Source: a virus
Lineage: Duplodnaviria; Caudoviricetes
Direction: 5' to 3' (one strand)
Length of the DNA stretch: 64,000 nt
Virus record (IMG/VR): IMGVR_UViG_3300037067_007264
Coordinates: 81,488 to 145,487 of that record
Of the stretch, positions 1 to 64,000 are shown in pieces. Under the pieces are notes generated by a model. That model was not told where the DNA came from. It saw nothing but the letters and a program-made list of their open reading frames with translations, and did no database searches. A program made the position numbers and the translations under genes. Positions within the stretch are counted from its first letter, which is position 1; each line of letters starts with the position of its first letter.

Positions 1-199
1 GCCGAAGAGTTTTGGTGCCAACCTTTGCGGCTGACCTGAAGATCCGCGAGTATATCTCGACGGTATTCAACACCTTCGGGGTCGAGGTCAGGTTTGAAAC
101 GATCCGGGAGCACTTCCGTGGGGTACTAACTGAGTATGACTTCGAAAAGCCATCTGAAAACTTGGAGGTGCTCAAACGTCTTGACGAGATCTCCCGCAT

Positions 200-568
200 G
201 TGGCCGGATGTGCTTTGATGACTGATGACATCGAGTCCTACTGGGAAGGCCTACGCCCGCCGCGTAAACCAGGGAAGGATCCGCCCAAGGGCAGTGTCTG
301 TGACCATATCGATCCGACCAAGATCGAAGGTTACCACATTTCAGAAGATGCTCTGTACCTGCTCGAGGATCCAGTGGATGGGGCTACTGCCTCTGACTAC
401 CAGGGAGAGTCCTGCGTAGTGTTCAGACCCAGGTGGTACAAGCTGCACCGGTGGGTCTGGTGGCTGTTCATCACTGGAGGGTTACTCTCCTCATACGAGT
501 GGACCTTTACAGTGATAGACCTGAAGGTACATAAAGCCTATCGCCGAAGGAGAGAGTGGCCTGGCTAG
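200..568 (+). CDS. Hypothetical protein with N-terminal DDIESYW..RP tag (likely start ATG 218)
   Basis: ORF track; N-terminus MTDDIESYWEGLRPPR is shared with five other ORFs in the window. Confidence 0.6.
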   Translation: MAGCALMTDDIESYWEGLRPPRKPGKDPPKGSVCDHIDPTKIEGYHISEDALYLLEDPVDGATASDYQGESCVVFRPRWYKLHRWVWWLFITGGLLSSYEWTFTVIDLKVHKAYRRRREWPG

Positions 569-700
569 AGGTTTACTCCACGTATCTTGAGCCTCTCGGC
601 TCTGAACTATTAGCCAAAATCAACATACCCTCTTGGAATCCTCTGCAATAGGCTACCGGGCCAGTTATACCTAGTTCGAGATTCGGTGTAACTACATTCT

Positions 701-1150
701 ATGCCAACAATCGAAGTCGGTGAGTTTGATAAGGTATTCGTGGTAAGGCGCACGGAAACTCAGTTACCAAAGGGTTTTCAACAGGTAGTTGAGGTATCTG
801 AGGATGACTTGTTAGTTTTTGTTCAACAAGGACACCTGATGACTGATACCCCAATAGGTAAACCTGCTCGGGGTGCACCCAAGGCTCGAGTATTCATCGG
901 GGGTGACCAGATTGGTGTCCTGAACAAGGTTCGAGTGGAAGCCGATAGTGATAACCCACTTCCAATAATGGAGTTCTCCATTATCAGCCCTTTGGTTGAA
1001 GGACTCACAGAGAGCACTAGAAATTCTGTTCAAAAGAGTCTCGACAATTTGAAGAAGTTGTTACCGTTGGCAACTATCCATGAGATGGGTTTCAAGGGCG
1101 TTGAGCTCGCCACCCACGGAAGGGACTTGACCCTTGAGTCTGTACCCTGA
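701..1150 (+). CDS. Hypothetical phage protein
   Basis: 149-aa ORF; GGTGTA motif (685-690) lies 10 nt before the ATG. Confidence 0.7.
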   Translation: MPTIEVGEFDKVFVVRRTETQLPKGFQQVVEVSEDDLLVFVQQGHLMTDTPIGKPARGAPKARVFIGGDQIGVLNKVRVEADSDNPLPIMEFSIISPLVEGLTESTRNSVQKSLDNLKKLLPLATIHEMGFKGVELATHGRDLTLESVP

Positions 1151-1616
1151 GGATAAGTCTGAGCCTTTCATCTCGGTGAGAGGTTTGGTCTACAAGGGCA
1201 AGGGAGAACTGCCTCCTGAGAAGGCTCTTGTTGTGATCGTATTTGGGAAGCCCAAGGTCTTGATGTATATCGGGCCTGGACTCGACTTCATTTATGAAGA
1301 TGGTTACATGCAGAACCACTTCGAAGAAGATGTGGAGATTCATATCCCATCTGACGGTCTCTATATCTGGACTGGGCAGGTGGTGGAGCGTACCAGCTTC
1401 GCAGAAGACGAGGTAGAGTATTGGATTGAGGGGTCCTTCGAGCCAGCCTCAAGATCGCAGTGGGACAAGTATCTGGAAGGTACTCCACCTTGGGATACTA
1501 GCTTGTACTTAGTTGATTCACGCATTAGGGATCTACTTCTCGAGGAGTGCGAGGAGGATCACACTAAGGCCAAGCACTGGCCTCCAGATAGGTTCCACCG
1601 AGAAGAAGTGATCTGA
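1134..1616 (+). CDS. Hypothetical protein, paralog of 48658..49149, with C-terminal RF tag variant
   Basis: Shares PPxxALVV...YIGPGLD...EGxF...WDxSL with 48658..49149; ends PPDRFHREEVI. Confidence 0.7.
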   Translation: MSLYPEDKSEPFISVRGLVYKGKGELPPEKALVVIVFGKPKVLMYIGPGLDFIYEDGYMQNHFEEDVEIHIPSDGLYIWTGQVVERTSFAEDEVEYWIEGSFEPASRSQWDKYLEGTPPWDTSLYLVDSRIRDLLLEECEEDHTKAKHWPPDRFHREEVI

Positions 1617-1638
1617 CACCTTCGGTGTAGTCTGTCTC

Positions 1639-2358
1639 ATGGCTGATGTTGATGTAGAATCTATGAGGGCTGCCTTCGAGGAACTCGACCGCATTCCGTT
1701 TAGTTTTAAGGGTAAGTGCACTCAGGCCCGACTCATGGACGAGAACGATCCTGATGGTGCTGTAGCGCTAACGGATGATAAGGGTGTCGCTTATGTGATG
1801 ATGCCTCGAGAGGTCTACGAGGATATCCTCGAGTACAATAAGAATCGGGCTAAGGACACAGTAGAAGACAGTTTCACTCAGAATACTAAGATCAGGTCAG
1901 AAGATGACTATGATCTGACAGTTCATCGAGCAACAAAGCAAGATGCTGAAGACATCCATGCTTTTGGGATTACTATCCCTGAGATCAAGGTCAGCTCTCA
2001 AGTAGAGTTCATGAGCAAGGAGGAGCTCGAAGTCACACTTGAGAATCCCTGGGCTGTTGTTTTCTTCGCATGTGATAAGAAAGGAACTATTCAAGGCTTC
2101 TGCTTGGGGCAGACGGGTGACCCAGATCACTGTGACGACCCGACTCAAGCTTGCCTTGTATACCTTGCTGTGGCTGAGGAGTGGAGGGGATCAAGCCTAG
2201 CGGTCAAGTTGTACCAGGATGTCGTGGGCGAGCTCAAGAAGCGAGGTGTGACCTACCTCTATGCTTGGGCATGCCCAACGAGTGGGGCAGCAAAGTTCTT
2301 TGCTAAACAAGGGTTAGTACCAGGAAGAACTTGTGTTTGGATGGATACTAAGCTCTAA
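1639..2358 (+). CDS. GNAT-family acetyltransferase with an N-terminal extension
   Basis: Motif A-like YLAVAEEWRGSSLAVKL and motif B-like AAKFFAKQG; GGTGTA at 1624-1629. Confidence 0.8.
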   Translation: MADVDVESMRAAFEELDRIPFSFKGKCTQARLMDENDPDGAVALTDDKGVAYVMMPREVYEDILEYNKNRAKDTVEDSFTQNTKIRSEDDYDLTVHRATKQDAEDIHAFGITIPEIKVSSQVEFMSKEELEVTLENPWAVVFFACDKKGTIQGFCLGQTGDPDHCDDPTQACLVYLAVAEEWRGSSLAVKLYQDVVGELKKRGVTYLYAWACPTSGAAKFFAKQGLVPGRTCVWMDTKL

Positions 2359-2693
2359 CCCTGATTCCAAAGTGTCGTAGCTGTTGCACAGTCCACGTCG
2401 GTACACAGGTAAGTAGCTACAGCCATCACGTCATGCACCCAGAACTTGCCTGGCTCGTTCTGGTGAAGATCTGTGACGTAGGGGCCTTCATCCTGACCGG
2501 TACCCTCCTCCATAATTACCATTGCAATACGGGAGGTCTTACCACACTTCACACACTTGGTAGTCTCAGAGAACGGGCCCTGGTAACTGTTCTTGAGTCC
2601 CTTGGTTCCGTAGACCACGGATACCATTGGGCTCTTGTTGGCATTGAGTATCCTTCGAACTACTCTTTGAGCCGGATCAGACGAAAGCTTCAT
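2355..2693 (-). CDS. Hypothetical Cys-containing protein
   Basis: 112-aa ORF with CxxC; N-terminal QRVVRR resembles the 40114 and 40399 ORFs. Confidence 0.55.
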   Translation of the reverse strand: MKLSSDPAQRVVRRILNANKSPMVSVVYGTKGLKNSYQGPFSETTKCVKCGKTSRIAMVIMEEGTGQDEGPYVTDLHQNEPGKFWVHDVMAVATYLCTDVDCATATTLWNQG

Positions 2694-3524
2694 AGAGAAG
2701 ATTGGTCAAAAGAGGATTAGCTACAGGACTGTCAATTCAAGTTCAAGTCCTCTATTCGAGTCATATGCTGCAATTTTCCCAACCAAGACCGTCAATCAAC
2801 TCTAGGGCTGCCTTTGCATCCCGAACTTGCTTCACCGTTGGAGTCTGTTCGCACCCGGCGGTCTCCGCCCAAGCATCCCTCCCAATGGCCATATCAGCAA
2901 AAGGTACGAGAGCATCCCTAGCCGCCAACAGAGCACGCTCGGTAGTGCGAAGGGAGGTGATCCTTCTTGGATCTACTGGCTTTGGTTTTTTGGAGAACAT
3001 GGGTTCTTCCACCCCTCCTGTTGCCGTATTTGCATGATCTGATTTATTGAAAGGTTGGTGCTATCCCACCCTTGTTCCTGGCAGTACTTCTGGACGAAAG
3101 CATGACGGCCTTCGATCGTAGCCTTCATATCGTCAGCATCAGCCTGAGTTCCGGTAGTGATTGCAACTCCAAGGTTTCCTGGTAGCTTCACAACTGGCAT
3201 TTTTAGTTCCTCTTGTTGGTAAACGTCCCATCGTTTCCACTACCAAGGATCCCACCTCTGCTGAACTTTGCATTCCGAGGGGGTCCTTCAATATTCCCAT
3301 TCTCGATGGAACCCTGAACAATGAGCTCAGCTGCCTCAATCATTGAGAGACCGGTGGCCCAAGGTGGGTTAGCATTGTCGACACACCACTCTTGAAGCTT
3401 GAACTGGTTTTCATCACTCATGCGGCTAGCTTTGAAGTGAGGTACCCGCATGGGAAGCTTCTTACCTGTGAGGGACTCGAGAGCTTCCTTGAAATAATTG
3501 ATAGGAGAGAGTCCCCTTCGCTTG

Positions 3525-4103
3525 CTAGTCTTTTTCTTCATCATCTGGCCCTTTGCCGGGGAACATCTGAAGAGCTATTCGGAGTTGCTCTTCAGTCAGA
3601 TCTTGAAGGGTCACTGCGAAGCGGGTCCCCTTACCAATCTTGTTGTAGCAGTTGATCCCACCCTTGTATCTTGGGAAGTCCTCGTGGAGTTTCTCGATGG
3701 CCTGAAAGCGAGCGGTCTCCTCTTCCTTGAGAGTCTCCCTTCGCTGAATGGCCCTCTTCACCCAATCCTGTTGTCGCTTGACTTCGACCATGAGCTCATC
3801 TTCCAAGTTTGGAAGATCTTCCTCAATGGTTGTTCCGCGATAGAGTATATCTCCATCTCGAGAAATTCGAATGGTTTCGAAGATGAACAGCAACTTCGAT
3901 GGTTTGTCACCAGGTTCATTCTGCTCACGAATCTCGAGAGCCCTATACAACTCAGGGTCTTTCACCACGAGTATGTACCAGTACCAATTGATGGCTAGTT
4001 CCGATTCAGTGCCTAGTCCAGCGAGCTTGGCCTGGATCAAGAATAGGGCATCTTTCGCTCGAACAGCAACTTCTCTTGTTGAGTAGCCTTTTGGGGTATC
4101 CAT
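3525..4103 (-). CDS. Hypothetical protein, distant paralog of 16682..17362
   Basis: EEET...L.E[ED]FP.Y...[EQ][IL]R.[AI]L pattern shared; TGAGAA-N14-CGTA upstream. Confidence 0.6.
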   Translation of the reverse strand: MDTPKGYSTREVAVRAKDALFLIQAKLAGLGTESELAINWYWYILVVKDPELYRALEIREQNEPGDKPSKLLFIFETIRISRDGDILYRGTTIEEDLPNLEDELMVEVKRQQDWVKRAIQRRETLKEEETARFQAIEKLHEDFPRYKGGINCYNKIGKGTRFAVTLQDLTEEQLRIALQMFPGKGPDDEEKD

Positions 4104-4229
4104 TAGTGAGTCCTTGGCATAGATCCATCCTATATCAGGTTTCTAACACTCTGCGCACCTGATATTACGAACGAACTCACTGATTCTCACTAGAATAATT
4201 CAGAAACTAATCACCGGCCCTAGGTTCAA

Positions 4230-4889
4230 CTAATCTTCGAACTCGAGTCCAGCAACTTGATTGTCCTGAATATCTACTCTTATCGGCTTCTTGCAGAGGA
4301 TCACATTCTTGGGAGCGACCCATACGGCAAAGGAATTGCGGAGGGTGGTTTCTAAGGCCCCAAGGCCTCCAAGAACCTCAGGAGGTAGGTCAATTCCTGG
4401 TAGCTCACTGAGGAAGCTGTACTGGGCAACCCAGGGGAGGTCAACCAAAGAGCTCCACGCACACTCGTAGATGGATTCGGCAAGGGGGGTTATCCTGCTG
4501 GACCACAGGGAGTCTAACAAGGTGTTGTTCAAGGATTTGGTAATTGAATTGAGCAGCCTGTCAGAGAGTGAAAGCCAATAGATAGGCGATAACTCTATGG
4601 AATCTCGTAGAGCGTGGGTAAAGATCTGTATCCGACCGAGGCTCTTGTAGAAGGCTCGGCACTTCTCTGGGTTGGAAAACCACTTGACCTCGTATCCGGT
4701 GATGTCACTGACGTGAATAGCCCCGTTGTTTGGTAAGTTATCAATCAGATCGTGGATAGCTTCAGTGGCAAAGTCCACGTTGGTCTCAGTAGAAGTGGCG
4801 AATCTGAAGAAGTCTTGCCTGAAAGTGGCCAAGCGGCTGGCTTGTTGAGAGGTCAAAGAGTCAAGCTTCTTGGTGAACTCGTAGTACAT
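4230..4889 (-). CDS. Hypothetical protein
   Basis: Long ORF; GGTGTA (4901-4906, minus) lies 11 nt before ATG 4889. Confidence 0.65.
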   Translation of the reverse strand: MYYEFTKKLDSLTSQQASRLATFRQDFFRFATSTETNVDFATEAIHDLIDNLPNNGAIHVSDITGYEVKWFSNPEKCRAFYKSLGRIQIFTHALRDSIELSPIYWLSLSDRLLNSITKSLNNTLLDSLWSSRITPLAESIYECAWSSLVDLPWVAQYSFLSELPGIDLPPEVLGGLGALETTLRNSFAVWVAPKNVILCKKPIRVDIQDNQVAGLEFED

Positions 4890-5653
4890 TGGGAGCACCC
4901 TACACCGAGTGTGACAGTTTTGTCACCAAAAGATTGACAATCTGGTGTACACTGCTTCATGCCATTGACTGTCCGAAATCTTCTTGACCACCCAGAACGT
5001 AGGTCTGAACTATACCCTGAGCCGGATAATTGTGTTGAGTGTGGGCAACCGATCTCGGAGTTTGTCACTGGGCATGAGCCGATTGGCAAGAAACCCGCTC
5101 AAGAGCCAGAGGAAACGTGATCTACCTCATCCCGCCGGTACCGACTCAAGAACCCAAGTGGCGTATTCGAGCTGAATCAACCAAGCTATCCAGTTCCTTT
5201 ATCCTCCGTGATGAAGTAGCGAAGATTTTTTCTGATAATGGGGTTCCAGTCATCCCATTAGGTAAGCCCCCAAGTGGTGCCACCGAAGAAGCTTTGGTTG
5301 CTGCCATGGACGAGATAGACACTCGTCACATTAAACTGAGTAGACGGTTACTCAGCGAGCTGAGGTTCGAACTCCTAGGGGCTAGGTCTAGGATCCAATG
5401 GCCCCAAGTAATAATAGACTGCCGCCGAGCAGCAGTAGATGTTGTAGAGGCTCAGAATCGATACGAAGAGTTGCATGAGAAGGTAATGGAGTACGCCATG
5501 GATCAGTTAGGTCTCAATGAGCTAACCTGTATCCTAGTTGAAGGCCTTCACGAGTGTATCAAGAGCCCAACCCGGCAGTGCTTGTACGATGATGAAGAGG
5601 ATCCTAGCCACGATGATTGCCTCGTGTGCGGAGAGCCTGAAGAGCGGAAATGA

Positions 5654-6127
5654 TTAGAAGGCCCCTAGATCCTCAAGTGATGTGAGTTGGGCTAGGATCT
5701 TGTTCTTGTATCTCGGGTCGTAGGTGACTTCCATGGCTCCAGAAGTCCAAGGAGGAAGCTCAAAGGTATCCGCTTCCTCTATTGAATCAAACTCGCACTC
5801 GAGGGTAACTAGTCCATCCAAGGTATCGAGATAAGTGTCTATTTCAAGAGACTTATTTTGGTACCCGACGGTCATCCTAAGTTTTCTTAGTGAGTGAGTA
5901 ACCTGGGGCCAGAGTGAATCAAAGACCCAAGAGGGTATCTGCGAGTTCCACTCAGGTCTCTCGATGTCCCCATCACCCTTCACAGTCATCATGAAGGTAT
6001 TGTCCTGCCTGCGTAGCCTGAGCTCTGGGTCCCCTGTTAGGAGGTATCCTTGCTCAATCAATGAGGAATGACCGTGAAGTTCTCCCGGAACAAACCTCAA
6101 TCTCCACTTACGTTCGATTTCTGACAT
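5654..6127 (-). CDS. CYTH-domain (adenylate cyclase/triphosphatase-like) protein
   Basis: N-terminal EIERKW (ExExK), IEQGYL, LRLR, EID, ExEF and EVT.D.RYKN are CYTH hallmarks. Confidence 0.9.
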   Translation of the reverse strand: MSEIERKWRLRFVPGELHGHSSLIEQGYLLTGDPELRLRRQDNTFMMTVKGDGDIERPEWNSQIPSWVFDSLWPQVTHSLRKLRMTVGYQNKSLEIDTYLDTLDGLVTLECEFDSIEEADTFELPPWTSGAMEVTYDPRYKNKILAQLTSLEDLGAF

Positions 6128-6913
6128 CCCGATCTTAGTACACCGGAATGGTAGAACTCAGTCGCATTGAAGACTGATTGGTCTTCTACTTCAGGGATTG
6201 GATCATAAATAGTATGATCCCCAGCGGACTCATACTTCTCCTCGAGCTCAGCCATGCTCATGACGATTGCAGGACCTCGAGGAACCTGAATAAGCCGGAC
6301 CTTGGTTGTTTCAGCCGATCCATACATCTTGAGGCATTGAACCCAAAGTCTCGGGTAAGGTTCTCGCTCGGCTCCCTTAAGCTTCAGAAAGATCCCATGT
6401 CTGAACCAAGTAGGTGGGAAGTAGCGTGTTGAAGTGTCGACTCTCAGGTCTACTCGGATCATGCTCTGATCCCTATCCTCTTTTGAGCTCTTCGTCTACC
6501 CTCAAACTGGGACCCGTGGGGTTATCTCACTACCAACGAAGACTTCTCGGTCTAGGAGTCGAGGTTCTTCAGACACACCCAACCCATTGGCCAACTCCTG
6601 TTCGATGGTGTTCTGATCCTCTTCGGACAAGGCTCGCCAATGAGAATCCAATCGTTCGACAAACTTGGACTCCTCTTCTTGTGAGAGGCTTCCTCCCGCT
6701 TCTGCGCGAGCCAGGTGCAACTCAATCATTTCTCGACGGTAGTTTTCCAAGTGGGACACTTCAGTCCTTACTACACCCCAAAAGGTGAAACCCACCAGGG
6801 AACTACTACTGGTGGGTTTCTCTTGCAGTCGTTTGTTTCAATCACCCAAAAAGAAAGCTTGAGACTAATAGTTACATGGTAAGCCCTAGGGAGTCAATCC
6901 TTCAACTTGATAA

Positions 6914-6942
6914 TTGACACGATTTGGAGGATGATGTAGGAT
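6914..6942 (+). promoter_or_regulatory. Sigma70-type promoter for a candidate small RNA
   Basis: TTGACA (6914-6919), 17 nt, TAGGAT (6937-6942). Confidence 0.65.
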
Positions 6943-6948
6943 ATAGTT

Positions 6949-7050
6949 CTGTGTGGTGATGTCCTAGCATTTCACCACACATCTTGTGGACTGAGCTGAG
7001 CAGGTTAGACGGCCCTGGGTTTGAGCATAGCCCGGGGCCGTTCCCTTTTG
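6949..7050 (+). ncRNA. Candidate small RNA A (5' hairpin plus conserved bulged 3' stem and U tract)
   Basis: TGTGTGGTGA/TCACCACACA hairpin; AGGTTAGACGGCC...GGCCGTTCCCTTTT; no ORF. Confidence 0.45.
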
Positions 7051-7320
7051 TCTTATGTGGTGTACTTAGAAGATGGAGGCTCTTATGAGCATTATCTTTT
7101 CTTCTGAATGCAAAGCTAGTTTTGAACCTGAACCTGAGTTGGGGGAGCCAAGACGAAAAGCACGAAGGAAAGGGAGGCCTCGAAAGGGAGAAGACAAAGA
7201 TCTTAAGTCTTCAATTCGTTCGACTGCAGGAAGACTCGATGAGTTTGATGACGAGGATGAAGGCTACTAAGTTCTCCTGAGGGTCATGAAGAGTGTTCTT
7301 ATGAACACTCTTCAAGTACC

Positions 7321-7995
7321 ATGACTGAATTCAGAATCTACTACCCCACGGGTCTGATAGCTCAAATAGACTACTCACCCTCTCCGTTTCACTTCAACCT
7401 AATTCAGCCCTTGAGTAACCCTGGATTATTGGTCAACGGAGATCCAGGAGCCTACCCTCTTCAGAACCAGGCCCTTGATAAAGGTACCATTGAAGCTCTC
7501 ATCACTCTTGGGGCTCCCGGATCCAATCGTTCAGTGGTCTTCTTGGTTGATCAATGGCCGAGTCCTACAAAGTACGTTGGTATTGCCTTGGACGATCTCA
7601 ACCGTCCCTTAGCCTACTTATCAGTTGATGGTATAGGAACCATCCTTGGAGAAGGTCTTCCAAGTGGAGCTGCTAATGCCCAGGGAAGTCAACTCAAAGT
7701 TCGACTTTCGTACGACCTGAGTAGTCCTATATTCATGGGTGCAACTGCAGTACTACAAATTGGGGATATGGAACAAGAGCTTTGGGCGGTAGAGCCTGGG
7801 GTTGCCCCGGGTCTATTCCAACCCCAGTTCTTGGTGATTGGTTACCAAGTCCTTTCAAACTACTTGACCTTCAATGGTACCATCACCTGGGCGCAAACTT
7901 GTGATAAGGTAGACATAATTCCAGAGACTCCTGCAGAGCAAGAGGAGACTTCCACAGTTGGAATGCTTGATCAGCCCCTAGACTTCCCGATGTAA
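7321..7995 (+). CDS. Hypothetical beta-rich protein (possible LamG-like virion accessory)
   Basis: 224-aa ORF with LVIG...FNGTI near the C-terminus; 12-bp hairpin at 7287-7314 upstream. Confidence 0.5.
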   Translation: MTEFRIYYPTGLIAQIDYSPSPFHFNLIQPLSNPGLLVNGDPGAYPLQNQALDKGTIEALITLGAPGSNRSVVFLVDQWPSPTKYVGIALDDLNRPLAYLSVDGIGTILGEGLPSGAANAQGSQLKVRLSYDLSSPIFMGATAVLQIGDMEQELWAVEPGVAPGLFQPQFLVIGYQVLSNYLTFNGTITWAQTCDKVDIIPETPAEQEETSTVGMLDQPLDFPM

Positions 7996-8014
7996 TCTTG
8001 GTGTACTTCTTCTA

Positions 8015-8296
8015 GTGCTCACCTTCGTTGTTCATTGCAAACGGTCAGCATACGATGTCTATATCGGTCGACCAGGGCCTTGGGGTAATCCATTCTCCCA
8101 TCAGGAAGGCACTTTGGCCAAGTTCAAGGTAGCCGATCGGGACGAAGCAATCGACCGGTACGAGGCCTGGGTCAGATCCCAGCCCGAGTTTGTCCAACGA
8201 ATCAAACGAGAACTTAAAAGCAAGATTCTCGGGTGTTTCTGCATTCCGAACAGATGCCACGGGGAAGTTCTTGCGAGAATTGCTAACGAAGGCTAA
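8015..8296 (+). CDS. DUF4326-family protein
   Basis: DVYIGRPGPWGNPF and LGCFCxPxxCHGEVL signatures. Confidence 0.85.
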   Translation: MLTFVVHCKRSAYDVYIGRPGPWGNPFSHQEGTLAKFKVADRDEAIDRYEAWVRSQPEFVQRIKRELKSKILGCFCIPNRCHGEVLARIANEG

Positions 8297-9213
8297 AGTC
8301 TCGGGGTGGATATAAATGAAAACCTCAAGAAGCAACGTGAGCTTACCGCTAAACTTCTAGCTGAGCCTCTCGAAGGTGAGCCTCTCGAGTTGCTTGAGCT
8401 TGGTATTGAACTGGCTAGGTTAGTGACAACAGCAGATCAACACCTATCCGATGATGGAGACTACCCTGAAGCTTGGCTTAGTAAACCTAAACCACCAGCC
8501 CCCGATCCTTGGTGTGGGGGATCGGAGACGTAATGAAAGAGACGAGTGACTGCTAATGGAAGACAAAGAAGTAGAGATCTCATTAGATAGAAAAACTGAG
8601 ATCATCTTTAGGATGATGCAGAAGTGGGCACCTCGCTCGAGTGAAACGCTGGCCCAGGTGTTCCCAAATTGTGATTGGCCTGAGTCGATCCATAATTGCA
8701 ACCTACAAGAGTTCCTAACCACGGTCTTCAATGATAACCCGAAGGCGATCACTGAGAGAGGCATACCTTCAGCCGAAGCCTATGTGGGGGAGGTTAGGAA
8801 ACTTTTCTAGGGAATACCCTAGGAGAACCTTAGGCTGGCTATTGACATTCCTCATAAATTATGGTGCTATACGAGATTAGTAACCACTCGGATAGCTATG
8901 GGCGCTAGGTCAAAGAACACTTATAGTGTTAGGGCAACAGTTCAGGGTCAGTTTCGAGATCGGCAGATTGGGGTCCTTGGCGGGAAACCCTAAACGAAGC
9001 TGTCTTATCTTTTGTAGAGAAGTTGAAGAAACAAGGACAGGCAGATCGAATCCTGAAGTATCCAATGGTAGCTCGCAGGGCAACTATTGAGGATCAAATA
9101 GGGCATAACCTACCAATAGATGGTAACGGGGTTATTTACCGGCGCGATCTAAGTTTACAAGCTGGAATCTCATCCTTGCTCATAGCCCAAGGGTTGAACC
9201 TACCGGAGAATCA

Positions 9214-9894
9214 ATGAAGCACGTTCAGAAGATGCCTAAGTGGACATTCTGCGGGAAGCCCGTATCAAATATGGGTTCTGTCGTAGGTGTTGGAGAGGTA
9301 AGTCTGGAAGATCCAGACCTCTGTAAACTCTGTAAGAAGGGCATAATATCACTAGAGACTCCTAAGTCCACTAACCCCAACTTGAAGCATGTCCCTCGGA
9401 CAGCTAATCGATCCTTCTGTGGTAAGCTCCTCACAAGGGTAAAGAATCCTGTGAGTAAAGAAGAGGTCAATATGGAAGATCCAGACCTTTGTGGAACCTG
9501 TCGTCGAGGCGTAGGGGCTCCGAGCTTCTTCAAGATCTTACTTGTCTGGAGGCCTGAGAGACACGAGGAGGGGCTCTCTCGAGTCATTGAGGCACCTCGA
9601 GGGGTCAACCTATTCGCCAATGGTGTGGAGGTGGCCAGCATCATTGCCTATCGGGTACCAAGATCAGAATCAATTGAAGGACCTGAAAGCCCTCGATATG
9701 AAGGTTGGGTATGGAGTGCAGGAACTGAACCCTCTGAAAAGTTACCCTTCAAACTCCCCAGGGTCAACACTTGCAACCATCCAGTGGCAGACCTAGAGGT
9801 GGCCAAGGCCAAGTGTAAGGCTTGGGTAAAGAGGAAGCTCGAAGAAGCTCGAGAATCCTCCTCAGTTCAAAACTCTACCGTTGATGATGTCTAG
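9214..9894 (+). CDS. Two tandem H-x-CG-x-CxxC Zn-finger repeats fused to a domain shared with 10719..11030
   Basis: KHV...FCGK...EDPDLCxxC occurs twice; C-terminal PRG..L..NGV...GW.W...NTCN.P...LE.AK..C.A[WY]V. Confidence 0.7.
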   Translation: MKHVQKMPKWTFCGKPVSNMGSVVGVGEVSLEDPDLCKLCKKGIISLETPKSTNPNLKHVPRTANRSFCGKLLTRVKNPVSKEEVNMEDPDLCGTCRRGVGAPSFFKILLVWRPERHEEGLSRVIEAPRGVNLFANGVEVASIIAYRVPRSESIEGPESPRYEGWVWSAGTEPSEKLPFKLPRVNTCNHPVADLEVAKAKCKAWVKRKLEEARESSSVQNSTVDDV

Positions 9895-10718
9895 CTTACG
9901 GGTTAGACACAGTGGGGTCAGGTTCCTCTCCGTGGCCCTCACACTTACGGCAGGCTGGTTGTTGAGGGTCCCACTCATGCGATGGGTATGGGTTGACGTA
10001 ATCAGGGTCTTCTGGGTGAGGCTCTATTCCAGATCCACCACAGTGTTCGCAGTCACCAACCATGCTCAGATCCTCCCATCTTAAATAAGCGAGGTGAGGT
10101 GGGGGGTCATGACTTCCCCCCACCCTTACCGAACCGCCAATAAGCGGCCACCTCTACGGATTTCCAGACCGGTTCTTACCAACACCTGAACTGCCACGGG
10201 TACCTGCAGTCAAGAGCCATCGGTACTGAACTGAGACACACGGACCATCCAGCTTCCGAGTAAGCGGGTGCAGGACTGAGGGCATCTCATGACCACGACA
10301 CTACCAGACGAAAACAGACCCTGTCAAGACAGATTTGGTGTACCCTAGGCTAATGACCCCTAGGACGATTGACCTTGTTGGCGGACCGGACAAATTCCAA
10401 GAAGAATTGGAAGATCTGATCCGATTGTCAATGCCCCTTGAGAGGCGGTACCCGCTGGTACTTCAGTTCTTAGGGGACCCTTGGGATTATGAAGTCTACG
10501 TTTGGGAAGAACCCCTATGGAATGGTACCCCCAGAGGAGACATCATTCATTGTTGCTGGACCAAATGTAGGTTAGAAGTGGCCCATCGCAAGGATACTCC
10601 TCAAGATCAGGTATACAATGGGGAGCTGGTCAAGACCTACGGGGAGCCAGCCCAGCTCAGGGTTACGTTATTCACGGAAACTTGATGAGACCTTAGTCTC
10701 TCACACGTAGTACTGACC

Positions 10719-11030
10719 ATGGCAAAGAAGAAGTATCGCCTTACTTGGAGTAGAGAGCCAAATGAACAGGGTTTGGCCAGCGTCAGTCAAGGACCTCGAG
10801 GTGCTGTCCTCAAGGTCAATGGTGTTCGAGTTGGTCATGTATATGCTAACAGCATAGGTTTCCACGACTACAAGGGTTGGTATTGGGTAGCTCGTCACGG
10901 GGGCGCCGATGGTGACCCAACCATCCCTGAGATCCCCCTCAAGAACACCTGCAATACTCCAACCAAAGAGCTTGAAGACGCCAAGAAGGCGTGCGAAGCC
11001 TATGTTCGAGGGGTCTTAGATAAGGCCTGA
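10719..11030 (+). CDS. Hypothetical protein, stand-alone paralog of the 9214 C-terminal domain
   Basis: Similarity to the 9214 and 22778 ORFs; TGAGAC-N14-CGTA promoter at 10686-10709. Confidence 0.75.
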   Translation: MAKKKYRLTWSREPNEQGLASVSQGPRGAVLKVNGVRVGHVYANSIGFHDYKGWYWVARHGGADGDPTIPEIPLKNTCNTPTKELEDAKKACEAYVRGVLDKA

Positions 11031-11762
11031 CAGGATCCTCCAAAGGCATTGTCCTCCAAGAGACTATGGAAGCCTATCGAGTGATAGGCTTCCGAACAAG
11101 CCTCATAGTTGATCCACTTCACATAGAGGTGGTTGCATTTGATACAAGTAACGGCCCCTGGACGTCCTGTCCACCGAAAGTTGCAAGAAACACACTGGTA
11201 GTGGGCGTCACGGAAGTCCACCTGCTTGTTCGGCATAACTACCCGTTCTCACAAGCAGTTCAATCGTTCCAGGGGTGGCCGTTGGTGACCTCTTCGAGGA
11301 GCTTCGTGTAGTAAGCAATCTGAGCCTCAAGTCCTTGAATGGAGCACCCCTTGTGATGCTTGTCACCGTCTATCGAGATCTGCACGTTGGTCTTCCCGCA
11401 CTCCCTACACTTCGGGTAGAACCTTCTATGAGTGAAGGCATCATCCAACCGACACTGCATCTTGCCGATTCTCTGTCGGAGGCGGTACTTGACGGGAGTG
11501 TGATTGGCCTTCATGCACAGTACTACGTTTGAGCGGGTGGGATCTCTTCAGTATCCGGGAGTTTTATTTGAAGGTCCTTGTCCGGATGGTAGAGGGAGTA
11601 GTCTACTCCAGTGGCTATCTTAATACTCCCGTTCGGTTGAGGGGTGACCTCCGAGACTCTTTCCCATCCAAAGTAAGTGCAGATACTGATACCTACCATG
11701 TCACCTACCTTGATGTCCTTAGCCTTTACGTCGAGGGTCTTGTCGTTCATTGCGGTTCCTTT

Positions 11763-11905
11763 GAAGTCATAGATCTAGCTGAGGTAACTAGCCGGTAGAT
11801 TCGAACTACCTACGACTAGCCAGTCGTATTCCAGATTCGAACTGGTTGGGTGATCAAGCCCTATCCCCTATGGAAACCAGTTACCTCAGCTAGATCTATG
11901 ACTTC
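11763..11905 (-). ncRNA. Candidate structured RNA: perfect 27-bp closing stem enclosing two T-loop (TTCGAAT) hairpins
   Basis: 11763-11789 is the exact reverse complement of 11879-11905; inner minus-strand hairpins CCAG-TTCGAAT-CTGG, TACGAC-N6-GTCGTA and GGTAG-TTCGAAT-CTACC. Confidence 0.6.
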
Positions 11906-12022
11906 TTGTTAGTCTCTTTCAGGCCTTCCTTTACCTCAGCCTTGTTGTTCTGGCGGCGAGCCTTCTTGGAGCCAACCTTGGCCTCCTCGCGGGTAAACCA
12001 ACGGGAGGTGGTGCCCTTCATC

Positions 12023-12556
12023 TCAGTCTTTACTTTTGCGCGTAGTGCCACGTTTTTGGGCTTTCTTCTCGAACAACTTTGGAAAGTTCTGCTGAATTAG
12101 GTTAGCATCCCGTTCGAGATCTTCAAGGTTAGCAGAACTCCTCAGGAACGGGATGATCCCAGTATTGTCACTACTGAGGAAGTCGAACACGAAACACCCT
12201 GAGAACTCCCCGTTGTGTTGATCTCGATGTAGTCGAAGGACTGGGATTTCGTGAAGCTTTCCCTTAGAAGCTACAATCGAGAGGGTCCGTCCATCTTTTG
12301 AGATGAGAGGTTTGACCCCACGTGTGACAAGCTCACCTACAAGCTTCCCAAGGTAGACTCGAATCTTGTCTTCCATGCTAGCCACCTTGGATTCAGAGTC
12401 CAAAGCCCTTTGAATAGCTTCCTCCAAAGATGCCTTGATTCGTTGCTTGTTGGCATCGTACTGAGAGACACCGCACTTGGAGGAGATGAAGGTTTGCATG
12501 AACCCGAAGTCCATGAGAATTTGAGATGCCTTGGAGGCTACTTGTTTTGAGTTCAT
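12023..12556 (-). CDS. Hypothetical protein
   Basis: 177-aa ORF; TGAGAT-N14-CGTA at 12592-12569. Confidence 0.7.
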   Translation of the reverse strand: MNSKQVASKASQILMDFGFMQTFISSKCGVSQYDANKQRIKASLEEAIQRALDSESKVASMEDKIRVYLGKLVGELVTRGVKPLISKDGRTLSIVASKGKLHEIPVLRLHRDQHNGEFSGCFVFDFLSSDNTGIIPFLRSSANLEDLERDANLIQQNFPKLFEKKAQKRGTTRKSKD

Positions 12557-12905
12557 TCTGTTTAGTACTACGTTTGAGGGGTTAGGATCTCACAACTTTT
12601 TTCAAGTTACCCCTCTTCGGGGGTTTCATAGGTATCCTCGAGTGCACTATCAATAGCTCGCTCCGCTTTCAGACAGGCTTCTTCGGTAGCCTCAAGTTCT
12701 TCTTCGGTCACTTGACCTAAACAAGCCAACTGGAGGGCTCGAGTTCTCTCCCGTCTCCTCTCATCCCATGCGTTACGGGCTAGGACCAATTGATGATAGG
12801 CCTCTTGATTCATACCCTATACTACGGATGAGTTCGATGAATCTCACCACATTTCAACAGGCCGACTTTACTTGTGGTAAGAATCTGGTGTAATACCACA
12901 GTCTC

Positions 12906-13454
12906 ATGATCATTACGCGTAAAGAGGGTCACGAATACTGGGCTACGCCTGACCCTTGGGATCCGGCTCTGTACTCTGACTATGTCATTGTCAGAAACTC
13001 GACGTCCTCATTGTTCCTGGTCGACGGTGGACGTGAACTAGGACCCTCGAATCAATGTGAGGAGTGGCAGTTTACCCTACTTGGGATTACTGGGAGTGAG
13101 GTAGAGCCAGAGGTTGGAGAGCGGTTTGGTTTCACGGTTGTCCAAGAGCGAGTCTATCCCGTCTGTTGCGAGTACGGTCAGAATCTTTACTGGAGATGGC
13201 CCTCCCCGAGCACCAGGCGGTGTTCAGGAGTTCCAGAGCCCGGATGGTACACTGGCATAGCCTGTACTTCCTACAGTGTCTGGCAGCCAACCAACGGCAT
13301 CTGTCCAGGTTGTGGGGAGCCTCTTCCAGAACCTGGGATTGGGGAGCAAGTCCGAGGGCGTCAGCATCTCATCGGTCTCCTGAAGGGACACCTTCAACTG
13401 ATTCCAAGGTCAAGCTACCCAACTCGATTTGATCGAATACTCAAACAACCTTAG
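12906..13454 (+). CDS. Hypothetical Cys-rich protein with C-terminal TRFDRI tag
   Basis: CPGCG; ends YPTRFDRILKQP; GGTGTA at 12887. Confidence 0.7.
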   Translation: MIITRKEGHEYWATPDPWDPALYSDYVIVRNSTSSLFLVDGGRELGPSNQCEEWQFTLLGITGSEVEPEVGERFGFTVVQERVYPVCCEYGQNLYWRWPSPSTRRCSGVPEPGWYTGIACTSYSVWQPTNGICPGCGEPLPEPGIGEQVRGRQHLIGLLKGHLQLIPRSSYPTRFDRILKQP

Positions 13455-13462
13455 GTACTTAG

Positions 13463-13738
13463 ATGAGAATCCCCATTCATATTGTTGGAATTAATGAGAC
13501 CAAAAATATGGAAGTGACCCATACCATTGGGCATGGGGGTGCTGGCCAAGTAGTCTATCATGGATCTCGTTACTGCCTTGACTTAGAGCTTCCTGACGGA
13601 ACGGTCATCACAATCGATGTAGGCCACCAGACTCTAAATCAAATGTGCCAAATCTCAGAAGAATTCCTACTAAGGGAGAAGGCCAAGTTCAATCAACCCC
13701 CGCCGACTAGGTTCGAGCGTATTTTGATTGGTGACTAA
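13463..13738 (+). CDS. Hypothetical protein with C-terminal TRFERI tag
   Basis: Ends PPPTRFERILIGD. Confidence 0.7.
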   Translation: MRIPIHIVGINETKNMEVTHTIGHGGAGQVVYHGSRYCLDLELPDGTVITIDVGHQTLNQMCQISEEFLLREKAKFNQPPPTRFERILIGD

Positions 13739-13780
13739 CCCCTGGGATACCATTGAATTCAATATGTATGCCATTTATGT

Positions 13781-14488
13781 ATGGCATCCCACAGAAAACT
13801 GAAGTTTCTCAAGTTTCGAGTTGAGGTTCGTAGCCCTGATGCGTACTATTGTATTGAAAGAGGAACCAGTATGTCAAACGGGGGCAATCTTTTATCGATT
13901 CCGAGTGACCGTGGAGTAGGGAGAGTGGTTTTGAATACCAACGTAACGGTTGGTAACTTTGTGATCCACGTTCAGACGGAAGAAGTAAAGCCAAAGAAGC
14001 TGATTGTTACCTACGTTTTATACGAGGGTCAGGTCATTGACCGAGTAGAGCGTGGGTACACTGCTCACGAGGACAAGCCAAACCTTAGAGAGCTTATCTC
14101 AAAGGTGGCGGAGGCTCAGCACAGTAAGAAGATTAGGGAGGTCCCGGGTATTTGGGAAGGGTTCAGCAAGAACCTAAAGATATCGATCAAGCCTCCCAAG
14201 AGAACCACCTTGAGACCTGTTCCGATGCCAGTAGCCCCGAAGCTGGATGCAGCCAAGGCTTTGGAGTTGTTCGAGCTAGGGCTAACCCTGTACAAGGAAG
14301 ATCCTCTGAAAGCTCAGGAGGCGTGGGAAGAAGCTGCTCACCTCGACCCCGACAATAAAGTCTACCGGGTCAACCTGAAGAAGCTGAGAGACCTGGCCCA
14401 TGGGGTGTTGATCAACGACAAGAAGTCCGGTTGCTTCTCAGCATGCTTCAAGCCATCAACGACTCTCAGGTTGGTCAAGGCTGGGTAA
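13781..14488 (+). CDS. Protein with a C-terminal TPR-like motif
   Basis: ALELFELGLTLY...AQEAWEEAAHLDPDNKVYRVNL matches a TPR helix pair. Confidence 0.65.
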   Translation: MASHRKLKFLKFRVEVRSPDAYYCIERGTSMSNGGNLLSIPSDRGVGRVVLNTNVTVGNFVIHVQTEEVKPKKLIVTYVLYEGQVIDRVERGYTAHEDKPNLRELISKVAEAQHSKKIREVPGIWEGFSKNLKISIKPPKRTTLRPVPMPVAPKLDAAKALELFELGLTLYKEDPLKAQEAWEEAAHLDPDNKVYRVNLKKLRDLAHGVLINDKKSGCFSACFKPSTTLRLVKAG

Positions 14489-14490
14489 CC

Positions 14491-14760
14491 TCACCTAACG
14501 GACCCAAATTTTCGCTTCCAAGTAACGAGGGTTCCAACGTGAACCCCTAAGAATTCCGATAGCTTATTTAGGTCTGAACCGTAGGCCGCTATGTACTGGG
14601 CTACGTCCTTTTTGAGCCACTCAGGGTAATTGGGGGCACAATCACGGCACTGACTCTGTAGGGTAAAAGCGTCGGGGATTGAGGTCTCCTCTTCGTCATC
14701 CTCGTCCTCAAGATCCTCGTCCTCTTCGTCAAGATCGTCATCATCATCCAAGTCAGCCAT
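14491..14760 (-). CDS. Small protein with an acidic N-terminus and C-terminal HTH-like motif
   Basis: D/E-rich N-terminus; LNKLSEFLGVHVGTLVTWKRK; GGTGTA at 14773-14778 (minus). Confidence 0.6.
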   Translation of the reverse strand: MADLDDDDDLDEEDEDLEDEDDEEETSIPDAFTLQSQCRDCAPNYPEWLKKDVAQYIAAYGSDLNKLSEFLGVHVGTLVTWKRKFGSVR

Positions 14761-14848
14761 GTTTCATTGGGTTACACCGACTAGGGAGCCAACCCATATA
14801 TTTTGAAGAAAAAGTTGAGATCTGAAACCCTCACGCGTATTAAATAGC

Positions 14849-15793
14849 ATGGCTAACGAGATCACATTTAAGAAGCTACGGGACGGAAGCTGGGGCATTG
14901 CAGGGAAAAACCTGACAGTCGGGCAAACGGTTACTGTACAGAAGAGATCTGGTGAGACTAGTAGAGTGACCGTTAGTACTATTGTGTGGAAGGGCTCTGA
15001 TGGCTCTTGCTACGCTTCAATAGTAACAACCGGTGCTCCTAGCTCGGACACATCAAGTCAGACTACCTCCACCAAAACAACTCGCCGATCGTCTTCAGGT
15101 GTCAGCCGTCGGCGAAGTCGACGAGAGCCGAAGCATGAAGGTGTCAAGGAAGGCAAGTACTGCTCTTCTCGTGAAGGTGATGAGGGTGACACTGTTGGTC
15201 GGGTCTGCTACCTCAAGAGTCAAGGCAAGCGTATTCCAGTGGTAGTTGTGGGCTGGGAAACCGATTACTGCAAAGAAGATGGGCTTTCATTCGGACTGCC
15301 GATGGATGAAGGGTACTACACTCGGGTGTGTTACCGGGATGCCAATGAGCAAGAAGCCAAGGATCTGGAAGCAGAAGAAGGATCTAAGAAGACAGCCAAG
15401 GACAATGCGGCCCTCGTCGCCAAGCAGGCTCTTGAAGCAGCCATGAACACGGCACGTGTTCCTCTGGAGGGTCTTACCAAGAGTGATAGCCTCCTAGCAC
15501 CAAAAGGTACTCGAACGCCTGTTGGTTCTTACAAGAACGGATTCGGGAACAGTGTATCAATCACCAAGATTGAACTCGAGAGTGGGTTGGTTGTTTACCA
15601 CGAGATGATCTCGATATACGATGATCAACGGGATTACATCTGGGGAACGGTGGAGGATTTGAGTGTTCTGTACGAACAGAGGCTTGCTGAGAATCCAGTG
15701 ACCGTCGAAGAAGCTCGAGCATACTTAGACAAGTACTATGGATGCTACGGATCAAGTCTTTACCAATACGTTGTAGACAAGGAGCAAGGATAG
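14849..15793 (+). CDS. Hypothetical phage protein
   Basis: 314-aa ORF directly after TGAGAT-N14-CGTA (14816-14839). Confidence 0.75.
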   Translation: MANEITFKKLRDGSWGIAGKNLTVGQTVTVQKRSGETSRVTVSTIVWKGSDGSCYASIVTTGAPSSDTSSQTTSTKTTRRSSSGVSRRRSRREPKHEGVKEGKYCSSREGDEGDTVGRVCYLKSQGKRIPVVVVGWETDYCKEDGLSFGLPMDEGYYTRVCYRDANEQEAKDLEAEEGSKKTAKDNAALVAKQALEAAMNTARVPLEGLTKSDSLLAPKGTRTPVGSYKNGFGNSVSITKIELESGLVVYHEMISIYDDQRDYIWGTVEDLSVLYEQRLAENPVTVEEARAYLDKYYGCYGSSLYQYVVDKEQG

Positions 15794-17399
15794 GAACCAT
15801 CATGAGAGAACCAAGAGTTCGCTATATTGGAGTAGGAAATCCAGGAGTCCCCTATGGACGAACTGGAGTTGTAACAGAGGGTATGGCCCCAGGGATTGTC
15901 ACGGTTAAGTGGGATCCCTGTCCTACCTGCGAACACCCAGTGAACATGTCGAGTACCGCCCTAGTCAACTTGGAAGAAGTATCTTTGATCCCTCGATGCA
16001 AGCGTCCGACTCGGCCCGGGATGTACCTAATCAAACGCAAGAATTCTTCAAAACAAGAACTTGCCAGCGTCGAGCAAGATTCAAGTACCCTCTGTGTCAG
16101 TTATAGCAGTAGTAAGGGGCCAGTTGATGAGATGGCTGCTGAGACCCTCTGGTGGGGCCCCTTAGACTGCCAGTAGAAAGTAGGCTAGCTCATGTTCAAA
16201 AGCATCAAAACATCCAAAGTGACTCAAGCCGCGATAACCTGCACGGATCTCCTCAGAAGTCTATTCAACGAGGAGATTTTCTGTGGTGACTCAGCAGTAC
16301 AGACCATGGTTCGCAGTCAGCTTGAGGCCTACGATAACGCCGAGGATGATCCCAATGAGTTGAATGAAGACGACTACATAGCCAAACGGAATCGAGTTGA
16401 TCAGAGGATCCGCCTCATCATCCACGAAAGCTTTGGGGTTGAAGCTTCGGGATCTACAATCGATGAGGCTCTTGACTGTCTCGAAGATCAATGCCAACAG
16501 GCCAAGATCAGACTTCGGAAAGCAGGAACCTCATGAAGTTTCTCTCCCTTTGGACATGGCTGATCATCCTATCGGTCTGGAAGTATCTACCCCCGACTCA
16601 TCCTTGGAAGCAACGTAAGCAGTGCTTTACCCTCCGTGAATGGTACGAAGGGTGCACTCAGGTTAGTCACATGTTCGACCTGTGCTTCTGGGCATTCGCC
16701 GTTACATCCCCGATGATCCTCAAGATTCTCATCAACAATCTATTTACTTGAACCGAGTATCTATGTCGAATCCAATGCCCTCTACTCCACTCTTTATTAA
16801 GTATTCAGGCCCTCATACTCGCGAGCGGGCGTGGTCGTACACTGATAATGCAGTCACCCAATTGAAAGAGGAAGGTTATCCTGTCCAATATCTGTCTGTG
16901 TCGATAGATCCGGCCGTTTCCTACATAGTTGACCCACGTTCTAACCTACCCAGGATGTGCTTCACGATCATTGAGACCGAACTTGGAATACTCACAGTCA
17001 GGTTTGGAGCTATTTGGTTAGAGTCAGTAGTCAACTATCGAGACCCTGATGAGTTTGTGACGGACTCAAAAGAACACGTTCGCAAGACCGTAAATCGAAT
17101 CGTAAGTGAGGTCAAAGAACGGTACCAGGCCGAGCTTGATTACCTAGCGAAGGAGGAGGAGACCAAGCATCGCCGCGATGCCATGGCAACCACCCTCTTA
17201 GCACTTGGGGAGGAGTTCCCTGAGTACAAGACCCTCTTGAGTGTGGGTACCAAAGGCACTCTCATCTTCAACTTCGAGTCCGAGACCGAAGATGCCCCCG
17301 AAATCAGAGCTATCTTGGAGGCCCTCAGTTCGGCCCAAGTTGATCTTTCCCCGTGCGAATAACCCCTGAGATCCGGACCTTTCACACGTAGTACTGATC

Positions 17400-17921
17400 A
17401 TGGCAACCTATCGAGACACTCTAGTCCAAGCCCTCATAGAGTGGCCAAGCTTATACCTGAATGAAGACGACGTCTTAGACCAGATGTTCTTCACGGTTGG
17501 GGGTGGGTATGAGTGGAAAAACGGCCAATTGGTTGATGTTGACCTGGAGTATCCACCAAGTCCCGGACTCGAGAAGAGACGGGCAGACCCTTGGAAAACC
17601 CGTCTTGAGAATAGAGAGTACCGAGAGTCATGCTCGAAGTACACGGGTTATGGATGTGTCTACTTCCAGATGAGATCTGGTCACATTGGAAGAAGAATGA
17701 ACACTATGTTCGGGAACTGCAGTACCCTCTGCAACCTCCCGGGTAACATAAAACCTGACTGGCTCGCAGCCGCCAAGCGAGCCATTAGGTATGCCAAGTC
17801 GAACCGAATGAAGACTACCATTGTCCAGTGGGCGTGGTTAACGTCAGTGGTTGCTCGGATCAAGGAGATAGAGTACATCCAAAAACCGGTGAAGAAGTCT
17901 CGCAGAAAGAAGGCCGCCTAA
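17400..17921 (+). CDS. Hypothetical phage protein
   Basis: 173-aa ORF after TGAGAT-N14-CGTA (17367-17390). Confidence 0.7.
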   Translation: MATYRDTLVQALIEWPSLYLNEDDVLDQMFFTVGGGYEWKNGQLVDVDLEYPPSPGLEKRRADPWKTRLENREYRESCSKYTGYGCVYFQMRSGHIGRRMNTMFGNCSTLCNLPGNIKPDWLAAAKRAIRYAKSNRMKTTIVQWAWLTSVVARIKEIEYIQKPVKKSRRKKAA

Positions 17922-18719
17922 TGCTATTTGTGACCCAACCCTACGATCAGGAGGGGACCTGGTGCCTGGTGAACAACACCGAGAAGGCTCGGGTGTCAGA
18001 GCAGGTTGCTGTGGCCCTCTTTCACATGGGGGTTCCGATCCTGAATGACTTTCCCCATCTCAACCAGTTAGGCACTTCGTGGCCAGACGTGGACTTCTCC
18101 AAGATGACAGATTTCAGCAAGCGGAGTCAGCAGACACTCAGCCAGGATGCTCTCAGGATTGCAATAAAAGGTCTCTACATCTCGGGCAAAGCTGATAGGA
18201 TACTGAGTAACCCATGAGCGAACGACAAGCAGAGATCAACAGTGAGATTCTATACTTCATTGCAACAGGTGAGGACACTGTTCGATCAGACATTGAGAGG
18301 ACCTTCGATAACTACACAGGTGAGGAGCTCGAGGTTGCCCTCACTGGTCTGGCCATGAATGGGTGCATTGATTGCCAGAATGGATTGTTACTGGTAACTT
18401 CCAAAGGACGGACTCGCGTTGAGGAATACAAGAAGTCACTACCGAAAACGGTAAGGAAGTTCTAACCTATGATAGAGTTCAGGTATCTCAATCATGAGTA
18501 CACTAACCCCAAGCCCCCTCGAAGCCTCAGGTGGGCATGTCCCTACTGCCGGAAGATGGGGTGGTGGGAGCCATCAGTTCATACGGGCCCCAAGCCCCTC
18601 TACGACCACAACAAGCTCGACGGAACCCGTTGTCATAAGGCAGTCGCCGCCGGTAAGCGGGAAGCTCAAAAGAACCAGTGAAGGGTTCAAGGCCCAACTA
18701 AAGTTGGGCCTCAACTCAA

Positions 18720-19127
18720 CTATCCGATCCCGAATTCCTTTCGGATCAGTGTTGGAGCATTACTTAGCATCTCACTAGCTCGGATGGTTCCGAGTCTGAG
18801 CACAAGTTGGAGGAAGTCTCGTTCTGGGGTAGGACTATCGAAGGCACTGAACTTGATAGTGGTCTTCGGAGCATCTTTCCAGGTGGTAAGTCTCAGTGGG
18901 GTAGGAGGTAAAAGTTGAGGGGCACTACCGGAAGCCGCCTTCTTCTTGTCTGTAGACCGCATATTGTAGATGAACTCGGGTGTTATCTTGACGCCCCTTG
19001 TTCTTGCAAAAGCAATGATGACCTTCACAGGTAAGTGATAAGTCTTTCGGACAAGTTCTGTTTTGAAACCCATGTCCCCAGGTCTACGGGTGAGGTGGAT
19101 CTTAACCTCGATCTTCTTCGTTGTCAT
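18720..19127 (-). CDS. Basic putative DNA-binding protein (tandem paralog 1)
   Basis: Shares YN[MI]RS.D.KK and L[VI]L.LGTI[RK]A.E with 19165..19566. Confidence 0.65.
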   Translation of the reverse strand: MTTKKIEVKIHLTRRPGDMGFKTELVRKTYHLPVKVIIAFARTRGVKITPEFIYNMRSTDKKKAASGSAPQLLPPTPLRLTTWKDAPKTTIKFSAFDSPTPERDFLQLVLRLGTIRASEMLSNAPTLIRKEFGIG

Positions 19128-19164
19128 AGGGTGTCCTTAGTTGTAGGCATCAACCAATCTAGGG

Positions 19165-19566
19165 TCAGAGCCCTAGATTTTGAGTGAAAGTGGCCTCTGT
19201 TCGATCGATCAATTCTCGAGCTTTGATAGTACCCAACTGGAGAATGAGTCTGGCCATAGCCTTTTCAGAGTGGGCATGATCACTATTCTTAGTGACTACT
19301 GCAGGCTTGGTTTCAACCTTGATGACCGCGGTAGGAGCTTCCTTGACAATAGCCGTGCTGGAGACCTTCTTCGAGGTCTTCCTCCTCATCTTTTTCTGGT
19401 CAACAGAACGGATGTTGTAAACCAGGTTGCTCTTCAGATCAACGTTATGAGCCTTCGCATAAGCAACAAGCTCTTCAACTGAAGCATCAGGATTCTCTCG
19501 AATCAATGCTGACATGTACCCTCTAACTTCTGGACCAATGGATACTTGAATCTTAGTTTTCGGCAT
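19165..19566 (-). CDS. Basic putative DNA-binding protein (tandem paralog 2)
   Basis: Same motifs as 18720..19127; Lys-rich linker. Confidence 0.65.
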   Translation of the reverse strand: MPKTKIQVSIGPEVRGYMSALIRENPDASVEELVAYAKAHNVDLKSNLVYNIRSVDQKKMRRKTSKKVSSTAIVKEAPTAVIKVETKPAVVTKNSDHAHSEKAMARLILQLGTIKARELIDRTEATFTQNLGL

Positions 19567-20036
19567 TTGGTTATCTTCTCACTTAACTGATACTCAAACC
19601 ATTGAGTATTACTGGTGATTCAATCAGAGTAACCATTAGAAGTCAATGAAAACTTAGATTATCGGCCACTAATCCGTTCTAAGCGGGTTAGTACTTCTCC
19701 GATGGGTACAAAAAGTCCTTCCGACCAACTAAGAAGTGGTATAGTGTCATTGTTTCTATGGTGAAAGTAACTGAATATTTGGGAAGTATTCCTGCTTGAC
19801 TCGAATTGACGACAACTCAGGCATCTACAAGGTGGCACCTGGCGAGAAGTTAGTTCTACGGTGTTACAAGTGCCAGGTGTCAATAGATGTTGTGAATGAT
19901 CCAACAATAGAACACCCAGCACTCTTGGAGTTCGCTGCTACTCATCAACCTCACGGTCAGCTATTTGTTGGTACCAATGATGAGAACGGGAAGTTTCAAG
20001 CAATAGAAGGTCCAGGAGAGTTCCTAGACTTAGAGC

Positions 20037-20537
20037 GTGAAGATGGCCCCTCAAGTTGACGATAGTATTGAATCCGATTGGACAATAGCAAGACCTAATC
20101 GACGCTCGGCAGAGGAGATTGCCAAGGTCGAGCAGGATGGGAGAGGTTTCGCTTGGGTTGGGATTATCTTCAGGAGAAAAGCCATAGGATCTCGTATCAT
20201 GCTTCCGATCCCTGCTCCGATGCGAGTTATCATTCAAGAAACTGAGAGGGAGCAAGAGATCCAAGTCTTCCAGCTCAACTATGTACCTCATGAGACCCAT
20301 GAAGTTGATGCTTTGCATCTGTATCTATCAGAAGTTGGAAATGAGCCGGTAGCTAGACTCATTCTCAACCGAAGGACAGTCAGTCCACACGAGCCCCTCT
20401 CCTTGGGATTTCGCATCACTGGGTTTGGTTACCTCAATGCATGCTGGCTCACTAAGACTTCAGATCCAATCCCAACCCTAGTACATGACAGGGACAATGA
20501 GGAACGAGAGAGCCCTGATATGGGTGGTCCTATATGA
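20037..20537 (+). CDS. Hypothetical protein with N-terminal IESDW..RP tag
   Basis: DDSIESDWTIARP. Confidence 0.6.
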   Translation: MKMAPQVDDSIESDWTIARPNRRSAEEIAKVEQDGRGFAWVGIIFRRKAIGSRIMLPIPAPMRVIIQETEREQEIQVFQLNYVPHETHEVDALHLYLSEVGNEPVARLILNRRTVSPHEPLSLGFRITGFGYLNACWLTKTSDPIPTLVHDRDNEERESPDMGGPI

Positions 20538-22379
20538 TCAAGAACTTCTACTAAACTTGAGGTGTACTAAAGGGCAATGATTTTCAACAACAAGACAGTA
20601 ATTGATGAGCGGGCCAATCGGATTGTAGCAGCTCTCAAGAAGTTACCACAAGACTCCGTAGTATATACAACCATTAGTGGGTTGAGCTTGACTCCAGCAG
20701 AGGTGTCCATAGAGATAGAGGGCCGCACCTCTATCGGGTGTGCCATCCTTGATCACGCTAACCTAGAGTTGTTTTACAAAAGTGTATTCGAGAGGTAGAG
20801 ACTATGCCGGATGAGAGAACATGGACTCATATTGGTGGGGACATGGAAGCCAGTTACGATGGTAAGCAATACGTTGACATTCGTCTTCGAGGGCGTGATG
20901 GTGAGCAACCGAAGCCTATCTGCTTTATGAGTAAGGGCACTCTCGAGAATGCACTTACCTTGTTCAACCCACTTCCAATCAAAGAACCATGAGTAATACC
21001 ATCACCTTCGCAGCCTACGAGACCATTGGTTTCTCGATCCCCAATCGGAACTATGGTGGGCACGATCCTGAGACAGCTCATAGGCTCGTACGTGAGGGCA
21101 AGGGTCGGTGGGCCTTGTGCCAGGGATCAGTCCTTTCCTTCGTCCCCAATGACTACGAGCTCAAGATGTGGGAGAGCTTCCTCCAAGAAACCCCTACTGG
21201 TTTCGAAGTGACTGAGTCAGAGTATGGGTTGTCCAAAAACAGGACCGAACCCACTAGTCAGGAAGGGGACCCCGTACTATCTGCCCCCGATGTTCCGGAA
21301 GTTTCTTCTTTGGGTAGTATTCCGAAGTGAGTACAAGTATCTGGTAAAGTGCATCAAAACCGATCCTAGGCTCGCAACCTCCCATCAAGTGGACCTAATC
21401 GTCCGGAAAGATGGTCGAGAGTTGAGATTTGAAGCTGATTGGATCAAGGTATTGGGCAGGATGTACCCTCCAAAGGAACCTCTAGACGATGCTCATCTGC
21501 CCCCGCCGGTGGTTCTTTCTAGGACTGTCAGTGAGGGTATTGACCTTCGAAGAGTTCAAATTCAGGGTCGTCCCCGGCGGTGAGAACCTTTGCTTCTAGC
21601 GGGTCAAACAAGGATTCAAACTCGGCACAAGATACAAACTTGTAGTCAATCACTTGATACTTCACAAGTAATCGAACCCAACCACCAGTTGTTCGACATT
21701 GGGACAGATCAATACTGCCCTCAACTACGTCTGATCTAGTTTTCAGGTAAGCAAGAAAGTTACTCCTAGCCCGATCTCTTACCTCGAAAGCCGCCTCTTC
21801 ACTGTCAAAGTAGGCAGATTGGGTGCAACCATCGTTTGTTTCAGGTATCGTTACCCTGACCTCCCACCTAGGTATACTTAGGGTCGCCATAGGCCTAGAG
21901 TACACCAGTTTTGGTGTACTGGTAAGTTATGTTTATCCACATCACCGTTCTTGAGGCCGATCTCGAAGCATATAAATCTGACCCCCCAACACCAAGTGGG
22001 CTTCCCCATCGGTTCTGTGCCTGTTACAATCCGTTTTGGCTACCAGAAGTATTTGGTAAGAGATACATCATGAAGGCCTTTGGAGATAGTAGAGAAGAGG
22101 CTATTGAATCCTTGAAGAGTGAGATCACAAAGGTTATGAAGCATGAGAGACTTCTCGCTATTCGTGATGTAGAACTCGAGATATGATGATCTATCTCAGA
22201 CGTCTTCTTATCTGGTTTGCTCTTGGACCTCGTGCTTACCGCGAGATGGTTAGGGACATGAAGTCCAGTGTTGGTGATCGAGGGTTCGTAGAGGTCAAGA
22301 CTATTCGAGGTCATCGAGTTCTGGTTAGTAATTGGAAGAGGACCCTCTATGAGATCGTCAGTGGAAGGGAATTCATCTG

Positions 22380-22790
22380 ATGCCCCCAGTTCCTGGTTGG
22401 CTCGTAGAAGGCCTAAGGGTTGTTGAGAAGGTATCTGGTCAACTTTTCGAGGTCACAAAAGTTACTCGTAACCGAGTATCGATGATCTGTCAGGACCTGA
22501 AAAGAACTAGAGAGTTCCGCTTGGACTTACTCCATGAGTACTGCTTTGCCTGCAACTACTTTGAGTGTGATGATTGTAGGAAGAATCAGGGCCCTTGTGG
22601 CGACTGTAGTCTTAGAAAAATACACTTTGATAAAGGCCCAAGGCATGACAATCGAAGGGTATGTGAGCTTCCTAAGTTCTGCAGAAGGAGGTTCCTTGGG
22701 GGTTGGGTCCCGTTGGGCCCCCCTGAAGAGGCTAAAGAATCAGAACGCCCTTTACCTCCGACCCGATTTGAGAGAGAATGGGTGATATGA
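22380..22790 (+). CDS. Cys-rich hypothetical protein with C-terminal TRFER tag
   Basis: Several CxxC; ends PPTRFEREWVI. Confidence 0.65.
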   Translation: MPPVPGWLVEGLRVVEKVSGQLFEVTKVTRNRVSMICQDLKRTREFRLDLLHEYCFACNYFECDDCRKNQGPCGDCSLRKIHFDKGPRHDNRRVCELPKFCRRRFLGGWVPLGPPEEAKESERPLPPTRFEREWVI

Positions 22791-23363
22791 TGGAACCAAC
22801 TCTTGAGTGGATTCCAGCTCCAGTCAATTCAGAGAAGCTCCTCCTTGATGGGGTCGAGGTTGCTCGAGTTAACTGGTCCTACCCAAGTAAGATCCTGTGG
22901 GTTGCTCGACATCATCGCCCCTTCCCGCTTCAGTACTCCATTCCAGATAAAGTCTCAGAATTCTATGATGACCTTGATGTTGCGAAGACTGAATGTCAAG
23001 CTTACATCATGGATCACTGCAGAAAGTTAGTACCATGTTGAGATCAAAAACTGGAATGATTAGGGTCAATGGTCCTGGTGAAGTACCTGAAGGCCATCAC
23101 TACGCGGTTCTGATCTATTCGAGGGATAGTATCTATGTACCCGGGGACCAACGTTCTAGAGAAGCACCTGGACATGGTTACCCTGAGCATACAGAGAACT
23201 TCGATACATTCGAGCATTGGATTACCACCGACCGTGAAGTTCTCTATGCCTTCCTTGGGGAGCTCGAAGAGGAGAGGTCTCGCCCTTACGCAAAGAAGCA
23301 TCCTTACGTTTTCTTCGAAGTGGTGAAGAAGGGACAGCTTCAACTCAGGCCTGAGATTGCCCT

Positions 23364-23909
23364 ATGACCCCTCAGAAGGATAAGGCTTGGACGGACCTCA
23401 CCTGGCAAGAGATTGTCATCTATTACACAGAACATGCAAAGAGGGGAGAGAAGCAAGCTGTTCGAGAATCATTGAGGTACTCGAGTGCTGAGGCAGTCTT
23501 CCTAGCTTGGGCGATCAGCCGCGGGTTTCCAATCCTGGTCACTCGTCTCAAGGATGCCCCTGCTATCAAAACCCCCGAAGAGATTCGTCTGGTCACTCGC
23601 ATGGGCGGGTACGTTCCAGTACTCGGTGCAGGGGATGGAGTACCTCTCTCACCACTCGAGATGGCTTCCCATGACGGTCAATTTCAAATGTTCCAAGACC
23701 TCGAGCACCGCCCTGATGCGAACTATCACTTGGCTATGATCCAAGCTTGTGAGAATGGTTGCACCGATCTCGTCAAGTATATGCTCGGGAAGAAGCCCCC
23801 TGTGATTAGTGTCACGGACCACGATTATGTATCGATACTGGACCCAGGGAATAGATGGAACCACATGGAAGTTTTAGTACTTCTCCAAGCCGCAGGAGCA
23901 GGCCGGTGA
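23364..23909 (+). CDS. Ankyrin-repeat-like protein
   Basis: SPLEMASHDGQ, AMIQACENGCTDLVKYML and NHMEVLVLLQAAGA resemble degenerate ankyrin repeats. Confidence 0.55.
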   Translation: MTPQKDKAWTDLTWQEIVIYYTEHAKRGEKQAVRESLRYSSAEAVFLAWAISRGFPILVTRLKDAPAIKTPEEIRLVTRMGGYVPVLGAGDGVPLSPLEMASHDGQFQMFQDLEHRPDANYHLAMIQACENGCTDLVKYMLGKKPPVISVTDHDYVSILDPGNRWNHMEVLVLLQAAGAGR

Positions 23910-26205
23910 AGTTGGACAAGATTAGTGACTTGATTGCTCACCTTACCAAGATTCGAAGTAGGCATGGTGATCTTGATATCCTTGTTGAGAACCATCCGGA
24001 CACTGACTTCCGACCTATCGTGAGTGTCAAGCGTCGGATAGCGGACGGGGCTACCGAGGACAAGATTGGGATGAAGGAAGGAACCCCTTACTTCCTCATC
24101 ATCGCTTCGGGAGGGTCTGATGGCTAGTGACCGTTTCGTGAACTGGAAGAAGGGTAAGAAACCATCGAAGTTCGAAATCGAAACGGTGATCCGTCAATTC
24201 TTCTAATCAAGAACCAGACAGAAATCCAATGAAATGCTTATCCAGATTTTCTTCCCGTGGGCCGCGTCACTCATCCTAACTACGACAATTGGTTTGGTCC
24301 TAGAGCCAGATGACTCAGAGTACTCACCGAACATCATGGAGCAACCTGAACTGGAAGAAGGGGATGGTTGCTGATTTTTGGTGAGATTAGGTTACCCTGT
24401 GCGTAATATTGAACATGGCACACTCAGTCCGGAAAGGCCCTCTCGTTCACTCTACTGGCCCCAATGATCATGAAGCCTTAGGCCGAGAACGATTCTGGGA
24501 CATGTCCGAGCAACAACGGGAAGATAACCTGGCCGCTATGGTAGCCCTGGCCAATTCAGGTGTTCTTCAAGCACCTGATAAGGAGTTCGCCCGTGGTTGG
24601 CTATCGGAGCACGAACGGTTCAAGCAAACACGAAAAACCGTGTCAATGATGGCTGTAAGTAGTACAGTGCCCCCAAAGAACCCCAGGATTCACTGATATG
24701 GCAATTGACCTACCCTCAACAGCTGAATTAGACCGTTGCACCAAAGCTTGCACTGCCTTCAACTCATATGAAGAGCTCAAGGAAAAGTGTACTCGCCAGC
24801 AGGACCCTTATATCCCTTCGCTGTCAGACAGGAAACCTGAAGCCGTGGTGGTCGGGAAGGCCCTTGAGGCCTCTGGGTGTCGAGTGTATTGGATGAGAAA
24901 AAGAAGCTAGGTGAGAGACGTGGCATACAGCACACCAGCTATGGCTCAGCAAGCCCAAGCAAAGGCCATGGCCACCGCTCAAAGACTAGTCAACCAAGGG
25001 TTCGCCCCTAAGATTGAGATCAGCCAAGGCGGAGCCTACCAGGTGAAGAGTGCGGACAGTGTGAACCTGACCCTCACAATCTGGGAACCTGAAGTTGGGC
25101 GGTTGCAAACAACTTGGACAATTCCGAGATCGGAGACCTGATGGCAGAGACTAAACACCCACTTCAACTACTCCTAGAGTCTGATGGACTCGAGTGTCAA
25201 TCCTACTCTGGCCGTAGCATGTACAATCAAACCTGCTTGGCCGTAGTGGCCCCGCTAGGTGAGTTGATGGCCGCAGTGGCCAGTACGACAGACTTCAACT
25301 CAGAGGAGGTCTGTGAGGCTGTCAGATGTATCAGACATGATGCCTTGGGTCTCGACACCATCTACTACTTCCCTGAAGTTTCTTTCGTGGAGAATTGAAG
25401 ATGCTACACAACCATGATGCAGGGATTGTGAGGGCTGCTGAAGCTGCCGTTGATGATTGGGAACGTGGTCTAAAAGCCCATGAGAACGGTGATGTTCTTG
25501 CCGTACGCAACATCCAACGGGTTCAGGAATCCGTGAATGTCAAGCGGGCAGCCTTGAAAAATGAGCCCTTACTTGCCGGTCTCATCAGGCTAATCGACTC
25601 TTACCAAGAGCAGGAGGAGATCTCAGACGAAGAAGGGGCTAGATACAGGCGCTTCCTACTCGACCTCTTCCAAGAAGCGCAGAAAGGTAGATCATGAACA
25701 TATCAGACCTAAGCATGAGTGGAATCGGATCCGGAGACATCAAGCTTGATGAGAACATAGCTTGCCGGGTATGTTTGGCGAGTGAGATCAAGTTGTGTGA
25801 TATCACGGATCTCCCAAAGAGTTTTAGTACGAAGACTGAATCCAAACCTGTGTACTTGGTGTTCACAGTGGTCTACATACCAACCCTCGAGTTGTACTTT
25901 GCCAAGTGGGACTTACGAGGAGATTATGATCCCCCTGAGCAACATCGAACTATTGTGAAGCCGTGGAGTGGCGGGTTATGGGTTACTGTACAGGCAACTG
26001 AACATCTGAAGGAGGCCATCAAGCTTTCGATAGCCAGGGTTGTATCCGGCGAGTACCACATCAATACGAAGGGGAAGCCTATTGATCCTGATGCAAGTCT
26101 CCTTCAGGACTTCAAGGATGCTGGGTGGGTAGAAAACCAATCTGAAAAGAACACCTCAGGCCAATAAAGCTTGACACTAAATTCCACCTGGAGTACCATA
26201 ACAAA

Positions 26206-26292
26206 CGACAGTAGACATGGTGTAGGTTAGTTGTTTAGGCATAGGTTGAGCGGCCTCCAGATTATTCTTTCTCTGGAGGTCGTTCCCTTTTG
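26206..26292 (+). ncRNA. Candidate small RNA B (same 3' bulged stem as RNA A)
   Basis: TTGACA (26171), 17 nt, TACCAT (26194); AGGTTGAGCGGCC...GGTCGTTCCCTTTT. Confidence 0.45.
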
Positions 26293-26332
26293 TGGCCTTG
26301 ACTAGCGGATCACTAAGAGTTATGCTTTGGAT

Positions 26333-26522
26333 TCGTCAGTCTTTCTAGCTCCCTCACCAGTAGGTCTGAAGTACGCGTGTTCTCATGAGCCTTCCGGGGA
26401 CTTGTAAGTCTCAGTCACGGGGAAGGCCACCCTGAGAATACGGAGGAACCGTTACTGGATTCTCTGTAGATAGGTAAATGAAAGGCCTCCCGAGTGTGCA
26501 CCTCGAGGAGGCCTTCCGTTAT
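26333..26522 (+). ncRNA. Candidate rod-like structured RNA of about 190 nt
   Basis: TTGACT (26298), 17 nt, TATGCT (26321); nested stems CCAGTA/TACTGG, CGTGTTCTCA/TGAGAATACG, GCCTTCC/GGAAGGC; 3' hairpin AAGGCCTCC...GGAGGCCTT. Confidence 0.45.
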
Positions 26523-26848
26523 TTGGACTTGGCCTTCTCTTCCAGATACTGACGAGGGTCATCCTCACCTGTCTCTGGATCCGACCACTCTTCCCATCCT
26601 GGAGTACCGTTACCATCAGTATCCAATGACCATTGCTGGACACCTCCGGCATTACTGTAGTCCGGCTTGATTCGGTTCTCGTACTGAAAGAGATCGTACT
26701 GGGCGAGGATATCCATTACCCGTACTCCCATTTCGAGTGAGTCTACCGGTACAGTGAATGGTTTACCAGGTACCTGAGGTATCCACCATACCTGGAGGTC
26801 GCCTACTTTATGATTCGGAACCTGTCGGGGCTGTTTTTTAGTTTTCAT
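26519..26848 (-). CDS. P22 gp17-like protein (superinfection-exclusion/anti-Abi Gp17 family)
   Basis: LQVWWIPQVPGKPF.V.V.S...G..VMD.LA.YDLFQYEN.IKPDYSNAGG matches the Gp17 pattern as recalled; TGAGGT-N14-CGTA promoter upstream. Confidence 0.8.
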   Translation of the reverse strand: MKTKKQPRQVPNHKVGDLQVWWIPQVPGKPFTVPVDSLEMGVRVMDILAQYDLFQYENRIKPDYSNAGGVQQWSLDTDGNGTPGWEEWSDPETGEDDPRQYLEEKAKSK

Positions 26849-27351
26849 GCCCAATACTACGTTTCAAGAAGGGCAACCTCAACAAGAAAGATTTGAGCTT
26901 GCCCTTCTTGAAGATTCCTTGTAGTTAGAAGACACACCTTGTTAGGGAGGGCTCCCAGAGCAAGGTTGAACGGCCTCTAAGTCAGGGGTAAAATCCACGA
27001 ACTTGGGGGCCGTTCTCTTTTAAGAGTGACCTCTACATCTACTTGAGGTAATGTAGGCCATCGTTCATTTCGTTGGTGAGCGATCTTTGCCAAAAGGATG
27101 AGCGGCCGGTCCTGGGTTTCTGCGGTTCTCGTCATTCCTATCCCCACTCCTGAAGTTGACTGTAATCTAGGGCCGGCCGTTTCGTTACATTGGAATAGTG
27201 GAACCCTAGGGGCAGGGTGAGCCACCCTCACTCGGAGCTGACCAGTAATTTCCGGCACCTGCCGGCACACACTGGCACATTGATTTTTAAGGCCCCTAAC
27301 GGAATAGGTTGTCCCGTAAAATAAGCCAAAGGATTACCCACAGGCCCATCT

Positions 27352-27391
27352 CATGACACCCCATGACACCCCACGGCACCCCATAACAGGG
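27352..27391. repeat. Tandem 10-bp repeats (CATGACACCC-like x3-4)
   Basis: catgacaccc catgacaccc cacggcaccc cataacaggg. Confidence 0.6.
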
Positions 27392-27406
27392 CTTGAAATG
27401 TCGCAC

Positions 27407-27443
27407 AAAAAGTGACAGCTTATCCCCAAAGCTGTCACTTTTT
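27407..27443. terminator. 15-bp perfect inverted repeat, probable bidirectional intrinsic terminator
   Basis: AAAAAGTGACAGCTT-N7-AAGCTGTCACTTTTT. Confidence 0.65.
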
Positions 27444-27509
27444 ACTTTGGGGCTTCATTTGTTGTAACTAATTTGCTGAGATCTGAACTACTTGCACGTA
27501 GTATTGATC

Positions 27510-28112
27510 ATGGATGAGCTAGAACTTGATAACCTTCCCGTAGCCTCAGATGAGCTGGCTGCGAGCCTCAAAACTCTAGTAGTCGATGGATCCGATAAGA
27601 TCCGGGACTACTCGACTTATGTTACCCTTCGGAAGTTTGACATCGAGTGCACGATTACCGCGGAGTGGACCTTCAACTTTGGTGATAAGGGTCGCTACTT
27701 CAATGATTCCCAAGGTAATGAGTTCATCCAGTCTACCTTGAGGGTCACCATCAGCCACCAGAGTCAGGCCTCTGATGACCTCGACCTAACTATAAGCAGG
27801 GTCAAGTTCATTCTTGCCTGCTGTGAGGCGGCAAATAAACTCAAGGCTGCCAACGAGGGTAAGAGGGTCTATCAGGTGTGGGAGACCGTTGAGGATAAGG
27901 CGAGGAAACTTCACGAGAAGAACAAGAAAGACCTCCTGACCTCTATTCGGTCTCACCTCAACGGAATGCGAGTCAAGAACAGTCGAACCTTTTGTGATGA
28001 AAGCTTCTCGGACGTGCTCGTACAAGGTGACTACGACATAGAGATCCTGGCCAAGAAGTACCATGTCAATGTAAGCTTCTCCAAGATAGTCACTGTTACA
28101 AGGACAGCATAG
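27510..28112 (+). CDS. Hypothetical phage protein
   Basis: Start reassigned to ATG 27510, 9 nt after CGTA of the promoter at 27477-27500. Confidence 0.7.
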   Translation: MDELELDNLPVASDELAASLKTLVVDGSDKIRDYSTYVTLRKFDIECTITAEWTFNFGDKGRYFNDSQGNEFIQSTLRVTISHQSQASDDLDLTISRVKFILACCEAANKLKAANEGKRVYQVWETVEDKARKLHEKNKKDLLTSIRSHLNGMRVKNSRTFCDESFSDVLVQGDYDIEILAKKYHVNVSFSKIVTVTRTA

Positions 28113-30050
28113 TCAAGTATTTTGGTGAGATCCAACTACCTGCTTCGTAATACTGACATGGATTCGCTAACTCAGATCATCATTAGGGCTCGTAGCATCA
28201 GTTCTGATGCTTGGGACTTGAATGTAGAGGCTACTCCACATGGAGATCAGGAGCCTGTCATTGAAGCTCGACGGCAATGTCTGGCCGCATATGATGATGC
28301 TCTTCAGGCTACCTCACTACGAGAAGCTCACCTCTATCTTCAGATTGCTAGGGATCTTGAGGAACAATGGAGCACTGCTTCCGAGGCCGAGACGGCCCTC
28401 GACAATCCGATGTTTGACCCTCAACCATTATCTTCCAGAAGTCGAATGGCCCAAGCTCTCGAGGTAGACTTCCTATGACACTGAACCCAACTACAACTCA
28501 CGGAGAACAGCCCTTCACCGGCAACCAGAAGGTTATCCTGGAGAAGCGGACCCCCGGGAAACGTTTCGAGCAGGGCTCGATTCAAAGACTTGGTAAGATC
28601 ATGTCAAAACCCACAACCAAAGAACCTGAAGTCTTTGAGCTCAATCGAGAGTACTTCATAGCCTGGACCGAAGGAATCCTCCTCGACTTCAAAAGAGGTA
28701 AGGGCATTGTTCTTGATGGATCCGAGTTTGCCAAACGATGTGAGGCAGCTGAAAAGGCTATGGAAGGTGGTGCAACCATCTTCCTAACTGATGCTCACGG
28801 AAAGAGAATTACCAAGATGTTCGATGCCGGTGACGGCTACACGGAAGAGGAGTTGTAGAAAACCAATGACTGTCAAACTCATCAAGCATACAAGTGAATG
28901 TGACCACGAGGATGATCCTAGTCTTCCCTTCAAGCTCTACATGACGCTAAAGCCACCGGAGTTCATGGAGTTTACATGGTTCAGCCTCTATGGCGGATCA
29001 GAGGAGATCATTGCACGAGGAGATACTCTTGAGGAAGTGACCGCCTGGATGGAGAAGAATGACCTCAAGGAGCACACCAGACTAATCCGATATTCGATAC
29101 TCGATGGGGACGGAAAAGTGGTTGATTCTTGGGATCGGCATGCCAAGCCCGAGGCTAAAACTGAGATTAATCTCGAGGGTGTTGTAGAGGGGTCATGAAA
29201 GATCTCTTTGCTCGCGTCTATGACGTCCTAGAGAGGCTCGCGGAAGCTCCTCGGGGTAGACGTGAGGACTTCATAGAGTACCTCACTCGAGTGGCGGAGA
29301 CCGACCGCAAATGGAACTCAGTTGAGTTCAGGTTCATGGGGTCACTCGGTGAAGGTGGAAAGTTTTGGTTTGATCCAGAGTGGTTTTTCGTCAACTGTTA
29401 CCCAGAGGATCGAAACAGAGATCGCATTGAAACCATCAATCAAACAAATGAGGCTCTTGTTCCTCTCTTTGAAGAATACCAGCGGAAGTGTCTGAAATCA
29501 TGAACAACTATCTTGGGTTCACTCTTGATAACAAGTACTTCGTCTCGAAGGTCCCCCAACCTGATGAGGAGCAGTACACCATGGTCGGCCCGTTCCAAAC
29601 CTCCTTCAGAGCCCGGCTGTGGGTTGTCGAGCGAATGAACCAAGGGGATCGATTGGTGGAAAGTTGGGGTCGTGGAGGTATCTTCAAGAAGCACGGTGAC
29701 CGCCTCATCCCGATTCTGGGGGTCGAAAATGTCACTCTTGACCCCGAGAAGCACAAGCACTTCCGATGGCACACCGTCGACGATTATGTTGGGGAAGGAT
29801 CCTAAGATGACTCATCTGACAACTTCCCTCTCTGCTTGGAAGAAGTATCGATCGGGTCTTGCCCTGGCTAGGGCTGATCAGGAATCGGTTACCAAGGCCG
29901 AACAGCATCTTGACCGGAAGGAGGGGAACAAGATCATCCTGACCAAGCGTGGCCAGCCCTTTGCCTACGTGGTCTCCTACGGTGAGGGGTATGAGTTCGA
30001 TCGAATCCCTTTAGTGGTGAGATCCAAGCCCCTCAACCGTAGTACTGAGC

Positions 30051-30479
30051 ATGACTGACCGAGCCCACCTTGCCATCTCGAACGTGTATACGGATAAGGA
30101 TCTTGAAGCCCTCACTCCCGAACAGAAGACTCAGTGGAAGGGCTACACCTACAAGATGACCTACGAAACATGGGACGAGGAAGCCCTCGAATGTGGTGAT
30201 ACCGATGACAAGGGCTGGAAGGAAGAAGGCTCCGAAGCCTACGAGACTCTGGATGAGCTGCTCCGAATCGTAGCTTCTGACGCCAACTGGTCAGGGTGGT
30301 CTAGTACCAACCCAGGCCCCCGTGATTGGATCAACTCCTACGGCGAAGAAGAACCTAATGGTGAACGCACCAACAATTCACTCTGGATCGAACATGCCGA
30401 CGGTCTCCCTATCACTTTGGCCGAACAGGTCCACATCTCGAACCACCTCAAGATTCACCACCCGGAGTCAAGGATCTAA
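30051..30479 (+). CDS. Hypothetical acidic phage protein
   Basis: After TGAGAT-N14-CGTA (30018-30041). Confidence 0.7.
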   Translation: MTDRAHLAISNVYTDKDLEALTPEQKTQWKGYTYKMTYETWDEEALECGDTDDKGWKEEGSEAYETLDELLRIVASDANWSGWSSTNPGPRDWINSYGEEEPNGERTNNSLWIEHADGLPITLAEQVHISNHLKIHHPESRI

Positions 30480-33400
30480 TATGACCAACTTTGCCCAGGC
30501 TCACTTGAAGAAGTATTCAGTTGACACGCTGGATCCTAGAACCTTGAGGATTCTCATTAAGGGTGCTGACAAGGGCCTAGCTTGGGCCAATTACCTAGTA
30601 GCTATCGTGCCCTCGGATGACTCTCTTATGAGTGAACTTCAGGCCGAGGTCACTGAGCTGACTGAGGCTAAGGCACTAATGTCTCAAGAGCTCGAGAAGA
30701 AACTTCAAGCCTGTCAGGAAGCTTGGGGTAAGGTCATTGATGAGGAGAGGGCAGTTCGTTTTGTGACCCGTGGTGGAAGTACTACCGAAGATGAGTACCC
30801 TACTCCGGAGTCGGCCCGAGAAGCCATTGCAGAATTGAGCCAGAACTACACCTTCACATGTGTTGAATTAGTAAAAAAGGGGTGAGATCTCACCCCCTCA
30901 CACGTAATACTGAGCATGACCACCTCGACCAACCCCACGATTACCACTGGTTGCATCGTCTACGTCCGCAAGGGTTGCAATTCGTGGCCCAACATCTCGA
31001 AGGGTACCACCCTCCAGGTATTGGAGATCACTCCGATGGGGTCTGACCACAGTCATCAGGTTCGGGTACTTTTCAAGTCCCTGAATGGTAGCCGACGGGG
31101 TTCAACGTTCGCTATGTACGCCCGTCACATCAATCGCCTGTCGGACCCCTTCACCCGTCTCAACCAGGGTGACCCAACCACGAACATCGAAATCGAGTTC
31201 CTAACAGCTCCGGTTACCCAATAGGACCCCCATGTCTGAAGTGTTCAAGTGTCGAGTTATCAAGCCGAGTGCTACCCCTTGGGTTGAAGTACAAGCTGAT
31301 ACTATCGAGGATGCTGCTAGTAAGTTCTACTCAAAACTACCTACCAGTCAGTCAGCGGTGAAGTGGCGGCTCGAGGATGGTTCCTATGCTCACTTCGTTC
31401 TGTACGAGGTTGAGAATGCTGAGTCTTTGGATCAATTCATAGGCCGTTGGTTCACAAAAGGAATCACGCGCAAAGGTGGGTTCAAGTCAGGTCCTCAAAC
31501 CCTCAAACAGCTTGCCGAGATCTTGGGTTGGACAAAAGACCCCAATGATCTGCTTACCAAGTGGGAAGGTGAGGAAGAGGAGTGGTATGATTCTTCTGGT
31601 AAGGCGGTGTCAGCGTGAACCTCCGCCAGCTACGACTCGAGGAGGCCTCCTTCTCTCACTTCGTCGGTAAGTCAGAGGTTGCTGTTGCAGCTTACTGGAA
31701 TGGCGAGAAGGGGTTTGAAAACCGGTACACCAGTAGTGAGGAGGCCTTCGCGAGTGAGGAAGCCTTCACCTCCAGTGAGCTCTACCAAGAGCTGAAGACC
31801 AAAGCATTCCAAGACCTCCAAAGGACTCTGGAACATCGATTCAAGGTAGTGGCCCCACTCATCCGAGGGACGGAGGGGGTCAACCAGGCGATCGAAAACC
31901 TGAATGAGCTCCCTAGTCTATGGAGCTCCGCAAGACACCTGCTGACGTGCCTCAAGCGATGTAAGAACGGGTCAAAGATGTGGGAGGTCTACGACAGAAG
32001 ACACATAGACATCTCCAACCGAGCATCGGAGATGTCCTCTCAGATTCGGATAACTCTGATGGAGATCAAGCGCACCCTGGATAAGAACAACAGTGAGCCG
32101 ACACCGGAACCTGAGCTGAAGTCCCGGTGGAAGGATATGGATCGAGTCTGGGAACTCGTCGACATCACCATCATGGCTGAAGAGCCCTACTACCACTTGA
32201 AGCTGGTATCAGGCTGGTATTCGATGCCAACGCGGGTTGTCGATAGTATGTGGTTTCGGGGTAAGAAAGTTGAGACCCAATGAATACTTGTAGTACCGAT
32301 GTTGAGAATTGTCTTCCAGGACATAATTGGATATGCTTCTCGTTTGAAGTGAAGGGCTATGACTCTCGTCCAATCAAGAACCCTCCCCTCGGCCCTTGGT
32401 GGGAAGACGGACATGGATTGGGTTTCGTTTCAGTAATGGCCTACATTCCATTAGGTAGCTCCACTCCCGAAGAAACTGAGGCTGTGCTTAAGGACTATTG
32501 GCCGAAAGCGACCGTGATCGACAGTAAGGTGCAAGATGGTATCAGGTTTACCAGCCTTTACCCATGCCCTAAGTGGTGGAAAGGTGACGGTTCGTTGAGT
32601 TCCTGCTGAGTTTGAAAATTATTCTTTGAGAAGATGTTGAGATCCAAGACCGTCATCCGTATTACTAAGCATGACGGGCTGGAAAGACAGCTGGGAATCG
32701 AGGCTCTCCCTTGATGGAATGACCGGTACCGAAGCGGTCACAAACACCTACCTAGCTTAATGAGCTTACTGTCCGGATGGAGTTACTATGAACCAAGTTG
32801 AATATGAAGCACTTCCTGATGTAGCTCCTCCAGAGAATGCAGAACGACTACTTCAGACAGCTCGTTTTGAGCGTGACCGAGAGACCTCCTCCTACAAGTC
32901 CTTCTCTGGAACTGATGTGGCCGAAGCTCCTATCCACGGTATGTTGGCCGACACCTACGCCTGTATAGCTCTGGGTAAAGACATTGAAGCCACTCTAACC
33001 CTCTTCGAAGCCAAGTGGCGTGTCTACGCAAAGGAACAACAGGCACGAGTGGCTGCTGCTCCTAAACTCAAGCATGGACCTTCATCCGGTGCCTCAGTCA
33101 TTCACCACAGATGGGTGAGTGAAGAGTTGTGGGAGACCCACGCTCGCCACGTCAGAGCTATGCTACAAATGACACCTAACACTGAAACAAAACCATCATG
33201 ATTAGATTCCGATCTAGGTTTAGCATGTTCGTCATCTTAGGTATTGCTGCCCTTGTGGTACTAGTAATCACAGAGCTTACTTTACTTAACCAGGGAGCAC
33301 TAGCCAAAAACAAACTCGAGTGTGGGCACGCTTGTTGGCCTTATGTCGTAGTAGCCAGTGTTGATCCCTCGTGTTCCTGCGCTAACGGATCCTTACTTTG

Positions 33401-34269
33401 GAGAAAGGACATCCGCTCAAAACGGGTGGCTAATTGAACCATGGCAATGACTATCGACTACACCCTACCGCTGTTTGACTTAGTTCAGAACTACTTCCTG
33501 AATGTGACCATCATAGCGGCTAGGGAATGTTTCGAACCCCTACTGAACGACTACAAGCTCGAATCGAGCTCACAGTCCAATGATACCTTAGTCACAATTT
33601 CAGGAACGTATACTGAAGAACCCCTTCACATAACACTGAGCATAAAGCAGAGTAATAAGCGCAACTACTACTGTGTTGGGGTGGTAGCCACCTGGGACAA
33701 TAAACCCAACCATGCCCCGTTCGACATGACCTTTCAGTGTTCCATAGTAGACCACCCAATCAAGTACTTCGATAAAATTCGAACCACCCTTGTTAAAGCA
33801 CTCCTGACCAAGGAAACCTAATGCCTCTATCCGACTGGAAAGTAGGGATGCCAGCCATCTACACGGACACTTACACCAACGATCCCAAAGGGAGAGTGAT
33901 ACGGACAACTATCACCAAGATTGGTCGATTGTATGTGACCATCAACGGTGGCAAGCAATTTGACGTAACCAACACACCGGGTGTGGAACACAATGCTTAC
34001 TCCACGTCAGCCCTTCTCTACACTATCGAACAGTACGAGGAAGAAGCCTATCGGGAAGAGGTTCGCAAAGCTATCCTTGATCAGTTTGATTGGAGGGGTC
34101 GCTGCCGAGCCGAACTAAACATCACCATCCGGATAGGGGATGTACTCGGTATCGAGAAGCCCAAGCATCTTCAGAAGTTGATCCCGACCATTGAAGAGCT
34201 TCGTACCTCTGTGGAGCAACTCGGTAGAGACATGGAACTCGATCGGAAACGGGACAGAGAAGGTAGAGT

Positions 34270-35238
34270 ATGATGATCAATGTCCAACCCGAAGCGGGGG
34301 ACCAACTGGAGATTGAACAACCTGTGGTAGCAGACATGAGCGGTATGTCTGCTGAGAAGGTATGGAGCTTCCTGGAGGACTCTGGCTTCATCTACCCGCA
34401 GAAGCGTCAGATGGTTGACCAAGACTCTGCAAAGGCAACCCTAGCCAAGCTGATGCACAAGAACAACGTGTTCAAGGGCTTGGTAGTAACTCGTGGGTCA
34501 TCAATCTATGCACACCTATCCGCCGTGCGAGTCTATGACAAGGTTTGGATGGTCCAACACATGGCTAGTCGACCTTACCGAAAGGAGAAGGTCTCTCATG
34601 CACTGATGCTGAACCTAGCCATGCTAGAGTACTTCGAGCAGAGTTCTGATATCGAATGGATACGGGCAACCTATAGGCATGAGAACAAACGTGTGTCTCG
34701 TCTGTATGAAGCTCTTGCAGCTCAGGTGTCACGCCCAGGGTTGTCAATAACTCAGTACTATAACTGCATGCGGCTATCAGGTCACACCTTCGAGGTTCCA
34801 GTCTCCGCCTACCTTGAAGTGAAGGCCTTACCCAACGATGGTCTATCTGGGTTTGAGTGCTTCAGAGGTCTACCCAGGGATTACGAGGAAGCTGGTCTTG
34901 AACGTCGTCAGGAGTTTCTTGGGGTTTACCACTTAGGTATATTGGTTGGGTACTCAGTGTTGGAGGTTTCATCTCCTGGTCTAAATCTGAGTGAACTCAC
35001 CAATGCATTTCGAGTGTTCATGTTCATAGAGGATCCTGAGGCACTATCCTACTTGATTCAAGTGTCAACCAACTACTACAAGTCACTTGGTAGACATCAC
35101 GTGATAGCCCTTGTTGAAGATGATCTAGCCTCAAGTTTCGAAACACTGGGTTTCGAACGATTCAAACGGTACACCTTCTGGACATGGCATCAGTCTCTCT
35201 GCAGACAATTCTATGACTTCATAAGGAATTGGCATTGA
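34270..35238 (+). CDS. GNAT-like protein resembling the C-terminal region of myxobacterial PilZ-GNAT proteins
   Basis: W.FL.DSGFIYP.K, AHLSAVRVY..VW.VQH.AS, GLNLSEL.NA and FE.LGF.RFK.Y; family recalled, not searched. Confidence 0.55.
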   Translation: MMINVQPEAGDQLEIEQPVVADMSGMSAEKVWSFLEDSGFIYPQKRQMVDQDSAKATLAKLMHKNNVFKGLVVTRGSSIYAHLSAVRVYDKVWMVQHMASRPYRKEKVSHALMLNLAMLEYFEQSSDIEWIRATYRHENKRVSRLYEALAAQVSRPGLSITQYYNCMRLSGHTFEVPVSAYLEVKALPNDGLSGFECFRGLPRDYEEAGLERRQEFLGVYHLGILVGYSVLEVSSPGLNLSELTNAFRVFMFIEDPEALSYLIQVSTNYYKSLGRHHVIALVEDDLASSFETLGFERFKRYTFWTWHQSLCRQFYDFIRNWH

Positions 35239-35966
35239 TCAAGTTTACCATCATTCGGCTGACCCTTATTATGAAGAGTGGGGCCACAGAAATGGTGTAT
35301 GATACCTGAGTATGGCCGAACCAGAAGCATTCGTCTTCCCGCACCCAGCAGAACTCACCTCAGGGGAACCAAACCTCCTAGTACCACCAGAAATGGTTCT
35401 TATCCTGTATAACAGGCAAGGGGTGCGAGGGGAAAGCAGCACTTACGTCAACGGTTTGGTTCGTACTTGGTTTTCTTTTGAAGCTAAAAGCCGGGGATGG
35501 GCCTCTACTACTTGGTTGGGAACTAGCGACTGTGAGTACCCTGGACCTGGATGTTGGCTCAGTATTCTAACTAAGCCTGAGTTGCCCCCAAGCCCAGAGG
35601 AACGTAGGAACTGTACCGTTACGTCGACCCAACCTCCAGAGCACCCGAGTGTAGAATTCATATCCGAACACTTGACCTCGGGAATCGAACCACCCTACCA
35701 GACTGAGTACAAACGAGATCTGAGTCACGGTGATGCGCAAGCAGAGCTCAACGCTCAAGAGGATGACCACACCTTTGCATTCCTTGGGTACGATGAGATG
35801 ATCACCAACTTGACCCACCTCGTTGAGATCCTTGGGTGGAAGTTGGAGCCCCTTGGTGAAAAGGAGGCTCATGTCCTATCGAACAGAGCTGGTCACAAGA
35901 TACTGCTCGTTCAACGCTTCAACCACCCCCTGTTACTCGAGAAGGTCAAAGACTCGGTGAAGCCAG

Positions 35967-36293
35967 ATGCCTGAAGACCCACCGAAGAAGCAGTTTATTG
36001 TCAGAACCAAGCGCTGCCAGAAGCTGGTGGTGGACCCCGTGACAATTCAGGTTCACGGTAAGTTGTTTTGCACTGCCAGCTTGGATGGGTTGGCTTCAAA
36101 AGAACTCGATGAGTTCATGACGGTCTTTGAGAAGCTTGTTGGGATACCCTGTATTGTCACCAACTACCCCATGGACATCAAGCTGTTGGAGATCATTGAA
36201 GCACCTGATACACCAGAAGAACCTGAGCCTCGAACTCGCTTTGAACGAATCAATGAAGACGAGTCATCGACTGACAGGGAAGACGACGCGTAA
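35967..36293 (+). CDS. Hypothetical protein with TRFERI tag
   Basis: EPRTRFERINED near the C-terminus. Confidence 0.65.
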   Translation: MPEDPPKKQFIVRTKRCQKLVVDPVTIQVHGKLFCTASLDGLASKELDEFMTVFEKLVGIPCIVTNYPMDIKLLEIIEAPDTPEEPEPRTRFERINEDESSTDREDDA

Positions 36294-36417
36294 CAAGCCT
36301 GAGTTGCCCACAAAAGAATCAGAGTCTACTGAATAGGCTACAAGTTTAGGGTAAACCAAGTTAGTTCTTGAGTTGAGCTACCTAGTGTCAACTTTCTATC
36401 TGTAACTCATAACTTGG

Positions 36418-37938
36418 GTGACAACAGAGCGTTTCAGTAACCAGGCTTCAACCACACTGTCTACCCTTGTAGGTGCTGGGGACCTCACCCTTTCAGTTCA
36501 GGGTACGGCTCATTTTCCGACTCAGCCTGAGTTCCGGATCCGAATCGGACAAGAACTCATGTTGGTTACTGGAGTCTCTGGAGTTACTTGGACAGTAACT
36601 CGAGGGATTGAGGGAACCTCAGCTTTACCCCATGCGGCCGGGACGGCCGTAGTGGCCGTCCTCACTGCCGGTGCCCTTGATGAACTTCGAGCCGAGATCG
36701 AAGCTGAGGACAGAACAGCCTCTGGGATTCGAACAGCTTCAACTGTAGTGGCCGTCTCATCAGCAACGGCTCCTTTGGTGGGTCAGGTACTTACTGCCAC
36801 GAGCGGGACTGCTGCTGATTGGGAGACTCTTATAGGGGACACGATAACGGCTCCTAGGATTCCACTCAATGGGTCGACAACCTCGAATGTTGACCTTACG
36901 ACCAACAACTGGACCTCCGTGATGCCGGTGACTTTCAACAATATAGGGTTGGAACTATCATCGGTCTACATTACTACTGTCACCTTCACATGTACTATCT
37001 GGAAAACAAGTTCTCTGTCCGTGTGTGGTAAGTTCCGTTTGGTAGCAGACTTGACAATACGGACTAACCAATTAGGGCAAGTCCTATGCTCATTTCCTGC
37101 TAGTGCCCAAGGTAATAGTGCACCATTGTTAGAGACTCCTCTAGAAGGGGCTGAGTTAGATCTGATTCAATCCACCAATGGGGTTACGCTGCGAGCAATA
37201 CGTCCAGCTGGCGTTGCTTGCACGGTTAGTGCTGAGTGGGCTACAAACTCATTTGATCGATTAGGGGTTGCTCCAGACTATCCTCAAGTAGGGGAGTGGG
37301 GGACTGGAGATATCTGGATTGCCGATGATGCAGTATTGTCTGGATCGAATGTGACTTCGATAGCAGGTCGAGAGTCTGGGTTGGTGATGACACCCTCGGG
37401 TGGGACCTTTACATCTGAGGTTGATCCTCTTACGGGTACACGTGTATTGGTGGGTGATACTTCTGCTGTTCTTACAGCGACTAACCCTACACTATTGGCT
37501 GGGTTTGATGGTGTTAGGACTCCTAACATCGTCTTTGTTCAGTTTACCTCTCGTCATACTAGGGTTAGCAACTGGATAATAGAGGTTACTGATTCCAGTA
37601 CCAACTCGCGAGTGATACAGATCAATTGGTCATTCGGGGACTTCTATGGGGTCTACCGAGTTTCACAGCCCAGTTACATCGTGGATTCCTTCACGAATCC
37701 AGTTGACACTAGAGTTACAGTAGTGGCTTGTTTGCACACGGACGGCAAGTTGTACATTGTCAGCCCAGCTGGCACATCACCTGGGTTAGCGGATACTACA
37801 ACTCCAGGCCTAACTGGAATTGATCGGGTGAAAGTAGGTAATAGCGGGGACAAACTGAGGCGATGGGGTCTTCGATTATCGGATAACCCGCTAGCTGACT
37901 CAATTGACATTTATCAAGAACTGGTGTTGATGCCATGA
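36418..37938 (+). CDS. Putative virion/tail-fibre-associated protein
   Basis: N-terminal FSNQASTTL...FRIRIGQELMLVT...WTVTRGIEGT...H.AG typical of phage tail appendage proteins; T/S/G/V-rich. Confidence 0.65.
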   Translation: MTTERFSNQASTTLSTLVGAGDLTLSVQGTAHFPTQPEFRIRIGQELMLVTGVSGVTWTVTRGIEGTSALPHAAGTAVVAVLTAGALDELRAEIEAEDRTASGIRTASTVVAVSSATAPLVGQVLTATSGTAADWETLIGDTITAPRIPLNGSTTSNVDLTTNNWTSVMPVTFNNIGLELSSVYITTVTFTCTIWKTSSLSVCGKFRLVADLTIRTNQLGQVLCSFPASAQGNSAPLLETPLEGAELDLIQSTNGVTLRAIRPAGVACTVSAEWATNSFDRLGVAPDYPQVGEWGTGDIWIADDAVLSGSNVTSIAGRESGLVMTPSGGTFTSEVDPLTGTRVLVGDTSAVLTATNPTLLAGFDGVRTPNIVFVQFTSRHTRVSNWIIEVTDSSTNSRVIQINWSFGDFYGVYRVSQPSYIVDSFTNPVDTRVTVVACLHTDGKLYIVSPAGTSPGLADTTTPGLTGIDRVKVGNSGDKLRRWGLRLSDNPLADSIDIYQELVLMP

Positions 37939-40094
37939 TCCCAGGCTACGATCCGTTATCAGTTCAAGAGCTACAACTACCTTGGCCTGGAGTAGTTCCA
38001 TACCCTGTCATTCCAGAGCCTGGATATCCTGATCAGATCGATGATAGTGTTCGAAAGGTTCTTACCGCTGAGGACATACGTGCAAGGCGAAGAATGGCTG
38101 TCAGCTATTTAGCGCAGATGCCTAAAGGGGTGCCGGCAATCCATCGTGGTGTAGCTAGTCCGTTGGCAACCTGCCCAAATCTACTTCGATGCGATGGGTT
38201 ATCAAGTCGAGTAGGTATGGTTACTAAAGCTGGGCTCGCTATCTCTGTGTCCTTGTATGCGGTGCACTACATCCCTGACGCGAATAGACGGAATCGTTGT
38301 GTGTTGTTCTGTGAGGGTCATGGGTGGACCAATGATGATGATGAGTCATCATTCCCACTAAACAATGGCACTGGCATATGGCGGACTGTCACATCACTGA
38401 TAGCCGATGGCTTCGATGTGATTTCTTATTACATGCCTGGATACTGGACAGATCCAGTGACTGGAGTTCAGAATCAGGGTGCTATTGAGCCGGACTGGGT
38501 TGACCCACCTATTCCGCGTAACACGGGTCCGGCATCACATGACTGGCTGTTTGATAACCACGATCCACAGCTGGCTACCGGTAGTACATGGCGTGCATTC
38601 TTGACAATGCCAATTTTGTGTCTCAACTACGCTGAGACATTAGGCTTCGATGATTTGAATGCCGTTGGTTTATCGGGTGGTGGGTGGACTACCACCTTGA
38701 TTTCCGCCATCGATACCAGGATTAGTAGGAGTTATGCAGTTGCAGGATCTACCCCGCTGTATGCATGGCCACACCCGGCTAATGGTGATCAAGAGCAAAG
38801 GTCAGCTAAGTTTTTCTCATATTGTGGTTACTTAGATCTCTACTTCATGGCCACAAGTGATGGGAGACATGCTGAGCAAATCTGGAATCGTAATGAAGGA
38901 GTGGTTGCTGGTCAGCCTCTATTCGATACTATCCCAAGCAATTGGCCTCGTAGTGGCGGAAAAGTCTACGATGAGTATGTAGAGGACTTCTCTAGTGAAA
39001 TCAGTACCGCTGCAGCCAGCGTTACAGGCGGTACATTCGTAGTGCGTGTAGATCCGACCGCTCCTAATCATAATGTGCCTTGGACAGCTGTGCGACACAT
39101 AATTAGTGATTTGAAGGGGGAATCAAAAACGTTCAAGGCTCTGGTAGCCTGTCTTGGTTCAAACGCAGTGACCCCTCTCACTTGGGCAAACGGTACATGG
39201 ACTGCTGGATCTCCAGTGGCGGTTGGTGCTGGACCTCGTGGGGTAGTCATTAGTTACGATGGGTATAGGGCTTTGGTTACGAACTATGGGGCTAGCCCGG
39301 CTACTGTGAGCCCTCTCACGTGGTCAAATGGATTGTGGTCAGTTGGTACGGCTATCACCGTCAATACTGGTCCATGGGGGGCAGCAATGCCACCATCTGG
39401 GCTGTTCGCTCTTATCCCAAATTATGCAACGAACACAGTGACTCCGTTATCTTGGGCTAACGGTACATGGACAGCAGGTACTCCAATTGCAGTTGGTACT
39501 GGGCCATCCATTGTGTCTGCAGTAGCAACTGATCTCACTGGATGGACGCGGGCACTTGTAGCCAGTATTGGTACGGGTGTGAATGCTGTAACGCCCGTGT
39601 CCTATAATAATGGTGTATGGTCAGCAGGGTCTCCGGTTGCGGTTGGTACTCAACCGTGGGGTGTAGCAATCAGCTCAGATGCAAAGCGTGCCTTGGTATG
39701 TAATTATGGGTCTAATAATGTGACCCCACTGTCTTGGAATGGGACTGTTTGGGTAGCTGGATCTGTAATAGCTGTTGGTACCCAACCGCGTGGTTGTGCT
39801 ATGGCCCCAAATGGGCTGAGGGCGTTGGTGGCTAACTATGGTTCAGCATCAGTGACCCCATTCTCTTGGGCGAATGGAACTTGGACAGCAGGTACTCCAA
39901 TTGCAGTCGGTGTAAATCCCATCGGGGTTGCCATTAGCTCAGATGGACTTCTAGCATTAGTCACCAACTATGCTGCAGGTTCCGGCACGACAGTAACCCC
40001 TCTTACTTGGGCTAACGGTGTGTGGACTGCTGGGGCTCCTATCACAGTTGGCACTGGTCCATTCAGTGTCTCAATTGCTCAGGCTTCTGGGTGA
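37935..40094 (+). CDS. Alpha/beta-hydrolase (GxSxG) fused to a 7-bladed YVTN-like beta-propeller
   Basis: Nucleophile elbow VGLSGGGW; candidate His in PNHNV; seven repeats of about 44 aa, ALVxNYGxxxVTPLxWxNGxWTAGxPIAVGxxPxGVAISxDG. Confidence 0.8.
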   Translation: MIPGYDPLSVQELQLPWPGVVPYPVIPEPGYPDQIDDSVRKVLTAEDIRARRRMAVSYLAQMPKGVPAIHRGVASPLATCPNLLRCDGLSSRVGMVTKAGLAISVSLYAVHYIPDANRRNRCVLFCEGHGWTNDDDESSFPLNNGTGIWRTVTSLIADGFDVISYYMPGYWTDPVTGVQNQGAIEPDWVDPPIPRNTGPASHDWLFDNHDPQLATGSTWRAFLTMPILCLNYAETLGFDDLNAVGLSGGGWTTTLISAIDTRISRSYAVAGSTPLYAWPHPANGDQEQRSAKFFSYCGYLDLYFMATSDGRHAEQIWNRNEGVVAGQPLFDTIPSNWPRSGGKVYDEYVEDFSSEISTAAASVTGGTFVVRVDPTAPNHNVPWTAVRHIISDLKGESKTFKALVACLGSNAVTPLTWANGTWTAGSPVAVGAGPRGVVISYDGYRALVTNYGASPATVSPLTWSNGLWSVGTAITVNTGPWGAAMPPSGLFALIPNYATNTVTPLSWANGTWTAGTPIAVGTGPSIVSAVATDLTGWTRALVASIGTGVNAVTPVSYNNGVWSAGSPVAVGTQPWGVAISSDAKRALVCNYGSNNVTPLSWNGTVWVAGSVIAVGTQPRGCAMAPNGLRALVANYGSASVTPFSWANGTWTAGTPIAVGVNPIGVAISSDGLLALVTNYAAGSGTTVTPLTWANGVWTAGAPITVGTGPFSVSIAQASG

Positions 40095-40113
40095 GTATAA
40101 GAAAAGAGACGAG

Positions 40114-40392
40114 TCACCGACTAACGGGGAAGACCACACGTAGGTAGTTCTTCATTCCGGGCTGAGTCACCTTAGTGCCAGGGAAAGCCTCTTGAAAGGC
40201 CTCTGAGTAAGGCCCAAGGTCATCCTTCACGTCAGTCCCGATATCGACTACATTGGCCCGGTTTTGAATAACCTTCGCGTGGAAGGGGACATTCTTCTTT
40301 AGCCAAGTATTGATGGCTCGAACATCGATCCCCCACATGTTGGAGGCCGACATGCGTTCCACAACTCGAGCAATGATATGCAGGTCATCCAT
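40114..40392 (-). CDS. Hypothetical protein with N-terminal II.RV..R motif
   Basis: MDDLHIIARVVERMSAS. Confidence 0.6.
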   Translation of the reverse strand: MDDLHIIARVVERMSASNMWGIDVRAINTWLKKNVPFHAKVIQNRANVVDIGTDVKDDLGPYSEAFQEAFPGTKVTQPGMKNYLRVVFPVSR

Positions 40393-40398
40393 AGAACC

Positions 40399-41046
40399 TC
40401 AGTGGTAGCGGTAGCTGACCTTCAGATCACTCCAAACCTCACGCAACTCGCGGATATCCATCTTCATAACCTTGGATAGGTTGTCCTTCAAGTAAGCATA
40501 GAAGATGGCTGCACTCTGCTTGTTGTTTGACCAGTAGCCGGTGTCCTGGGCAAAGCCGGGCTTATTAGGATCACCTTCGACCCTACCAAACCAAAATCGA
40601 TGTAGGACATTGAACTCGACGGGGCTCGCTGTTATCTCGTCACCTGCTAGGGTCTTGAACTTGATCTCAGAACCTGCTGGAGCAACTTCAATGGCCTTGA
40701 TATTCTGCTCGTGAGTGACTACTGAGTGATCGGGTTCGGTCTCCTTGGCATCGGCCGCAACCTTCTTGACATCAGCCCAAGTGTCACACTTGGCCAATTG
40801 GGCTATCATGGTCTCGAACCATTTCTCAGTGTCACCCTTGTAGTAGTTGTCGTTCAGGACGATTGTAATCTCCGGCACTGACTTTCCGCGCTTACCGGCT
40901 AGGGTCAGATCTCGGATTTGCAAGTGATTTGAACTTCGATATACGTGGAAGGTATTATCCTTGCCAGTGTAGAACCCCCTTCCGACTGGCACTCCAGCTG
41001 CTTGTACCCTCCTGGCCACTCGGCTGATGATTATCAGATCGTTCAT
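40399..41046 (-). CDS. Hypothetical protein with N-terminal II.RV..R motif
   Basis: MNDLIIISRVARRVQAA. Confidence 0.7.
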   Translation of the reverse strand: MNDLIIISRVARRVQAAGVPVGRGFYTGKDNTFHVYRSSNHLQIRDLTLAGKRGKSVPEITIVLNDNYYKGDTEKWFETMIAQLAKCDTWADVKKVAADAKETEPDHSVVTHEQNIKAIEVAPAGSEIKFKTLAGDEITASPVEFNVLHRFWFGRVEGDPNKPGFAQDTGYWSNNKQSAAIFYAYLKDNLSKVMKMDIRELREVWSDLKVSYRYH

Positions 41047-41125
41047 ACTCAGTGTACTTTGATAGAAGGTTTAGGTATATGGTGTACCTAAACTTAACCC
41101 ACATTTACGTGGATGACCAGACCCA

Positions 41126-41683
41126 ATGCCCCCTGAACCCGATGATATAGAAGAGTACTGGGGTGTAGCCCGCCCCGAGCGGTTGGTTACACCCCAGTCA
41201 GTACCCTCTGAGTCAATGACTGTTGAGGAGGTTCTAAAGACCATCAAGAAGTTCAACAAGGAAGTTCTTTGCATGGGCCTTGCCGTTATGGTGAACCATG
41301 GAGATGTAAGCTCACCTACAATTGTTGCTGAATCTGCCAAAGAGCTTGAACGCTTGACGAAGAATACCTTGGTTCAATTGACCCTACTAGCTGGGGTTCC
41401 TGTAAGTATACTAAAACAGTGCAATGACTCGAGGACAAATGTCAGATCTAGGAACCTCGATGACCCGAGAGCTTCCAACAACCTCTTCATGCCTGACAGG
41501 ACTGAGGAGCCTCAGAGTATGCGCATCCTCCCTCAGGGGCAAGTAAGGTCAGCAATGGGTCGTATCCTACAACCTCAATCCCGTTGTTCTAATTGTGGAG
41601 TACTTACTAACTCAAATCAACGGTTGTGTGACCCGTGTAGGGTTCACCGAGCTCAGGCCAGAAGGCGCAGGTCAGGTTACTAA
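41126..41683 (+). CDS. Hypothetical protein with N-terminal DDIEEYW..RP tag and C-terminal Zn ribbon
   Basis: DDIEEYWGVARP; CSNCG...LCDPC. Confidence 0.65.
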   Translation: MPPEPDDIEEYWGVARPERLVTPQSVPSESMTVEEVLKTIKKFNKEVLCMGLAVMVNHGDVSSPTIVAESAKELERLTKNTLVQLTLLAGVPVSILKQCNDSRTNVRSRNLDDPRASNNLFMPDRTEEPQSMRILPQGQVRSAMGRILQPQSRCSNCGVLTNSNQRLCDPCRVHRAQARRRRSGY

Positions 41684-44594
41684 GATGACCAAGTGTAGTC
41701 AATGTTCAAGCGGACGAATACGACTCACCGGGGTTCAAGGTGAGTTGAACGGTCGAGACCAGAATCGAATGGGAAAGCACCTGCTCCCTTATAAATTACA
41801 GTATAAGTGCATAAGTTGTGGGCACCTCGGGTGGACTCGTGACCCAAGGTTGGTCCCTGACCAGAGTTCTAAAGTTGCTATTGCTGGTACCCCAGATTAA
41901 TGCAATTGTACCTGGATGATCCTAGAAACTAGAACCAAGGCTACTGTAGAAGAGGGTATTAAGCTTCGAGAGGAGCTCGAGGGGAGGTTGTTTGTTTCTT
42001 ACACCCCCGGAAACGGCACCGTCTACCACCTATTACTCACCAAACTCAACGGTTTTTGTGAGTTAGTCACCGATCTAATTGGGATCGGACCCAAGTGTTG
42101 GCTGGTGACTCTGCTGAATCAGGAGCCCCGCCCATCGGCCCTTATTTCGGACAATGGCCAACTATTGCATTGGAGCTATGTGGGAGAGAAGCTGAATCTA
42201 AGGACACCCGACGCCGTAGTCGTGGCCGAGTTGATCGGGCACCTCACCGGGAGGCCCTACATCACTGGTGAAGAGGTGATGAGTGATATTGAGGAGGAGA
42301 TGGTGTCCTCTGAGGTATTACCTAAATTGAGTGAAGATGATGAGGTTGCAGAGGTTGTCCCGTAATACTGAGCATGACCCAGACAAGCAAAATTAATCCT
42401 GCCCAAGCTAGAGCCGAAGTTCACGCCGATGTAGCCAGCCAGCTTCTATTGGAAGCCTCGCAGGCCAAAGGGTTCCGTCGTCAAGTCTTGGTTGCAAGGG
42501 CTAAGATCCACTTATCCGCTCTACAGGACTGGATAACCCCAGAGGCCCCTCCAGAGGCTCATGTAGCCCTTCGAGAATTGAACAGTGTTTTGGCCCAGTT
42601 CGAGATGGAAGCCAAGCCTAACTGATCCGATTGGGTTTCGGTGTATTGGGCCTCAATGCCTATCCATAACCCGAATACCAGTCTTCCAAACCTCCTTGAG
42701 CAGCTGAACCTTCCGCACGGCTTCGACGAACTCATCTTCGTCAATGGCAAGCCCTACGCGGGTGAGATAGCCATGAACTGCTACAAGGGCTGTGGATGGG
42801 AGTCAGGAAGAACGGCCTCAGTCATCCTCAGCCCGCCCGTGGACCCCACCTCAGAAGTCATCCTCATCGATCTGAGGTACATGCGGCTACGCCGGTGTCA
42901 GCTCCTAGTCCCGAGAGATCGTATCGATGCCGCACTAGCTCAGAAGCACAATAGGCAGGAGTGGGAAGCCATTGATCTACCGGAAGACAGACGGTAATGA
43001 GGACTTCTAGCAAGATCATAGGGCTGATCAATCTGGCCTACGGGGGTGGGGATCATTGCAACAAGCATGTTTTGTGGGAACTAGAAGAAGATGGGCTAGC
43101 AACGAAAGATTGTCGGCCAGATCAGAAGCTGACTGATAAGGGGGTGACCGTTCTCTCTGAGTTGCTCAACACCTATGATGAGCAAGTGGAACCAAAGCAA
43201 TGATCCAACGAAACCAGTGCAAGAACCGTCAGCTCTATCGGATCCGCTCGCGCAACCTAATCTTTGGGGTATTCCACGAGGAGAATGGTGGGTTCTTTGG
43301 ACTCAGGAAAAAGTTCAATTACACCTATGTCTTCGAGGAGTATCACTGGGGTAACGGCCCACCGTACGGTACGGTGAAGCCCATTGAAGAGATGCCGGAG
43401 ACCCTGCCGGAGAGCATTGCTCTGGCGGCAGACCTGGGGTCAATATGCTCTGAGTGCAAAGTACCTTGTGCCTACATCAAGTTTCCAGATGGGGAGCGGG
43501 AGAAGACCTATGAGGACGGACATAAGATGATGATCTCCGGAGAGTGGGAGCACCTCGAGTCTACAGATTGTCCCCAGGTGTCACCCATGAGTAAGAGCAA
43601 CTCGGCCCTCGAGCGATGGCTGAAGCGGATGGAAGAGAAATACAAGTCATGAACCCCAAGCAGGTTGCATGCATTCGGGCCTGCATTCAGGCCGAAGACC
43701 CGGTAGGGCTATTTCAATTGCAGAAGGCCTTTGACGAGTTGATAGCCGAGGCGGAACGGTATAGAGTACGGCCGATCGCTGAGTTGAAGGGGACCAAACC
43801 CGACCGAAATGTCTTCGTCTGGTCTCCCTACTCAGGCAGATCAATCCAACTATTCAGTGGTAATGTCCTTTGGAATGAAGCCAATGCCACCCACTTTTGT
43901 GAAGTACCTAACCCCTCTCAACAAGAACTTGGTTATGATAAGTTGAAGATATGACTGATCGACACTCAGGTTACCTTGTAACCCTAGATAAGGACATTCG
44001 TTCAGACGATGCAGAGAGTACTTTGAATGCTCTTCGGATGGTTCGAGGTGTTATCTCGGTTGAGCCCGTTATCTCTAACATCGAAGTGCATATCGCCGAG
44101 GATAGGGCCAAGAGAGAGCTGTTGAGTAAGATCTACGAGTTTCTGGTGACTCTCAAATGAAGCCATCCAAGATCCACATCCGAGTTGTCCACGCTGAGCT
44201 AGAAAGAGCTGACGAGGATAGTGCTTATCGGTCTGTATGCCCTGTATGTAAGACCGGGCTACTGCTGATTCACAGGGACAAGGAGACCTTCAAACTAGTC
44301 AGATCCGATATCTGCATTCAGTGCGGGCAAGGGTTCTACTACACGGACAATATGATCAACGGGGAAGAGTTCACTGAGAAGGTTCCTTACCCTCTCTTTG
44401 AGATCGTAGGGCCTCCCTGTCCGGCGCCTGGGTGCAAGGGAGTCTTGACTCCAACCATGTCACTGAAGACCAGGGTGTGGTTTAGCAAGTGTCACGTCTG
44501 CAATGGAGAGTTCAGTAGAGCTCCACTTGGTAGTAAGAGAAAGTGGATCCGTCATCGAAACCTCGATGTCATTAAGGGCGGGAAGGACGATTGA

Positions 44595-45125
44595 TTGCCC
44601 CCGAACCTTCGATTTTGGATGCTCAGTGATCTATCACCAAGCCCTGAGGGGGCTACTTTCACCCGCGAGTCCCCGGAACATGAGGTATTATGGATCAACC
44701 GTAACTTGACGGTGTCCACGACTCACGAGATGGGTGTTAACCACCGTGTTCGGCTACCTCGTTTGACCTTTGAGGGTGGGAGGTTCTTGATACTCGAACA
44801 AGTCCAACGTCTGATGGCTAACCTAGCCACGTTTTCGAACAACCCAGGAGCTCAGGACGGCACCCTCTATGGGGTGCAACATGCCCTGCCTACCTATGTT
44901 GAGCACCCGACAACCGGGCAAGTTATCCTGACTTGGATTCTCTCACTGGGCTACTCGCTTATGAACCTCACCCCTCAATTCAACGGTTCAGAAATGACCC
45001 TTCCCGTAGGGGCTCTGATGGGCTACTTGAGACACCTGATTGACAACATGCCGGCAAATAGGTTGTCTGAGCCCTACAACGGGCCACGACCCACCCGCTT
45101 CGAACGGATACTCGAGGAAGATTGA
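44595..45125 (+). CDS. Hypothetical protein, paralog of 51411..51908, TRFERI tag
   Basis: Shared EVL...R[LV]PR..F.G...GTLY.VQ...Y...LTPQF; ends PRPTRFERILEED. Confidence 0.7.
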   Translation: MPPNLRFWMLSDLSPSPEGATFTRESPEHEVLWINRNLTVSTTHEMGVNHRVRLPRLTFEGGRFLILEQVQRLMANLATFSNNPGAQDGTLYGVQHALPTYVEHPTTGQVILTWILSLGYSLMNLTPQFNGSEMTLPVGALMGYLRHLIDNMPANRLSEPYNGPRPTRFERILEED

Positions 45126-45184
45126 GTATTCTGAGCAATGGGCTTGCTTGACCTGACTGATGAGAGTATTCTGTAATCTCCTAA

Positions 45185-45961
45185 ATGCTAATAAAAACCA
45201 CATCAGCTTGTTCCGGTGGTTGTTCCCATTGCATGGAGGATGCAACTCCATCTGGTGAGCACATGGACATGGACACGTTCATGCGAGCACTCGACTTTAC
45301 TGAGAGGGCAGAGTGTGAGGTTATCAAGGCTGGGATGCCGGTGATGCTAATGCTCTCAGGAGGAGAGTGTACAGACAACCCTCTCATCGTTGAGATGGCC
45401 TCCCAGGTAGTCAAGAGAGGATGGATCCTCTCTATTCTAACTCACGGTCTTTGGCTTGATAACAAGGAACTCAGAGATGAACTTCTTCGAGATGATTGGA
45501 AGAATGTTCTCATTCAAGTTACCAATGATGATCGGTACTACCCTCGCAAGCCTCCAAAGTTAGAGCATCCGAGGGTGGTTTATGTGAATAAGCTCCTTGT
45601 TTTATCGACCCTTGGTCGAGCTGCAAAACCCACGTTTGATCCTAAGGGGTTAACTCCTCGATCGGCTCCAAGCAGCTTCAACTTCAGATCTCTCACTCGT
45701 TCGTACAAGTCCATGCCTATGGCAATCAAACTCTTGAGGGCTCGAGGTTGTATTGGGCTGGCTGGGTTCTGTACCCCCTCGGTGACTCATGAGGGTGTGG
45801 TTGTTGCTGGTGAAAGCCGATTCTGCTACCCAATAGGAACCGTCGACAGTTCGAATGAGGAATTGACAGCAGCTGTTCTCTCAATGGGATCCTGCAACCG
45901 ATGCGGACAAGAATCTAACTTGGATTCAAGGCACAAGCAAGCGATAGGGGTTCCAGAGTGA
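45185..45961 (+). CDS. Radical SAM protein
   Basis: CxxxCxxC (CSGGCSHC), SGGE motif, C-terminal Cys cluster (twitch/SPASM-like). Confidence 0.85.
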   Translation: MLIKTTSACSGGCSHCMEDATPSGEHMDMDTFMRALDFTERAECEVIKAGMPVMLMLSGGECTDNPLIVEMASQVVKRGWILSILTHGLWLDNKELRDELLRDDWKNVLIQVTNDDRYYPRKPPKLEHPRVVYVNKLLVLSTLGRAAKPTFDPKGLTPRSAPSSFNFRSLTRSYKSMPMAIKLLRARGCIGLAGFCTPSVTHEGVVVAGESRFCYPIGTVDSSNEELTAAVLSMGSCNRCGQESNLDSRHKQAIGVPE

Positions 45962-46332
45962 CCTCTGACAATGACATCGAATCCTATTGGATGGATGTCC
46001 GTCCTGTTCGCTTACCGCAGGCAGAGCCAGAGGTACCGGAATCACCTAAAGAACCATGGCACCCCTACCCATTCAACTCACTTCGTATCCTTCTGAATGC
46101 AGCTGGGAGTCATGGTTGTAACTGCCGCAGGGGTTTCACCAGTTTAGAGGGAGATCTAGGATTCAGGTGTGCATGTGGGATGGTATTCCGAATCGGAATA
46201 GCTAATGCAAGAAGAACCGCAGGGGGCTTACTTAGTTACATGCATACTACTGAGTCCAGAACGAGAACCGCGCTGAGACTCACCTATGACCCTAGACAGA
46301 TTCTAATTGAACTCGAGAACTTGAGAGAGTGA
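45958..46332 (+). CDS. Hypothetical protein with N-terminal DIESYW..RP tag
   Basis: NDIESYWMDVRP; Cys cluster. Confidence 0.6.
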   Translation: MTSDNDIESYWMDVRPVRLPQAEPEVPESPKEPWHPYPFNSLRILLNAAGSHGCNCRRGFTSLEGDLGFRCACGMVFRIGIANARRTAGGLLSYMHTTESRTRTALRLTYDPRQILIELENLRE

Positions 46333-47516
46333 TATGCTCAAAGTAAACATACTTGCTGGGTTAGTCTGTGCTGTGCTTCTTGGTGGGGTAGCACTCTATC
46401 TGAGCTACAGGTCAAACAATCCAACACCGAATAATATCGTCTTTATGAAGTACCCTGGGGCCAACCTCTGCTTTGCTACTGTGGGTTGGAGCACTAGTAT
46501 GCAGACGATGGCCACGGTCCGTTGTGAGGACGTGCCTGAGGGCAAGCTACACACCTTCGAGGGACAATGAGTCTCCACAAGTTTGACCCAGAGTGCCCCG
46601 ACTGCAGGCCTGTGATCATTAACCCAGGTACGGGCAAGTTGCTGCCACCAGATCACCCAGTTATGTTAGCAGTGAATAAGGTCTGGGAGGCTTCAACCCT
46701 CGAAGACCGAGAGGCATTCCATCGGGTGACTGTACTAAACAGTCAAGTCCCTGATGACCTTCGGCGGATGCAGATTATGGCAGAGCGCATCGAAGCTATG
46801 GCAGCTAACTGAGTCCTCTGGTGTAGTTGGACTCCATGGCAGAATTCAAATCCCCCGCTGAAGAGAGTGCAACCAATATTCTTGAAGGAGTTCAGATACT
46901 TCAGAAGTATAACCCTAAAGCAACCCTCGTAGCTCTAGATAAAGCCGTCTATTGTGACGGACCTTCCCCGGATGACGAGGGAGAGGATGACGAAGAAGAA
47001 GAAGCTGACGATGAGGAGAGCAACGAAGGGAAGAAGTTTACCTCCGCTATCGTAGAGCAGCTTGAAGATCTTGGTTGGGAATGGGATGAGGAACAAAGTG
47101 CTTGGGGCTATTACACGGGGCATGGATGAGTCCCTAGACAACCCGGTTCGTTTAATGTAAGGTACTAATGGCGGATCCCATGAAGAATGACGATGACAAA
47201 GGGTACATTGTCCTAGGTCAGGAATTTGAAGGCGGGTTCGAAGCCACGCACGTCAGTCCAGACGGAATCAGTCATGGTCAGCTATATACTGACCTGAGTT
47301 CAGCTCCTGAAGGGGTTGACACGAAGATCAACCTTGAGAGAATTGCTGGACCCTACTACAACATCAAATCAACAGAGCCCGTTAGTAGACCCGCCATGGT
47401 CAACAGTCAGGCCTATCGGAAGAACTGGGACAACATCTTTGGAGGTGGACCGGTTGTCGGGGAAGCCTGATAGTAAATAGTGAGATCTTATCCTCTGATA
47501 CGTAATACTGGGTATC

Positions 47517-48038
47517 ATGGCAACCAAAGCACTCAGTATCCTAACAGTCGTTCTGATTGGCCTATCCAACCTAGGATTTAGCTGGTATTCCAACGCTACC
47601 AGGATCACTCCTGAGAGAGTTTGCAGTACCCTCCAAAGCAAGGGTTTTACGGCCAATTGTCGGGAAGGTGCCCCGTGGGCACTTGAAGTCTTGAAATTCG
47701 ACTCCCAATGGAGGTTCTATCCAACCAAGCCAGAATTGTTTGGTTGCTACAAGGTATCGGATGAGGGTCGGTTAGTTCAATGTAAGTTTGAGGGTACAGT
47801 CACTCAGTTTGCAAGCGCAAAGGACATGAACTCGGCAGTTGACCACTTGAACCAAGTGAATCACGTGGTGAACCAAGACCCAAAGGCTGACTTTGTAGGG
47901 TCTGATACAACTTTCGAGCAATACACCGTCTACAAGTTCACCAACTTACGAATCCTGATCGTGATACCCAGGACGGAAGATGGGATACAGGTTCAGAAGA
48001 CCATTGAGGGGTTGTACGGCCCTAGTGATGATGACTAA
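47517..48038 (+). CDS. Membrane-anchored or exported protein
   Basis: N-terminal hydrophobic helix; TGAGAT-N14-CGTA promoter at 47481-47504. Confidence 0.65.
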   Translation: MATKALSILTVVLIGLSNLGFSWYSNATRITPERVCSTLQSKGFTANCREGAPWALEVLKFDSQWRFYPTKPELFGCYKVSDEGRLVQCKFEGTVTQFASAKDMNSAVDHLNQVNHVVNQDPKADFVGSDTTFEQYTVYKFTNLRILIVIPRTEDGIQVQKTIEGLYGPSDDD

Positions 48039-48657
48039 CTTCACGGGAGAACTGGAACAACATCTTTAGGTGGGAATTGGTCGTCGGGGAGGCATGAGAG
48101 CAAGATCGGCACTGGGGCGAAGAACCCAAATATGCTGATCATCCCACAGGGGCACCTGAACTGACACCGGACCTCGTCAATCCAATCCCCATGGCCATTC
48201 AAGATCCCCTTGCACTCTCTACAGTAGCAGACGCAACCATCCCGCTTGAGGGTGAACTCAGTATCGGACTTAGCTCGCCTTGCTTCTCGGCGTCTTGCCA
48301 ACCAGGCAGTAAGCATCAGAGGCACCAAGATTACATGAAGTTAGGGTATCAAGCAAGTATTTGTTGAATCTACAGCCGAAAATCTGTATGGTGCCAGCGT
48401 GGAAGCACCGCCGATTACTCTTGAAACGGCTAAAAGCCTATTGATGTACCAACTGCGCTTGTTTGGTACTAACATCATCTTAGACCTGCACAAGAGGGGA
48501 CTGATGGCTCCTGATTGGGGTGACAGACTTGAGAGAGCTGGACTAGGGCCTTGTGTTTCTCCTATTGATACCATTGACCTCGATCCAATAGCCAACGAGA
48601 TTCTATACCTTCTCAGACTCAGCGAGGAGCCCCCTAACGCCAACTATCCAGGTTTCA

Positions 48658-49149
48658 ATGGGTGAGGCCTCACAGTTCAGACTTCTCGAATCGACTCCTG
48701 GTAGGAGACCTTCGAAGACAGTTGAGATCGATTCCTATTGGGAATCGATCAAGCCCAATCCGAATCTGCTCAATGCTGATCCGGTAGAGGATGAGCCCCA
48801 AAAAAAGTACAAGAGGGGTTGCCCTCCTGATCGCGCTCTTGTGGTGCTCCACGAGGGCAAATCCGAGGTACTTGAGTACATAGGTCCAGGCCTCGATTAC
48901 CTCGCGGACGATTGTATGCTGAGGGATGAGATTGACTCCTTCTGCGAGGGTCTCTCTGGGGTCTTCATTCTCGAAGGGCGTATGATCTCGACAGGCCCTG
49001 ACTACAATGGGGAGTATGACGCCTACTTCGAGGGGGACTTCAGGGTAGCTACCAAGGAAGAATGGGCGGCTCATCTCAATGGGGAGTACATTTGGGATGA
49101 GTCCCTCTGGTACGAAAGTGAATCTGTAGGAGAATCAGATGCCAAATGA
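48658..49149 (+). CDS. Hypothetical protein, paralog of 1134..1616, N-terminal IDSYW tag
   Basis: EIDSYWESIKP; shared core with the 1134 ORF. Confidence 0.7.
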   Translation: MGEASQFRLLESTPGRRPSKTVEIDSYWESIKPNPNLLNADPVEDEPQKKYKRGCPPDRALVVLHEGKSEVLEYIGPGLDYLADDCMLRDEIDSFCEGLSGVFILEGRMISTGPDYNGEYDAYFEGDFRVATKEEWAAHLNGEYIWDESLWYESESVGESDAK

Positions 49150-49558
49150 TGACCCAACCCCAGAAGAACTCCTTTGGATGCACGCCCCAAAGTGTCGAGT
49201 ATGCAATGACTTAGCAACCCGTCGTGGGGTTCCAGCTGAGCACAATACCACCTACATAGCTACTCTTGGAGTCTTCACCAAGATCTTCACCTTACCCAAG
49301 ATGAGGACTTTTGATCAAGTAACCAACTACCTGAAGCCCTGGGAAGATCAGATCCACAATGCATTCCCAGGAGTGCCCGAATGTTTCGTAATTGAGGTTC
49401 TTCAGCCTGGTAGGGGTCCGTTCTACTGTGACTACTGTGATGGGGGTTGGTACTCGTATGAGGACCTGCCCATTATCGCTGAGGTGAGAGCAGTTAGAAG
49501 GAAACCTAAAGAGGAATCTCAGAAGACAAGGTTTGACCGAATTCTCGAGGATGACTGA
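49139..49558 (+). CDS. Zn-finger protein, paralog of 49915..50382, TRFDRI tag
   Basis: P.C.VC..LATRR...GPF.CD..; ends KTRFDRILEDD. Confidence 0.7.
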   Translation: MPNDDPTPEELLWMHAPKCRVCNDLATRRGVPAEHNTTYIATLGVFTKIFTLPKMRTFDQVTNYLKPWEDQIHNAFPGVPECFVIEVLQPGRGPFYCDYCDGGWYSYEDLPIIAEVRAVRRKPKEESQKTRFDRILEDD

Positions 49559-49914
49559 TTATGCCACTTAGTGATGAAGATTCCATGAAACGATCAGCTC
49601 ACTTAGAAGCTCTTGCGATTCTGATCCACACGGCCATTGAAGAGATCAACCCAGCTGCAGCTGGAGATGAGTATTACGACTGCGAACCTCTTGATTGTAC
49701 CGGTGGGCTTGGAGTAGCGGTCGATTCTGGGTGGATCGATTCAAAAGCAACTCAGAATGAGGATGGTACGTGGAATGACTTGTTCTTGGTCAAGCTCACG
49801 CCCATAGGAAGATTGAAGGTTTACGACCTGTTGGGGACAGGTAACTTTGATCCTACTCGTAGTGTAAGTTACGCGTATCTCATTCGAAAGAAACCAACTA
49901 CTGGTGAGTAAATC

Positions 49915-50382
49915 ATGCCTGATACCCTTGCACTTCATAATCTACTCGTCGACATAACTCCTCATTGCAGTGTTTGCGGAGGTCTAGCCACCAGAAGGTA
50001 TCGAGACCTCGCTCCAGACATCCATGTATTCAGAATCAAAATGGGTGAGCTATCCAAGCTTGCCTGGACACCAATCGACACTGCTACTCGTTCTTTGACT
50101 CTCGAGGATATCGGTAGACGTACCTTAAATTGGGTTCACCGAGAGCTGGCCGCCAGAGGTTGGGATATTCCAAACTTAGGGGAGGTTGTAGTCGAGCCTT
50201 GGTCATTTGATCAAGGACCCTTCTTCTGTGATATTCACACAGGGGTCTACGAGTCGTTGCAGTATCAAGATCTAGAGATCTCTGTTATGGTTCGCATGGC
50301 TAATCACGTTGATCTGGCTACTATTGAGCATACTCGACCTACTCGTTTTGACCGCATACTCGAGGACAACGAAGATGAGTGA
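49915..50382 (+). CDS. Zn-finger protein, paralog of 49139..49558, TRFDRI tag
   Basis: PHCSVCGGLATRR...GPFFCDIH; ends RPTRFDRILEDNEDE. Confidence 0.7.
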   Translation: MPDTLALHNLLVDITPHCSVCGGLATRRYRDLAPDIHVFRIKMGELSKLAWTPIDTATRSLTLEDIGRRTLNWVHRELAARGWDIPNLGEVVVEPWSFDQGPFFCDIHTGVYESLQYQDLEISVMVRMANHVDLATIEHTRPTRFDRILEDNEDE

Positions 50383-51286
50383 TAAAACAAGTACCATGAG
50401 CCTTGTGGCACTTGCAGGCAAGCTCCTTACCGTAGTCTTGAAGTTTGCCAAAAGCACTAAGATACTACTTGCCTTTGGGACGTTCACCACTTACTCATTC
50501 ATGTTCTCGTGGAAATTTGCTCTCCTGTTCATGTTCGGGATCGGGGTTCATGAATCGGGTCACGTCTGGGCCATGCGTCGGGAAGGGTTAAAGACCAAAG
50601 GGTTCTATTTCATACCCTTCTTCGGAGGGGTGGCCCTCTCTAAGGAAGCCTTCAAGACAAGCCGACAGGAGACCTACATCGCCTTGATGGGTCCTGCCTT
50701 CGGGATAGTCACTGTCGCTGTACCCCTTATCTTATCCCTCTGCTTTAGATCTCATTTCTGGACAGCTGCCGCCAGTTGGTTGGCATTCGTGAACTTGTTC
50801 AACTTGTTCCCGATCAACCCTCTCGATGGAGGTCGGATCATTAAGTGTATCGCGCTGTCCCTTCATCGGAAGATCGGAGTTTTTGTCCTGATGTTGGGGT
50901 TTTTGTCAGCGTTCTACTTAGCCTATCGATACAACATGGGGCTTCTGTGGTTCATCGTCTTCATTGGGATGTTAGAGGTTCCGGTTCTGAATGCCACCTT
51001 CAACTCTGTACTGGCCTTACCAATAGTGATAATCCTATCTATTGTTAGGTACTTCAAAATAGGCAAAGTCGGTTTCTATTCGACCTGGTTAGGGTATATA
51101 ATCAGAACCAGATTGGGGCTTATTGAAGGCCTAAATGGGTTCAAGGGTGATTATTGGAGACTCACTCCTAAAGAGCTGAGGAAGTACTCTCTCTGCTTTA
51201 TCGGAATGGTAGCCATTTTCCTAGCAGTTATTCTCCTGCTGAGTGGGCCGGGGGCGGATATCACCAAAGAGATTCTGAAGAGTTGA
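50375..51286 (+). CDS. Site-2 protease (peptidase M50)
   Basis: HESGH (HExxH), LMGP and NLFPINPLDGG (NxxPxxxLDG); multiple TM segments; start taken as ATG 50375. Confidence 0.92.
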   Translation: MSDKTSTMSLVALAGKLLTVVLKFAKSTKILLAFGTFTTYSFMFSWKFALLFMFGIGVHESGHVWAMRREGLKTKGFYFIPFFGGVALSKEAFKTSRQETYIALMGPAFGIVTVAVPLILSLCFRSHFWTAAASWLAFVNLFNLFPINPLDGGRIIKCIALSLHRKIGVFVLMLGFLSAFYLAYRYNMGLLWFIVFIGMLEVPVLNATFNSVLALPIVIILSIVRYFKIGKVGFYSTWLGYIIRTRLGLIEGLNGFKGDYWRLTPKELRKYSLCFIGMVAIFLAVILLLSGPGADITKEILKS

Positions 51287-51410
51287 AATGATCCTGATCC
51301 CCTTCAGAAAGACCTGATATTCGGTTTGCTCCACCCACCAAGATTTCAACCCAAGTGGTGGGTAAACCGAAATCCTTGAGATTCAAGGAAAGGTAGGGTA
51401 TCATCCGCCG

Positions 51411-51908
51411 ATGCCGGTTAGTACAAGGTATTGGCTCTACGATCAAACTCAGATCTCTGAAGAGGCTGAGTTCAACCTAGCGGGTCATCGTGAAGTCCTA
51501 ATCTTGTCACCTAATCATCGAATTGGAAGAATACCTGAAGGTATCTCTAGTTCTATCACCAGGGTACCTAGGATGAACTTCACTGGCAGTTACCTTGAAG
51601 TTACTGAAAGGGTTGTGAGGGACATACTAAGTATGGTCAACTATGGGGTGATAAACTCAGGGGTGACCAATGGGACACTCTACTTGGTTCAGTTTAGTCT
51701 CACTCGCTGGGGTGACACTGATATCGATTGGACTATTGGGGTGGCCTATACTATGAATACCCTGACCCCTCAATTCAAATGTGAGGAGGTTGCTAACTCA
51801 GGTTTTGATATTGAATGGGTGAAAACCCTACTCGGATACCCAGTACCTGAACTCAAGCCTGTCATCTACCCAACTCGATTTGAACGAATCCTTCAAGGTG
51901 ATTTATGA
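51411..51908 (+). CDS. Hypothetical protein, paralog of 44595..45125, TRFERI tag
   Basis: Ends YPTRFERILQGDL. Confidence 0.7.
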   Translation: MPVSTRYWLYDQTQISEEAEFNLAGHREVLILSPNHRIGRIPEGISSSITRVPRMNFTGSYLEVTERVVRDILSMVNYGVINSGVTNGTLYLVQFSLTRWGDTDIDWTIGVAYTMNTLTPQFKCEEVANSGFDIEWVKTLLGYPVPELKPVIYPTRFERILQGDL

Positions 51909-52447
51909 CAACTGCAAAAGGGAGAGCTTTCATCTCCGGTGCTTACAGTGGTTCAGTTAAAGAGATTGAAGAGAACATTACCCGAGCCCGGGTTGTGATC
52001 GCTGAGGTTCTTAAAGCTGGGTATGTACCTGTATGCCCGAACGTGTTCTGGAGCCCCTTTGCTGACATCCAGGATTATGACTTCTGGTTGGAAGCAGCAC
52101 TCTCTCTACTCGAGACCTGTGACCTCCTAGTGCTTGTCCCAGGCTGGGAAACCTCCTCTGGTGTCAAGAGGGAGGTCAGACGAGCGAGGGAGCTTGGGAT
52201 CCCTATTGTCAACTCTGACTTGGAACCAATGGCCTTTGGAAGTCAGGTTCCTCGCGTGAGGAAGCCTCTCACCATGGCCCAACTCAGATCCCTTGAGAAG
52301 GTGATCACCACCTTCACTGATGAACATAGGATAAGTGGCTCTGAGTGTGTTAGCCAGCAAGATGACGTCATTGTTGGTGGCTACAAGCTCATTGAGAATC
52401 TAGCTGAGATAGTCGGTTACTACCAATACCCGGATGATGAAGACTGA
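51905..52447 (+). CDS. DUF4406/DUF1937-like (nucleoside 2-deoxyribosyltransferase-fold) protein
   Basis: AFISGAYSG...P.CP...L..CD....PGWETSSGVKREV..A..LGIP. Confidence 0.75.
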   Translation: MTTAKGRAFISGAYSGSVKEIEENITRARVVIAEVLKAGYVPVCPNVFWSPFADIQDYDFWLEAALSLLETCDLLVLVPGWETSSGVKREVRRARELGIPIVNSDLEPMAFGSQVPRVRKPLTMAQLRSLEKVITTFTDEHRISGSECVSQQDDVIVGGYKLIENLAEIVGYYQYPDDED

Positions 52448-52830
52448 TGCCCCTTGAAGTGGTTAGTCAGCGAACCCCAAAAGCTCAGGATGTACTCATC
52501 AAGAGTCAAGACACATCCACGCTGTACAAGGTATCCATCATTGTGGATCCTATAGGGAGAAATGAGCAAGGAGTCTGGTTTGTTGCCTATGTTCACAACA
52601 AGGCTCATGACCCAAAAGTCTCTACTTGTACTGGTATCTGGGGTTGCAAGAGTACGGCAGTGAACTTCAATAGAACTAACCCTGATCCAAACATGAGCCA
52701 GTTGGACTCAAGGGAGTACTGGAGGATGCTCGCTCTAGACATCCTAGATACCTACTTGAGTGAAAGGCCTGAGGTCTACAAGGGACCTCGACCGACTCGA
52801 TTCGAACGTATCGTAAGTGAGGGTAGTTGA
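52447..52830 (+). CDS. Hypothetical protein with TRFERI tag
   Basis: Ends GPRPTRFERIVSEGS. Confidence 0.65.
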   Translation: MPLEVVSQRTPKAQDVLIKSQDTSTLYKVSIIVDPIGRNEQGVWFVAYVHNKAHDPKVSTCTGIWGCKSTAVNFNRTNPDPNMSQLDSREYWRMLALDILDTYLSERPEVYKGPRPTRFERIVSEGS

Positions 52831-52832
52831 CC

Positions 52833-53246
52833 ATGGCAGACATAACACGAGAGCAAGTACTAGCATACTTGAAACAACTACCCATTGATGAACTGGAAAA
52901 GCTTCTAGCGGAGGTGCCCTCAATTGATGTTGGATACCCCAATGGGGTGCGTCTAGACTCGATGCCTATTCCGATCTATGGGGCAATGAGTACAGTTAGC
53001 TACAATGATTTTGATCACGATGTCTTTCTAGTGGAGGCGGGTCCAAATAGGGTTCTTTGCCTGAAAGAGGTTAGAACCTTGATGGGGATCAGTCTTTCTG
53101 AAAGCAAACTTATCATTGATACCGTTCCTCAGAGGTTGGAGACCAGGGTTCCAATTGATGAAGCAAGGCAGATCAGGTCTAGATTTGAAAGTATTGGGGC
53201 ACAAGTTGAGATACATTTGACCGAGGATGGATCTAGAAGGGATTAG
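52833..53246 (+). CDS. rplL: Ribosomal protein bL12 (L7/L12) homolog, full length
   Basis: NTD MADITREQVLAYLKQLPIDELEKL; CTD DVFLVEAGPNRVLCLKEVRTLMGISLSESKLIIDTVP...EARQIRSRFESIGAQVEI aligns to the bL12 C-domain. Confidence 0.85.
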   Translation: MADITREQVLAYLKQLPIDELEKLLAEVPSIDVGYPNGVRLDSMPIPIYGAMSTVSYNDFDHDVFLVEAGPNRVLCLKEVRTLMGISLSESKLIIDTVPQRLETRVPIDEARQIRSRFESIGAQVEIHLTEDGSRRD

Positions 53247-53602
53247 AACTAGATGACATGTAATGTATGTGGGCACTCGTTGCGACTTGAACCGAATGGT
53301 CCTCGATGTGGACTCGTCGACGCTGAGGTTGAAGGAAGCTACAATTCAACACCGGGGAATGGATCAGGTGCACTCGATGACTGCACCAAGTACAAGTTCA
53401 GCATATGCGAGTTTTGCATCGATTGGCTCTTCACACAATGTAGGATCCCTCCAGAGGTTCACGACATGCATGGGGACCCAGACTCCACTGCTCAGTGGAA
53501 ACCTGCTGGTCAACGAGTAGCTGAAGACGAGTGGAGAACTCATAAGCGAGAGTACTCCGATGAAGCTTTGATGAGAGAGATGTCCAGACCGGGGTACAAA
53601 GA

Positions 53603-53767
53603 ATGAGTAATGTTGAGAAACCACCATCGAGTTATGGCTTTGCCATATACGTGCTAATAGGTTCCGTTGGGTATGCGATCGGTGGCCCAAGGCTATGTGC
53701 TATCTGTCTGGCCGCGGCAGCCCTACTTCGATTAATCATAGCTCATGTGACTAGTGGTGAAGTCTGA
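53603..53767 (+). CDS. Small 2-TM membrane protein, tandem paralog of 53767..53958 (absent from the ORF track)
   Basis: 54 aa; FAIYVLIGSVGYAIGG...LRL vs FALYVFFGCIGYIFGG...LRL. Confidence 0.6.
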   Translation: MSNVEKPPSSYGFAIYVLIGSVGYAIGGPRLCAICLAAAALLRLIIAHVTSGEV

Positions 53768-53957
53768 TGCCTGACAAGAGGGTCATGATTGAGGGAAAGC
53801 AAGATCTGACTCCCCTAAGTGGATTGAGCTTTGCCCTCTATGTGTTCTTTGGTTGTATAGGGTATATATTTGGAGGAGCTCAATTAGCTGTCATAACCTT
53901 GGGGGTCTTATCTGGACTTCGTCTATTGCTCTTCATACTCAGCAGGGGTAGGCACTG

Positions 53958-54308
53958 ATGCCTGACGAACCCATTGAAGAGTGTTGGAACGAGATCAGAC
54001 CCCCTCGCGATCCTGTACCCGAGCCAGTCCAGGAGACTCAGGTCATAACCTTCGATACGGATACCAGTAGTGGTCTCAATAAACACAACAAAGAAGAGCT
54101 TTGTGAGCGTATTGCAAAGAAGCTTATCGGTAAGAACCCTGATTGGACCTTGTTCGAAGACCAGGCCACCAACTTCATGACCATGACTGATGAAGCCGTG
54201 CTCGAGACAGCACGGCGGATCGGTATCCAACTGGTTGTTGCCCCGCCTCACCCCCCCTCACGTGTCCAAGAGCTTATCAACGAACTCAATGAAAAGATTC
54301 ATTATTGA
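53958..54308 (+). CDS. Hypothetical protein with N-terminal IEECW..RP tag
   Basis: DEPIEECWNEIRPPR. Confidence 0.65.
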   Translation: MPDEPIEECWNEIRPPRDPVPEPVQETQVITFDTDTSSGLNKHNKEELCERIAKKLIGKNPDWTLFEDQATNFMTMTDEAVLETARRIGIQLVVAPPHPPSRVQELINELNEKIHY

Positions 54309-54748
54309 ATCTAGCTGACCTGATTATCTCTTGACTTTACCTACCTCAAGGGACTAAGGTTGACTCCTGGCATTGCTTCTTATCCAAGGGCTTTGACTCA
54401 AAAGAAGTTGACTTTCACTCAGGTTAGGGTTCATCATCTTGAAGGAGTACTTGACCCATAGGCCAACTACTCCTAAATCAGGACTCAAGTTCTTGATTTA
54501 ACTGGTCTCATTCTTTCGACCAAAAGCGAGGATCACGATCACTCGCTCAAGCCTCCGGCTAGGAGGGCCTCTCTTGAGGCAAAGAGTTATCCAGGAGTCT
54601 ACGACCTGGGTCGGGATTTCAATGCGGTCTCGGAGGGCAAAAGAGGTAGTCGGTGAGCCAATGGGTTCCGATTCGGCAGGCAGTCTGACCCATCAAGAAA
54701 CGTGTTGTTGGACCTCAGGCTGCCCTATCTCGCTTTTAAGGAATCCAC

Positions 54749-55210
54749 GTGGAACCCAACTTCCAAAGATACCTCGATTGGTACCGCCTTAGAGACGTCA
54801 GAGACCAAGTCCCAGGGTCTACCCTGAAGCTGATCTCAAGACTCGAGGAGTTGATTATCTCCACAGGGGGTCGACTCCAGATAGCTAAGGCCTTGTTGGT
54901 ACCAGCAAAGAAAAAGCTTGAACGACTCAGGGAGGTACCCTCTCAAAAGGATCTCAAAAAGCTCATCATTGAGCTCGAGAACTTCATTGAGATTCTCCCC
55001 GATGATGAGCGTTTCAACCCAGCAGTAATGAGTATTCGGAAGATCCTTTTTGATCTCTGCAGTATCCTCACAAGTCGTTATGGGGTGGTCGGGTCCACAG
55101 ACACCTATGAAGGTCCTCGTCCTACTCGGTTTGAACGACTTATCGGTACAGACAATGAGGAAGTCTCGAGTGCTACCGATGACGGGTCAATAATTCAAGC
55201 CTTATTGTAA
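54749..55210 (+). CDS. Hypothetical protein with TRFER tag
   Basis: GPRPTRFERLIG near the C-terminus. Confidence 0.65.
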   Translation: MEPNFQRYLDWYRLRDVRDQVPGSTLKLISRLEELIISTGGRLQIAKALLVPAKKKLERLREVPSQKDLKKLIIELENFIEILPDDERFNPAVMSIRKILFDLCSILTSRYGVVGSTDTYEGPRPTRFERLIGTDNEEVSSATDDGSIIQALL

Positions 55211-55273
55211 ATAAAAACTCAACCTTGCCTAAGAAGTCAGTGAGATCAACCAGGGTCATGCGTAGTATTAGGC

Positions 55274-56065
55274 ATGGCAAAGCGTAATCTATTAGGTGAT
55301 TGTATTCTCCGACGAGATAGCCAAGGGATTCTCTACTTAATGAACCGACAAGAAGGCGGTTGGAGATCTGCTCTGTTCCCAGTGGAGAGCGAGGGAGCCT
55401 TCCTCGCTGAGTACAATGTACGACTTGGAGAGTGGACCAAGGATGAGTGCAGTGAGTATTGTCCAGTAACCCGAATATCACGATCGGAGCTACCTACTCT
55501 CCACGACGGTGAGGGGCCTAGTGAAGTTGAGACTTTCCCCTTCGATGACATTGGCCCTCGTGGGGGGACCCCGATCGATCCTAACCTTGAGAGTGAAGCC
55601 TTCATGGGCATTCGTGAAGCTTATAGGTTCGATAAATTGAACCTTTTAGAGGCTAACTTCACACGAGAGGACTTGCGTGAGTTACTCAAAGAACAACACG
55701 ACTTTGGACCCCGAGGTACGATGTGCGATTTAGCCCCTACGATGATCGGCGTTGGAGGTAACTTGGCTCAACCCCATGACCGAGATCCACAAGTATTCGC
55801 TCAGAAGATGAGTCTCACTGCTGAACAAGCGGCAGCTCTCGCTGAGCAACTGGTCCCAGTGTTTGCTGATGGTGAGATAGTTGATAAGAGTACATTAGCT
55901 GAGACCCGTTCAAAGCGAGTCCTTGCTGAGATAGACCGTAAGTGGGCACCTCTCTGTGATGACTGTGATCAAAAAGAATGTTCTACACCTTGTGCGTCTG
56001 TGTTAGGTGAGGATATTACTCAACCCATGGAACCTGGGTGGGATTTTGCAGGTAAGAAGTCATGA
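55274..56065 (+). CDS. Hypothetical phage protein
   Basis: 263 aa after TGAGAT-N14-CGTA (55241-55264). Confidence 0.7.
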   Translation: MAKRNLLGDCILRRDSQGILYLMNRQEGGWRSALFPVESEGAFLAEYNVRLGEWTKDECSEYCPVTRISRSELPTLHDGEGPSEVETFPFDDIGPRGGTPIDPNLESEAFMGIREAYRFDKLNLLEANFTREDLRELLKEQHDFGPRGTMCDLAPTMIGVGGNLAQPHDRDPQVFAQKMSLTAEQAAALAEQLVPVFADGEIVDKSTLAETRSKRVLAEIDRKWAPLCDDCDQKECSTPCASVLGEDITQPMEPGWDFAGKKS

Positions 56066-56327
56066 GTATTCTCATCAAACATAGAACAGTTTCCGGAGTT
56101 TACCTCTGCAATGAGGGTATTCATTGGTATTGGGGGCCTCGTGAGCAGGCCAAGGTTTACTCAGCTCAGATGGCTGCTACTCTCATCAAAGCCTTCCCAA
56201 ACTGGAACTACTTTCTTGGGATCAATCAAGAAGATGCTTTGGTCGAGATTGACTCAACACCTGTGACGGTCCCTCCTCCCCGCAGGCAGTGCTCAACATG
56301 ATTCCTTGAGCCTTTCGTATGTCAATC

Positions 56328-59300
56328 CCTTCAAGTACCACCTACTCTCTCATCTGTTGAATCCGACGCCAATAACCTATCTGTCACACCGACATAGGTA
56401 TCCTTCAAACCCCATCTACTCTCTCATCTGTTGAATCTGGTCGACTCGCCGACGCAGGGCTCGCCAACATAAGCCTTCAAGTACCACCAACTCTCTCACC
56501 TGTTGAATCACATCTTCGGGCGGCCAGTCCTGCTCAGCAGAATTCCTTCAAGTACCACCAACTCACTCATCTGTTGAATCCGGTGAAAGCACTTCTGGAT
56601 GACTCATTCATTGGGACCTTCAAGTACCACCAACTCACTCATCTATTGAATCGGTCCATTTGCAGACGCAACAGAGCGACAGTTAGGTCCTTCAAATACC
56701 ACCAACTCACTCATCTGTTGAATCAAAGCCTCCTAGAACGTGAGAACTGACGATTGCTCAATCCTTCAAAACCCACCAACTCTCCCATCTATTGAATCTA
56801 AGGGGCCGGATTTGTGTTCGTCATACCAATATTACCCTTCAAGTACCACCAACTCACTCATCTGTTGAATCCCACTCGGCTCTTCGAGAGGATGCTGAAC
56901 GGACTGGCATCCTTCAAACCCCACCAACTCTCACATCTGTTGAATCCCGATCTGAACGCTGCCGCTCCCGACCGACACTTTGCCAACATCCTTCAAACCC
57001 CACCAACTCTCACATCTGTTGAATCAACCCCGTGGATGACCCTGAGAAGCTCCATGTAAAGTGCCTTCAAGTACCACCAACTCTTTCATCTGTTGAATCA
57101 GGTCGATCACTTCGATCAGGACCATCTTGGCGAACCTTCAAGTACCACCAACTCTCTCATCTGTTGAATCCGTGAAGGACACCTGGATAGATCGCAACGG
57201 CGTCGAGCTCCTTCAAACCCCACCAACTCTCTCATCTGTTGAATTACGACAAGGATCTTGAAGTTACCTTATCGGCATTGCAACCTTCAAAACCCACCTA
57301 CTCACCCAGCTGTTGAATCAGGTCCTTTTCCGGGGGCATGACCTTGCTACACCGCCTTCAAAACCCACCTAACCCCTCATCTGTTGAATCAGACCAAGAC
57401 CAAGAAAGTTGATGACGCCGGCACGCCTTCAAGTACCACCTACTCTCTCATCTGTTGAATCTCTACAAGCTGCTCCACTCGGATTCCAAACAACCCAACC
57501 TTCAAACCCCACCAACTCTCTCATCTGTTGAATCCGGAGGGCTTCCTAGGTTTGGTGTGATTGATGCCAGTCCTTCAAAACCCACCAACTCACTCATCTG
57601 TTGAATCCGCGCGTAACCTGGGATGTTCTCGGACCCAGGAGGATCCTTCAAAACCCACCAACTCTCTCATCTGTTGAATCTCGATACGTTCGGGAAAAGC
57701 ACGGCAAGAGCTTCTGGCCTTCAAACCCCACCAACTCTCACATCTGTTGAATCGTCGAAAGCGTGTGCTCGAGTGGCATTCTGACGCGCCTTCAAACCCC
57801 ACCAACTCTCTCATCTGTTGAATCCTGCATTCGCGCCAGAGGCCTCGGAACCAGACTACTGAGCCTTCAAACCCCACCAACTCTCTCATCTGTTGAATCT
57901 CTACAAGCAAGCTCTGAACGGTGATCCGGTAACACCTTCAACCCCCACCTACTCTCTCATCTGTTGAATCTGCGGCAACTCAGACGTGCCACCCCGAGAC
58001 ATCAGTGCCCTTCAAGTACCACCTACTCTCTCATCTGTTGAATCCTCATCTATGGTCACCCCAAGTATGATCTCGTGGTCCTTCAACCCCCACCTACTCT
58101 CTCATCTGTTGAATCGGACACAGGGACTCCTAGAATCCACCTGCCCACCCCCTTCAACCCCCACCAACTCTCATCTGTTGAATCAAACCTCGTTCATTGG
58201 GGCCGACAGGATGGTGTCAGGCTCCTTCAACCCCCACCAACTCTCTCATCTGTTGAATCCTATATGACCCTCATTGCCGATTGGATGATCCCCTAACTCC
58301 TTCAACCCCCACCAACTCTCTCATCTGTTGAATCCTAGGGGGGGTTGGGTCTCCCTCGAGGAACTCCACATCCTTCAAACCCCACCTACTCTCTCATCTG
58401 TTGAATCAAAGCAAGAGTAACTGACGAAGAGCATCACCGCAGCCTTCAAACCCCACCTACTCTCTCATCTGTTGAATCGCCATTATAACAGTTGATATTG
58501 TACCGTCGTCCAGTAACCTTCAACCCCCACCAACTCTCTCATCTGTTGAATCTAGGGCTACTTCCTGAAGCCAAGCAATAATCTGGGCCTTCAAACCCCA
58601 CCTACTCTCTCATCTGTTGAATCAAAGTACAGGTTCCGACTGCGATCAAACTAAGATTCCTTCAAACCCCACCTACTCTCTCATCTGTTGAATCGGACCC
58701 TCAGGTGTTCACGAGTTCATCCATCTCAAGCCTTCAACCCCCACCTACTCTCTCATCTGTTGAATCATCGCGGGGATCATCTGGTAGTCAGAGGAGGAGC
58801 CAGCCCTTCAACCCCCACCTACTCTCTCATCTGTTGAATCGCTATGGGCTCGTCGAAGACGAGCAACAATCTGGTTGCCTTCAAACCCCACCTACTCTCT
58901 CATCTGTTGAATCCGGACGATTGGAATCAAGAACTAAGGGCTCATCTAACCTTCAACCCCCACCTACTCTCTCATCTGTTGAATCCAAAGACCCAATTGG
59001 GCCAACCCTCACCAAGGCGAACCTTCAACCCCCACCTACTCTCTCATCTGTTGAATCTTCAGCTGTAGTGGAATGGATTGTGGAACCGACGCTCCTTCAA
59101 ACCCCACCTACTCTCTCATCTGTTGAATCGGACGAGCATCAGAACGAGCATCTAGTCTAAGGTTGCCTTCAAACCCCACCTACTCTCTCATCTGTTGAAT
59201 CAGGGGTAGTGAAGCTTATTTCGGTGGTGACCAAGGCACCTTCAAACCCCACCTACTCTCTCATCTGTTGAATCGAGAGCTTGCTCGTAGGGATCATCAA

Positions 59301-59778
59301 CCACTACGGTTTCCTTCAAACCCCACCTACTCTCTCATCTGTTGAATCAGATTGCTCCTCGATTGACCTTTGAAGAATTCTCACCTTCAAACCCCACCTA
59401 CTCTCTCATCTGTTGAATCCTGAAAGAGCGCAAGGGGCGACCTACCCAAGGTGTTCCTTCAAACCCCACCTACTCTCTCATCTGTTGAATCGGGATACGG
59501 CCGAGCGCAAGCTGAGGCTGAAGTCAAAACCTTCAAACCCCACCTACTCTCTCATCTGTTGAATCGAGGCACTCGAGAGAGCTCGTAATGCCCTTCCGGA
59601 CCTTCAAACCCCACCTACTCTCTCATCTGTTGAATCCCTATCCCCTAACCTACCCAGCCCTGATTGATTCTCCTTCAAACCCCACCTACTCTCTCATCTG
59701 TTGAATCGGTGTGACTTGAGTTGCATGGTTTTGGTACTTCCTCCTTCAAACCCCACCTACTCTCTCATCTGTTGAATC
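56328..59778 (-). CRISPR. CRISPR array, 48 repeats / 47 spacers; repeat (crRNA sense) GATTCAACAGATGAGAGAGTAGGTGGGGTTTGAAGG, 36 nt
   Basis: Counted by hand; spacers about 35-43 nt; repeats uniform near 59778 and degenerate toward 56328, so the leader is on the right and transcription is on the minus strand, as for the cas gene. Confidence 0.98.
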
Positions 59779-60005
59779 CTCATCCATAGTGTACTAATCA
59801 ATTCAAGTACTTAGTGTGCTACTTGCGAGAGGGTGTCTAAGGCACCTTTTGAATCCCAAAATTTATGTAGGGAAGGAGCCAAGTGGTAAGACACCCTTTC
59901 TCGCTTTCTGCACTTAAAATTGTCAAAGATCACGGGTTTACCCACCGCGAGGAAAGCCTCGCGAGCGAGGTAAGGGTGAGATAAAGAACCCCACCCCTCG
60001 CAAAG
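59779..60005 (-). promoter_or_regulatory. CRISPR leader with IHF-like site, inverted repeat and boxA-like element
   Basis: ATTCAAGTACTTA (59801-59813; 1 mismatch to WATCARNNNNTTR); AGGGTGTCT/AGACACCCT IR (59830-59838 / 59889-59897); TGATCTTTGACAA on minus (59932-59920). Confidence 0.65.
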
Positions 60006-60668
60006 TCAAGCAGCCTTCTTCTCGTACTTGGCCAGTCGTTTTAGCAGGTCATTCCGTTCTTTTTTGAGGGCCTTGACTTCGTCCTCCAATTCACGGACCC
60101 TTTCTTCAGCCTCGTCAAGTTGAGTAGCAAGATTACTCTTTGGGATTCTGGGTACTTTGCTGATGAGACCATACTTCTTGCGGTAGGTGTGAATACGACC
60201 ACTAGCGGTGACCTCACTCATTGGAAACCTACGGGTTTCCATTCCCGGTTCAAGCTCCTCTTTGATGAACCTACTTCGATGACCCTCCGGTAAGCCAGCT
60301 ACTTTTGACAATACCTTGAATCCGTGGGTCTCACAGAGTTCAGGACCGAACTCTGTGAGTGCGGTCACACCGTAGCGATACCTCTTCACATCAGGGAGTG
60401 ATGTCTGATAGTAACTTAGCCAAGCATCGAAGGTGGCGCTGGGGACTGCTGACTTCTTCCAAAGGTTACTCTTTTCATAGGCTCGTAGGTAGGCTACAAG
60501 CCTCATCTCACCCTGGTCAGCATCGGTCTTCAAACCTCGGATAACATCCAGTACTTGTTCAGAGTCCGGAAAGTCTGTTGGTTTCAACTTGAGTATGGTC
60601 TTGACGATCTGGCCAGTATCACCCTTGATCTTGGAGGGGTCAATAAAGGTTACTTTTTTAGTTGGCAT
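60006..60668 (-). CDS. CRISPR-linked accessory protein (helical domain plus C-terminal coiled coil)
   Basis: Starts 9 nt after the cas stop with a GAGGT RBS; C-terminal heptads LATQLDEAEERVRELEDEVKALKKERNDLLKRL. Confidence 0.8.
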   Translation of the reverse strand: MPTKKVTFIDPSKIKGDTGQIVKTILKLKPTDFPDSEQVLDVIRGLKTDADQGEMRLVAYLRAYEKSNLWKKSAVPSATFDAWLSYYQTSLPDVKRYRYGVTALTEFGPELCETHGFKVLSKVAGLPEGHRSRFIKEELEPGMETRRFPMSEVTASGRIHTYRKKYGLISKVPRIPKSNLATQLDEAEERVRELEDEVKALKKERNDLLKRLAKYEKKAA

Positions 60669-60677
60669 CGGTTTACC

Positions 60678-62432
60678 TCATTCCGCTGCATCAGCGTCAG
60701 CATCATCATCGGGTGGATCACTTACAAGAGTAAGGTCGGTGAACTTGGTGTGTCTGTGAGTGTGCTCTGTGACTATATCGGTGAAATTCTGATCTACTTG
60801 AGCCAGGGTTTCTGGGTCATTCGCTAAAAGCAACTTGAACAGTCTCCAGGCCCTAAACAGGGTCTTCGGTGCTACGCACCCACATCCTGTTCTACACCAG
60901 ACTTCAGGAAAGCCCTCTACGGAGTGAGAGTCACATAGGGTTTTCACGCCACCGCACATAGGGCAGTTCAGAGACCCAGAGTGCTTGATCACCATGGTGC
61001 GAACACCGTGCTTCTTGCAAGCCCACGCTATCTTGTCTCGGAAGGTGCACCACGGGAATCTCCGCAATAGACGTTCTATTCTTCGATCCGGAGCATGAGG
61101 GACTGACTCCATATCGTCAATTCCGACGATAGACCCAATTGCTTTAGCATACCGAGCTATGTGAGAAGCTTGTTGCTCCATCCAGGTCTTGACCCGATCA
61201 GCCTCTTGACCCTCAACAACTGCCAAGGACAGCCGGAACCTCTTCTGTCCGTGACCCCTTCCACCCTTGCCGAGGAAAGGCAGGTGCCGCGCTCTAGCGG
61301 ATCGCATAGAATCATACTTCTGTTTGAGATGTATGAACCCAGCGGAATCTATCCCTTTCGGAAGTACCCCTCCAGCCCCGGTGTACTTTCCACGAAGGTA
61401 TCGACCTTCATTGGAGTAGACCATTGCCAGGTCGTTGAGGGCTGGGGTTACTACAAGAGCAGTACTAACCTGGGTCGGCTCGGGTCTTGGCCTCTTGAAA
61501 CCAAGCTTGAATACCCACTTACCCTCATCAAGGACCACCCGACCTTGGGTTCTCTTGTACCCATTCGTTTCCTGTAAGCACCGCTTGAGGGTAGCCCAAT
61601 CGGAACCGCCTCGAACTTGAATCCGTACGGTAAGGGGTGGAACCCGTTGGCCCTTACGAGCCCCTGCAAGCATTCGAAGGCTGAGCAGGACAATCTCTTT
61701 AGGTAGCTCTTTTGGGACATTCCGATTGCTACTTTTAAGACGGTCTCGATACTCGTCAGCCTTGATAATCTCGATACTGAAACAGTCAGCCTTGATAGGG
61801 AATCCGGTTACCTTGGGCCACGGAGGTGACTTCTCTTGGGACTCCTTTGACTCCCAATTATGATACCTATTCGCGTAATCTCGACTGGCGGTAGCCACTA
61901 TACTTGATGCCGGACGGGTTACCTTGAGGATAGGATCATCGAGACCATCGAGGTACTCACTCATCGCTTCGTTGCAGATCTTGTATGCTGCAGACTCTAA
62001 GTTTCCCTCGATTGGGTTCTGAAACTGCCGACGGTAGACAGCTTGAAGGCCCATGGTGAGTGTTCGAGATACCCCGTAGAACTGATTCTTGATAGCTGAG
62101 ACTTCCTCTTTAGAGGAGTCGGAGAATACCACTGGAAGTGTCAATGCCCCTGGCAAGTTGAACAGCGCTTCCTCGAGACCTTCGATGCTCCGAGATTTGA
62201 TAACCTCAAGAGTGGTACGACCAAGCGTGTTCCTTCCGTACTTGGCCGTCGGGCATCCATTGTACATGAATACCGAGACTTTTGGTTGCTTCTTGGGTTT
62301 TAGTCCGAGTTGATCTGCTGTCTGATGGTATTTTTCAAGCAGTTTGTAGGCTTCGGTGCTAGCCCATTCCTTGTCCTCGTCAGTGAGTTCAGGTTTTTCT
62401 TTTGGGTTTGGATCCTGTTTCTTTGCGGCCAC
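60678..62432 (-). CDS. cas12: Type V CRISPR effector, Cas12f/TnpB-like, predicted nuclease-dead
   Basis: Adjacent to the array; GRGHGQKR, RRFPWCTFRDKIAWACKKHGV and the Zn finger CPMCG...C...CG follow the Cas12f/TnpB C-terminal layout; RuvC-I LVVTPAL (D->T), RuvC-II VGIDDM (E->D), RuvC-III PKTLFRA (D->T). Confidence 0.85.
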   Translation of the reverse strand: MAAKKQDPNPKEKPELTDEDKEWASTEAYKLLEKYHQTADQLGLKPKKQPKVSVFMYNGCPTAKYGRNTLGRTTLEVIKSRSIEGLEEALFNLPGALTLPVVFSDSSKEEVSAIKNQFYGVSRTLTMGLQAVYRRQFQNPIEGNLESAAYKICNEAMSEYLDGLDDPILKVTRPASSIVATASRDYANRYHNWESKESQEKSPPWPKVTGFPIKADCFSIEIIKADEYRDRLKSSNRNVPKELPKEIVLLSLRMLAGARKGQRVPPLTVRIQVRGGSDWATLKRCLQETNGYKRTQGRVVLDEGKWVFKLGFKRPRPEPTQVSTALVVTPALNDLAMVYSNEGRYLRGKYTGAGGVLPKGIDSAGFIHLKQKYDSMRSARARHLPFLGKGGRGHGQKRFRLSLAVVEGQEADRVKTWMEQQASHIARYAKAIGSIVGIDDMESVPHAPDRRIERLLRRFPWCTFRDKIAWACKKHGVRTMVIKHSGSLNCPMCGGVKTLCDSHSVEGFPEVWCRTGCGCVAPKTLFRAWRLFKLLLANDPETLAQVDQNFTDIVTEHTHRHTKFTDLTLVSDPPDDDADADAAE

Positions 62433-62444
62433 ACATTCTCCTTA

Positions 62445-62614
62445 CCTTCCTGGCACCCACTCTAACTGACTTACGTTCGAGTAGTTGCCACTAATCGTCT
62501 ACCTAGGCTTGGTCGAGTGGGTGGGGCCGTACCTCAGTTGGTTCGGCGGTTAGCGAGTGGACGTATCCCTCAGCTTTAGGGGTGAACCCTGTCGTGACAG
62601 GTTGAAGGTCCCCT
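62445..62614 (-). ncRNA. Candidate tracrRNA (split anti-repeat) plus repeat mimic in the cas 5' leader
   Basis: Anti-repeat 1 CCTTCAACC (62608-62600); anti-repeat 2 CCCCACCCACTC (62526-62515, 11/12 to the repeat); repeat mimic AGAGTGGGTG-CCAG-GAAGG (62463-62445); promoter TTGTCA-18-TAGGTT (62650-62621). Confidence 0.65.
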
Positions 62615-63218
62615 GATAAAAACCTAGCCTTGATAGACGGTCAGTGACAACTACTCTCACTTTCAAGATCAGTTCTCTCATGTCCATACGCCTATGTCAA
62701 TCGAAAACATGGAAAAAGAAATATTAGTCGGACCGGTGTAGTGACCGGGTATGGTCGACCCAAGACTGTCCTCGAAAGACGAGAAGGCTCTCCAAGACAT
62801 GATTGACCGAGGTCAGCTACCTGGGCACACGATCGAAAATGGAAGGCTCGTGTGCCCTCGACAGGATGAATACGGACGCCGGCACCTCACTGAAGAAGAG
62901 ATGACCGCCCATCGCGAGCGGGTACTCAAGATGAAGTTTGATGAGGATTGACTTCGCCCTGGTTCTCGCGAGGATAGGTCAGGCCCGTGATGATCCCCAT
63001 CCCTGGGACTTGACCGTAGTCACGTATCGGAGGGTTCATAGCTTGAGCCAGGTACATGGCGTGACTTGCCGCCTTATTGAGAGCTACCCCAGCTTCAGGA
63101 ACCCCAGGGAACTCGTCACAAGCTCGTCTGAGGGTCGCGGCATAGGTCACAAGAGCCATGCTGACAAAAGGCCGGTCTTCTTCAGGTATCACAAAGTCGT
63201 GAGGGTTTGGCATACTGC

Positions 63219-63539
63219 TCAAGTACACCGGAAAGATAGCTCAGCTCGTCGCTTACTGAGGAATACCTCCATTGCCTCGTGAAATTGGTCTGGGCGGTAA
63301 TCGCATTTTCGTGTAATTGCAGTAAAACAATTTGGTGCCTCTCCAGGGCTGGGCTCCCAATAGAACTGACCCGTGATACGCTCCTGATCTTGAGTAAACT
63401 TTACCAGGGATCGATCATAGGGCTCGTTGTACTCCAGGTATTCCTTCTTTGGAGGCACGGGAGCCGCCTTCAGAAGATTGAAGGGTACTAACGAGAGTAG
63501 AGCGAGTCCGGCTGCCTGAAGGAGGTTTCTACGATTCAT
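63219..63539 (-). CDS. Small protein with a twin-arginine (Tat)-like signal peptide
   Basis: Start reassigned to ATG 63539 (GGTGTA 10 nt upstream); MNRRNLLQAAGLALLSLVPFNLLKAA. Confidence 0.6.
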   Translation of the reverse strand: MNRRNLLQAAGLALLSLVPFNLLKAAPVPPKKEYLEYNEPYDRSLVKFTQDQERITGQFYWEPSPGEAPNCFTAITRKCDYRPDQFHEAMEVFLSKRRAELSFRCT

Positions 63540-64000
63540 ACCCTTCAGATACACCGGAACCTCACCAATACTGGATAGTGGGATCACGATGCACGAACCT
63601 GACCCTCGGAACGGGTCTCTCCGCCTCAGCCCTCTCAGCCATACGATTCGTGTGGTTGCAAGGCTGAGCCACGCACTCGATGCTTCCGCAACAGCAGAAG
63701 CCATCATGCCGGATCACTGGGTTCGGTTTGCCCTCACGGCGGGCTCGACTCTGAACCACTGACTCTTCCCACCGGATGTGCCTCATCCGGCTATGCGGTA
63801 TGAAGGCCTTGCCCCAATGGTCTGAAATGTGCCTGCGTTTACGTTCAAAGTCCATGGTTATTGGGTCTTTCTATCTGGAATAGCCGCGTTCTTCCACTCA
63901 TCAGGAAGAGCCCCTCCCGCTCTCAACCAACGGTCAAGGTGGGTAAAGTTCGTGTATAGCCCATCCAATATATCCTCAGCTTCGTTAGTCGGAGGGTATG

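Follow-up and report, generated by a model that had tools for sequence, protein, structure and literature searches.

Type V-F Cas12f1 nucleases (As, Sp, Os, Cn and Un1 Cas12f) are proteins of 400-530 aa that contain a GHG motif and a zinc-finger/TNB region, use a long structured tracrRNA pairing with the 3' part of the repeat, and recognize a 5' PAM that is T-rich in many members. Cas12m (type V-M) is described as tracr-independent. It is a compact Cas12 that protects by DNA binding and transcription silencing, with no cutting of dsDNA (PMC10442227, PMC11013384). The dCas12f-sigmaE proteins and a CRISPR-linked dCas12f cluster are Cas12f-derived, nuclease-dead RNA-guided DNA binders with helical regulators (Hoffmann et al. 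2026, PMC13472631). These proteins are C-terminally truncated (365-aa chain in 9n9c), occur in Bacteroidota, use single guides and are linked to rpoE, which in dCas12f-sigmaE shares an operon with the dCas12f gene. TldR is derived from TnpB; its single guide resembles an omega-RNA, and it has no array. CRISPR systems of huge phages, such as CasPhi (Cas12j), have no adaptation genes nearby and are thought to be aimed at competing phages (Al-Shayeb et al. 2020, PMC7162821). CasPhi is an active nuclease without tracr or partner. Finally, the V-U24 group is described by a noncanonical RuvC-I site and an associated HTH-domain protein (Altae-Tran et al. 2023, PNAS, PMC10691335). In the available text the group is assigned neither a function nor a target, and neither a tracr nor a connection to phages is mentioned.

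The locus analyzed here is a V-F-derived phage CRISPR system. Its sequence leads us to favor, by a modest preference, RNA-guided DNA binding without cleavage, directed against rival huge phages.

Organization of the locus

The locus looks complete and lies on the minus strand of a 64,000-nucleotide stretch (the window; positions 81,488 to 145,487 of the IMG/VR virus record IMGVR_UViG_3300037067_007264). It comprises the following features.

62672-62700, minus strand: promoter-like TTGACA-N17-GAGAAC upstream of the leader RNA; a TTGAC(A/C) box is at the same place in the related loci L006, L007 and L008
62480-62665, minus strand: tracr-like structured leader RNA with a conserved core at 62500-62650; a long terminal stem closes the fold
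62604-62608, minus strand: CCTTC, a further anti-repeat segment and the complement of GAAGG at the repeat 3' end; it sits in an internal loop and is invariant in five loci
62515-62526, minus strand: CCCCACCCACTC, the anti-repeat, which complements the repeat segment GAGTAGGTGGGG at 11/12 positions and is left single-stranded by the predicted fold
62445-62462, minus strand: putative degenerate repeat half GAGTGGGTGCCAGGAAGG, directly before the Shine-Dalgarno sequence and GTG codon of the effector; the opening 9 nt are perfectly complementary to the anti-repeat
60678-62432, minus strand: effector gene, 584 aa, GTG start, Cas12f fold
60006-60668, minus strand: partner gene, 220 aa, with a helical N-terminal domain and a C-terminal coiled coil (residues 177-219)
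59779-60005, minus strand: array leader with a promoter-like TTGACA at 59926-59921, followed by 17 nt and CGAGAA, read off the sequence
56328-59778, minus strand: CRISPR array with 48 copies of a 36-nt repeat and as many spacers, all unique
59202-59238, minus strand: spacer 8, identical at 37/37 positions to part of an HU-like gene in a different huge phage

The single minus-strand unit of the original prediction, composed of leader RNA, 584-aa gene, 220-aa gene, leader and a long array of 48 repeats, was recovered in full. The repeat reads GATTCAACAGATGAGAGAGTAGGTGGGGTTTGAAGG in minus-strand sense. Forty-seven copies are full-length and one carries a 2-nt deletion. The copies are perfect at the leader-proximal end near 59778 and degenerate towards the distal end at 56328. 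All spacers but one are 35-39 nt long, the exception being 43 nt, and shuffling yielded 0 chance matches. A sigma-70 consensus scan called neither of the two proposed promoters.

The effector and its closest relatives

The effector folds as a compact TnpB-like protein that includes a RuvC domain and an inserted zinc-finger/TNB region. By both fold and sequence it is closest to Cas12f1. Foldseek ranks AsCas12f first (1e-16), with further Cas12f structures and TnpB next, and a family profile matches SpCas12f1 among PDB sequences at 1.5e-11. The GHG motif is present, as is a zinc finger of the CxxC...CxxxC type formed by C490, C493, C513 and C517, in agreement with the predicted Cas12f/TnpB C-terminal scaffold.

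The motifs LVVTPAL, VGIDDM and PKTLFRA are all found in the protein. The RuvC-I, RuvC-II and RuvC-III positions are occupied by T329 (61446-61448), D439 (61116-61118) and T524 (60861-60863), in place of the intact D-E-D triad of active type V-F enzymes. T329 is placed opposite the catalytic Asp by a chain of alignments linking VVTPA of the window to VHRG of relatives and VDMG of OsCas12f. All three positions had been predicted to be altered. This is correct for RuvC-I and RuvC-III, but the RuvC-II change is a conservative E-to-D substitution, and two of the three residues are lost. As the first and third acidic residues are missing, the most likely outcome is that the effector stays bound to DNA in a stable R-loop without cleaving it.

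The loss of the two Asp residues, the huge-phage setting and an obligate-looking partner gene distinguish the locus from Cas12f1 nucleases, and the N-terminal half of the effector is longer than theirs. It also differs from Cas12m by its tracr-like RNA and by its partner protein, none being reported for Cas12m. In the fold search Cas12m comes in at ranks 23-34 (E 7e-9 to 3e-7), a distant match, and no Cas12m was matched by sequence, which places the locus outside type V-M. Compared with the dCas12f-sigmaE proteins, the effector retains an intact C-terminus and zinc finger, and the search of the family profile against PDB sequences did not link it to them. Their operon of rpoE and a single guide is replaced here by 48 repeats, a partner without a sigma Pfam domain, and a sigma gene that is not linked to the locus. 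The array and tracr-like RNA set the locus apart from TldR. It shares huge-phage carriage with CasPhi, but has a dead effector and an array unusually long for a phage.

The clade to which the effector belongs comprises at least 292 cluster representatives at 50% identity, and the RuvC-I Asp is missing clade-wide (0/140 where aligned). The locus probably belongs to the uncharacterized V-U24 group, to which it is likened by description, not by sequence. Both features given for that group in the available text, the RuvC-I change and the partner gene, are seen here, with the partner a putative HTH protein by weak ParB/KorB-like matches. The original proposal was overstated in that the locus is no orphan, and its probable membership of V-U24 makes its novelty moderate.

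The partner protein

The partner gene starts 9 nt past the effector stop codon, and related loci show 9-nt gaps or overlaps between the two genes. A partner homologue is located within ~1 kb of the effector in 11/11 distinct related loci checked, as expected for the dedicated accessory gene that had been proposed. This co-occurrence extends to relatives that match only the C-terminal half of the effector, and the partner is kept next to the effector even at loci without a visible array.

The protein is all-helical, with a weak ParB/KorB-like or DUF3102-like resemblance. No significant fold match was found in the PDB by Foldseek or in BFVD, in a VIA-wide search (best Z 6.4) or in the ESM Atlas (TM 0.48-0.56). 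ParB/KorB, DUF222 and DUF3102 recur as weak leads in these fold searches. A word-based sequence search retrieved close kin only. Prediction of an effector-partner complex scored 0.00, which speaks neither way.

Strict conservation beside the effector across the clade, with or without a visible array, and tight gene coupling would also suit a system in which the partner does the actual work and the dead Cas12f does no more than deliver it to the target. Once there, the partner might recruit a host or phage nuclease, helicase or RNA polymerase, or might itself be a transcription factor. Targets would then be degraded or activated, by analogy with dCas12f-sigmaE, instead of meeting a passive roadblock. 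We consider this unlikely, since the Pfam search of the partner returned coiled-coil matches only and no enzymatic or sigma-factor domain, and the weak fold matches point to DNA-binding helical domains.

Conservation around the RuvC site

D439 is invariant in the close family of the effector and D440 is nearly invariant. The RuvC-III Asp is retained in the relatives P0007-P0011 and replaced by T, V, N or I in the nearest kin of the window effector, a variation that fits the expectation once selection on the site is lost. Most members of the clade have His or Arg at RuvC-I and retain the RuvC-II Glu and RuvC-III Asp. Given this retention and the conservation of D439 and D440, clade members may still have some non-standard activity, for example in RNA processing.

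The same residues could belong to a rebuilt active site, in which D439 and D440 act with D334 or another residue and the effector still cuts, or the effector could target RNA. The conserved H/R-E-D pattern suggests a pocket under selection in the wider clade, and the single placed guide is antisense to its target mRNA. Cleavage or RNA targeting by the window effector is nevertheless quite improbable in our judgment: D334 is Ser in P0009-P0011, the RuvC-III residue varies freely in the window subclade, and not one of the 140 aligned relatives has the RuvC-I Asp. DNA binding without cleavage remains the preferred reading.

The leader RNA

The predicted fold of the leader is accompanied by compensatory changes in 12 of 38 pairs (4 sequences). 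The 11/12 complementarity of the anti-repeat is reached by 0/300 shuffled leaders. Between the window and L008, a G-to-A change in the repeat is matched by a C-to-U change in the tracr at the paired position. These features agree with the tracr-like RNA predicted upstream of the effector, and the candidate leader would supply the tracrRNA pairing with the repeat seen in Cas12f1 systems. RNAcofold of leader and repeat gave no gain over shuffled repeats, by a method unable to put intermolecular pairs inside closed loops. No Rfam family was found for the leader.

Spacer targets

The target of spacer 8 lies at L017:8005-8041 and also at L018:11059-11095, in a gene assigned as HU-like by PF00216 (5.8e-10). 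The targeted contig is classed as viral by IMG/VR and has PTRFER protein tags in common with the window phage. This single perfect protospacer, flanked by T-rich sequence on its 5' side, is in line with the proposal that competing phages are the targets. On the spacer-sense strand, the 5' flank reads ...GCCAGTTT, ending in AGTTT, with TTT adjacent to the protospacer (n=1). With 1/48 spacers placed, both the PAM and the strand rule describe a single case. The repeat ends in AAGG instead of TTT, and the array itself is therefore no target.

The spacers had no match in the phage's own 145 kb contig, in related loci, or among GenBank phages or plasmids. Exact-prefix scanning covered 7/48 spacers: spacers 1-5 and 9 were without a match in IMG/VR, and spacer 1 was without a match in JGI metagenomes.

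The degenerate repeat half before the effector start codon and the solitary repeat halves upstream of several gene starts in L008 raise the idea of a system that mainly regulates genes of the phage itself or its host, including its own expression through the repeat-like element in its leader, for which TldR and dCas12f systems are precedents. Such a role in place of competition is very unlikely. An array this long, with 48 unique spacers, is what an immune system typically carries, the one placed spacer matches a rival phage exactly while none matches the phage's own 145 kb, and solitary repeat halves are not in excess in the window's genome.

Phage context

The source contig is an IMG/VR virus record of 145,487 bp that is about 28% complete, and is therefore part of a phage of about 0.5 Mb. 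PHROG matches on the contig are consistent with a phage origin. Relatives' loci reside on phage-like contigs of 66-473 kb, and every locus examined looked phage-like. The repeat and close homologues were found in 0 of 185,579 GTDB species genomes. The phage-borne nature of the locus, as originally proposed, is supported by these data.

In line with the reported lack of cas1/2/4, tnsB/C/tniQ and sigma genes in the window, Cas1, Cas4, rve and TniQ had no match across the whole 145,487-bp contig. The only sigma-70-family gene found is ~70 kb from the locus, outside the window and unlinked. As the window ends at the contig end and the contig covers ~28% of the phage, the absence of adaptation genes holds for the sequenced part.

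Cas12k (type V-K CAST) is likewise RuvC-dead and tracr-dependent. The dead effector, the contig end and a repeat outline, GATTCAAC...GGGTTTGAAGG, reminiscent of V-K repeats would fit a Cas12k-like guide module of a transposon (CAST) with Tns genes past the contig end, but this can practically be dismissed. Neither rve nor TniQ is matched in 145 kb or seen in the flanks of related loci, no transposase-like gene stands beside those related loci for which genes were listed, and the locus shows no Tn7-like genes. Cas12k structures are absent from the top matches, by fold and by sequence alike. Among type V systems V-K has the shortest arrays (PMC10691335), against 48 repeats here. CAST identity, which calls for adjacent tnsB, tnsC and tniQ, was rejected.

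Proposed mechanism and implications

In the favored reading, two minus-strand transcripts are probable, one carrying the structured leader, effector and partner and the other the 48-repeat array from its own leader. The 20 nt at the 3' end of each repeat are conserved, and the exposed tracr segments CCCCACCCACTC and CCTTC would base-pair there. The effector would bind the tracr-repeat duplex, scan DNA for a T-rich 5' PAM (TTT in the single case) and hold a stable R-loop, most likely without cutting. A rival phage sharing the cell would then be unable to transcribe or replicate past the bound complex. More tentatively, the partner may be co-translated and would probably form dimers by way of its coiled coil, while a ParB/KorB-like helical domain may serve in DNA binding, so that the partner could stabilize, extend or bridge the roadblock. 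Spacer acquisition may use host Cas1-Cas2 or genes on the unsequenced 72% of the phage genome.

A bolder version, possible but rather doubtful, is an obligate two-protein silencing machine. The R-loop at a TTT site would load the dimeric ParB/KorB-like partner, which would spread along, bridge or clamp DNA and shut down the rival genome uncut. In some lineages, the machine might also read repeat halves in phage mRNA leaders (in L008 and in the effector's own) to regulate phage genes.

If the favored reading is true, the system is a phage-borne addition to the natural nuclease-dead CRISPR effectors (Cas12k, Cas12m, dCas12f and TldR), one with a conserved partner, and would offer a compact programmable DNA binder that is naturally cleavage-free. 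The clade, with its 292 or more cluster representatives, is large and experimentally untouched. The single placed spacer suggests that huge phages aim the system at one another, and the partner may reveal a new route from binding to silencing.

Organization of the locus and its phage

The locus lies on the minus strand in the final 64 kb of one 145,487-bp contig, a linear IMG/VR virus record lacking a terminal repeat, whose CheckV completeness of 28% implies a genome of ~0.5 Mb. PHROG matches on the contig, to a tail-like protein, a PurZ-like adenylosuccinate synthetase, NAMPT, a CCA-adding enzyme, and a ParB-like protein, are compatible with a large phage. The synthetase (phrog_1211, 2.4e-74), NAMPT, and the CCA-adding enzyme are encoded near the contig start (L001:12850-14256, L001:10123-11511, and L003:12150-13499). 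The synthetase would hint at 2-aminoadenine DNA if it is PurZ; the match leaves PurZ and PurA undistinguished.

The coordinates bear out the order of elements in the original prediction, from a tracr-like leader to a 48-repeat array:

62700-62695, minus strand: promoter-like TTGACA box, first element of the locus
Between this box and the effector ORF, minus strand: leader of ~230 nt
60678-62432, minus strand: effector ORF, 584 aa
60006-60668, minus strand: partner ORF, 220 aa, starting 9 nt past the effector ORF
Between partner and array, minus strand: array leader of 227 nt
56328-59778, minus strand: CRISPR array, 48 repeats of 36 nt

The 48 spacers are all unique and measure 35-39 nt, except for one of 43 nt. 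The repeats, perfect beside the leader and increasingly degenerate toward 56328, fix the direction of transcription. The sequence TTGACA-N17-(C)GAGAA(C) precedes both proposed transcription units (62672-62700 and 59898-59926, minus strand). A sigma-70 consensus scan misses both copies, which may represent a promoter type of the phage common to the two units.

Adaptation, transposon, and sigma-factor genes had been noted as absent from the window. Cas1, Cas4, rve, and TniQ have no match within the 145,487-bp contig, none of their genes is present in the flanks of related loci, and Cas1 has no match in two related viral records. A sigma-factor gene located ~70 kb away is unlinked. Spacers may be acquired with host Cas1-Cas2 or with genes elsewhere in the phage genome. 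Neither the repeat nor close homologs occur in the GTDB set, which holds one genome per species.

The effector has a Cas12f fold and an altered RuvC site

The AlphaFold2 model of the effector (pLDDT 75) best matches AsCas12f (E 1e-16), followed by SpCas12f, OsCas12f, CnCas12f, TnpB, dCas12f, and Cas12m. A profile of its close family matches SpCas12f1 at 1.5e-11. The GHG motif, the helix preceding the zinc finger, and all four zinc-finger cysteines are retained, in agreement with the predicted Cas12f scaffold.

All three RuvC positions are altered, as had also been proposed. At RuvC-I, VVTPA of the effector aligns to VHRG of its relatives, which aligns to VDMG of OsCas12f; T329 therefore occupies the position of the catalytic Asp. 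At RuvC-II, an invariant Asp, D439, replaces Glu. The RuvC-III residue is T524 in the effector. Its nearest kin (P0001-P0006) have T, V, N, or I at this position, and P0007-P0011 retain the Asp, a pattern expected once selection on the site is lost.

An exhaustive profile search over 1.84 billion cluster representatives recovered 292 relatives at E<=1e-3, 32 of them at E<=1e-30. Among the 140 that were aligned, none has the RuvC-I Asp; the position is His in 70, Arg in 39, and hydrophobic or Thr in the remainder. RuvC-II Glu is retained in 101/140 and RuvC-III Asp in 112/140. In a midpoint-rooted FastTree phylogeny, whose rooting is uncertain, the effector falls in a 19-sequence clade with a hydrophobic residue or Thr at RuvC-I (support 0.989), nested in a 47-member Arg-type clade of ~575-aa proteins (support 0.995). 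The Arg-type clade is separate from the His-type majority, whose proteins are shorter.

Three contigs with His-type relatives, L019, L020, and L021, encode effectors of ~470 aa with H-E-D at the RuvC positions and keep a partner homolog of ~186 aa. Tandem Repeats Finder, run on L019 and L021, detected no CRISPR array. On L021, partner and effector are separated by 719 bp of non-coding DNA, a candidate guide RNA site.

The leader encodes a putative tracr-like RNA

At the DNA level, the leader of the effector shows greater conservation than the protein encoded after it. RNAalifold predicts 38 pairs from four distinct sequences, 12 of which show compensatory changes. The single-sequence fold is closed by a long terminal stem and leaves two segments unpaired:

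62526-62515, minus strand: CCCCACCCACTC
62608-62604, minus strand: CCTTC

CCCCACCCACTC, the anti-repeat, is complementary at 11 of 12 positions to GAGTAGGTGGGG of the repeat, a match equaled by 0/300 shuffled leaders, and CCTTC is complementary to the final five bases of the repeat. From locus to locus, the repeat keeps its 3′ 20 nt, while its 5′ 16 nt vary freely. Between the window and the related locus L008, a G-to-A change in the repeat is accompanied by a C-to-U change at the paired position of the anti-repeat. These features support the putative upstream tracr that had been predicted.

A degenerate repeat half, GAGTGGGTGCCAGGAAGG, is located at 62445-62462 (minus strand), immediately before the Shine–Dalgarno sequence and GTG start of the effector. 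Its first 9 nt are an exact complement to the anti-repeat, an arrangement suggestive of either a natural single-guide-like leader or autoregulation. Of the related loci, L007 has a similar GAAGG element, L006 a weaker one, and L008 none. In L008, whose array has only 3 repeats, solitary repeat 3′ halves and also the last array repeat (3387-3408, 4496-4517, 5388-5409, and 8345-8381) immediately precede the RBS or start codon of the genes that follow, and a crRNA handle appears to be part of the mRNA leaders.

A conserved helical partner adjoins the effector

The proposed association of the 220-aa gene with the effector recurs in every readable locus: a homolog of 186-241 aa adjoins the effector (hmmsearch E-values 1e-91 to 2e-15) in L006, L007, L008/L009, L010, L012/L013, L014, L015, L016, L019, L020, and L021, and in one further JGI contig read from its gene table alone. 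The partner was modeled with confidence (pLDDT 85.6) as an all-helical protein carrying a C-terminal coiled coil of 43 residues. Pfam matches are to coiled-coil families only, and structure searches gave no significant match. Weak fold leads recur to the ParB and KorB DNA-binding domains (Z 6.0 and 5.5 over 96 residues), DUF222, a ParB_N-family protein, and DUF3102.

Spacer 8 matches another phage

Spacer 8 (59238-59202) matches JGI contig Ga0172381_10003014 at 37/37 positions (L017:8005-8041). The protospacer is also found in IMG/VR UViG_3300035208_005871 (L018), a 12.5-kb viral record with a CheckV completeness of 2%, and is outside any array. Its 5′ flank on the spacer-sense strand, ...GCCAGTTT, is T-rich at the PAM position in this one protospacer, as in many type V systems, and is unlike the AAGG end of the repeat. 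The site is inside an HU-like gene (PF00216, 5.8e-10), to whose mRNA the guide is antisense. Six further spacers were scanned and none was placed; the phage's own contig contains no spacer match.

The target contig is phage-like, with a GIY-YIG homing endonuclease gene and 49% G+C. A PTRFER-type tag forms the end of at least six of its ORFs. Such C-terminal tags are found on unrelated proteins of both phages (six ORFs of L017; window 54749-55210), which thus have this tag system in common. The target is therefore a rival phage of broadly the same type. The two phages also carry a ~190-bp element that is 86% identical (window 54397-54587; L017:11404-11591), with a related copy elsewhere in the window's contig (G000:C1:57895-58083).

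A model for the system

The locus is probably already catalogued yet uncharacterised. It may belong to V-U24 of Altae-Tran et al. 2023 (PMC10691335), a group described as having a noncanonical RuvC-I site and an associated HTH-domain protein; the name was not met in this sense in other papers of the literature searched. Hoffmann et al. 2026 (PMC13472631) described a dCas12f cluster adjoining CRISPR arrays, which is truncated, bacterial, and distinct from the present locus.

The best-supported reading is a Cas12f-derived, tracr-dependent CRISPR system borne by a phage. The analysis demonstrates the layout of the locus, the Cas12f fold, the loss of the Asp residues, the conserved partner, covariation within the leader RNA, and a single exact target. 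We infer that the effector would bind TTT-flanked DNA of rival phages, standard RuvC cleavage presumably being impossible, and that the conserved, helical, and probably dimeric partner may help convert binding into silencing.

Follow-up and report, generated by a model that had tools for sequence, protein, structure and literature searches.

Nuclease loss combined with a fixed partner has precedents among type V effectors and their relatives, namely Cas12k with TniQ/TnsC, TldR with the genes associated with it, and dCas12f with sigma-E (PMC10705468, PMC13472631, PMC10691335). Type V-U24, named by Altae-Tran et al. (2023, PNAS, PMC10691335), combines a noncanonical RuvC-I with an HTH protein of unknown function; no information on function, structure, host, or target accompanies its description there. 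Our literature search returned no paper describing the system or the partner protein reported below, and the name V-U24 was found only in PMC10691335.

We analyzed a window of 64,000 nucleotides (the whole stretch of DNA considered here), which forms the final 64 kb of a virus record of 145,487 bp. The CheckV completeness of this record is 28%, which indicates that the phage probably extends to several hundred kb. The window carries an array-linked type V effector with a noncanonical RuvC-I and an associated protein with a probable HTH-type fold, and in these features it resembles V-U24, a match made by description only (PMC10691335). The system may be V-U24; it has probably been glimpsed before under that name and never characterized. 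The locus is also like that of Cas12k and CvkR, in which a dead Cas12 has a conserved neighboring HTH gene, but CvkR is a MerR-type protein, whereas the partner described here has no MerR or other Pfam match (PMC9938897). Furthermore, the Cas12k-CAST contains Tn7 genes; none is found here, and the partner gene is coupled between the effector gene and the array. The dCas12f/sigma-E and TldR systems are likewise exapted RuvC-dead Cas12f/TnpB relatives with RNA-guided binding and a fixed partner or cargo gene (PMC13472631, PMC10705468), but they use a single guide or a few guides against host promoters, whereas the present locus has a 48-repeat array with turnover and belongs to huge phages; its partner, unlike that of dCas12f with sigma-E, is not a sigma factor. 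Cas12m (type V-M) is comparable as a compact type V effector of mobile elements that binds DNA without cleaving it. However, Cas12m works alone and keeps its RuvC for crRNA processing (PMC11013384), whereas the effector described here has lost RuvC-I and is invariably accompanied by a second protein.

Organization of the locus

The partner gene (P0001) occupies 60006..60668 on the minus strand and encodes 220 aa from an ATG start, as determined from the open reading frame and its translation. The initial annotation of the locus had placed its start 9 nt past the cas stop codon and had described it as the sole gene between effector and leader. Both statements agree with our reading of the sequence: a 9-nt spacer (60669..60677, minus strand) separates the effector TGA from the partner ATG, and apart from the partner gene, the interval from effector to array is free of genes. 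A GAGG Shine-Dalgarno sequence for the partner, read directly in the window, overlaps the effector TGA, which indicates that the translation of the two genes is coupled. A Pfam search of four neighboring open reading frames gave no hits. Contigs from an RNA-library run (X5) cover parts of the partner gene, the effector gene, and the region upstream of the latter, although such contigs do not prove transcription.

The effector (P0002) is a 584-aa Cas12f/TnpB-like protein encoded at 60678..62432 on the minus strand, which was assigned by NCBIfam and profile alignment and which lacks the RuvC-I aspartate. Its only NCBIfam match was guided_TnpB (1e-9), and a profile built from 12 members of the effector family matched Cas12f1/TnpB structures at 1.6e-17 to 7e-9. 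In the profile alignment, the position of the RuvC-I catalytic Asp is T329 in the window protein and I or R in its relatives, and is never D. The RuvC-II position, where E is expected, is D439 in the window protein and E in the distant clade; at RuvC-III, members of the window's clade have T, V, N, or I, and those of the distant clade have D. The zinc finger (TNB) is intact, and its CxxC...CxxC motif is invariant in the effector family. Because the RuvC-I aspartate is absent throughout this family, with T, I, or R in its place in every member, the description of the effector as dead, which had been given in the initial annotation, is borne out for RuvC-I, and the label "dead", or at least "non-canonical", is justified by the alignment. 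The effector family is rare, comprising 11 clusters at E<1e-5. A pattern search of 185,579 prokaryote genomes found no relative, and a search of IMG/VR found only phages of the L002 type.

The leader, which extends over the 227 nt from the partner gene to the first repeat (59779..60005, minus strand), was examined in an alignment of four leaders. The leaders of orthologous phages share 69% mean column identity (n = 4), which is about as high as in coding regions, and contain an invariant TTGACAA, several GCGAG/CTCGC motifs, and hairpins. This unusual conservation beside the partner gene counts in favor of a regulator of the locus, in which case the partner would be a dimeric HTH repressor or activator that acts on the cas promoter and/or the leader and sets the levels of effector, tracrRNA, and crRNA. 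Two published cases point the same way: CvkR is encoded by a conserved HTH repressor gene beside the nuclease-dead Cas12k (PMC9938897), and a transcription regulator also figures in published drawings of V-M loci (PMC11656645). However, a search for operator-like palindromes found none that consistently occurs in both the upstream region and the leader, or that is kept across the diverged loci. Moreover, the tight coupling of the two genes would yield near-equimolar amounts of effector and partner, which exceeds the usual need for a repressor. The latter argument is weakened by the Aca proteins, which regulate acr operons; KorB and KfrA act as regulators on plasmids. On balance, we regard regulation of the locus as a somewhat unlikely role for the partner, though as the main rival to the role of co-effector proposed below.

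In the CRISPR array (56328..59778, minus strand), 48 copies of a 36-nt repeat enclose 47 spacers, most of which are 35–39 nt long. One repeat, at approximately 58151-58186, has a 2-nt deletion. The region upstream of the effector gene (62433..62650, minus strand) was read by eye and is a candidate tracrRNA or 5' UTR. It contains two segments that resemble anti-repeats, CCTTCAACC at 62608-62600 and CCCCACCCACTC at 62526-62515, which by eye match the reverse complement of the repeat at 8 of 9 and 11 of 12 positions, respectively.

Gene neighborhood and distribution of the partner family

We compared the gene neighborhood of the partner at 13 distinct loci: the window, the P0003 contig, the P0014 contig, L001, the L002 group, L007-L013, and L015. 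The P0003 contig, L001, and the L002 group are close relatives of the window, and L007, L012, and L013 are at a middle distance; L008, L009, L010, L011, L015, and the P0014 contig are distant, with 21–29% identity between partners. At all 13 loci, the partner gene lies directly 3' of a gene of 480–620 aa on the same strand or, at a contig end, of the C-terminal fragment of such a gene. This upstream gene was verified as a relative of the effector at 11 of the 13 loci by direct alignment, Pfam TNB hits, a match in the effector search, or hhalign (E 4e-62), and an hhalign E value of 4e-19 confirmed even the most distant partner. The effector and partner genes overlap by 4 nt in L001, L008, and L009 and by 11 nt in L011, and elsewhere they are separated by gaps of 2–9 nt. 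Two loci depart from this spacing: on the unverified P0014 contig the genes are 143 nt apart, and in L015 they apparently overlap by 44 nt. In the reverse test, three homologs picked from the effector search (P0025, P0027, and P0029) all had a partner gene downstream.

An array of 36–37-nt repeats follows the partner gene at all eight loci with downstream DNA, and also in the strain variant L003. In addition to the 48 repeats of the window, the arrays contain 7 repeats in L001, 19 in L002, 7 in its strain variant L003, 5 in L008, at least 2 in L011, 3 in L012, and 10 in L015, and the start of an array is present in L013. Beyond this three-part module, the neighboring genes differ between distant loci. 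With lengths of 443, 226, 91, and 84 kb and numerous small genes of unknown function, the contigs resemble large phages. The initial annotation had proposed a survey of whether homologs of the partner are linked to Cas12/CRISPR, and in every readable context the partner gene lay directly 3' of a gene of effector size. The linkage of the partner to the effector and the array is thus strongly supported, and the partner is very probably a dedicated part of an RNA-guided system in a small group of huge-phage-like contigs. That the partner might be an unrelated phage gene merely traveling with the locus is hardly credible, because the linkage survives to 21–29% identity in unrelated neighborhoods (L008, L011, L012, and L015) with gene order and coupling unchanged.

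The partner family is small, with approximately 20 clusters among approximately 1.8 billion representatives, none of which has a Pfam hit. A word-indexed search of 5.8 billion proteins gave 3 homologs, an exhaustive phmmer search of 1.84 billion representatives gave 14 representatives at E<1e-3, and a profile search with the N-terminal domain against 5.8 billion proteins added 3 further members of the family and no protein outside it. Within the window locus, a strain variant from a wood-decay metagenome differs at 2 positions in the partner gene, both of which are third codon positions. The partner gene is thus a genuine orphan whose conservation, with the same neighbors from 68% to 21% identity, goes beyond what chance allows. 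Outside this context the family is absent, whereas families of regulators usually occur elsewhere as well, which counts against regulation of the locus as the role of the partner.

The arrays of the strain variants L002 and L003 have only leader-distal spacers in common, and their differences are confined to the partner-proximal end, which fits gain or loss of spacers at that end. Profiles of Cas1 and DUF3102 matched nothing in the 145-kb contig, which represents approximately 28% of the genome. Strain arrays that differ only next to the partner gene, together with the lack of a Cas1 match in the 145-kb contig, could mean that the partner is a helper in RNA biogenesis or adaptation: it would bind the leader or repeat:anti-repeat RNA for processing of pre-crRNA, or guide a host Cas1-Cas2 in the manner of IHF. 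The gene adjoins the leader, the linker and tail of its product are basic, and the defective RuvC site would, on this account, exclude processing of pre-crRNA by the effector itself. Nevertheless, the anti-repeat-like element upstream of the effector, as read by eye, suggests the usual route through tracrRNA and host RNase III, and the partner resembles neither a nuclease nor an RNA-binding protein, whether by motif or by structural match. Because the contig covers only about 28% of the genome, Cas1 may also lie elsewhere. A helper function of this kind is improbable.

Predicted structure of the partner protein

The full-length AlphaFold model, built on an alignment of 17 sequences, had a pLDDT of 88 and consisted of a helical domain (approximately residues 10-165), a proline-containing stretch at 170-178 where the pLDDT dips to approximately 60, and one long helix (177-219). 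The all-helical N-terminal domain (residues 1-172; 60153..60668, minus strand) was also modeled alone, with a pLDDT of 89.9 and a pTM of 0.80. The structure prediction suggested in the initial annotation therefore yielded a confident helical domain and a long C-terminal helix. The coiled coil of about 35 aa that had been placed at the end of the protein corresponds to this single predicted helix, which is slightly longer: the leucine-zipper-like segment spans residues 177-219 (60012..60140, minus strand; from the model and coiled-coil matches) and is followed by a basic tail. Its predicted helix has a heptad a/d pattern of L180/L184, A187/V191, L194/V198, L201/R205, and L208/L212, in which L201 is invariant and L184 nearly invariant in the family. 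The basic linker between the two parts (residues 146-178; 60135..60233, minus strand; from charge and the model) contains a conserved P149-x-S151.

The segment L..YE...LW......TFD.WL, which had been singled out in the initial annotation, is present in the N-terminal domain as L61..Y64-E65...L69-W70......T79-F80-D81.W83-L84. Among the 20 sequences of the family, W70, L84, Y97, and S151 are invariant, and A50, D51, E54, E65, S67, R96, G116, and P149 are nearly so; residues 1-48 form a short helical extension that is confined to the clade of the window.

In comparisons with known families, the coiled coil was the only part of the protein matched by Pfam, NCBIfam, PHROGs, PADLOC, and PDB, and the sequence profile of the family gave only coiled-coil noise against PDB sequences. 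The dissimilarity from Cas1, Cas2, Cas4, TniQ, and sigma factors that had been noted at the outset was confirmed, as none of these was matched in Pfam, NCBIfam, PHROGs, or PADLOC; the same four collections gave no MerR/CvkR or sigma-70/ECF match. We also considered a bZIP-like arrangement of basic region and zipper and rejected it: bZIP_1 scored 15.5 bits against a cut-off of 27.6, and the basic linker is split from the zipper by the proline-containing stretch of low pLDDT at 170-178.

Foldseek searches, likewise suggested in the initial annotation, yielded no confident relative: nothing was returned from PDB at E<1 for the full and domain models, and nothing from BFVD at E<0.1. At E values of 0.5–4, the BFVD search listed three DUF3102 proteins (E 1.0–4.3, TM 0.40–0.46) and two partitioning proteins. 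In an exhaustive VIA-align scan, the top row was 6s6h_B, a DNA-binding domain of ParB (Z 6.2, rmsd 4.9 over 100 aligned residues), and further rows were KorB 8qa8_A (Z 5.4), another KorB (4.5), Spo0J 1vz0_A (Z 4.6), SopB 3mkw_B (Z 4.3), and another SopB (4.1), all Z values (maximum 6.2) falling short of the level at which the tool is reliable for helical proteins. The DNA-binding domains of MuA I-beta, CENP-B, and StbA were also among the top rows, and the unrelated Raf1 was in the same list with Z values of 5.3–5.6. In the ESM Atlas, the search by shape gave clusters of HTH_ParB, Noc, ParB_N, and DUF222 (the ParB_N cluster with a TM of 0.56 by query), and the search by features gave DUF3102 clusters at 0.92, with 156 shared features compared with the 170 typical of true members.

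The DNA-binding domains of ParB, KorB, and SopB, together with DUF3102 (PF11300), are thus the best, though weak, structural and language-model neighbors of the N-terminal domain. The resemblance to DUF3102 noted in the initial annotation gains weak structural and feature support from BFVD, the ESM Atlas, and VIA-align, but it found no counterpart in Pfam, as an hmmscan of 10 N-terminal domains gave no HTH_ParB (PF17762), ParB_N (PF02195), or DUF3102 (PF11300) at E≤10. The full partner protein likewise gave no HTH_ParB and no ParB_N at E≤1. Membership of the ParB/KorB family was rejected, since there is no HTH_ParB profile match and no N-terminal CTP-binding ParB_N with its GERRxR box; more generally, negative profiles led us to reject the partner as a sequence-level member of ParB, DUF3102, bZIP, or a known cas accessory family. 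Unlike ParB, the partner has no CTPase domain at its N terminus, and where ParB has its C-terminal dimerization domain, the partner has a leucine zipper. Because several weak methods agree, we consider an HTH-type fold of the ParB/DUF3102-like kind probable for the modeled domain; it falls short of being established because sequence profiles do not support it and the Z values are low. From the ranges aligned with KorB, we infer a candidate HTH composed of helix 80-86 and helix 94-107, the latter with R96 and the invariant Y97. Such a predicted architecture, in which an HTH-type fold is joined to a dimerizing coiled coil, would also suit a regulator of the locus.

The charge of the protein varies between its parts. 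The computed pI of the partner is 9.5, in keeping with its initial description as basic. The linker (146-178) has a net charge of +1 to +9 in all 20 members; the coil and tail, too, are mostly basic. The N-terminal domain is basic in the clade of the window (pI 8.6–9.7) but net acidic in the distant clade, and overall about half of the family has a net acidic domain; its most conserved polar residues include the acidic D51, E54, and E65. This acidity and the conserved acidic residues would be unusual in a generic DNA-binding domain; they call for caution against a simple DNA-binding reading and leave room for a protein-binding face; the acidic domain in half of the members also argues against a regulator of the locus. 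Acidic residues conserved on a long helix, together with strict co-occurrence and coupling with the effector, could instead suggest a modulator or chaperone of the effector, whose acidic face (D51, E54, and E65) would occupy the nucleic-acid-binding surface until the guide is loaded. We regard this as very improbable, as charge alone is its basis, the N-terminal domain of the window clade is basic, and there is no structural match to a known DNA mimic. A co-fold of effector and partner, with alignments for both chains, scored 0.00 and was counted neither for nor against binding.

Spacer targets and possible function of the partner

The same locus was found with >99% identity in groundwater, wood-decay, and landfill samples. 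In the wood-decay metagenome X2, the locus reaches a depth of 23x and shows 10 differences over 3 kb. Two other contigs of the same metagenome (1747 and 658 nt), at approximately 300x depth, each carry a perfect copy of one of the two leader-proximal spacers, and both protospacers are embedded in unrelated sequence. The CRISPR system is in use. In the crRNA sense, the 5' flanks of the two protospacers are ...GTTC and ...TTTC; as TTC lies 5' of both, 5'-TTC is a candidate PAM. PAMs of Cas12f are T-rich, and the candidate TTC is in line with them. The spacers had no match in their own 145-kb contig, in related loci, or in 50,697 GenBank phages, and the two spacers matched in X2 had no exact match in IMG/VR, JGI metagenome contigs, or GTDB genomes. 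The 30-nt flanks of the protospacers had no match in the phage. The motif GGTGTA-N8-ATG is present just twice in the window, with the spacer itself as one of the two copies, and so lends no argument for kin phages as targets.

A dedicated accessory subunit fits these observations best, on the grounds of the deep linkage, the coupling, the exclusivity of the family, the loss of RuvC-I, and the combination of an HTH-like domain with a basic linker and a zipper. We tentatively propose, as a reading that we hold to be possible rather than probable, that the partner acts as an accessory subunit in dimeric form and that, through it, RNA-guided binding leads to the silencing or exclusion of the target DNA, in a system that is possibly V-U24. 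In such a system, translational coupling would keep the synthesis of the partner in line with that of the effector. The partner would probably dimerize through its C-terminal leucine zipper, and would carry a helical HTH-type domain of the ParB/KorB/DUF3102-like kind together with a basic linker and tail. The effector with its crRNA, and probably with a tracrRNA, would bind protospacers flanked by 5'-TTC in competing or host DNA without cutting them. The partner would then join the bound complex and hold neighboring DNA or a second complex, so that a transient R-loop would become a stable block of transcription or replication. We infer effector binding, dimerization, DNA binding, and silencing by the partner, and any oligomerizing, spreading, or bridging that it might perform would be pure conjecture. 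ParB proteins bridge and spread on DNA, and KorB is a repressor. A specific form of the proposal, in which a zipper-dimerized ParB/KorB-like protein is loaded at effector R-loops and bridges or spreads on a rival phage, plasmid, or host locus to silence it without cutting, so that the two proteins would form a programmable silencer of approximately 800 aa, is unlikely.

Some observations weigh against a co-effector. It is not strictly needed, since the binding-only Cas12m interferes without a partner (PMC11013384). The similarity to HTH proteins is weak, the N-terminal domain is acidic in half of the family, and, by analogy, HTH neighbors of dead Cas12 proteins can be plain regulators (PMC9938897).

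The partner is very probably a dedicated accessory gene of a type V CRISPR-Cas system and belongs to no known family; we would place its function between that of a co-effector, which we prefer tentatively, and that of a regulator, which we hold to be somewhat unlikely. Dead Cas12 and TnpB proteins with fixed partners have revealed new RNA-guided activities, namely transposition by Cas12k, repression by TldR, and the start of transcription by dCas12f/sigma-E. If the partner is a co-effector, the system would represent a new way from RNA-guided binding to interference and a compact silencing tool made of two parts. If it is a regulator, it would show how huge phages control their CRISPR loci.

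RuvC site and the region upstream of the effector gene

We compared the RuvC residues across the effector family and found that the alignment A6 divides it into two clades. The RuvC-III Asp is also missing in the clade that contains the window's RuvC-I-defective, Cas12f-like effector. In regards to the distant clade, exemplified by L008:744-2183 and L015:6341-8044, the RuvC-II Glu and RuvC-III Asp are kept and an Arg occupies the RuvC-I position. This pattern looks like either stepwise decay or a site that is altered rather than dead.

Two anti-repeat-like segments on the minus strand, at 62608-62600 (8/9 matches) and 62526-62515 (11/12 matches), lie upstream of the effector start. Both segments are complementary to the CRISPR repeat, and this split anti-repeat suggests a putative tracrRNA or an sgRNA-like 5' UTR. 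A contig from the RNA library X5 covered 62284-62633 of the window. In the distant-clade locus L008, two 28-nt direct repeats (L008:684-711 and L008:729-756) were located just ahead of and across the start of the effector gene. They end in …GGGTGCAGG, resembling the 3' end of the L008 CRISPR repeat (…CTGGCAGG), and may be repeat-derived elements within the effector 5' region.

Leader conservation and array turnover

The window leader (59779-60005), aligned with those of the related loci L001, L002, and L013, gave a column identity of 69%, which is about level with that of the coding genes. A TTGACAA sequence and four GCGAG/CTCGC motifs were invariant in the four leaders. The window leader also contains one hairpin immediately past the stop codon of the partner gene and another, of the GGTGCC…GGCACC type, ahead of the first repeat. 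These leader elements may serve as promoters, form structures in RNA, or provide sites for protein binding. The exact motif GGTGTA-N8-ATG occurs only twice in the window (57337-57353 and 7059-7075) versus 0.4 times expected by chance, and one of these copies is within a spacer.

The arrays of L002 (10936-12231) and L003 (8121-8559), which belong to two strains of one related phage, have only leader-distal spacers in common. L002 carries 12 extra repeat-spacer units relative to L003, all at the partner-proximal end; this difference is consistent with polarised spacer gain or loss. Neither cas1 nor cas2 was seen near these two arrays.

In the window array, a mid-array repeat at approximately 58151-58186 has a 2-nt deletion and a length of 34 nt. 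The older, leader-distal repeats contain more variants, with GTA, AAC, or CCC at positions 8-10 and A or T at position 16.

Protospacers and distribution of the phage

The two leader-proximal spacers of the minus-strand array (59637-59671 and 59708-59742) each had a perfect protospacer, in separate contigs of 1747 and 658 nt from a wood-decay metagenome. The depth of both contigs was ~300x versus 23x for the window phage in the same metagenome. TTC lies directly 5' of both protospacers in the crRNA sense (…AGTTC and …GTTTC) and is a candidate PAM based on these two protospacers. Public metagenome runs from different studies contained window positions 59700-62700 at >99% identity; these runs came from groundwater, which may be the source sample, and from wood decay and landfill. 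This distribution indicates that the phage lineage of the window is widespread.

What the first reader, a model, noticed from the sequence alone, without database searches (positions are those of the whole stretch)
62430..62650. The cas 5' leader folds as a natural tracr-plus-repeat (sgRNA-like) RNA whose guide position is the effector's own RBS and start codon
Seen in sequence (minus strand): TTGTCA-18-TAGGTT predicts a start at about 62614. The RNA opens with a stem AGGGG/CCCCT whose bulge exposes CCTTC, complementary to the repeat 3' end GAAGG, beside an inner hairpin CCTGTC/GACAGG. About 75 nt later CCCCACCCACTC is complementary (11/12) to repeat GAGTAGGTGGGG. Established: this two-part repeat:anti-repeat geometry is known for Cas12f and Cas12k tracrRNAs. 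The same transcript then continues into AGAGTGGGTG-CCAG-GAAGG, a repeat mimic that can pair perfectly with both anti-repeat parts, followed immediately by TAAGGAG (RBS) and the GTG start. Inference: without crRNA the leader folds into a cis sgRNA that the effector binds, hiding its own RBS (translational autorepression), and crRNA competes for the anti-repeat. Alternatively it is a relic of an omega-RNA-like single guide.
Basis: partly seen in the sequence, partly recalled or inferred. Interest (0 to 1): 0.85.

Follow-up and report, generated by a model that had tools for sequence, protein, structure and literature searches.

The report
Cas12f-like tracrRNA leader with repeat mimic
The 5' leader of a phage-borne, probably nuclease-dead Cas12f-like gene is itself the system's tracrRNA, and a conserved short copy of the CRISPR repeat sits directly on the gene's ribosome-binding site, which suggests (but does not prove) that the protein shuts off its own translation when it lacks crRNA.

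Summary
The structured RNA is real: eight distinct homologous loci share it, with 59 consensus pairs, 94.7% paired cells and 28 pairs with compensatory changes. Its two single-stranded anti-repeat segments co-vary with the local CRISPR repeats, so it is the tracrRNA. Both hexamers lie inside a 32-bp covarying closing stem. A conserved TTGACN-17-hexamer element upstream puts the start near 62665. The repeat mimic (62462-62445) is the only exact instance outside the array in the 145-kb contig. It abuts the Shine-Dalgarno sequence with identical spacing in four lineages, while the neighbouring linker is unalignable. A protein tree makes it ancestral to an eight-member clade. It is remodelled in two close relatives and absent before the effector gene in three more distant ones. 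No second DNA target of the 'guide' exists, so promoter targeting of the tracr-L/CreR kind is not supported. Translational autorepression by crRNA mimicry is the best reading, at about 40%. It is unproven, and cis pairing needs a strained pseudoknot. I rate it a new variant of known Cas autoregulation. The scan has not noted this on other DNA.

The parts
62672..62700 (-). Promoter-like element: TTGACA (62700-62695), 17 nt, weak -10-like hexamer (62677-62672). Predicted start near 62665.
   Evidence: An equivalent TTGACN-17-hexamer lies 7-11 nt before the stem alignment in 7 of 8 loci. It is below the threshold of the generic scan.
62622..62655 (-). 5' strand of the closing stem.
   Evidence: 32 pairs with 62513-62480; 19 have compensatory changes; 90.9% of cells paired.
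62578..62614 (-). Stem P2 with an internal loop exposing anti-repeat part 2 (CCTTCAA, 62608-62602) and an inner hairpin (62601-62588).
   Evidence: P2 is 100% paired with 2 compensatory pairs; the inner hairpin has 3. Part 2 changes to CCTTCAG where the local repeat ends CTGAAGG (L009, L011).
62552..62576 (-). Hairpin 3, the most conserved module.
   Evidence: 9 pairs, 100% paired. Extra copies lie before the RBS in L001 and L002 and in a dispersed element.
62526..62547 (-). Hairpin 4.
   Evidence: 7 pairs, 100% paired, 2 compensatory. L004 carries an insertion in the loop.
62515..62526 (-). Anti-repeat part 1. Single-stranded in the consensus fold and in every minimum-energy fold.
   Evidence: Complementary to the local repeat in the window, L001, L002, L009, L011 and L016, with compensatory changes in the L009/L011 and L016 types.
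62480..62513 (-). 3' strand of the closing stem.
62463..62479 (-). Linker of 17 nt, not conserved.
   Evidence: Unalignable and 14-34 nt long among the four mimic-bearing loci.
62445..62462 (-). Repeat mimic: part 1 at 62462-62454, 4-nt spacer, part 2 (GAAGG) at 62449-62445.
   Evidence: Conserved in the window, L004, L007 and L008. It makes 9 + 5 perfect pairs with the anti-repeats. It has G where the repeats have A or T opposite the anti-repeat C.
62430..62444 (-). Shine-Dalgarno TAAGGAG (62444-62438) and GTG start (62432-62430). This is the 'guide position' of the sgRNA-like fold.
   Evidence: There is 0 nt between GAAGG and the SD, and the start codon is 12 nt after GAAGG, in all four lineages.
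60678..62432 (-). Effector, 584 aa, Cas12f-like, probably nuclease-dead.
60006..60668 (-). Conserved accessory gene of about 220 aa, with no known family.
   Evidence: Present directly downstream of the effector in all loci.
56328..59778 (-). CRISPR array of about 48 repeats of 36 nt. The distal repeats are degenerate.

Best explanation
Window 62655-62480 (minus strand) encodes the tracrRNA of a phage-borne, probably nuclease-dead Cas12f-like CRISPR system. It is transcribed from a promoter at about 62700-62672 as the 5' leader of the effector mRNA. Downstream of the closing stem, a short repeat mimic (62462-62445) can pair with both anti-repeat segments. That rebuilds the stem-pseudoknot-guide layout of a Cas12f/TnpB guide RNA, with the Shine-Dalgarno sequence and GTG start where the guide would be. 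I infer that effector loaded with tracrRNA but lacking crRNA binds this module, in cis or on another mRNA copy. This would occlude the ribosome-binding site and repress translation of its own mRNA. Abundant crRNA, whose repeat pairs more strongly, would compete and relieve the repression. Shown here: the RNA structure, the tracrRNA identity, and the conservation, position and pairing potential of the mimic. Inferred: co-transcription, protein binding, translational repression and crRNA competition.
For: The structure has 59 pairs, 94.7% paired, 28 compensatory; slid controls give 31-44%. The anti-repeats co-vary with the local repeats in six loci. No terminator or promoter is predicted between the tracrRNA and the start codon. 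In every locus the RBS follows the closing stem within 8-60 nt. The mimic and its zero-distance junction to the SD are identical in layout in four lineages with about 60% protein identity, next to an unalignable linker. The tree places these lineages in both halves of a 100/100 clade. The mimic carries G opposite the anti-repeat C where the real repeats carry A or T, in the window, L007 and L008. L004 pairs T with A, and L007/L008 pair C with G, in part 2. Mimic pairing energy is a little weaker than repeat pairing energy. No other DNA target of the guide-position sequence was found. The DNA flank is the same GAAGG as in every array repeat, and one partial self-match elsewhere suggests a TTT flank. 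Nucleotides just 5' of the guide pairing with a distal 5' segment is the conserved TnpB/Cas12 guide architecture (PMC10097598).
Against: With the closing stem formed, cis pairing is a pseudoknot spanning about 32 bp with 14-17 nt linkers. The mimic has 2-4 nt between its parts where the repeat has 6. Only one covarying position directly links the mimic and an anti-repeat. The mimic is degenerate in L001 and L002 and absent before the effector gene in L009, L011 and L016, so it is not essential to the system. GAAGG next to the SD could be conserved partly as ribosome-binding sequence. Nested folds leave the SD only partly accessible even without protein.
Confidence: 0.4

Rival explanations
1. 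RNA maturation or assembly role. The mimic is a cis placeholder that pre-organises the two anti-repeats, protects them, or directs a nuclease cut separating the tracrRNA from the mRNA. It would not primarily control translation. The long closing stem would be the processing site, for example for host RNase III.
For: The tracrRNA sits in the mRNA leader in all lineages. A 32-bp duplex flanks it. The mimic pairs perfectly but less strongly than the repeat, as an exchangeable placeholder would.
Against: Lineages without the mimic (L009, L011, L016) keep the same tracrRNA and closing stem, so maturation does not need it. This role does not explain the invariant zero-distance junction to the SD.
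Confidence: 0.2
2. DNA-level autorepression of the tracr-L/CreR kind. The leader acts as a natural single guide that brings the dead effector to DNA and blocks transcription. The target would be its own gene start or a partially matching promoter site.
For: The effector probably cannot cut, so self-binding would be harmless. Autorepression by non-canonical guides is established for Cas9 (tracr-L) and for Cas12a and type I (CreR). Natural single guides are used by dCas12f.
Against: No partial match beyond chance was found in the promoter region, within 3 kb, or with up to 4 mismatches in 18 nt across the 145-kb contig and the loci. The only perfect target is the locus itself. Its 5' flank is the repeat end GAAGG, so if that flank were permissive every array spacer would self-target. 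One partial match suggests a TTT flank (tentative).
Confidence: 0.1
3. Non-functional relic. The mimic is a decayed repeat or a remnant of an ancestral single guide that happens to lie before the gene.
For: The mimic is shortened relative to the repeat, degenerate in L001 and L002, and missing in three lineages.
Against: It is retained exactly in four lineages separated by about 0.7-0.8 substitutions per protein site, while the adjacent linker is unalignable. It differs from the repeat at the one position that makes it a perfect complement of the anti-repeat. TnpB guide RNAs lie at the 3' end of the gene, not the 5' end (my own knowledge).
Confidence: 0.08

Closest known systems
Cas12f (type V-F) tracrRNA:crRNA and TnpB omega-RNA scaffold
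   Same: The effector fold is closest to Cas12f. The repeat's last 7 nt pair with a 5'-proximal segment, like the pseudoknot, and an upstream repeat segment pairs with a second anti-repeat. This is the guide-pseudoknot-stem layout conserved in TnpB and Cas12 guides (PMC10097598).
   Different: The tracrRNA is the 5' leader of the effector mRNA and is closed by a 32-bp stem formed by its own 5' end and sequence 3' of the anti-repeat. The effector lacks the RuvC-I aspartate. No Rfam family matches.
tracr-L, the natural single guide that autoregulates Cas9 (Workman 2021; bioRxiv 10.1101/2020.05.21.102756)
   Same: The tracrRNA is joined in one transcript to a repeat-like sequence. The proposed purpose is autorepression of the effector.
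   Different: tracr-L pairs 11 bp with the cas9 promoter DNA (as summarised in the paper read). Here no promoter target exists, and the 'guide' is the effector's own SD and start codon on the RNA.
CreR/CreA degenerate mini-CRISPRs (bioRxiv 10.1101/2023.03.10.532045) and standalone repeat-like elements upstream of cas12a (10.1101/2023.03.03.530964)
   Same: A repeat-like element sits upstream of the effector gene. Competition between canonical crRNA and the regulatory RNA sets Cas levels.
   Different: CreR acts through partial complementarity to the cas promoter next to a PAM. Here only the tracr-pairing 3' half of the repeat is kept, it sits on the RBS, and no promoter match was found.
Autogenous translational repression by RNA mimicry (ribosomal protein operons, T4 gp32/RegA, MS2 coat protein; my own knowledge)
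   Same: The mRNA leader copies the protein's normal RNA ligand at or next to the SD, so surplus protein would block its own translation.
   Different: The ligand here would be a two-RNA module (tracrRNA plus repeat mimic) recognised by a CRISPR effector. Binding has not been shown.
dCas12f-sigmaE RNA-guided transcription systems (PMC13472631)
   Same: A nuclease-dead Cas12f relative. dCas12f structures are among the fold matches. These systems use a single RNA combining scaffold and guide.
   Different: Those systems have no tracrRNA-like species and pair with a sigma factor. This one has a tracrRNA, a 48-repeat array, a different 220-aa partner gene and a phage context.

Membership tests
tracrRNA (type V, two anti-repeat segments) | Encoded next to the effector gene and the array | tested here: met
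   Directly upstream of the effector in all nine lineages with DNA except L013.
tracrRNA (type V, two anti-repeat segments) | Anti-repeat complementary to the CRISPR repeat and co-varying with it | tested here: met
   11-12 pairs plus 7 pairs in the window, L001, L002, L009 and L011; the partial repeat in L016 also fits. Compensatory changes occur in both segments.
tracrRNA (type V, two anti-repeat segments) | Conserved secondary structure | tested here: met
   94.7% paired and 28 compensatory pairs against 31-44% in slid controls.
tracrRNA (type V, two anti-repeat segments) | Expressed and required for crRNA loading | not testable with these tools
Cas12f (type V-F effector) | TnpB-like RuvC plus zinc-finger fold, 400-700 aa | tested here: met
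   PDB sequence match to Cas12f1 at E 1.3e-8. Top Foldseek matches are AsCas12f, SpCas12f1 and OsCas12f, from a model of only moderate quality, pLDDT 66.6.
Cas12f (type V-F effector) | Intact RuvC D-E-D catalytic triad | tested here: not met
   The RuvC-I column is T/I/M. The RuvC-II position is Asp where Cas12f1 has Glu. The RuvC-III column is Thr in the window protein. RuvC-I and RuvC-III are placed by motif alignment, so this is an inference.
tracr-L type natural single guide | tracrRNA and a repeat-like segment in one transcript | tested here: inconclusive
   They are contiguous with no predicted terminator or promoter between them. The transcript itself was not observed.
tracr-L type natural single guide | Short guide complementary to the cas promoter beside a PAM | tested here: not met
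CreR/CreA mini-CRISPR | Degenerate repeat plus a spacer-like segment partly matching the cas promoter | tested here: not met
   A repeat-like 3' half is present, but there is no promoter match.
Autogenous translational operator by mimicry | The leader element copies the protein's RNA ligand and abuts the SD or start codon | tested here: met
   The mimic ends 0 nt before the SD, and the start codon is 12 nt downstream, in four lineages.
Autogenous translational operator by mimicry | The protein binds the operator and lowers translation | not testable with these tools
   Needs binding and reporter assays.
dCas12f-sigmaE system | Adjacent ECF sigma factor gene and a single guide without an array | tested here: not met
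   Neighbouring ORFs have no sigma-factor Pfam match. A 48-repeat array and a tracrRNA are present.

The most novel reading that the evidence does not exclude
The dead effector:tracrRNA complex is a post-transcriptional regulator that recognises any mRNA tagged with the tracr-pairing half of the repeat in its leader. The tagged mRNAs would be its own in the window clade, and two further genes in L009 that carry solo repeat halves at 3388 and 4497 just upstream of their start codons. CRISPR repeat fragments would then act as portable translational operators, a phage regulon read out by a Cas protein on RNA rather than DNA.
Probability: 0.15. Interest if true: 0.85.

Novelty: new variant of a known kind. 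Interest (0 to 1): 0.7.

Why it matters
Cas autoregulation by non-canonical guides is known only as DNA binding at cas promoters (tracr-L, CreR). An effector mRNA whose leader is the tracrRNA, with a crRNA-repeat mimic on its own ribosome-binding site, would be the first translational, mimicry-based feedback that measures free effector against crRNA supply. It also defines, with covariation support, the guide RNA scaffold of an undescribed phage-borne dead Cas12f-like family. Anyone wishing to reconstitute that family needs this scaffold. The hypothesis can be tested with one reporter construct and compensatory mutations at known coordinates.

Tried and rejected
- Rfam: no family matches the leader or the dispersed hairpin element.
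- Trans targets of the guide-position sequence: none within 3 kb, in the promoter region (best 9-11 of 16, equal to shuffled guides), or contig-wide with up to 4 mismatches.
- Protospacers for PAM inference: no match of 77 spacers to the contig or the loci beyond 12-18 nt chance hits, and none in 50,697 phage records.
- More loci: genome contigs gave none by protein or DNA pattern. Metagenome contigs and viral contigs each gave one, the same phage lineage. Two homologues (P0003, P0006) have no retrievable DNA.
- Literature: two full-text searches for a tracrRNA in a cas 5' UTR, or translational repression of a cas mRNA by a repeat-like element, returned nothing.
It was rerun from coordinates.
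Full report
**Context.** The window is the last 64 kb of a single 145,487-bp contig. On the minus strand lie, in order:
- a 584-aa ORF (62432-60678);
- a 220-aa ORF (60668-60006);
- a CRISPR array of about 48 repeats of 36 nt (59778-56328), whose distal repeats are degenerate, so the array is read in the same direction.

The 584-aa protein is a distant TnpB relative (NCBIfam E 1e-9). Its closest solved relative by sequence is Cas12f1 (E 1.3e-8). By fold it is closest to AsCas12f, SpCas12f1 and OsCas12f, with natural dCas12f also listed. The model is only moderate, pLDDT 66.6.

In alignments the RuvC-I aspartate column holds T/I/M. The RuvC-II position is Asp where Cas12f1 has Glu. The RuvC-III column is Thr in the window protein. 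I therefore regard the effector as probably nuclease-dead.

Relatives lie on contigs of up to 473 kb filled with small unknown ORFs. One is an IMG/VR viral contig, and a window ORF matches tail-protein families. A large phage is the likely carrier.

**The observation.** The mimic makes 9 perfect pairs with anti-repeat part 1 and 5 with part 2. A two-part pattern search of both strands of the 145-kb contig finds only this exact instance outside the array. I estimate 0.03 expected by chance.

**What the RNA is.** Ten homologues of 51-76% identity, and later one of 38%, gave DNA for nine lineages. All except the 28%-identity L013 have an intergenic leader with the same element. An alignment of eight distinct leaders gives a consensus fold of 59 pairs. 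Of these cells 94.7% are paired and 28 pairs show compensatory changes. When the partners are slid, only 31-44% are paired and 1-6 pairs are compensatory. The elements are:
- a 32-bp closing stem (62655-62622 with 62513-62480);
- stem P2, with an internal loop exposing CCTTCAA, plus an inner hairpin;
- two further hairpins;
- a single-stranded 12-mer (62526-62515).

Minimum-energy folds of each full leader recover this structure and leave both anti-repeat segments unpaired.

The two segments follow the local repeats. L009 and L011 have a different part 1 that matches their own repeats, and part 2 reads CCTTCAG where their repeats end CTGAAGG. L016 has yet another part 1, which matches the partial first repeat at its contig end. 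This RNA is the system's tracrRNA. I put that at about 0.9.

The repeat's last 7 nt pair with a 5'-proximal segment. This corresponds to the guide-pseudoknot-stem layout reported as conserved in TnpB and Cas12 guide RNAs (PMC10097598).

The proposed TTGTCA and TAGGTT hexamers are part of the closing stem, which has 19 compensatory pairs. The consensus scan finds no promoter there. A TTGACN hexamer, 17 nt, and a -10-like hexamer end 7-11 nt before the stem alignment in 7 of 8 loci. In the window this is 62700-62672, with a weak -10. The RNA therefore starts near 62665 and does not open with the GGGG stem.

No terminator or promoter is predicted between the tracrRNA core and the start codon. In every lineage the RBS follows the closing stem within 8-60 nt. 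The effector is thus most simply translated from an mRNA whose leader is the tracrRNA. This is an inference.

**The mimic.**
- The motif GAGTGGGT(G/A), 2-4 nt, GAAGG, then at once TA(A/G)GGAG, with the GTG start 12 nt after GAAGG, is present in the window, L004, L007 and L008.
- The linker between the closing stem and the mimic is 14-34 nt long and unalignable.
- On a protein tree these lineages fall in both halves of a clade with 100/100 support. L001 and L002 are nested beside the window. The mimic is therefore most parsimoniously ancestral to that clade.
- L001 and L002 keep only fragments of it. Each instead carries a second copy of hairpin 3 directly before the RBS.
- L009, L011 and L016 have no mimic before the effector gene.
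- In the window, L007 and L008 the real repeats carry A or T opposite a C of anti-repeat part 1, a mismatch. The mimic carries G there, a perfect pair. The mimic is therefore tuned to the anti-repeat rather than being a plain copy of the repeat.
- In part 2, L004 pairs T with A, and L007/L008 pair C with G. This is the only covarying mimic position.
- Summed duplex energies are -24 to -26.5 kcal/mol for mimics and -27 to -31 for repeats.

**Mechanism.** The 18 nt after the mimic have no second match with up to 4 mismatches in the contig or the loci. They have nothing above shuffled controls in the promoter region. Promoter targeting of the kind shown for tracr-L and CreR is therefore not supported.

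The only DNA target is the locus itself. Its 5' flank is the same GAAGG that ends every array repeat. In L009 and L011 the sequence after the terminal repeat matches, at 15 and 14 of 18 positions, a site about 107 nt downstream inside the next gene. That site has a TTT flank. This is a single and tentative hint that the PAM is T-rich.

These points favour an RNA-level role. The invariant contact between the mimic and the SD favours translational control. I commit to autogenous translational repression by crRNA mimicry, at about 0.4.

**Caveats.**
- With the closing stem formed, cis pairing is a pseudoknot that must span about 32 bp with 14-17 nt linkers in three lineages. Pairing may occur in trans or after cleavage of the stem.
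- The mimic is 2-4 nt shorter than the repeat between its two parts.
- No transcript or binding data could be obtained.

**Comparison and novelty.** Full-text searches found tracr-L, CreR, standalone repeats upstream of cas12a, and dCas12f single guides. They found nothing describing a tracrRNA that serves as the effector's 5' leader, or a repeat mimic on a cas RBS. I class the finding as a new variant of known Cas autoregulation. It sits in a Cas12f-like family that fails the catalytic-triad criterion for Cas12f proper.

Noticed in passing
L009:3388-3407 and L009:4497-4516: Two solo copies of the tracr-pairing 3' half of the local repeat (17-18 of 20 identical) lie in the leaders of two genes upstream of the effector, on the same strand. 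The first ends 21 nt before an ATG with a GAAAGG site between them. The layout resembles the window's mimic.
   Followed up: partly
L009:8381-8398 with 8488-8505; L011:5487-5504 with 5601-5618: The sequence after the terminal repeat matches a site about 107 nt downstream inside the next gene, at 15 of 18 (L009) and 14 of 18 (L011) positions. In L009 the three mismatches are at guide positions 3, 6 and 9, which are codon third positions. The target has a TTT 5' flank. This could be a recoded self copy of a targeted gene, or a regulatory guide. It gives a tentative T-rich PAM.
   Followed up: partly
window about 54470-54600 (+); contig C1:57929-57958 (-); L002:55-84 (-): A repeated structured element (fold z-score -3.4) contains a close copy of tracrRNA hairpin 3 followed by other hairpins. 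It has no Rfam match. Hairpin 3 looks like a reusable module, and it also occurs before the effector RBS in L001 and L002.
   Followed up: partly
window 60678-62432 (-): The effector lacks the RuvC-I aspartate (T/I/M in the subfamily) and has Asp at the RuvC-II position. More distant relatives among the 188 related clusters also lack the RuvC-I aspartate (His in a VHRG-type motif) but keep the RuvC-II Glu and the RuvC-III Asp.
   Followed up: partly
window 60006-60668 (-) and the gene after the effector in every locus: A 200-230 aa gene with a C-terminal coiled coil always follows the effector. It has no Pfam, NCBIfam or informative PHROG match.
   Followed up: no
window 56328-59778: Several spacers are diverged variants of one another; the tandem-repeat finder reports periods of 146, 219, 288 and 434. 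The same target region may be represented several times, or array segments may have been duplicated. Repeat position 5 of the tracr-pairing half alternates between A and T and always faces the anti-repeat C.
   Followed up: no
L013:2909-4606: The 28%-identity relative has no upstream leader. An HTH gene ends 3 nt before it, and its repeat is unrelated. Its tracrRNA, if it has one, lies elsewhere.
   Followed up: no
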